Assembly (NCBI GenBank): GCA_977016875.1
Contig: CDRNST010000226.1
Span: 930,001 to 994,000, forward strand
Source of the DNA: Pavona decussata
Lineage: Eukaryota
Reading direction: 5' to 3'
DNA length: 64,000 nt
Numbering within the stretch: the stretch's first letter is position 1; every line of letters starts with the position of its first letter. A program made the translations under genes and the position numbers. Shown here one piece after another: positions 1-64,000 of the stretch. Under the pieces are notes generated by a model, which saw nothing but the letters and a program-made list of their open reading frames with translations, made no database searches and had not been told where the DNA came from.

Positions 1-433
1 ATTCTCTAAATGTACAGCAGTAGCTATGTATGTGGGATACTTTTGATGCACTCTTTGAAAAAAAAGTTGCTAGAATCATAGTGTATAAGTCCTTATAAAG
101 ATGACAAGCAATCCGTCGCTCTCATTGGCGGATCCATACTTTCAAGTAATTTGGGAGGGAGGGAATGGCGTTCGACCTACTTGTCTTCGTGAAAAGAAAT
201 ATCTTGGCGTCTCGACCCTACCGGCCTCGGTTTTGGTGTAAGAAATAAGGGGGTGGGGGGGGGGGGGGAGGGCCTTTTCCTTGATCCGCTAATGATTTTA
301 TTATAGTTGGCCTTCCTTGATCATGATGTCTCGACTAATTGACATGTAAAAGTAGAGAGCCACATGGGCAGGCAATCATTAATACAATTAACTTTCCTTT
401 TACAATGTTAAGTTTCCTTTTTTAATTTTACAG

Positions 434-1288
434 AACAACGGGACAACCACGATCATAGCAAAAAGAAACACCGTTGACGATGCAAGGAAAGAAAGACACA
501 AGGAAAGAAGACAGCGTGTTGAGTTGGTGCTGATTAGCGTGTCACTAGCGGCCATCATCTTTTCACTGATTATACTCTCATGCATCCGGTATGATTTATT
601 TGCTCATTTTGTAGTTTTTATTTCTTGTTTTGGTTCACCTCGTACTGTATGCTATCAATAAATACTTTTCTCCTTGTTGATCTAATTATCCACCTGTGAA
701 CAAAACCTGAATAATATTTCCCTCAATTCTTTTTCTGATGAACTTGTCTTGAGCCTTCTCCAATCTTCTCCTCGAGCAAATTATGCGCTTGAAATTTTTG
801 ATTAGTCAACACATGACAAATTGTGATTCAATTCTTCGATGAAACGTCGAGAACTAACTGCAAATTAATGCTTCAATAGCATTTTAAATTTAAAGGATTA
901 AAGTAACATTGTACATGATCCAAATAATTTGTAATTTTTTTGCCCAAAGGACACAGTCACCGCAGTCAGCGGAAAAGCTATTTATCCACAAAAACTTCCT
1001 TCTTTCGTGGGGTCTTGGATACGCTGTTTACATTGTGGATGTAACTGCTTTTGAAAACAGGAATCAATGGCCTGTAAGTAGAATGAAGACCGCAAAACGT
1101 TGTCCGGCAGGTTTGCATCAGTTAGCCCTGGTTCAAAAGACACATTTGAAGGAAGGTGGTTATACTTAAGGACCATCCGCTTTAGTTTAGCAGCAGGGCT
1201 CGCAGAGGAGAAGGGAGAGGGGGTGGGGGAGAGTATCTTTGGTCTATTGGTTGACGGAGACGTATGAAGACCCTATTCTTTTTCTTTC

Positions 1289-1334
<46 letters not shown>

Positions 1335-4300
1335 GTGGGGTGGAGCCGGGGGTGGAGATATTAAGGATAAGGACTGGGAGCTTTCTTAGGATTCAGTTAA
1401 TGTGCGGAAAAAAGCACTTTTTTGTGGGGTTACGATCTGGGGGTTTCGACATTTTTGGGGGCCTGCCTAATAGCCCAAGAGGACTTTTTTGGGTCTTCCA
1501 AATGGGCCTCATTCACACCTTCCCGAGTTCCCCCCTTTATAAGAACAAACTTACAAGCCCAAAAATTTGAGGTGAGACATGAATATTCTGTTTGTATGAG
1601 CTTGAATAGTTAATAAAACGGCACAAGAGGCTGCCATTTATCTCAGTGTTTACTCCCAATAGTGGAGATATCAAAACACAATTTTGACCAGAAATAGTGA
1701 CCGGCTTCTTATTTCTGCTCTTAATATCACTGCTGGATTGAACATTCAGATCACGAGAATAAAGGAAACGATCACTAAAGATAACATGCATTGATTGATA
1801 AACAAATTCTCTCAAATAGGCCTATATTAATATGAAGATAATAGTAGGGAGAATGTACATGTTGATATTAGGAAATAAAGGGTTAAAGGTGGATGTTGGA
1901 AAAAGGAAAAGGGGTGGGGGCTGGTATAATAAGAGATAACCAAAATAGAGGAAATTTAACAAAAAAATTAAAGTTACTTTTCCTTTCTTCATTTCCACGT
2001 AAACCAGTCTTTGTTAATATTTTCAGGCTCTCTGCACGGCAGTCGCCGTGGTCCGCCATTTCTTTCAAACGGCCCTCTTTACTTGGATGTTGGTTGAGGC
2101 AGTGAATCTCTTCATTAAACTGGTCAAAGTGATATCAACCAGGAAATTTTACATGACGTACCTTGCTATTGGATGGGGTAAGTCGTGAGATACTGTCATA
2201 CAGTTAAGTTTATTTTCAACTATGAAAAAAAAAAAATGGTATAAATAAAGTTTTTTTCTGGGGGTATCAGTACGACTACTTTATCCTTCACAACTGAAGG
2301 TAAACTAACGTTTTTAGTGGCGTAACAATTTTATATAAAGTAAAATGAGAGTTTTGAGAAATCTGTTCGGTGCACACTTGGTTGACCGTTGCCAAACGGA
2401 ATGATCACATCATTAACTTGGTTGAGTTGGCTTGGTCAATTTGTTATCCGTCGGCTCATCGGGTTGTTCGTTCGTTCTTGCCAGTGCGCACTCGGTCGAC
2501 CATACGACCACTAGTTCGGTCATTCCGTATCCGTCAGCTCATCTGGTTGTTCGTTCGTTCGTTCGTTCTTACCGGTGCGCACTCGGTCGACCGTCCGATC
2601 GTTAGCTCGGTCGTTCGGCTATCCGTCGGCTCATCTCGTTTTTGTTCGCTCTTTCGTCCGCTTCTGTGTTTGTTAACGTTTCTGGTTTGTCCAGTTTTTC
2701 CTCCGTTTGACCAGTTCTCCTTGCGATATTTTATAAGCAATTAAATGAAATTTACTTAAAGCTGTATTTTTTTTACTTATGGCCTTAATGCTAAAGAGGA
2801 AAGACTTATTCTTCTTCCTTAAGCTCATCCACAAAAAAGCCTTAATTTTGTTCGGCAAATTGTTAACTCAAACAGGCTTTCGTAACACTAGGAAACTAAT
2901 ACCTTCCGTTTTCGGAGAGTTAAATATCTCTCTGCAATTGCGAAATAATAATTCGGGAAATAAAACATCCTCGAGCTCTTCTTAAAACATTCTGCAACTT
3001 AAATTTTCAGCTAAAGTATCTGAACAGATCAAACTGTATTAGACTACACAGATATGCCGCCTTTAAAAGGACACAAAACTATCTGTGAACAAAGGAGACA
3101 GCATTTTAAGTGTTTTGCTTAAATGTTCGCTTTGGGTGACCCTCATGATAACTGATCACACACGCAAGGAAATAATTGCTTTGACGACAAAGGGGAATCA
3201 ACAGAGTGAATTTGACTGACTCTGAACAGAAGCACACGCCACTTTTTATTTCCTAATAAGGAATTCTTTATTCCAGGCATCCCGGCTGTTATTGTTGGTA
3301 TAACAGCTGCAGCAAGGACAAAGACGTACGACATGAGCCAGCCAATCAAAGAGTACTTCATGTGCGGAGCACTGAACTTTACCTCGGAAGTCGAACAAAC
3401 AAGGTACAACATTTTGACTGAAATGTCGTACATCCTTAAAGGGGAAGTGTCACCGGTTTTTTTCTTTTTTTTCTTTTTTTTTACTTTTTTGGTGAAAATG
3501 ATGAAAAAATACCTTCACAAAATAATTCTAGAACACCAACAAGAAAGAAATCAGCTGAATTCTAGAATTGCTTGGTCTTACTAATTTCATTTTGCTAGAC
3601 TGAGACCGGAAGATGATTTAATGGCCACTATTTAATTTCTTAGACATGGTATAATAGCTGTTATACCACGGCCACTAAACCAATCAAAGTCCGGAATTGC
3701 ATTATCCAATGATCCAATTTTTCATAACAAACAACATATCACATTGCAATTTAGTTGTTGGTTGAATGGGAACAAGTGGATTTACACTGGACCTGTCTTG
3801 GCAATACTTGTGGTAAGTATCGCTGTAGACTCAGTAATTCTCGTAACTACTATTTATTGTTCAAGATCAATGCTTTAATTGAAGAAATGATGTCAGTTAA
3901 GTAAATAATGTTTGAGTAGAATTGTGTAGTCTTCGGTATTGAGCCAGAGGACTGGCAATTTTGTTTGCATTCATTTCCGTATTGAGTGTATACCTGGGTG
4001 GATTGATCAATGGACTAATAACCGCTGTCTTTCAATCAAGTGTGTCTTTATATACTGTGCTGTATAATATTAATCCATTTCTGTTACGCCAAACGATTGG
4101 AAGCAAGCAGGGCTGACTTTGTTTTGATACAAACCTCACTGCTTTTCATATGAAAATCAAGTTGTTCTCATGCTGTAAATTAGTTTATATGTACGTATGA
4201 GAGGCAGTAAGGTTTGTATCAAACTCCAGCCTCGTATTCATTCAAAGGTGCGGTCACTAAGCACACAACTGTAAAATGAGTTGTTGAACCATGTTGGCCA

Positions 4301-7300
4301 CCATGTTGAGGATGGGTCACTTTCGTCTAAAATCGTGAGTGTCCCAGTACAGACCCACTCCTAATAACAAACACTGATTTTGAATTTTTCTGTTTCATTT
4401 CTTGTACAATGAAGTTTATCTAAGTTTAGACAGTGTACGTCAGAGGCCCTTCTTTGACTTTACAGTAAATCATTTGCATTCCCTTGTAATTTCAAACGGT
4501 TATTGATTAAAATCTAGTTTGCATCGGTGTTGTGTGAATTTTACGTTAATCGCCTAAAGCAGCGTACCTTAGGCGCACTAACAAAGCTACTCTGAAAGAA
4601 CAAAGCTTGGATATACCTTGTATTAGTCGTGTTACTTACACTGTGTTGTCTTTACCGTCGTTTTCATGACCGTAAAATTATTCGTACAAGCAAATACATC
4701 TTGTTTACTTCCTATTCCTTCCGCAGGTCAACTTGGTGATCTTTGCTATGTTGATCAAAGTCGTGTTTGGTAAGCTGGGTACCAAGTATCAAAAGGACCG
4801 GCTAATGATGACAAGGTATATATCCCAGCAGTGTGCAAGATGTTTAATTTGTCCCATGAACCTAGCTTAATGGTCTGATCATGAGATTCCACGAGTCTCC
4901 TGTAGCTCAGCTGTAAAGCATCTAAACTAGTAATCGGAAGGTCTTAGGTTCGACTCCTGTTGGAAGAATTCAGATTTCCTTTTCCTGAGTATGCCTGTGT
5001 CACTCATGAATAATGCATTATTCTCAAAGTATATATTACAGACTCCCGCTGGCTCGAAAACCGACTGTCCTAGATCTTTCGCTTTGTAGAACATATCTCC
5101 ACTGCTGAGCTAGTAGATGTCTATTTAGCCTGCCTAGTAAGTGATTCCGTTGGGTTCTCTCCGTTTTTCACTTCTTGACGCGCAAATGTTGGGACGAGAG
5201 CTCCTTCTCTTCCCTTCCCTCCCATCCTCCCAATTTTTGCTCACGTCCCGAAAACGTATGAAATCCCTCAAAAACGCCTGCTAAAGCAGGCTAAAGAAAG
5301 TGAAACGTTCCATAACTAAAAAGTTTCAATATCAGCTAGTTATAGAGCTAAATACTTTAAGGTTTCAGAAGAAAACTAACACCGGCTAGATTTCAGGCTC
5401 TTGTAAAATGGACAAAAAAGCTAACCCCAATTCCTTTTTATGCAATATCGTTATAAAATTAAAAAAACGAACATCGTTCTCAAGAAGAAGAGATAGAAGT
5501 GGCACACAACGATGATGATGATTGAAAAGCAACTGTTCAATTTATAAGGGCTGATGGCATGGCATGGACAGTCAGGCATTCAGTCAGTCAGTCAGTCAGT
5601 CAATCAGTCAGTCAGTCAGACAGTCAGACAGTCAGCCAGCCAGTCAGTCAGTCAGTCAGTCAGCCAGTCAGTCAGTCAGTCAGTCAGTCAGTCAGTCAGT
5701 CAGTCAGTCGTTTCCTTTGGATGCTGTTTACAGTAATTCACGTAACTGGAAGTTCCGCGTTCTCCTTGGTTGTTAGAGATAGCGATAGTCAGTTACTAGT
5801 AGAATAGTCATGAATAACTCTTGCCTTAAAGGAAGTCGTATTTCCAGTAGACGTTGATGCTCTAGTTGAAAAAATCCAGTTGTGGGCCTGTAGGCTTGTG
5901 CTACCATCAGCACAAAATAAAAAAATGGCGAAGGTTCAGAGAGACATGGAGGAATTCTGTTCGGAAAGAGAGATCATATAATGAATTTCACTCATAAAGA
6001 TAGGAATTACTTGCCTAAGATGATTAACAAAACCTTTTACATCACAGGAAAGGGCTTAAGAGTGTGGCAGTCCTGCTTCCGTTGTTGGGCATCCCGTGGC
6101 TGTTTGGGTTTTTCGTTAATCTTCATGAGGCGCTGGACTACATCTTCATCGTACTGACATCAACTCAGGTTTGATAGATCTGCTATTTCATGAATAAATA
6201 ATATATAGCTAGGGCGTGGTAGCAGTACGCACAAATTGCAAGCGTTAACACGTACACACAAGCACTATTTTACGCGTCGAAAGCAAGTCCCAGCCATTTT
6301 ACTTCTTCAAATACTTCCAATTTTGACAGCACCATTTTTCACCAAAGTGGGATAGTAGAGATTAGTAGTTTTGTTATGAGTGGCACTGAAAACATCACAA
6401 ATGGAATGATATCAATAATATTCTGAGTTTTAGGGCGCTTTCAAATTGTCAGAACTGGCCGGCCTGGCCAATCACTTCGTAAACGGAATGTACTAAATTG
6501 AAGGAAAAGTTTTATCCTAGTCATTAGAATTTCTTCAAAATAGCGCGTACCATTTTCGAACAGATTATTTTACAATCAGCACCTTCCCTTCAAAATGACA
6601 CATTCTATTTACCGACTGGCCGGTCTAGTAGCCCGCTTCTGACAAAGGTAAAGTGTCCTTGGTAAGAGAAGTGGGCATAACGAGAGTACTCAGTATTTAA
6701 TAAGAAGCCATCTTGGTTAGTGGTAGGGAAGGTTGAAGGCTGAACTTGTCTGGCTGACCTCATGGACAAAATCTATCGGCCTTAAAAGTGAGTACGAGAC
6801 AGAAATAGTCTACTTGCAAGAAACGGACGTCTGACGTAAGGTAGCGCAGGAATTAAAAGGTTTATCGTTCAACGCTTTTCCCTGTCTTTACTCCTTTCAG
6901 AGTAAGTAACATATACAAAAAGAGATCAACATTTTTTTGTGGGGTGGGTCCTGTCTGAGTGCAACAGTTTTGGCTGAGTCCCTTATGTACTTGTCTGATT
7001 CTCTATTCGTCCACAGGGAATGGTGTTCTGCGTCTTTCACTGCCTTTTGGACGGTCAGGTAAGAAAAGCGTGCAAACAAGCATTAACGTTGTGACAAATT
7101 TACGGAAATATAGTCACCGCGGCTTTGACTGTAAGTCCCGAGGAAGGCGATACTCAAAAACGTTTCATATGGGGAGGGTCGATTCAGCATCTTACCCTAC
7201 CGAACAGCGAATGATACCAAAATGTTGCCCCTTTCTTGTACATGAAAGAAATGCTAAATTCTCAATTTTTCCGGTGGAAACGAGTCGAATGTTTGCGTTG

Positions 7301-8565
7301 TAATTTCTGCCAGTAATTCAGTCTGCTAAGTTTTGCTACCCTCTATTGACTACGTATACGACTGTAAAAAACGCACCCCTTTCGAGGGGGGCCTCGCTAT
7401 GTAGCTCGGAAATACCACCCGGAGAATCTAAGTGCTGGCCATCCCCCTCCCCCCATATTAACTGAGCTTGGCAGTCAGGGGTTGGTAGTTATGGTTAACT
7501 GATTATATTCCCGCACAACACACGAATTATGCGAAGTAAAAAGCGTCCTTTGTCTTGCTTTTTCTCAGGTGAGAAGGGCAGTGATGCAGAGATTCAAAAG
7601 CTCACACACCAGCCAGGTATTGAAAAACCAGCGTCCACTTGTATCATTCCACCGTGGTATTTTCTTGTAATGTTTCTGTCAGTAAGAGTTTTAACGGTTT
7701 CTTAGCCATCCAAGGTATTTTAACTATCATAGCAGCTGAAGTTAGAGGGTATGTAATTCACTTTTAGTTCATGTTGTGGTGATCAGGAGTTTTTAGTTAA
7801 TTTAGTTACCACTCATAAAAACGGAAATAAAAAGTAGAACGATCAGTTGCTCTTCTTGCAAAGGTACAGGGGGTCTGGTAGCGAGCTTGGTCATATCAGT
7901 ACTTACTGGGTTGATATGACATGCGATATTTGTCCTATATAGTACTAGGATCAGTATTTAATCGCTTAGTGAAGTGGCAGAGAGATGGTCATTAAGCAAG
8001 TAAACTGTCTTTCTAAAGGAGTAACTAAAAGAAAAATAGAATACATTTAACAAACCGACGGCAGTCTTCTATGGTCTATACTCTTATAGACCATAAAATG
8101 ACGTCAAAAAATGTTCAAAACTCAAGTGGAACCACGAGCCGCAAGCGAGTGGTTTCACTGCCAAGTTTTGGACATTTTATGGCGTAATTTTATGGTCTAT
8201 AAGAGTATAGACCATAGAAAACTGCCTTCGATTTGTTTTTTACAATAACATGAAAAATGTACGAGCGGAATTGGCTATTTTTTCCGTTGAGAACGCGCGC
8301 GCGTTACATCTGACGTCATTTTTATTGTCTGTACTCTTACAGACAATAGCTACGAGCCATTCAGCGCGCGGGAATTTGGACAGTTATTGTAAAAGAGCTT
8401 TTTGATGAATTCTATTTTCCCATGAATCTACTTACGTGTCGCTTGCAGAACATTTTACCAGGAAAACGAAGAACGGCGTATAAAGTAAACAGAAATGCTG
8501 ACACGGAACTTGTAAAGAAACAGACGACGAATGGAACAAACGAGACGTTTAAAGAGATAGCATAG
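434..8565 (+). CDS. Adhesion-type (class B2/latrophilin-like) GPCR: 7TM region and C-tail; 5' end lies outside the window
   Basis: Phase-consistent GT-AG exons at 434-588, 950-1073, 2027-2177, 3277-3403, 3755-3812, 4727-4815, 6048-6168, 7017-7058, 7569-7616 and 8449-8565 (TAG). They encode family-B motifs: TM2 IHKNFLLS, TM3 CTAVAVVRHFFQTALFTWMLVEA, TM4 GWGIPAVIV, ECL2 CWL, TM5 GPVLAILVVN, TM6 LLPLLGIPWLFG, TM7 STQGMVFCVFHCLLDGQVR. The last exon is less certain. Confidence 0.9.
2369..2660. repeat. Degenerate tandem repeat, three ~100-bp units
   Basis: gtgcgcactcggtcgacc and tccgtcggctcatc each recur three times in degenerate form, with (TTCG)n filler. Confidence 0.6.
4823..5026 (+). mobile_element. 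Second copy of the tRNA-Thr-derived element, in a different register
   Basis: Aligns to 62730-62899 and then continues into sequence matching 62636-62660. Confidence 0.75.
5569..5709. repeat. (CAGT)n microsatellite
   Basis: Directly visible. Confidence 0.95.
8050..8393. repeat. Palindromic interspersed repeat (second copy ~35850-36045)
   Basis: ctatggtctatactcttatagaccataaaat...attttatggtctataagagtatagaccatag inverted arms around a central hairpin. Confidence 0.75.
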
Positions 8566-11500
8566 GATGTTACAAAACTGCAAAAGCCGAGGAGGGACTT
8601 CGGACTTCTGACTTCGGACCACTGACTTCGGACTTTCGAGTTTGGATACAGTTTGCAACACCTACATAACTGATCAGAGCCAAAGAGGGTATTTTTTCTC
8701 AAGGAACGATTAGGGATGTCCCTTCCGAAAGCGGAAAAAGCGGAACATATCACATCAAACAGTTGATAACTTTTAAAAAGTTGAAAATACAGATTCTGAT
8801 TCCATTTTACCTTCAACGGCCCCCGCAGACGTAATACATTTATTAGAATTAAAAGTGATATAAATGAATGTGCTTAAATTAACAAGCAGGGTTTTCCGAT
8901 AAAACAATTCTTTTGCCTAATCGGCCAGTTTTACAGGTAGGTAGCTGTTAGAGTGGCTGACATGATTCGCTGTAAAACAATAGCAAAGGAATTAACGGCT
9001 CACTTGATTGGCTGAAAAACAATAGCGAAGTAATTAACGGCTAATATGATTGGCTGAAAAAACAATAGCGAATGAATAAACAAACAACAGAAACAATGAA
9101 CCCTAACCCTGAAACAAAAGAGCTGCTTGATTTACAGGTCCAACGAAATAAGAGGTTCTAATGAGCTGTGTGCTATCTGAGAATATGATGATTGAAATGA
9201 AACTTCTCTAAAAGATACTGATTGAAATTTATTAGGGCAATCAAAGAGAATTTGAATTAATATATTAATGATGTTGATTTTTAATTGATTTCTCCCAGGC
9301 ACGTACAATGTTTAGTGCTCTTTAACTGTACATATGTTTGAAACAATTTAAGAAAACGGTAGTGAATTTATAAACTTAATTCATATATTAGAGAATAAAG
9401 TTTATCCAAGAATACTAAAGGTGTCAGTGGCTTAGCTCTTGTGTAAATAGTTGTGTAAATAGGGAGACCTGGTGGTAGAAACCAGTCTCCTTTTGGTAAT
9501 TCTGTGTCCTTGTTTTCACGTGCACGTACACAAGCCAATGAATTCCCGTCACCAGATCTCCTCTTGTATTAGTGTGGCATGAAGTCGAGGTCGATGGTGA
9601 TCAAGAACGCATTTAGCATCCTTTGCCTCTAATGAGATATGTAGTCATGGACTCGACGCCTGTTCATCGAAGAGGCGAACCGGTGAAGTGAATCCACCAT
9701 GTACGTTGTCAGCATACAAAGCAGATGGCTGACAGAGTGAATAATAGCGTATTTCTAACAACATTTCTTTGGAAAATAATGATGAAAAAACCTCTTTCAT
9801 CAGAAATGTCACATCTTTTACAACAAACACCGAACCGTCGAAGTTCTATCACTGAAAAAAACACGGATGAAAATCAAAAGATAATTTGCATATTTCTGCA
9901 CAAAAAAAATTGTTTTCTTCTTTTAAGTGTCATTTCAACACCACCTTCTTACACTGAATCCTTTTTTCAGATTTTGTCGGTTTGAAGAGCACCATTCTCG
10001 GCAAGGCCATAGCATGCATCAGCCTGAGGCAATCATGACCGGAAGGATTCCATCAGACGAGCACTAAAAAGACATTTTGTACTGTTTCGAGTCTTCCAAA
10101 CCGGCAATAGGCCATTTCCGAGTTGCTTTGAGCCTTATTACGAAAGCGAGGCTAATTGCAAAGCTATTTCGGCATGTCGCGGCATTGGTCAGATTTCATG
10201 TTTTCTGCGTGGAAAAAAGAGCTATATATCTATTTGAATTAACGTTGTGAGCTTATTACGCAGCAGAATCTTTTGCCTGAGCCGTCTTTTTCTTGTCTGC
10301 GAGCACGAGAAAGTTGAGTGCTGGCGAGTATGATAATTTCATTCGTAATGCACTCTGCTTACATGGATTCATGTTTAAAACAGCTGCATATACTATGTTC
10401 CCATCGTGAGTTGTATAAGGCACGCCCATTCTCAGCCATGCAGCGTATGTACTCTAATTAAACTGGCTTGGGGCTTTTATTACTCACTTACTCGAGGGCA
10501 AGTCAGACAAACGGAAATTGAAATATCCTTTAAATAAATGAAAGTTGTGAATATAAAACATGCGCTTCTTCAAATCCCCCAAGTGACAATTTCACGGAGC
10601 AGTGCTTATAAGTTCAGATGTACTTCTGAGAACTGTTTCTTAAAAACAGTTTATTGCTGGGATTAAAACACAACACTTTAAGGGGTTCAGAAGATTATAT
10701 TAATTGCTTATTTGTCCACCGTCAGCTATCGTATGGCCGAACATGCTTAATTGGGATTGTTAAAAATTGCTCCAAGATTTATAACATTTGAGCTCACGAA
10801 GAAATTCTTTTCGTGGACACTTTGTTGGAACAGTTGTGATATAGTGATAAGCAGTTTTAATCGCAAAGAAGCGACGTTTGTATAGTCTGTCACCGCATAC
10901 TTGATTAGTTCCGGACTTGAGTCTTGGCCGGTGAGGATCATATGATATCGTTAGTATACAATTTAAACGGCGTTGCTATCATAAAATTACAACGTATGTA
11001 TAATGTTCAATCAGTACATCCCACCTTTAAACCTGCCAATTTTTAAAAGTAGAACTGATATTTCTAGTTTTGGGAAAGATCGTTGTATCAGTGTGCTTTT
11101 TCGATTGTTTCATTTCTTTTAACGCAAAGAAAAGAAAGTGAGATTGCATATTTTGGCAGTTTTGGTGTCACGAAGATAACGACCAATGGTACCACTCAAG
11201 TACGTGTTACAAATTGAATTCAATAACTCATAGCTATGTTAGTTTTATCGATATACATTTATATGCACAAGAATTGATGTTAAAAACACTGATATCTTAA
11301 ATTCAGGAAAAAAAATTTTAATTTTACCTTCCACTCAATGTAACTCTCACAAAAATTCCAAACAAACATTTAGCTTAATATGCCCCCAAACGATAAAACC
11401 AACATTGGCGTGAAACACAATCGTTCTACAAACACACCTGCGGACGTAAACCCAAGGCGTCTCAGAAAAAAGAAGATAAATACAAAAGAGAGGGCGATGA

Positions 11501-11644
11501 AAAACAAACGTTTCCCAAATATACCTTGACTAACTCATACAGTTGAAAATGTAACTGGATTCGGGGGTACAGTATTCTTTCTAACTGACTCTACTGAAGG
11601 AATACGGCGTCAACTTAAAAGATAAAATAGATTATATTGTTATT

Positions 11645-24147: not shown

Positions 24148-27100
24148 TCAATCCTGAGGTAGAATATCCGCATGGCACATCGGACACTTGTCTTGGACAT
24201 ACAACCACTTTCTGAGGCACAGACTGTGGAAATAATGGTTGCATTTTGTTACTTTGGCACTATCCAGCTCTTCGTAACAAATGCAGCACACATCGTTCAA
24301 CCGCTCCAACTGTTCCTCTGTGGCCCACTGTAAGGAGTTGAGTCTTTTTACTGCACTGCGCCGTAATAGGAAATTGTTCCAGCCCTCCTGGGCTCTTTTG
24401 TACACATTGAAGTAAGCATGCATTGAAATAACCAAAGCACCTTTAGGAAGAAAGTGAAATCATTAGAAAATCTTTATTCTACATTGTACATCAACATGTA
24501 ATAGTGTAAATGTTGTAGGTTAAAATGAATCCAGGTTAAAATGATTTTAACCTAGGTTGATTTGTATTTTCCTTTGTTAAGGTTGGGTAATTTACATCTT
24601 AACCCTTTGACCCCTGAATTTTTTACTAAGTTTTGCTAAAAGTTGACATGGACAGAGAAAATGGCTAATAAAAGCTTAAGTTTTTATCCAAACCACACAT
24701 AACCATATATTTCTAGAAAGTAGATGAGATGAGCATTTTGAAAATGTAAACATTATGTTGTTAATTATTAACTAGTCTGGTTAGTCATTCAAAATGTCCG
24801 CCAAAAAAGAAAAAATATCACATTTGCTGTCATGGGTCCAAGTTTATTACCCTCCATACAAGCTACTGATGTTCAACTATCAGTATATCACTTGAATACT
24901 ATATAAGCTACAACAATCAGCAATCGTTTTCATTCTTGCATCACACTTCACCTGAAAACAGCTTGTCAAAAAATATAGTCGGACTGATATCGACCTCAAA
25001 GGCATGAGTCGGTCCATGGTTGGGGCCTGAAAATCGTGGTTACTCTGTATTGTATAAAAAATCCAAACCGCTCTGATTCAGGTTTACACTGTAGAGTCTT
25101 CCCTTCATTTCTACAGCGTTGTTGCCGAGATGGTTTCCATCTCGATGTTTGTCCATCACCATTTGCACATGCATGAGATGTTGCTCGCTTGATGCTTCGA
25201 CAATATTCACATTTTCGGTCTCTTCTGGGGAAGAATAATCGACGGTTTCGTACTCGAAACTGTACTCCTATGAAACATTGCTAATGTTGGGTCTTTCCAT
25301 CACAATTCGATCGCGGATGAATTTCCTCCATGTCTGAGTAGAGGGATGCCATTTTTAAATCACCAGATGACATCTGAAAACAATGCTTCGAAAAAAATTG
25401 AAAATTTCCCCCTGAAAACTAGAGAAATCTAGCTAAAATAGACGCCATTTTGAATCACGTTGTTTCTTGCAATAGTAGAGGAGGCCTGGGGCCTAGAAAG
25501 TGCCTTTGGCCACTTTTTTTAGAGCAAAATGTACACCATATATGAAAGCGCGCCTATAGGCGTCTTCAGGGGTCAAAGGGTTAAACAAAGGAAAACACAA
25601 ATCAACCTAGGTTGAAATCATTTTAACCTGGGATTCATTTTAACCTACAATATACGCTATGTACAGTGTAATTTTTTTGCGGGGTTTAAAATTTTTCAAA
25701 TTAGTCTAATGTTATTTCCTTTGCCTTGGACATATTACCATTATATGGAAGGATGGACAATAAAAATCAAACTGGATTAAAAAAAATTAAAACTTAAACT
25801 ACAATGTAAAACAGGTCAAGTGTTGAAAATCAGCTTCAATAAAAAAATAATATTCTTACCTATGTAGTTCCACTCTCCCATCACAGTGGCCCATGCAGTA
25901 TACCCCAGAACTACCACGGCAACAAGAAACTCAAAGACTTTTGAGCCTGCATTGATGTAATAAACATAGTCATCTAAATCCGTTACTTGAGATTCGGAAT
26001 GAACATTGGAAACAAACAGTGCATAAATGATAAGAGCACCCATGACTTGAACAATCGTAACAAGATTGCTTGATATGATCACAAACAGCCATGCATCAAA
26101 GCTGAATAACTGACACAGCACAACAATCATGTAACCGGGAAGTATCAGGATCAAAGCACAAACTGCTAGAGTGCGGAGATGCTTGCTGTCAAAAACACCA
26201 GTGTATGTTGCTCCCAGTGACATGAGTGCTGGCTCAGTAAGTTCATAAGCAGACTGCAGGAACAATGAGATTGTGACAAACATAATGAGACCAATAAGCA
26301 TGAGGCGCTCTGGTTTAGGCAAGCTTGTAAGTCCAACTTGTATGGCCAATAGGAAGAACGAAATGCTGTCATTCCATGCCTCCTGATGACGATCTTCCAT
26401 GGGCCTCTCAAGATCCCCTTTGAGAAGTTTATTTATGAAGTCCAAGGTGAGATTAGCAGCTGCTCCAATAACAATACTGGCTCCCGCTAAATCTAGGAGA
26501 TTGTCAAAACATTCCACCAGACTTCCAGCAATGGCAATCAAAAAACCATGCTTCAAAAACAAGGCAAACCTGCTGACAAATTTTATCAACCACGTTACCA
26601 TCAGCACATGGCCTAAGCTGATTCTCCTCCAGTGGTATATAAAGAGGTCCAGCCAGCCAAAGGTGATTACAGTCCTGCAAGCATGTTTCACCATCCCTGG
26701 GAAATCTTGAAGGAGTTGCAAAAGTCCCAGACACGCTTTGTACATCTGAACCACTGAAGCGAACACGAGGTAAACCAAACAGACCTCCCGTAAGATTGAC
26801 GTTGCTTTCACAAAGAGTAAAGCCATAAGCTGGAAAACAATTGGAAAAACAAAAAACATTCCAACAGTCTGCTTGGTATTGACAATGGTCCACGTGCGAG
26901 GCACTATGGCTATACTGACAGCTACAAAAACTTGTCCATACAAAAGTGAGTAGCCATAAGCGCCACCCGGGTTCGATGAACTTTCAAGGCTTGTGCTCTC
27001 AGCTGAACTTTCCTTCTTGGCATCAGATGGTGAATATGCGAAAATTGCAGCAAAGGCCATCAGTAGAACAACCTGTTCAATTAACCAAATAAAAAGCTTC

Positions 27101-28646
27101 TGGAGGTAACTGAGTTGTGTAAATACTCCAATAACACCAACTAGTCCAGTTAGTACAGCTGGAATAAAGACATCATTGAATAAATTATTTTCCAGACTAT
27201 AAAAACCAAATTTCTATAATTATCTATAACTATTCCTGTACAGCTAACCTCTTTTATACAATGAACAGTGTAGAACTCATATTTTGATTGGTGTAGCAGA
27301 GTTTCTGATTAGAGTATGGATGTAAGAATGACGTCCAGCCAGACAGTACTCAATCACAAATCGCAGTGAAGCGACTGACATGCTGTAATATTTTGGGGGT
27401 CAGAAATTCCTTCTGGAATAAAGGTTAGTTTTGAAAATATTGTTAGTGAAATTCTTTCAGGTCATACCCTAATTTATAGAATAACAATACTGCATGTGTG
27501 TAGTAGTCTAAAAGTTTGCTGGAAAGTTTTTCACTCAGCTCAGTCAACGTATTGCTTGCTCACGAAATGTGTTCAGATGTCTTGACTATTATATAAAACA
27601 AATAGAGTCCATTTGGCCGTGGGTCTGTACTCTAATAACGCACAGAGGATGTCAAAAGGAGTTTTAATAATAGAGATATTTAGAATTACGTTTCCGGCAA
27701 ATCGCAAATGGCAGAAATGACCACGTGACCATGTTTATCCTATATTTGCCGCTCGCTGTTTTCAGTTTATCAATAAAATTGAGTAGTTTTGCATTAGCAT
27801 CAAAGGTCACAATTATTTTGCTCTCTTCTCATATGTGTACTAATTTTTTCAAGAAAATATAAATGCGAATCTCACGTTTGCCATTTGCCGTAAACATGAT
27901 TCTAAATATTTCTAATATTAAAAAAAAGCCCATTAATTTGCAAAAACAGCTTATTGAATCCCTTTTGATGATCCTAAAGTATTATCAGTTGAGTTGGTTG
28001 AGAAGTGTTCTATACATAGCATAAATTTATATATGATGATAGCCAAAATTACATGACTTGCACTAGCTACACTGTAATAATATTGAACTTTTGGCCTGGC
28101 ATTTCAGAAAATACTCCTATAAAAAAAGAATTATGTGAGGAGAATAATTATTATTAGAGCAACTGTTTGATTAAATGTAGAAGCAGCAATTTCCAGCTGA
28201 CCTCTGGACCTCAAAGAAAAGATCTTGTCATGGTCCATTGTCCAGGTGGGAAATTCATTCAAAGCAGTTTATCAGAAACAATACATGAACATGTAAAGCT
28301 TACAAACAAGCGTAAACGCAAAGTGCGGCAGAAAACTATCCACATTATAAGCCTGCGTCATGCAACAGTTAACGGAACAAGGAAAAATGATAGTTTTAAC
28401 GGTAAATTGTGTCCACGGCGAAAAGTTATCAAAACGAAAAGTAGTCCACGCATCGTCCACGCAATCTGTAGATAAGTTTTTTTACCTACCAGCTATCTCA
28501 TACCAAGTTTTCGTCTCTTCGTCAGATCCCTTCACGTTCTTGTCAAAATATGCTGCCAGATGCAGAAGGAAGCAGAATGGTACTCTTAAAATGACATTTT
28601 CATTTCTAAAATAAAACGCCTTGACTTCCGCCCATTCAAACTCCAT
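24148..28646 (-). CDS. RNF139: TRC8/RNF139 (RNF145 family) ER-membrane RING-H2 E3 ubiquitin ligase
   Basis: Three exons: 28646-28490 (MEFEWAEV...ILRVPFCFLL; LRVP is the TRC8 N-terminal motif), 27158-25860 (multi-TM, ...DLDDYVYYIN...) and 24440-24148 (HAYFNVY...CCICYEELDSAKVTKCNHYFHSLCLRKWLYVQDKCPMCH). Both introns are phase 1. The RING sequence is closer to RNF139 than to RNF145 by recollection. Confidence 0.88.
24513..25650. mobile_element. Palindromic MITE interrupted by the piggyBac-type element
   Basis: ~65-bp inverted arms ttgtaggttaaaatgaatccaggttaaaatgat... / ...atcattttaacctgggattcattttaacctacaa. Confidence 0.75.
24603..25580. mobile_element. Non-autonomous piggyBac-type element (~980 bp) in RNF139 intron 2
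   Basis: Perfect 16-bp TIRs CCCTTTGACCCCTGAA / TTCAGGGGTCAAAGGG, with TTAA on both sides. Confidence 0.85.
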
Positions 28647-29115
28647 GATCTTTGCACGTTCTGTTTGAAATTGTTTGAAATCACAAGACGAGATTGGTCT
28701 CCTTCCCCTTCATGCCGAAATGTCAGCGGTTGCGCAAGTTTGGAAATCTACTCTCTAGGGAGGGGTACTTAGCGTAAGTTATTTTCCTGAATATCAGTGC
28801 CTTCAATGTGACATTTTAACACTATTCATTTCAAAGGAGCCATAATAAATATAATTATGTTCTTCTTCGGGCATTATAACAAATATTTTGCAACATAAAA
28901 CTATGTCCTCTCATTGGCATTTTATACTATCGCTGGCCTCCCTTCCCTAACAATAATTCATCATTATCTTGTTTTTCTACGATCCAGTCCTCCAGCGTAT
29001 TTTCATCAATATGGCGGCCGTCACGAGATTCCGAAGCATTCAAAGATTTTGAATCGCCTGCAGCACAAATATGTCTAATTTTATCAGTTTAATAGAAGGA
29101 AAAACATAGATAAAG
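28647..29115. promoter_or_regulatory. Putative bidirectional promoter and 5' UTRs between RNF139 and AP5B1
   Basis: Divergent start codons ~470 bp apart. A YY1-like AATATGGCGGC motif lies at ~29008-29018. Confidence 0.6.
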
Positions 29116-29338
29116 ATGACTTCAGTGGTGAGCAATTGGACCAAGAACGTGGAAGAATTCCGTCGTTCTCCGGAGTCCTTCCTTGCTGCAAGAAACATCA
29201 CCGCGCACAGTTTTGTTTTAGACATTCTTGAGGTAAACTAAGGACGGTGCCTACTAATACCGAAGTATTTTTGCGTGTTTTATGACTATGTGGGAAAAGA
29301 AGATCTTAGCAAGGGCTATTGGAATCCAAAAAGAAAAT

Positions 29339-29369
<31 letters not shown>

Positions 29370-32300
29370 TCCGAAAGCTCTTGCTAAGTTCTGCTTTCTC
29401 CACATAATTTTTAACCGCGCAAAAGTATCTCTGTATTAGTAGGCACCACTGATAAGAAACCCGAGTATCTCAAGATGCGCAGAACATATGCACAGTAACA
29501 AAAGTAGACACCATCCTTAACTGAGATAAAATCGGGAAATATCTCCCCACAACCTTATAAGCAGCAGGGGTATTTTGCAGAACACCCAATGCATAGAAGT
29601 CCTGTAGAAGTCCTATGTCATATGTCTGCCATGACAACAACTAAAAGTTAACCATCAGTATATACCCTAAACAGTATGGAAGTGCTCTTAGACCTAAATA
29701 ATATAATTTGTTGCTTAACCCTAAACAGTTATAGGTGGCGTAAAATGAGATGTTCGGCATTCTGCAAAATACCCCTCCGCCTTTTAAGTCAATAGTGCAC
29801 GCATTTCTCTCATACTATCCTCATAAACAAACAGTGATCAGAAAAAGAGTTTGAGTTAGAAAATGCCAACAGATGCACAAAGATAAATGTACATGGAACA
29901 CTTGCCAAATTCAATTCTTGGACCCATATTATCTGGCTATCTCAAATTCCCATCTCCTGGAACAATTTTTCCCCAACAATTTGTTCAAGATAGGAAGGGG
30001 ATTGGGGAGGGGGGTCTACTTTACATCCTTCTCACTCCCTGCATGTTGACCCCTGTGATCTGTAGATGGACAAAGTTTGATTCCAGTCTATTGAATTTGT
30101 GGCATTGCATGTTCCTGGTGCCGGCCAAAACATTTATCCCCTAGGATAAGTTTCCCTCACCAGTAACAAGAGCCAAAAGTTAGCAATTAAATTTCATAAA
30201 CGAAAAATGTACATATACAATGCTTCGTGCATTGTTAAATGCAATCTATATCTAATTATCTTTGTCAGGTTTTTTGTCATGAAAATCTCCCTGAGAATTT
30301 GAAGCTTCAGTTGTTCTTTCTGCTTCAAGAAAAGGTATGAACTGCAAAATAATTATGACTGCATGGGAATACATGTACTCACTGGCTCAGTTTCATTTTT
30401 ATGTAAATTATTATTTGTCTTTTAATAGTTAATGATAATGTTGATGATGGTCATGATAATGGTGATGACGAAGATGACGATGCCTTTGATAATAATAGAC
30501 CTTACTCACAATATGCTAATTGCCCATTACAAACCACGTGATGTTCTCAGGAGAATCGATCCTTTGTCTTTCTGGAAATAAAGAATACATGCTAGCATGA
30601 ATGTGACCAATTCTGAAAGAGACTACTCCCTAGAGACCTGTCACATGATCTGTAAATGGGGCGACAAAACAACAAAGCAAATAAAGGTCTTTTATCCAGG
30701 GAGAGCAATAGCCAAGGCAGTTTTCACTGGTATTCTTGAATAATGGATGTCTTTCAAGAGCGTGTGTTTTAAATAATTGTATTAAACTTTGCTTGGTATC
30801 TGTTTGCAGACTTCAAGTCTTTTTCTTGAATCAACAAGGTACTGATAATTTACCATACAGCCATACATGTATAATTTTTTACCTAGTATTTTCATGCATG
30901 CTTTTCTTCTTCCACCAAAAGGCATGTACCCCTAAGATGGAGGTCTTTCCACTGATCTTTATGCCAAAAAAATGCACCACCAAGCTTTGCCTGTGGTTCT
31001 CAAACTCATTAAAATTCATGAAAAGACAACAAGGGAAATTCATAAAATGAAGGAGCTTTGGAAATACAATCTTAATTACTGGTGTCATAAAATTTAGTCC
31101 ACTTTTGCTTTGAATTTATCCAAGAATTATTAATGGTTTGAGAAGTCATATCAAATGCTCGAAAGCATGTTTCATCCATTTTTCAAACATCTCAGAGTTG
31201 GTTAACAAAAACACTTAGGTGTCCGTCGTTTTTCAACCCACTTCTCAGTGTTTGGAAAATGAGTGAAACACTCTTTCTTGTGTTTGATGTATGACATCTA
31301 CAACTATGCACACTATTTTTATTAAGAGTCCACACAAAAGAAGACTCTTTGTAGATCATCTTGGATTTTCTTAGCATAATTTATTGAAAACCAGGTTTTA
31401 AATAAATAAATAATTAAAATTTAATACTTAATAAAGTGCAAAATTCATTATATGTATATGATCTAATGCGCTTTACAATAAGTTAACAAATATCCAAAAG
31501 AAACTGCAGGGAATATGATAGTTAAAACTACAAAATGGAACAAAATTATATTTAACAATAAATTAAAAAGCAATAAAAAATCTATACATATGGTACATAG
31601 TCTAAAAAGTCTTCGTACGCAATTAATAGTATGCTTGTTTAAAAATATACTTTTTCAGTTGTTTCTTAAAAATATTTACACTTGTCTACTTACAGCCCTT
31701 AAAGGCTTTCCGGAAGAGAGTTCCATAAGAATGGGGCAGCTACCGAAGAAGCTCTGTCCCCAGTGGTCTTGGCAGATCTAATTGCCGGGCGAGCTAATAA
31801 ATTACTAAAATATTTTGATCTTAAATTAGAATTACCTTTGAATGATATATTATTACTAAGATATGCTGGCGCTAGGCCATGGAGAGCTTTAAAAGTCATC
31901 AAATTTACCTTAAAAATAATTCTAAATTTAACTGGCAACCACTGGAGATTAATCATCACAGGTGTAATGTGCGAATAACGCGGTGTATTGGTCAGTAACC
32001 TGGCGGCAGCGTTTTATGCAAATTACACACCGTTTTTTTCAATATTCTTTACCTAATTTTTTGCACTGGTATATCTTGTGGTTTAGATTTGTTTTTGGTT
32101 TAAAAGTTATCTTATTTATTTTCTCTAAAATTACAGTGTAGAATGTGCAGTTGGCTCACTGAAGGAAATGTTTACTCATCCTTTAAAAAACATGCGTGAA
32201 GTTTATCAAGGCCAGGTAGGTGGCAGTTTTATTATAAATCCAACCCAAAATTATACCTCATCCCAATAATGTTAAATCTTAATATTGACTGACGATCAGT

Positions 32301-35300
32301 ATAAGCTGCAAAAATAATTACCGTTGATTGATTTTTCTAATGATTTTATTATTAGTGGGGTTGCATTGTATTTATAAAAAAAGTCTTACAACATAATTGT
32401 AAAACGCAGTTAATGGAGCGTGACACTCTTGAGCTCAGTTGTTACTGTGTCAACAGTTAGCATTACGTGATGCAAATTGGTCATGGATGTAATTTTACTC
32501 TTCTTGTACAATACCTATTCTTCTACTTTTGTAGCATGTTGCAATACCGTCTGTTACATTTACAGTAATTTCAACTAACGTTGTCGGTTCAAAGCATGAA
32601 GCTAAAAGACAAGACCGAAAGTTTACGTGGGATTTTTATGAATAAAATTAAATTCATCAAAATCAGTTATGCCTGGAGAAAACAATAGGTTGTAATTAGC
32701 AGTACAATGACCTGCACGTGCAGGGATAATTTTGGTGAAATTATTCATAAAAAATAATTCCACAAAACATTGCGGTCTTGTCTTTTAGCTTGATTTTAAT
32801 TCGACAACGTTAATTGAAATAGCTGTATATCCTTCGTTTTGTATGGCTAAAAGGTATAAATACTTCTATTCATGTCTCATTCAGCGCTATGTGAATCTCT
32901 TGTATTCGATAGTACTTTACTTGCCATTGGCTTAGTCCAAGACATATGTCTAACTATAAATGGTCTAGTAAAAGTCCGAGTATCACTCACTTGCTGTATT
33001 ACCTACTGTAAGGTCTACCTTTAGTGTTTGTCTGTTGAGATCTCTACTTAACTTTATGGTAATAGGAACTGCGACATTAATTGTAATTAAATTGTATTGT
33101 AATTTATATTAATTTTATTCAATGGTTTTGAGACAGTTTGCTTGAGGATTAAGTAGGTATGGTTGCAGAACTTAATTCCATGAAACTTAAGAACTGTGTA
33201 TAGTACCATGAGTTCATGTATTTTAGTATAATTTACTTTTGTGATTATAGTGCAGTAGTACAGTGGTTTTTTAATAAATATTTTAATTTTTAATGCAAAG
33301 TACAAACATTTACTGTATTTTGTAATAATTTAGTATAAGTTATCAACCAATACTATCAACGATTTATGAATATTAAATACAGTTAGCTGTACAGTTGTTA
33401 GTAATTATTACAATATGTGCAGTAAAATGACATATTTAAACAGTAAGTAATAAATAATTATTATGAAAATAATTTGATTTTATTTCCCTTTGTAGGCATC
33501 CAATGTCTTTGTTCAGAAAAATATTCCAAGGTAAATTAGACATCATTAAGATACAATTTCACCTGGGAGTCCGAAACCTCAGAGCCAGTTGGTGGGAGGC
33601 GAGTGCTCTCACCACTGTCCCATCCCATCATTGTAATTGTTGTGGCAAATGCGTTAAACTAAACTAAACTAATACATACGTACATAATTTATTTGATATA
33701 GCAGGTTATAATAAGGCAACTAATCAAAGCTGATGTGGACCTGCTAATTATCAAATGAAATCAGATACGATATAAGATAAAATAGATATTAAGAATTTCA
33801 CAACAATGAATAAAACCTAACTATACACATTAATAAATTGTTCAAAATGTACAGAACTGGTCCTGTAAATCCCTGCTCCCCCTTTCACCCAAATTTTGTG
33901 TTTCACTTTCCCACTGTAACTCAACCACAGTTTCTTTATTCCCTTTGTCTATAACTACACATGTTGTGTCTTAATTTCAGAGTGGAACAAACTGTCAGCG
34001 CTAGGAAGGATGTTTTGGCCAATTTGTCTGGACCGTCCTCACAAATTTTCCTCAGTCAGGTACCTACATGTACAACCAATCTTAAACTGTTTCTGTTATA
34101 GTGATATTATTTTCCTCAGAAAATGTAAAATTAATTTGATTTTTTCCATAGATTTTGGTAACAGGAACTGTCATCCTAATTTCTTCAGAAACAGTGGTAT
34201 GTCAAGCTACAAACTTATTGTAGAACAAAGGAAACTTGAGTTAAAGACTATTTAAATTGGTGTCACAGATACTAATTGTTCTCTGTTTAATTACTTAATC
34301 GTTTTAGGTAAGCTACATTTATGGAATTGCCGTAGGAATAATAGTCTTCCTTTTTTCCCTTCGTATAAGGAACTAGTTAAAAGAAAATATGAAACTGAAT
34401 GTCACATTGTGGCGAAGTTTAATAATAGGAAGATGCTAGAGGCTAAATGGAAACCCATTTTGAAATATAATTTAATAGGTACATAGGTGTGTAAGCGAAA
34501 AAAACCTGTAAAAAGTAGTGTAAGAGTTGCAGTCTAAGGAAGTATTATATAGTTGGTAGTATTAAGTAATGTCTTGTAGGTGGTATTGTAAGTAGTGTTC
34601 GTCTTGTTTTGTAAAGTAGTGTTCTTCGTGTTGCAATTTAAAAAAAAAAAAGGAAAAAAAAACTTATTATAATATTATTTAATAAAAGCTTAAGTACTGT
34701 ATTTCTTGGGTTAACTGTTTTAAGGGATTTAAAGGCAGAAGAAGAGGTGGAAATTAAAAGCACTGCATGTTGTAAAATGCTGATTTTTGCTGGAAACTAG
34801 TCTGCTTGAAAACTCAAACCCTATTTTTTGCAGATCACTCATGAATGGCTTCATTTGTAATGTTGGTGTTGGGTTTGCTTAGGGTTTTTCTGCTGATCAT
34901 TTTCAATTTCACTCTTATTTTGATGGTGGCTTCTGTTCTTTTCTGCCCTGCTCTTCTCAATTGTCATTGCACTGTTTTTGTTACTATTCAATTTTGTTTT
35001 ACAGATAGCAAATCAAGAAGTTTTTGTGGATTTTGTTGGAGTTCTTACAGATGTTATAGAAATGGTGAGTTAAGTACTGCTAATTACACATTTTGGATTT
35101 TTTCCAGTGTTGCTGAACACATGTTTGTTTGCAACCTTGATGCGCTTTGATGCACATTCCTTTGGGTTCATCTGTTTGACAATTTGCAATAATATTTATT
35201 ATTATGGTTTCCACAACACCAAGAACGTTTGCCATATAGGCACTTTATCCTTGAATTATGACTGTCAAGCTATTGAAATTTTAGTTAATGAGCTGTTGAC

Positions 35301-38300
35301 ACAGTTGGAAAAGGAAAAAAAATGAGCTGCATGTACATTGTAACCAGTAGATTTGAAGCTATAATTTAAACAGTTTTCCTGGAAAAGGTAGAGGAAAAAC
35401 TGGTGACTGAACTAATTCCTAGATCGAGAGAGGAAAACTACTCTGTTGACTAATTACTAGTTTTTTATCCATTAATTAACAAGTGTCTGTTTTGAATACA
35501 AATTAAAATACTTGCTCTCCACTAGTAACTACAAAACTAATCAAGGCTCTTTCTGTGTGCAGGTAAATAATCCCTGCAACTTGCTGGTGAGAAAGACTGC
35601 ATGTGAATGCCTTTGGGAATTAGAGATGTCATATCCGGTAAGGCAGGGGTCACACAACCATGTCTGCTTATTGCTGCTCGAGGCTAATAGATTATTGTAC
35701 TCTTGGGAAAATATTATTGCTTTTAAGTATCATTGTGTACCCAGTTTTTGAGTTTTTCATTATTTTTTTGAATTCTTAACTGTGAAAACAATGTAACTGT
35801 TATTTTTATTGCCAGTGAAAGTTGCATCAATTCATATACATGTATAAGTAACAAATTGACATTTAAGTTTTTCCGCTATGGTCTATACTCTTATAGATCA
35901 TAAAATGATGTCATAAAATGTTCAATATAATCAAGTGGAACCATGAGCTGTAGCTGGGGTTTCACTGCCAAGTTTTGAACATTTTATGGCATCATTTTAT
36001 TGTCTATAAGTCAGAGTATAGACCATAGAAAACTGCCATTGATTTTTTTTTATATTAATAATAACTAATAACTTTTTGTCATGTGCACAAATTAGTTAGC
36101 TGAATCAGTGAGATCCATATGTTAGCCTTTAGCATATAATTATGGAGGCTATCTGGGAATTAATTATAATAGTTTTTTTTATCAGTTATTGTTGTTTACA
36201 ATTTTTTTTTTCAAAGATCCCCAAAATAAAATTTGTAATTGATGTTGGTTTAACAGTTTTGTATAGGGTTCATTTTTCTCATTCATTGTAAATGTCATTA
36301 AAAGCCAATAATTGAAATGTCTTTCTTTTAAATAATTAAGGGCCTTCTCCATGCTAAGCTGGATCACCTCTATGCTAAATGTGCTGCTGAGAATAGCCCC
36401 ATCTTTCAGAGCTACATGGTAAGGACGTTGCAGCTGAAAAGAATTTCTGAAGCTAATAGTTTGGGTTGTGGGGGTTAATGAAGCTCTCACACCAAACTTG
36501 AAAATAGGCAGCTGAGGGCTGAATGAGGGCTCCATGAGATGGCTCTATGAATCAATCAGTGGCCAACCCCACAAACTCTAACTTGACCATGGCCAAACCA
36601 TGGCAGGGCTCGTGGCTGGGGTGCGGGTAGAGCAGGTTATTGGGGGGTGTTCTACCACCTTGGGGTTGGGTTTGTGGTTTCAGCTCCTAGGCTATTGGGC
36701 ATTCAACCTCCACTTGCAACATAGGTGTTAAAATATGATGGCATTGCATGTGCCTTTATCCATTGTGCAACAACACACTAAATTTAATTTGGATGCAAAA
36801 CTGTTGATTGGCCTCACCATGATTCAAAGCAGATGAGTAGGTACTATGTTTATGCACATACAGGTACAGTGTGTATGTACAGTGTACATGGTGTGACCAA
36901 TTGCAAAGTAATTTGCACGGCTTACTTCTTTCCTAAGTTTGGTGGGCATGATTTGGTTGTAGTTCACTGAACCAATAACCACCATGAGTACCAGCAAACT
37001 GTTAGTTCTAAAAACTGGCCTAGAAAAATGCTTCGGGTGACCTTGTGATAGAATACATGTGTGAGGCGCTTATTATCCTGAACCTAAAATGGCACTGATT
37101 TAATGATTTCAAATAAAATTGTTGCTTTAGGTTTTGTTTGTGACAGTCCTGCGTCATGCCATGGAATGCTTGTTACAGGAGTCTGCTGATAAGTGAGAAA
37201 TATATATTAATATTAAGATAAAATGTGTATGGTTGCATACATTTTTTTTTTACATTATGGTTTAATTTTTCTTTTCAGTTGGTTTGTTTCTTTTCAAAAC
37301 CAGTTTTGCTAATTGGTTTTTGGAAACTCAGATTCTAATTAAAAATTAAGAAAAGAGACAACAATTTAAGCTTGCTTTAGTTAATAATTATTTTAATTAA
37401 CTTTTATTGTCCTTGGAGGGCATCCTTCAGTTGACCCATTACCTTTGTCTGTGGGTCTCTTCATAACCCATGTCTGAACTTATTTGTTGTTGTTTCTGAG
37501 TGTCTATCTTTAATTTATTTTCCTTCTTTGTAACAAATAATTCACTGCTTTTCAAAATCTCTGATTCATTTGATCATTTATTCATTCACTCACTCACTCA
37601 TTTGCTCACTTGCTTACAGCTGTACATGTACTTACACAGTCTGTACTCATTCAGCCATTAATTCATCCACAGATTGTAATTACACACTGTACCTGAGGTC
37701 AGTTTTGCAGGCAGCGGTCCACTTTTTTATTTATAATGCACATGTATTTGTTTATCTATTTTAAGTTTTTGTCAATATTATGACATTTATTTTAATTGTG
37801 TGTTCTTGGTTTTGTGCATGAATACCCAATTTCATTCTTTTTTTTTTTTCCAATCATTTTATTTTTTCAATTTTCAACTGTCTCTCAGGTTGGATGACAA
37901 CTGTGTGAATAACTTACTCACAAGTCGCACAGAGCCCTTGAAGGTAGAAAAGATCTCTTGCATGGGGAGATTGTATGGCATTAAAATTTAATCTTTCATG
38001 TACTCTATGTTTCTTGTTTTGGGAGAGTCTTGTTGATTTATTTTTAGTGAGTTCAAATAGAGCTAGTCAGCAATGATTATCATAATCATGGTATCATAAT
38101 CTTATGATAAGACTACAAATTTTGTTGTTTTTATTTTTTTGTTAGCCATTGTACCTACCGAAAGAGGCCACAAAGCAATTTCTACCAGTCACCATTCAGG
38201 TGAGATGTTACTGGAATACGATCATATTATTATTATTATCTCATTCTTGCACTTAATATAAAATAATAAAAACAATTTTCTTTGCAACTGTTTTAGTCTT

Positions 38301-50596: not shown

Positions 50597-53500
50597 GGCA
50601 GACAGGCAGACAGTGGTAACAGTCGTTTATTGTGATTGAAATTTTAGACGATAAATGAGAAGCATTGGGGTCAGAACTAAACTGTCTTTTTTTTTCATAT
50701 CTTTCCACATATGAATGCTGGACTGTACGGTCAATAAAGCGGTCTTGTTGTAGGCGCAAGTATCCAGGGCTGGACTGTACGGTCATTACCCGGAGAGAAA
50801 GAGGAAAATGTTAAATTTGTTATTCTCTATTACTTAAAAGGTTGTTGTCAGATTACAGTCAATTTCTGTCCTCTTGATCCAGTACCCGCGAGTTTTCAAG
50901 TTAGGTAAGATTAAAAAAAGAGAGAGAGAGACACTTTGTAATTTGCAAGCTTAGGATATCAAGCTTCGTTACTCATATGACACCTGTAAAAGAGCAAAGT
51001 GTGTATTTCATTCGCTATATGCGGGCAATGTATACCTATGTAGTTGTCTGAACAGAGAAAATCTAACTGTACTCCAGTGTAGTGTTTTATTTCAGCGATT
51101 TAAAGCACTGTTTTGTGAAATAACGTTTGAAAATCGCCATTCATGTTTTATTCATGTTTTATCTGTCACGGAGATTCCTCTGTGTTTGGGTGGAAACTGC
51201 TCAAATATTTGACAAGGTACTTTTTACCAACATTAAATTGCTCTTTGAGCACCGAGAAGAACATATTAACAAACTATGATCAGTTTTTTGGCGATTTTCC
51301 AAAATTGCAATCCATTTCAATTTTGGCTATCCGAGGCCAAAGATAACTAGCACTAGTTTCTGTGTGGTAGTAGGGTTATTGTTAACAAAACTGAACCATT
51401 ACTTTAACAATTCCGTCGATTCAAATATGTTTTTTGACCATTCAAAGTAACATCGCAAATAGGTGACACTGCCCCTTTAAGACATGCCTTATGCAAGGTT
51501 TCTTTGTTTTCAGGGCGGTGTTCAGTGACGAGAATGGCCTTACGTGCGCAGTGAAGCTGGATGATTTACCGGTTCATTTTTCGGACTTGTTTATTCCTCT
51601 TCGGGTTCCTGCTCAGTTTGAGGTAGACATCTTTTTTTTTTTTCTATCTTCTTACAAAATACAAACTGAGAAAACATTGGTGTGTTATTAGGAAATATGA
51701 TGACATCGATGGATGTCTCTACCTTAAAGCCCTTTAACCCCTAATATCGAAGAACAAATTCTCCTTTCTTGTCCCTATACCTCTCTTATAAACGAAAGAA
51801 GTTATTGAAATATCAAGGCAATTACCGTGGGTGATCATATCCTCAATTCTCATGACCTCAGGGGTTGAATAAGCATTGATATTACAGGAGAAATTTGATA
51901 CTTATCACTGTTAGGGCTTAAAGGGTTAAAGAAGATACTTTGGTCTACATTGTCTCTGCCTAACGACGGAGCCCCCCTACATATACTTCAGTGGAAATAA
52001 CGGATAAAGTTGTAATAATTCAAAGCGAATTGCGTAGATAGTCACTCATTTTGGAACTATAGTGGCTTGTCATTGCGCCACACAGCCAAGATCCTTAAAA
52101 ACGTTCTTAAGTCACATTGCTGACTTGTCCATGGCTACGTACGTGCGGAGCGGGGAAGGGAGTGGGGATGGGGGGTTGTGGCAGGGGACACTGTGACCCG
52201 CTGGATAGTTACCCATTTTGTGAGACGGGAGCTCCGCTGTTAACTTTGCCCAGGTCTTTAAATAGCTCCTAGCAATTTTTTTGATATAACAAAACAAACA
52301 TTCCAGGGCCGGACGAGCCTGAAATGAGCTAACATCGACACAGCAGGTGTCGATGTAATCCCCGATTAAGAATTAAGCGAGGTTTTCATTTCGCTTTTTT
52401 TAAAATGTTTTTAAACGTTAATGGTAAAGAAAAGGCTAAGTCAAAATTAAGGCACAAAAATCTTTTTGAAGAATCTTGATTGAGTTGTAATTAAACTGGA
52501 ATCAAAGTGCACGTTAACCGAGGATTACCTTAATTGTTTTTTGTTTTTGTTTTTGTTTTTGTTTTTTTTGGTTTTGTTTTTTTACTGGACCCTGTTTGTT
52601 TCATGCTACGAAGATTCAGCTAGCAGCCACCTCTTGCATTTCCTTCCGGCAACCCTGCTTTCCTTTTACTGAATATTTAGTATGTTTATCGTGGATTGTT
52701 TATGAAATTTTACTCTTTTATTTTAGACGTTTCCACTCTCAGTGATCAAGGGAGAGCTTTTCTCTGCGTTATGGGATTGCATCACGAAAGTTCAACGAAC
52801 CAGGTATTCGTCATTTAACAGTTCCACTCCATCACGTTTGCTTCACCTTTGTTGTATTCTTCCTTTGCTCTTAGCGCCATTCAACTTGAGAAAGAATTAA
52901 TCGTCTTCTGTTATTTGCCTTTGCAGTGGAGACCCCACAGGCACTGGGGCCGAGTCCATTGTCTGTCTCTCGGTTGAGTGGAGCACCATGGGAAGGATCC
53001 TAGAGGAGCGCCTGCTTCCTTTTGTTACGAGTGCTTCAGGTAAGTAAACACACTGAACAGCTTTCCAGGTTGTCATATATTCCTTCAATACAAGGTCCAC
53101 TATTGCCATAGGTCAGTTTAACCAGTTAGTCCAGCGAAGTTAACCAACAGTAAACCGTTAAGGCGGGGGTAAACCTGAAAGCCGTTTTCACGCCGCTTAA
53201 AATCAGTGTCATGGAAATATCTCGTTCACGTTTCAAGCAATCCAGAAACTCTCTGCTCATTCCGTGAATCTATGTTGTGGGGTGTTTTGTGAATTTTTGG
53301 GTGATTTTTGAGTATATTTGGGAGGAGATAGTATTTCTAGAAGGATTAGTAAAATTTAGAGAAATAAGAAATATTGAAGATTTAGTGAAGTTTTAAAATT
53401 AGAGTTTGTAGTTAATAATTAATAGACGGAAACCAAGTTAGTCCACTAGCAACCTGGGGTGCTCTTGCGTGGGTATCAACTGTCTGTTGGTGTTTCAAAA

Positions 53501-54265
53501 ATCATTTTCTTTCTTTATCCCTTCTTTAAACCTCTTAAAATTACATTCAAATTCACGTTTACCCCCACCTTAACACAACGAAAGGAGGAAAAACGAAAAA
53601 TCAGGAAAAGTCTCATGAATTGTAGAAGCCTTTAGCAGGCACAATCAATAGCGCAAGTATTGGTTATTGGCACAAAGAATTTGCCGGTAGATCCACGATT
53701 TGCCAGCAGGTACCCCGCTTCTCCTTTCTACCAGACTCTGCTCTTTGCTCTCCGTATCGAGATGTGTTACTTGCGCGCATGACAATAATTGAACCCGAGC
53801 TCGCAGGGTAGAATTATGGGATATAAGAGCCATCTGGTGAGAAGGTCTGCAATAGGTGCAACCGCCACTTTGTTCTCGTGAAACCTTTTTGTTGTTGGCA
53901 TGGCGAAATACCGCTTACATGTCAGTGAATTTGAGCTCGAGTCAACTTCACAGGAATTAGAGATTGATTCAAAGAGTGAAGAAGTTGAGTAAACAGAGCT
54001 GTGCATGGTGACAGGATGGCGTGAGAAGCGCGTTTATACTTTAGCGAAACCGTTTGTTTTTGTTACCGGTATCAATGCAACCGATAACAATTGCTTTTCA
54101 GATGATGAAGTACGACTTGGGATATTCTTACCACCACTTCAGCATCTTCTGTTAAAATTCCGTCCTCTCAATCAAACAACTGTGGTCTCCGTGGCAACGG
54201 ATGATTGGCGTCTGCTTCAGGTGGTGGAGTCTTATCTTCTGCAGTTCGAGCTGGTCAGTGGGTAA
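29116..54265 (+). CDS. AP5B1: AP-5 adaptor complex subunit beta-1
   Basis: N-terminus MTSVVSNWTKNVEEFRRSPESFLA; internal RKTACECLWELEMSYPGLL, WSVGNCVLAVC and DIRDRARFYYCLL; C-terminus IFLPPLQHLLL...ATDDWRLLQVV. All resemble AP5B1. Exons (approx.): 29116-29232, 30269-30334, [30810-30838, 32137-32215] and/or [33496-33530, 33981-34059], 34152-34196, 35005-35064, 35563-35637, 36341-36418, 37131-37192, 37889-37943, 38146-38199, 38370-38504, 38806-38844, 38983-39057, 39173-39228, 40207-40294, 40873-40960, 41710-41775, 42629-42782, 43035-43124, 45222-45357, 46084-46219, 46717-46764, 47796-47854, 48629-48686, 48796-48871, 49461-49546, 49639-49715, 50168-50255, 50366-50416, 50841-50904, 51514-51622, 52727-52803, 52927-53039, 54102-54265. 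Confidence 0.9.
29238..29520. mobile_element. MITE in AP5B1 intron 1
   Basis: TIR taaggacggtgcctact / agtagacaccatccttaa. Confidence 0.65.
31398..32015 (-). mobile_element. L2/CR1-group LINE 3' fragment
   Basis: ORF 31699-31959 LQWLPVKFRIIFKV...KALHGLAPAYLS...GDRASSVAAPFLWNSLP is a typical L2 ORF2 C-terminus. Confidence 0.8.
32562..32827. mobile_element. MITE
   Basis: TIR tacagtaatttcaactaacgttgtcg / cgacaacgttaattgaaatagctgta. Confidence 0.65.
34250..34690 (+). mobile_element. L1/Tx1-type LINE 3' fragment
   Basis: Translates to LNYLIVLGKLHLWNCRRN...KYETE...KW, followed by an A-rich tail. Confidence 0.6.
39600..40029 (+). mobile_element. L2 LINE 3' fragment with (TAT)n tail
   Basis: Translates to TYKALNGLAPSYLSDL...YGDRAFSVCAPKLWNDLP. 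The 3' stem-loop aagcgcc...ggcgct is followed by (TAT)n. Confidence 0.8.
40374..40812 (-). mobile_element. tRNA-derived SINE with V-domain-like core and expanded (TTGA)n-type tail
   Basis: Minus strand: A box tggtgcagtggt, B box ggttcgattcc, core gggtactccggttttcccctctcctcaaaa. The tail is the compound microsatellite at 40374-40548. Fragments also at ~33585-33627, ~41365-41500 and ~49115-49160. Confidence 0.75.
43790..45118. mobile_element. Nest of four MITE/palindromic insertions in an AP5B1 intron
   Basis: The outer palindromic repeat is split at 44040/45049. Element B (44041-45048) has TIR aaggccc...gggcctt. Element C (44058-44477) has TIR ggctggtttccatatgatcgc. An inner copy C' spans 44155-44380. 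Confidence 0.8.
46383..46570. mobile_element. MITE
   Basis: TIR atagatctttttcataaatggcggccgat / atcggccgccatttatgaaagaggtctat. Confidence 0.7.
46765..47795 (+). other. U12-type (minor spliceosome) GT-AG intron in AP5B1
   Basis: The 5' site GTATCCTTT is an exact U12 consensus. A branch-point-like TCCTCAAT at 47777-47784 ends 11 nt before the exon. Phase 1. Confidence 0.75.
47138..47517. mobile_element. TTAA-flanked MITE (Kolobok-like AGGG ends)
   Basis: TTAA-aggggcactatcac...gtgacacaagccct-TTAA. A related copy lies at ~51160-51480, and an empty-site paralogue at 2999-3002. Confidence 0.75.
48035..48222. repeat. Minisatellite, ~27-bp unit gccaagcgcgggaaaatatgtagc
   Basis: About 6-7 degenerate tandem units. 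Confidence 0.85.
50538..50612. repeat. (CCAA)n(CAGA)n microsatellite
   Basis: Directly visible. Confidence 0.9.
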
Positions 54266-54632
54266 CTGCATCCAACTTATCAACCTTGAACCTTGACACC
54301 CGAGCTGGAGAAGCCTGATGGCTCAACCAAACCGGCTGATTGGCAGTTTCAGCAAGCAGCGTCTCATTTTCTTGCGACACTTGATGGACTTTGCCGAGCT
54401 TTTCCGAGATCTTAACACCCGGTCAAAAATGGTCACGAACACTCCCGAAATGAGTGCAAATCATCTTCAACAGTGAAACGAGCTTACCGATGAATTCGGT
54501 GAAGTTATTTGTAAACCTAAAGCAACTGATCTTCAGGTGGTCCGAGGAGAGAAGCAGCCGACCAGTTCGGACGCTCTGAGGTTTTACAGCTACCACGAAC
54601 GGTTTATAAATTCGCTTGAAAATGGCGAATGC

Positions 54633-54732
54633 CAGCGTCCCTCCGCAGTCGTTTTTACGGGACTCATATTACCGTCCTCCCCACGAGAGGAGGTTAATAC
54701 GAGTACCCTAAAAACGGCTGCTTGGGAGGCTA
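54633..54732. mobile_element. Short hairpin MITE with 9-bp TSD GGCGAATGC
   Basis: Inverted arms agcgtccc...gggaggcta flanked by the direct repeat ggcgaatgc. Confidence 0.7.
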
Positions 54733-55923
54733 GGCGAATGCTGGATGTTTGTGCCGGTTGAAAAGAGCTGAGGATGTTTCTTTCTCTGGACATGCGCAAT
54801 GCAACGGCATTGTTACACTTTGTGACACCCCGTTGCAAATGAAGTTTCGAGAAAATTTTGCTATGAGGAATTCGTGTATATTGTAAATGTACTAAATAAT
54901 ACACTGTAAACGATGCAAATAAATGTTTTTCTTTTTTATTTTCGATAAATGCCTGATATATTCTAAGATCGCGCAAGGGATGTAAACATTAAACAAGCCT
55001 ATTTCTTTCTTGTTTGCATTGTATACATCGTCTAGCGGATATTTAGAGTGCTTAACCCATGGTGCGCATATAGTATTTTATAATTAAACGCATTGTAACA
55101 CTGTCCAAATATGGTCATGGGTGTTCAATATTCGTCGTGTGTACAAAGTAGACATTTAACAATTATCCTGAGAAATCGCACGGAATATCACTTAATATGT
55201 ATGAATGTAGCACTTGGACGTTTAATTTATCTAAAATGAACAGGGGCATATAAAAAAGATAAGTTGCATTCCCTTGTCTAAAGCAAGAGGTATTTTAAGG
55301 TTATATACAGGATAACGAATGGCATAACAGTGAAGTACAGCTCAATTGCTTACACGTGGATGACAATGGTCTAACGGCAACGGTTTCATTCTCAAACTCA
55401 AAAGATCCAGAGACGTGATTGATAGGGTCTAAACACTACTGCGCGGAACGTGATTCTCCAAACAGAATTAACGAGTTACTTCACTTGCGAGTCGGTGTCC
55501 ACATGTATGTTATAGGGCGATTAATTATCGTTTGACCTTGAAGTGGTTACGCGCGAACAAGACAACAAACGAACTGGAAAATGACAATTTGACTGCATGG
55601 TTTAGCGCACAAAAACAAATGTGGGCTGTTTGTCGTTTTCGACCTAGTACCCGAGAACATTTTAGAAATTAATTGACGTCGAACAAGTAATCAGTCAGAT
55701 GCACTTGTGGGTGTTCCATAACAGGAAAACGAAGGAGGCTTTGTTTTGGTTTTGTTAACTAGTGGCAAAAGAAACAAAGAAAACTTAACAGAAACTATAT
55801 TTCAAAGTCAGACGAAACTCGGCCTATCCTCAAATTCAGATCTCTATGAGAGTGTGGGAATGGATTAAGGGTTTCGGCCTGAAACACTTCATTTAAGAAT
55901 CATGAAAGAGTGCTTATTACGTT

Positions 55924-56625
55924 CTAGCGTAAGCTCATGGGTTCCATTCCACTACCCGGCAAGGATTTTAGCCACTGTATACATTTTTGTCTGTTGTCCT
56001 CGAAGTAGAATTCTCTCTCCAGCGACAATGCTTGGGAGCATCGTCCTGAATTCTTGTTTGCTGGAACTGCCTTTTTCTGAATGCCTTCTTTTCCTTGAAA
56101 TGGCGTCTTTCGAGCTTTAACGCCCTTCATGTGTTGTCCTTTGTTGAAATTGGTAGTTTGTTCTTTATTTTGTCCTCTAGTTTTAACATTTGTACTGATT
56201 TTGTCGTTGAAAGCTGAAATCCTTCTAAGCCACTCAGAATATCGGCCCTCCGGAAACTTCACGTCTTCATGTCTTCGTTTCCCAGCACTGCCGGCGGCTG
56301 TTTTCTCCATATTTGGCGTTTTCGTCGTCGTTTGCCGCCTTTCAAGCAGCGAGCTACACCAACTGGTTTCCCGCCGAAAACTGGAACCGCGGCTGTTTTT
56401 GGCGGGAGTTTCTGAAGATCTCCTAACTAGGGGCAATCCCTGAGTTTCTTGCATTTTGTTTTGTTTGTTCCCAGTCTTTGGGGCGTCAGGCAAACCGGAC
56501 ATCTTTCGAGGCGTAAAACCTTCGTCTTTGTACTCGAGAGATATCATTGATTTTTGAACAAGCGTGGGCATACTGCCGTATTTTCTTGTCAGTTGTACCG
56601 AAGGCAATTCTTTTCCCGTCGCCAT
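55924..56625 (-). CDS. Uncharacterised basic, probably disordered protein (~233 aa) with C-terminal KCIQWLKSLP motif
   Basis: Long non-repetitive ORF (55924-56706). A splice acceptor tttcag at ~56651 lies just upstream of ATG 56625 (MATGKELP...). A candidate upstream non-coding exon ends at a GTAAG donor near 58775. Confidence 0.6.
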   Translation of the reverse strand: MATGKELPSVQLTRKYGSMPTLVQKSMISLEYKDEGFTPRKMSGLPDAPKTGNKQNKMQETQGLPLVRRSSETPAKNSRGSSFRRETSWCSSLLERRQTTTKTPNMEKTAAGSAGKRRHEDVKFPEGRYSEWLRRISAFNDKISTNVKTRGQNKEQTTNFNKGQHMKGVKARKTPFQGKEGIQKKAVPANKNSGRCSQALSLEREFYFEDNRQKCIQWLKSLPGSGMEPMSLR

Positions 56626-56747
56626 GAAAAGTCCCAAAGTATGCTTTTCGCTGAAATGGAAGAATATTTCCGAAGGTAAGCGGTAAAATGAAAGCCGAAA
56701 AGGCAAATGAATTGTTCGGTTGCGGTTGGGTGAAACAAAGCCTACAA

Positions 56748-56893
56748 AATACCTGTGTCACCGACTGAATAATGCATCACTCTCATTTATTTACCACACT
56801 TAAAATGTACCATTTATTTTATTGCTCATGTGCCACACATCGACATTCAAATCCTAACAGTATCTGTAGAATGTTTGTCACATGAACCTAGTT
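56748..56893 (+). mobile_element. Third partial copy of the tRNA-Thr-derived element (no tRNA part)
   Basis: cctgtgtcac...gaataat...gccacacatcgacattcaaatccta...catgaacctagtt aligns to 62625-62770. Confidence 0.7.
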
Positions 56894-57304
56894 GAATTTA
56901 CTTGTTGCTGTTTACACACTTTTGTCTGGGAAAGAGTTCATCCCAGGATAACTTCTTCCTAATACTAAGCACTGAGATGAAATGTCATTCCGGGAATGAA
57001 ACGAGACGAAAAATATGATCTCACTAGGATGAACGTCGGTTCCCACTCCACATACTTTGTTTACAAGTTGCGTCTACTATTCGTAGTAGTAAACTAAAAT
57101 CCAGATCGAAGAAACGCAAACAATATTTTTTCCACTCTAATCGTGTTGTTGTGTTAAATTGTGTCATCAATGCCCTTTTTTGACCAAATTTTGTCGCGGT
57201 CGGGGTGAAGTTCTTCTCAGGCGAGGAGGGTTTTATCCCTGATTCCCGGGACGAAATAACTCATACAAGTAAACAAAAATCTTCATCGTTCTGGGAAGAG
57301 GTTG

Positions 57305-57685
57305 AACTTCATCCCGGGACGAGATTCTTCTCGATTTACTTATAAAAAGACATTTTTCCGAAGTCAAACGAAACACAAGTTATTGACCAATCATAACATT
57401 ATCAGCTTCTCCGCTATTTTAAGACTTAAGTGATTCCATTAGCGCGAAGTGTCTTTCCTTTTCCAAGCGGCGAGTGACAGTTGTTCCCATAAATTCATCC
57501 TAGGACGAAATTCTTCTCGATTTACTTATAAAAGGACTTTTTGAAGCATGCCGAAACACACATTATTGACCAATCACAACACTAACAGCTTCGATTCTCA
57601 GCTAGTATTGTACTGAAAAGACTTTATAACTGAGATTTCCGTTAGTGCCAATTTCCTAGCGGCGAGTGACAGTTGTTCCCATAAA
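57305..57685. repeat. Diverged tandem duplication of ~190 bp
   Basis: ttcatcc..ggacga.attcttctcgatttacttataaaa...ttattgaccaatca...agcggcgagtgacagttgttcccataaa occurs twice in tandem. Confidence 0.85.
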
Positions 57686-60600
57686 ACTAATTAAACTTGG
57701 TTTACGTGCAAACAGATTGCTTCGTTTGTATACAAAACTGAAAGGCTTAACGGGGAAAAACATTATTGCTAGTTTACTGGAGGTCAAAATAAAACGAACA
57801 GTAGGGAAAACTATCAATATTTTTTTACCGTCACGTAGATGGTAACAAGTTGTTATTTTTTTTCTGCAGCAACTGAAGATGGTAAGATATATTTGTTAGA
57901 CTATTCATCAAGTTAAATGGAAGCTAAATAAATTTTATTGTTTTTCTTGGCATAGCACTTGTCAATAACCTGTTCGTGGTTTTTAATCTTATTTATTTTG
58001 AGGACTTCAAAGGTGGAAAAATATTAACCGCAATTCGTCCGTTATGTATAACAGAAAATCCTCGACAATTCAACGACAATGCGTTCAACTTGGAGCCTTA
58101 AAGCCTCTCGAAACTCCTTCTTTTGTCTTTAAAATCCCTTCTGTTGCGTAGGAGAAAATAAATTTTCACTCCCGAATCAAGATGTGCACGAAACCACTGT
58201 ATTTTCCCTCAAATCCTAGTTTCTATTATCCAGTATTTTAGTTTTATTTGACGTTTACTTATGATAACTCAGTATGTGCTTTATTTTCCGTCGAAGACAT
58301 TTTCCACATTTCGTCCAAAATTGTCAACTTTACATCAAACATTTCTTTTGCTGTTTGCAGTTCATTAGAAATCCCGGTTTTCGTTTTTAAAATCATCTCT
58401 TCCGTTGCTCGAATATATTTCACCGATTTTGCGTTCATCTTTCTCTTAAGAATCTACACATAACGTAAAACAATTCAATATTTATTTTAGTCATTTTACT
58501 TGAGACAGCCAAGTTTTCGGCCACTTCACAAGTTAAACGGAAACATTAAATATACACGACGACTTGGCGATCAAATATGAAGGACAAAACCTGTGGAAGG
58601 GTTAAATTTGAAGATAGTGCACATTGAATTATTTACCACACATTTCAAGAAGATTTTCCACCTTACATAATCGAAAATCTCGAATAATTAGGTTTACACA
58701 GCACATTTCTTGGGAAGGATACACAATTAGCGCTCACCCACAGATACACAAAGATATCATGAATGATTTCTTACCCTGCGCTTTGCAGTGATGCTTCTGT
58801 GTCAAGAAGGAAGACAAGAAATACCGAGGTTGTTTTGCTAAGTTCCAAATTTACCCGTATAAATTCGCTTTTTCCTGTTATTGAAGTCCCGCGGTAGTCT
58901 TGTTACCAAGGGCTCACAACCTTCGTATACCCTAATTTTCGCAATGAGCATTGTGTTGAGACACTAATTGATATAATACAATTTTAAGTTTATTTGTCGA
59001 TATACGTCACAGCGCGTAGGTGTTTTGCCATTGGCAGTTCGCCGAGAATCGCAAATTATGAATACATGTATGACACGGAATGATAACTGATGAAAAATAA
59101 AATGACCCCTTGTGATATTTTTATACCTATACATTGCAAGAAGTTTCGCGAGCTGCGGATGACACCTGTTTCTAGAATAAAGAAATCTTTTTGACAGTTT
59201 CCTGGTTTTAAAGTAAATTATCTAGTGACTACGCAAATTTCCATTTTTATTTGTAAACTATCAGTAGGAAGCTTCTGAATACATTAAATTTGTATTCTTT
59301 ATATTTCAGCGGGAATTCTGTCTTCTCTGGCTGTGCTTATTCGTATAGAGAATAAACTGACGCTTTCTTGCACCATGAGTCGTCATTCTTTTGGCGCCTC
59401 TTTTCACGAAAAATTTAATTTCATGTTAATCTGAATAGAAAAACGAGTCAAGCCGAGGAATAACATTTTTGCACGGCAGTACCTCCCTGGAAGCCTTATG
59501 CTACCAAATCCAAATTGGTTAAAACGGACAATGACAACGGTAATTATTTATATACAGTGCAATACATTACCATAATTATGTATAGACTGAGCGATGTCCT
59601 CGACTCGATCCGGTCGATGAAAACGGATGTTGTTGTTTATGAAGAAACTGGTTTCGCTTTCACCACGGCTAATTGTTAAGGCACAGCAAAGGAGAGACAC
59701 AAAAAACATTAACGAGTGAAACAGATAAGCTCTAAAAGAAATACGATAAAGTTGTAGCTCATGAATGGTCAAAATACTTTTGTCAATGTATTCATAACAC
59801 CCACGTACTTCTGCACACATGAATTATTCTTATCGTGTGGGCCAGAGAGCTTAATTACCGCATACGTACGTCTTTGGTTAAACACGAATTAAACTATAAT
59901 AAAGCTTTTGTTGTGTTTTATTCTTATACAATCCTTTGACGTGTTCAAAGCGGGTTTGGCCTTTAAACTGTTAGTTTTATCATGGTTAATCCACAACAGT
60001 AAAGGAGGAACGTGGATAGGATATTATAGGGTGCTAGGGTAATTAAAACAATTTGTCATTTTAAATACCTGGTTTTAAGAAGTTTCCAGCTTTTTCAACA
60101 ATCTCTCTTGTTTTTGTAAATCTCCGTTTTCAAAACATTTCCTATCATTTACCTTTGGACCGGAAGGCCTAAGCGTATTGTGAAAAATTAATATTCAAAT
60201 AAAACATACGTGTGGGCGGGCTCCTCTTGACCTCGTTTGGCCCGGTATTACGGAGTTGCAGTGAGTGTGGCTTTAAATCAAGTGAGACGCTCTCTAACGA
60301 AATCATCCAGAGAGTGAATACGTTACGTTTTGGTCACCTTCATTCAGCTGTAAATCTAACCGCTAGGTATAATTTGTGCCTCCTTAGGCGACTTCCTGTC
60401 TGACACTGGTAACCAGTGTTAAGGGAGGGGGAGGTAGATAAGGTATATACACAATAAAACACCCCCTTTCTAAAAAGCCCTCCCCCTTGAAATTTGTTTT
60501 GTTAACAAGCGCACCCTGTTGTATCGACGGCATCATAAAATGAATCGCTGTCATTTAGCTTCGTTTCATTTTCCACCAAATTTGGCTCAGGTACTTATGA

Positions 60601-61030
60601 AAGGCTGTTCTACAAACCTATTGAGGCTTTTTTTACTTTTGATGAATACAGTTGATGTTATTCCAGGTTGAACTTTTTATAAAATAATGTGTTGCTATGG
60701 CAACGCAATTTGCTGAAAACCGAAATAGCTCAATAGGTTTGAAGAGCCGTGTATGTAGTGTTATTGTGAGAAATATTAGACTTGCTTTGTAAATAGAATA
60801 GAAAAAAAAAAGCATGGGGGCATGAAATTAGCAGAAAATAACCTCTAAGAAGAACTTAGTTAATAATTAACCATAAATTTGCTTATTATGGTATGTAAAC
60901 CATTGCCACATTAGCCTGTGGGCTAGTCTATTTGCATGGAAAATTCTATGATGATACAATAAATAGCAGGAGTTTTATCTGCCTTACAATCTGTTACAAA
61001 TTTGGGCTCAAAATGTAACCAGACTCCCCC

Positions 61031-61190
61031 CTTAAGTTGTGTAGTAACTGCGAGGATCTTTCTTCTATGTCTTTCATCCGCAGCTCATATATTCACATTT
61101 ATTTATTCATCCTTCACGGGTATATTACGAACTCACAATATGACCAGCTCCCAGTTGGCTTGATAGCTCAGTTGGTAGAGCACTGCACCA

Positions 61191-61222
<32 letters not shown>

Positions 61223-61298
61223 CAAGCCTGAATTTTTTTCAGGCTTTCTTTTCGAAACTGCTTAAGTTGCGTAGTAACTGCGAGGATCTTTCTTCTAT
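61031..61298 (+). mobile_element. tRNA-cored element with 38-bp terminal direct repeats (unit 230 bp)
   Basis: cttaagttg(t/c)gtagtaactgcgaggatctttcttctat occurs at 61031-61068 and 61261-61298 (1 mismatch), flanking a tRNA-like cloverleaf. Confidence 0.8.
61157..61229 (+). tRNA. tRNA-like cloverleaf (pseudo-tRNA) inside a repeat element
   Basis: Acceptor GGCTTGA/TCAAGCC, D-stem GCTC/GAGC, T-loop TTCGAAT, intact A and B boxes, then a T7 tract. The anticodon loop CCAGCAT lacks U33 and the anticodon stem has a mismatch. Confidence 0.5.
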
Positions 61299-62351
61299 TT
61301 GAAATGAATTAGTTTTTTACTTATTTACTATCTAATCTGAGAGTAGATTTCGACTCTGAAAAGAGAAGTCGGAATGCTATGCTAACTATGCGAGGCCACA
61401 TCGTTGCTCCTCTTAGTGTTACACTCTGTCATCGTTGAATGAAGTGCTTATTCTTACTGCTATGTTAATGTCAAAAAAGAAATAAGCGCACAGCCCTGAT
61501 AAGCGTCCTCTCTTGAGCGACCAAAATTGAATTAGCATCCCGAGACAAGGCCAGATTCACGACAGCAACAACAACAACAGCTTTATTTTCACATTTCCTT
61601 GCCCTCCCAAGCCCTTCTAAGTTGAGATGCATCTTAAGTATTGTTCTTTTTTTTAACAGAAGTCTATTTTTAGAAAAAGAATAAACTATATATAGTTCAG
61701 AAACAATAATTACGGGATACATCTTAACCGAGTAAGGAGGGCATCGTGCGTGAGTCTGGTGCCCAGCGGCAAATCGAATCATTATTGATAGGTATAGGCA
61801 TCCCCCGAGGTATACTGCTTTACAACCGTTTTGGTCTGAAATGGGTCTCGATTTCAAACGATCTGAAAACGGGTATGAGTTTTAGAGGCTAGGTCTGAAA
61901 TTAGGTATGGAAAAATTCATTATATATTATATATTTTTATTTAAATGTTGTACCGTGTAGGTGGTGTATTGCATGCTCAGTGAGGAAGGCCAGGTTACAT
62001 CTTGAAATTTTTTTTTTACTTTGGCGCGTTCTTTTGGGACTATTCCGGGATAGGAATACTCGGAATAGACGGTATGTGTGTTCTTTTGGGAGCTATTCCG
62101 TTTTCGGAATGAACGGAATATCATTCTTTTCATTCTGCTCCCGATAGCAGAAACTGAGAATGGAAGGAATACGGTTTACTCGGAATAGACAGAATACGCG
62201 TTCTTTTGGGAAATTTTTGGCGGGAAATCCTACGCTGCCGCTCGCGCGCGCAGACATAGCAGTTCTCAGGTCACCTCCGCCATGGGTTTTCCGTTTCCAG
62301 ATTTTAGGAGCGTTCTTTTCGAATTTGAAATTCCATGTATTCTGTTATTCC

Positions 62352-62455
62352 TTAGCCTCCCGCGCAGACGTCCTTAGGGGTTCGTCACGCGTTTTCTCCC
62401 CCACGTGGAGGAGGAAACGCGTGACGAACCCCTGAGGACGCCTGCGTGGGAGGCT
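62352..62455. mobile_element. Short hairpin MITE nested in a larger MITE (62023-62506)
   Basis: Near-perfect palindrome agcctcccgcgcagacgtcc...ggacgcctgcgtgggaggct. tgttattcc is repeated on both sides. Confidence 0.75.
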
Positions 62456-62516
62456 TGTTATTCCGGAATAAGAATAGCTAGAATAGCCCCAAAAGAATGC
62501 ACCCTTGAAGTCAACC

Positions 62517-63370
62517 AGCGCTTACCGTTTAAGTGGAATTTTCGATAAGAATTGTTCGACAAATGGTACTGGACTTTCCCCACTGGAGGAAACAGAAGAG
62601 GAACTTGCTGTAATTTACTGAGTATGCCTGTGTCACTCTGAATAATATATCATTCTCATTCATTCACCAGGCTTAAAATATACCATCACGTTTATGCCAT
62701 TGCGCATATGCCACACATTGACATTCAAATCCTAGCAGTATGCAGGATGTTTGACCCATGAACCTAGTTTAATGGCCTTAGTTCCCAGGAGTCTCCTGTA
62801 GCTCAGTGGTAGAGCATCCAAACTAGTAATGGGAAGGTCTTAGGTTCGACTTCTGACAGGGGCACTCAGATTTCCTTTTTTCAGAGTATGCCTGTGTCAT
62901 TCTCATTTCCGAAAACCGAAAGAGTCTGGATACAAACGAAGATGATGACCTATGTTTTGCTTGGACTACTAGGGTTTTTGGAGCACGAAAATGAGTTTCA
63001 CTTGAAACTCCTGAAGAAGCAGAAGAAGACGTAAATCTTTTCTTTACAGTATCTTCATTGATCAGGACAAAAGCTGAACCGAATTCAGGAATATTTTGAG
63101 CTATCATTCCCAATTCAGTTATTCGAAGATCCTACATCGGCTGTATGTGAAGCCGCCATGTTTTGCCAAGTCATGTTTCCTGCTTTTGCGATGAAGCTTG
63201 GTTCTATTAATGTAAACAAATGGTAGAGAAAATTCCGTTCGTTTTGGTGAAAGCGAGAAAAAGTAACAACTCGGAAGGTATTACTTTTCTTTTCGGAAAA
63301 TATCCGTTGGGATGAACTGTTCCATTTGTTTTCCAACCGATTTTTCCATTGATACAAATGGTAAGCGCCC
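62517..63370. mobile_element. Non-autonomous DNA element with gcgcttacc TIRs, hosting the tRNA-derived insertion
   Basis: Ends are agcgcttaccgttt / aaatggtaagcgcc. Related TIRs at 6432-6660 and 48245-48567. Confidence 0.6.
62620..62899 (+). mobile_element. tRNA-Thr(AGT)-derived element with terminal redundancy (unit ~264 bp)
   Basis: gagtatgcctgtgtca occurs at both ends. The tRNA-like part (~62792-62863) has TAGCTCAGTGG, loop CTAGTAA and GGTTCGACT. Related copies at 4823-5026 and 56748-56893. Confidence 0.8.
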
Positions 63371-64000
63371 AGGCTCTACTCCAATTCTGTCCCTTCAACA
63401 ACGTAAAATATTCAACATGACGTCAGTATCAGTTAAATAGAAAATGAGAGAAAATAAAGTGATATGCCTTGTCTTCAACAAATAGCAACACCGTTTTAAA
63501 ATGTTGCAAGCGATTTTTTTATTTCACGCTTTTGGTGAGTGCGACACGGAACTTATTCCTAGCAAATGATCACTATTTCGAGCAGGGGGTAGGTGGAAGG
63601 GGGTGGAGAAGGCATCGTTACTTGTAGAATTCACAATTCATTTCCTTTTCTTATAGTAAATGAGAGAAAATCAAGTAATTTGTCATTGCTTCAACAAGTT
63701 ACAACACCGTTGCATGTAACTTATTTCCCAGATTTTAAATAATATTTTAGCAATTACGAGATTGCTTTTAATCATATGTGATGTTTAACTATTTTTATGT
63801 ACTTTTTGACTTTTATTGTACATATTTAAGCTATGTTTTTTTTATTATTTTGTAGTAGTCATAAATTGCACAGGGCCTATATTGATACCAGCCTAGTGCT
63901 GAAAGGGCCACCCTGCCTAAATAAAGATGACTTGACTCGTTGACCGTTTGAAAATTTTGCGAACGATTTGGGACCGTGTTTCAAATTCTATTTCGCGCTT

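Follow-up and report, generated by a model that had tools for sequence, protein, structure and literature searches.

A tandemly duplicated exon pair in the AP5B1 gene of stony corals, very probably fixed and spliced in series

AP5B1 is the beta subunit of the adaptor complex AP-5. In the gene of Pavona decussata a pair of coding exons occurs twice in succession, and it is highly probable that this arrangement reflects a fixed tandem duplication on the stony coral stem, the two copies of which are both spliced serially into the transcript and have since undergone complementary decay. The window analyzed here is a stretch of 64,000 nucleotides (assembly GCA_977016875.1, contig CDRNST010000226.1, positions 930,001 to 994,000 of the forward strand), and all coordinates refer to its first letter as position 1.

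Architecture of AP5B1 in the window

The AP5B1 coding region extends over about 33 exons from 29116 to 54262 on the forward strand, as traced by colinear tblastn matches to full-length coral AP5B1 as well as colinear single-exon matches to PF21588 and PF21589. Database searches were conducted with single window exons and full-length relatives: The AP5B1 middle domain PF21588 is matched colinearly by four separate exons (profile positions 179–233, 252–297, 295–329, and 347–367), one of which exceeds the cut-off on its own (27.8 versus 24.5 bits), and the C-terminal barrel PF21589 receives 12.5 bits from a single exon. The full-length relatives contain PF21588, PF21589, and PF21590, and their alignment to the window is colinear as far as 54262. 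For the N-terminal domain PF21587, a six-frame search of the whole genome at E values up to 10 returned no match in the window and just two weak matches, both at unrelated places; this is weak evidence, as the 71-position model spans several short exons here. A Pfam scan of single short exons yielded nothing for exons 1 to 4b, a 49-residue exon used as query against PDB sequences gave no match, and ARAGORN found no tRNA within 28–42 kb.

Exons 1 and 2 align well with named AP5B1 proteins. The former (29116 to 29232) begins with the ATG, comprises 117 nt or 39 codons, and matches residues 1–40 of the coral AP5B1 protein P0014 with 87.5% identity in tblastn; the first coding exon of Pocillopora AP5B1 likewise has 117 nt. 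Exon 2 (30269 to 30334, 66 nt, phase 0-0) was located by tblastn and has a 66-nt equivalent at the same position in Nematostella and Pocillopora. Head-to-head with AP5B1, a gene for a TRC8/RNF139-like RING E3 ligase (TRC8_N with an E value of 5.8e-66, plus RING) occupies 24148 to 27060 on the reverse strand and serves as a synteny anchor for orthology: In the window, in Nematostella, and in Pocillopora alike, a gene with TRC8_N and RING lies upstream of AP5B1 on the opposite strand, so that the coral gene is found in the orthologous position.

Between exons 2 and 5, two sets of one short and one long exon follow each other on the forward strand. Set A consists of exon 3a (30810 to 30838, 29 nt, phase 0-2), which is supported by 29-nt counterparts in Nematostella and Pocillopora and by RNA bin depth, and exon 4a (32137 to 32215, 79 nt, phase 2-0), which is found at positions 310–388 of a transcript contig (record 26 of run X9). 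Set B consists of exon 3b (33496 to 33530, 35 nt, phase 0-2), which accounts for the 35 letters separating 4a from 4b in the same contig and ends at the RNA joint 33530>33981, and exon 4b (33981 to 34059, 79 nt, phase 2-0), which covers contig positions 424–502 and is bounded by the joints 33530>33981 and 34059>34152. Downstream lie the constitutive exon 5 (34152 to 34196, 45 nt, phase 0-0), with RNA joints on both sides, a tblastn match, and a length of 45 nt in Nematostella and Pocillopora, and exon 6 (35005 to 35064, about 60 nt), whose start is given by the joint 34196>35005 and whose end is inferred, with a tblastn match and a 60-nt exon in Pocillopora. Each of the four exons of sets A and B is preceded by a polypyrimidine tract and AG and followed by GT. 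Upon rechecking, the coordinates, lengths, phases, translations, and AG/GT borders that an initial annotation had assigned to these four exons were all borne out. Set A measures 108 nt (36 codons) and set B 114 nt; joint inclusion stays in frame, and each set alone preserves the frame as well. The intron between the sets, from 4a to 3b, has 1280 nt, and all borders conform to GT-AG.

Origin, age, and divergence of the two copies

Comparison of the long exons shows that 4a and 4b are both whole homologues of the exon present once in other animals. Their likeness exceeds what composition would produce: In register, the BLOSUM62 score of 4a versus 4b is 18, whereas shuffled sequences average −20 (p about 4e-4; the short and the long exon of each set, 3a+4a and 3b+4b, were concatenated for this test so that the split codon could be read), and at the DNA level they are identical at 35 of 79 positions where about 20 are expected (p about 4.5e-4). 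Relatives provide the decisive evidence. The single long exon of the sea anemone protein P0009 (residues 68–95) matches both copies by tblastn, 4a with 54% identity (E 1e-4) and 4b with 41% (E 0.016), and the in-register z scores against the single-copy exon amount to 8.5 for the front and 3.1 for the back half of 4a, and to 6.8 and 5.1 for the respective halves of 4b. Identities between 4a and 4b are retained at 9 of 26 positions in Oculina and Porites. A repeat search found no direct repeat that joins the introns around set A with those around set B, which suggests that the duplication is too old to be seen beyond the exons.

These data bear on the view that no duplication took place and that the ancestral 79-nt exon gained about 38 new residues and a new intron by insertion or exonization, with any likeness of the sets owing to chance or to a shared helical pattern. 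A free local alignment of the two sets in the window indeed falls short of significance (p 0.16), and the front half of 4b is barely recognizable in Acropora, Montipora, and Pocillopora. Against this stands the recurrence of the whole length and phase pattern, with 29+79 nt accompanied by 35+79 nt here and by 38+82 nt in Pocillopora; moreover, the allegedly new halves, namely the front of 4b and the back of 4a, match the single-copy exon in register with the z scores given above, and the retained identities in Oculina and Porites as well as the match of the anemone exon to both copies point the same way. An insertion is thus highly improbable.

The distribution of the pair among taxa places the duplication in time. 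A single set of 10+26 residues is found in five outgroups, which are the sea anemones Nematostella and Actinostola, the sea star Patiria, the nemertean Tubulanus, and the transcript P0023. The exon map of Nematostella AP5B1 (114, 66, 29, 79, 45, 63, and 75 nt) contains one 29+79 pair, and that of Pocillopora (117, 66, 29, 79, 38, 82, 45, 60, and 75 nt) contains two. Two serial sets are present in Acropora, Montipora, Porites, Pocillopora, Oculina, Orbicella, and two further corals; across eight coral taxa set B encodes 33–40 residues, is free of stops and in frame, and differs in length always by multiples of three. On these sequence comparisons the duplication is ancient and common to stony corals of both clades, Complexa and Robusta. 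It dates back at least to the last common ancestor of living stony corals, and since Corallimorpharia, Zoantharia, and Antipatharia lie outside the sampling, the crown of Scleractinia is a lower bound for its age. The proposal of the initial annotation that an old tandem duplication left two retained copies is hence upheld by the anemone exon that matches both and by the one pair in Nematostella versus two in Pocillopora; its statement that one set has the length of the equivalent segment in other animals also proved right, as this segment comprises 36 residues in the single-copy relatives. A single copy in the outgroups, whole homology of both copies, and open, in-frame reading of both are the features by which a fixed duplication is recognized, and all of them were found.

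The two copies have diverged in a complementary manner. Identity to sea anemones is 70% in the front half of 4a and 22% in its back half; for 4b the values are 25% and 55%, respectively. As judged from these alignments, the front of 4a and the back of 4b are shown to be ancestral-like, and the stretch between them to evolve fast. In a rate analysis in which exon pieces were aligned as separate fragments and split codons treated as gaps, dN rose from 0.14 in the rest of the gene to 0.24 in set A and 0.49 in set B. The fastest-evolving piece is exon 3b with an NG86 omega of about 1.25, a rough value, as are all omega values here, because dS has reached saturation in most species pairs and each segment has 9–27 codons.

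AlphaFold models, based on 22 sequences, relate this pattern to the N-terminal solenoid. In the sea anemone protein, helix 68–83 is connected to helix 91–107 by a 7-residue turn, the pLDDT of this region being 85–95; in the coral protein, helix 69–102 is followed by a segment with a pLDDT of 27–49 over about residues 100–129 and by helix 130–146. The tight hairpin turn of the anemone is thus replaced in the modeled coral solenoid by a longer first helix and a low-confidence loop of about 27 residues. The insert may form a flexible surface loop, a low pLDDT being no proof of disorder.

From these observations we derive the following sequence of events. On the stem of stony corals, which had by then parted from sea anemones but had not yet divided into Complexa and Robusta, the 29 + 79 nt pair (36 codons) of AP5B1 would have been copied in tandem. 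The length of the duplicated unit is divisible by three, which allows both copies to be spliced in series, as they are in every detectable transcript; the result would be a fixed insert of 33–40 residues and no choice between alternatives. The front half of 4a would have kept coding for the original helix and the back half of 4b for the start of the next one; the back half of 4a, exon 3b, and the front half of 4b would have come under relaxed constraint and varied in length, which would explain the range of 33–40 residues in set B. Since each copy would keep one half that the fold needs, neither could now be skipped without cost.

Serial splicing and alternative explanations

The RNA evidence from Pavona decussata itself centers on the 2044-nt contig mentioned above (X9, record 26), which contains 4a, the 35 letters of 3b, and 4b in this order. 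The joints 33530>33981, 34059>34152, and 34196>35005, all of the GT..AG type, occur in each of three runs (X5, X8, and X9) from three studies. Bin depth in these three runs agrees with the 66 nt of exon 2 being within the transcript contig, and the X9 bin depth of 2.42 at exon 3a equals 16.6 × 29/199. From contig coordinates and bin depths we infer the joints 30334>30810, 30838>32137, and 32215>33496, which are not among the 15 joints listed. A further run, X1, is a coral metatranscriptome with unspliced contigs from a related coral that are 90–95% alike, and it is uninformative on splicing. In six other corals, intronless transcript contigs of 3.1–3.8 kb contain one open frame spanning both sets. 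Set skipping is absent among the NCBI isoforms of Acropora palmata (5), A. millepora (2), A. muricata (2), Pocillopora verrucosa (2), Oculina patagonica (2), and Orbicella faveolata (2), and about 70 cluster members revealed no length or gap that would fit it. A literature search yielded no publication on splicing of AP5B1 or on this gene in corals.

The initial annotation had proposed that sets A and B are spliced as alternatives, that is, as a two-exon cassette under mutual exclusion or some other regulation that generates AP-5 beta isoforms differing in the N-terminal solenoid. The raw material usual for such a system is present, given that the exons are homologous, adjacent, of like length and of the same phases, and that either set alone is in frame. 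A mature transcript should then hold one member only; what was found is the series 4a-3b-4b-5 in the contigs of the species itself, both sets in the transcripts of the six other corals, and no skipping isoform among those annotated for six coral species or among the cluster members. None of the mechanisms considered for enforcing exclusivity, which are frame shift with decay, a too-short intron, and incompatible spliceosomes, was found: The intron between the sets, at 1280 nt, is too long for steric exclusion, and as both sets together remain in frame, nonsense-mediated decay does not police their joint inclusion. Furthermore, one would expect the halves to decay in a complementary way where both copies are permanently included, and with just one set the protein would be missing one well-kept helix end. 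The contigs do not support alternative splicing of A and B and contain all four exons together, the very outcome the annotation had named beforehand as incompatible with an isoform switch; as assembled sequences they drop rare variants, carry no counts, and are unable to show that rare isoforms are absent, and a minor or condition-specific skipping of one set would be compatible with them. Overall, we consider a regulated cassette very unlikely. Next to no probability attaches to the notion that one of the sets is a decayed intronic pseudo-exon that is open by chance: Set B does evolve fast, with omega of 3b near 1, but all four pieces occur with GT..AG joints in RNA contigs and are part of the coding sequences of every coral examined, and set B changes in length only by multiples of three. 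The RNA contigs of Pavona decussata and the transcript contigs of the other corals refute this reading.

Relation to known systems and significance

The fixed duplication favored here resembles the constitutive tandem exon duplications that lengthen repeat proteins, in which phase-compatible whole exons are copied and spliced serially, the frame is kept, and the copies diverge. It differs from them in that the unit is not a single exon but an exon pair split by a phase-2 intron, and in that the product does not resemble a clean extra solenoid repeat; complementary decay instead leaves a net loop-like insert. Mutually exclusive exons that originate from tandem exon duplication are surveyed in PMC8373072 and PMC5740500, and exons 7a/7b of ATE1 are treated in PMC7797038. 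Such exons share their origin with the AP5B1 pairs, namely neighboring homologous exons that are similar in length and phase, whereas AP5B1 transcripts contain both copies, and no feature that would enforce exclusivity was found in frame, intron length, or splice borders. With AP5B1 of other animals (PF21587, PF21588, PF21589, PF21590) the coral gene has in common the domain order, as read from full-length relatives, the lengths of the exons at and near the site (66, 29, 79, 45, 60–63, and 75 nt), and the TRC8-like neighbor, but stony corals add 33–40 residues between the fifth and sixth predicted helices.

The idea of an AP-5 isoform switch is thereby replaced by a documented fixed exon-pair duplication, through which the AP-5 beta trunk gains a variable loop. 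The mechanism of the duplication is ordinary and its effect on AP-5 biology probably small; the exon pairs provide a clear case of complementary decay within a duplicated coding unit. A further-reaching scenario, which we regard as unlikely, combines three elements: The pair would be a rare genomic change that marks stony corals and could help to place Corallimorpharia, whose position is disputed (the "naked coral" question), the fast loop might have been co-opted to give AP-5 a binding or regulatory site specific to corals, and low-level, condition-dependent skipping of set B might restore the tight hairpin seen in anemones. As a rare genomic change with clear polarity, with one pair in sea anemones and bilaterians and two in both coral clades, the duplication is usable as a phylogenetic marker within Hexacorallia.

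The AP5B1 gene and the origin of its repeated exon pair

The AP5B1 coding region lies on the + strand; its ATG is at 29116, its end at about 54262, and it is divided into roughly 33 short exons. In a profile search, individual window exons matched the Pfam profile of the AP5B1 middle domain colinearly, and one exon gave a weak match (12.5 bits) to the AP5B1 beta-barrel domain; moreover, full-length coral AP5B1 proteins can be aligned to the successive exons of the window. Upstream, in head-to-head orientation, lies a TRC8/RNF139-like RING E3 ligase gene (24148–27060, − strand; TRC8_N with an E-value of 5.8e-66 plus a RING finger exon), and a TRC8-like gene adjoins AP5B1 in the same arrangement in Nematostella and Pocillopora. 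The domain matches, the protein alignment and the shared neighbour thus identify the gene as the AP5B1 orthologue, and the occurrence of the neighbour pair in both genera means that this micro-synteny is older than the anemone–coral split.

Between exon 2 (30269–30334, 66 nt) and exon 5 (34152–34196, 45 nt), the same strand carries two look-alike exon pairs: set A with the short exon 3a (30810–30838, 29 nt, phase 0–2) and the long exon 4a (32137–32215, 79 nt, phase 2–0), and set B with 3b (33496–33530, 35 nt, phase 0–2) and 4b (33981–34059, 79 nt, phase 2–0). All four are open, preceded by a pyrimidine tract and AG and followed by GT, and their coordinates, lengths and phases agree exactly with the initial annotation. 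When 4a and 4b are compared in register, 5 of 26 residues and 35 of 79 bases are identical, and both counts exceed shuffles (p about 4e-4). Aligned freely and locally, set A and set B were not distinct from background (p 0.16). From the window alone, the case for likeness is moderate.

We therefore rest the question on relatives, obtained by a search with one middle exon that led to full-length AP5B1 proteins and from these to coral and sea-anemone sequences. A single set of 10 + 26 residues occupies the same place in the sea anemones Actinostola and Nematostella, the sea star Patiria, the nemertean Tubulanus and the database transcript P0023. Two sets in series occur in Acropora, Montipora and Porites (Complexa), in Pocillopora, Oculina and Orbicella (Robusta) and in two further corals, in a taxon sample whose hexacorals are stony corals and sea anemones. 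Exon lengths follow suit: 114, 66, 29, 79, 45, 63 and 75 nt in Nematostella; 117, 66, 29, 79, 38, 82, 45, 60 and 75 nt in Pocillopora verrucosa; and 117, 66, 29, 79, 35, 79, 45, about 60 and 75 nt in the window. The single anemone long exon matches both 4a and 4b in the window, and the front and back halves of each copy match the single-copy exon in register (z 8.5 and 3.1 for 4a, 6.8 and 5.1 for 4b). A simple insertion within one exon is thereby ruled out. As judged from these sequences, the relatives settle the homology of A and B as real, and the tandem duplication proposed at the outset holds: The 3a+4a-type pair was copied as one unit, later than the separation of stony corals from sea anemones and earlier than that of the two main coral clades.

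Joining of both sets in transcripts

The initial annotation had further proposed that A and B are spliced as alternatives, giving mutually exclusive AP-5 beta isoforms. Contigs of four public RNA runs were mapped on 29800–35750, three of them labelled with the window's species and stemming from three studies. Spliced contigs are present in these three runs (X5, X8 and X9), each of which contains the GT..AG joints 33530>33981, 34059>34152 and 34196>35005. A 2044-nt contig of X9 contains 4a (contig positions 310–388) and 4b (424–502); the 35 letters in between equal the length of 3b, and the joint table has a 35-letter side at 3b. Bin depths for exons 2 (5.5) and 3a (2.42) equal the contig depth of 16.6 multiplied by 66/199 and 29/199. 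Coordinates, joints and depths together yield one transcript that reads 2-3a-4a-3b-4b-5-6 (exon 6, 35005 to about 35064), with its first three junctions deduced from coordinates and depth because the joints read directly are those among 15 of 42 listed. The contigs that the fourth run, the coral metatranscriptome X1, contributes are unspliced, come from a related coral and give no information on splicing. They match the window at 90–95% identity over introns as well as exons, the set B region among them, so the related coral has the same duplicated layout and the library carries DNA or pre-mRNA.

In other corals, six intronless contigs of 3.1–3.8 kb contain one open frame across both sets. Together with the 4a-3b-4b contig, they argue against mutual exclusivity. 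Annotated isoforms of six coral species vary by N-terminal truncations or gaps elsewhere, none lacks 36–38 residues at the duplicated site, and no cluster member has a length fitting the loss of a set. Neither frame, intron length nor border type enforces exclusivity, as the 4a-3b intron measures 1280 nt, all borders are GT-AG and joint inclusion is in frame. The same-species RNA evidence consists of assembled contigs, which leaves room for a minor regulated isoform below what contigs reveal; we consider this very improbable. Annotated N-terminal variation itself is a truncation whose first residue is a Met within the exon equivalent to 4a (residues 81–90; database relatives P0020, P0021, P0042, P0046 and P0049). 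Being common to Nematostella, Oculina, Acropora and Pocillopora, it is older than the duplication and unrelated to it; its probable cause is an alternative 5' end.

Repeats and palindromes in the AP5B1 introns

Within the 4a-3b intron, a 265-nt stretch (32560–32826) with 51-nt inverted arms (32596–32646 and 32744–32794) is skipped in contigs of all four runs with the identical joint 32560>32826; it resembles a small palindromic mobile element that was inserted into one copy of a larger repeat, itself expressed (about 32380–33027). In the 3b-4b intron, contig depth over 33581–33779 is very high (reaching about 53,000 in one of the runs), and a loose-end consensus resembling a tRNA T-arm points to a SINE-like element that is highly repeated and transcribed; ARAGORN called no tRNA there. 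Similar traces appear at the peptide level near 40650–40830. An intronic microsatellite-like array at 40340–40587 (8/16-nt period, 19 overlapping copies of an 84-nt register) yields a long false open frame. Two near-perfect palindromes at 29246–29447 and 35890–36010, one with 95-nt arms (82% complementarity, 12-nt loop) and the other with 53-nt arms (79%), are probably small inverted-repeat transposons.

Complementary decay of the two copies

Identity to the anemone exon is 70% for the front and 22% for the back half of 4a, and 25% and 55%, respectively, for 4b. Divergence among seven corals, where a dN/dS comparison had been suggested, follows the same pattern: dN is 0.14 outside the two sets, 0.24 in set A and 0.49 in set B, with 3b near neutrality, the ratios being rough as dS is saturated in most pairs. 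The length of set B varies from 33 residues in Acropora and Montipora to 40 in Pocillopora, the frame always being kept. In the short exons 3a–4b, dS is 0.54–1.0 versus 1.4 elsewhere in the gene, which could be due to constraint by splicing signals on such short exons or only to noise from 9–27 codons.

AlphaFold models of the N-terminal 385–420 residues, built from an alignment of 22 sequences, place this pattern in the fold. The anemone model has a helix at 68–83, a 7-residue turn and a helix at 91–107, with high confidence throughout. In the model of coral AP5B1 (P0014, a stand-in about 80–90% identical to the window protein in these exons), the first helix extends to residue 102 with falling confidence, pLDDT is 27–49 over about residues 100–129, and the next helix begins at 130. 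According to these models, the front of copy A and the back of copy B likely encode the two original helices today, with everything in between forming a variable surface excursion; skipping either set would then cost a well-kept helix end.

Tandem exon duplication is a well-known route of gene growth, and the AP5B1 exon pair is a fixed case of it. It shares its origin with many mutually exclusive exons, but the outcome is opposite, as both copies are included. We found no mention of the duplication in the literature, even though public coral annotations show it; what is new is this example, the kind of event being known. Its value is modest and twofold: It offers a clean complementary decay of two copies and a polarised rare genomic change usable for hexacoral phylogeny.
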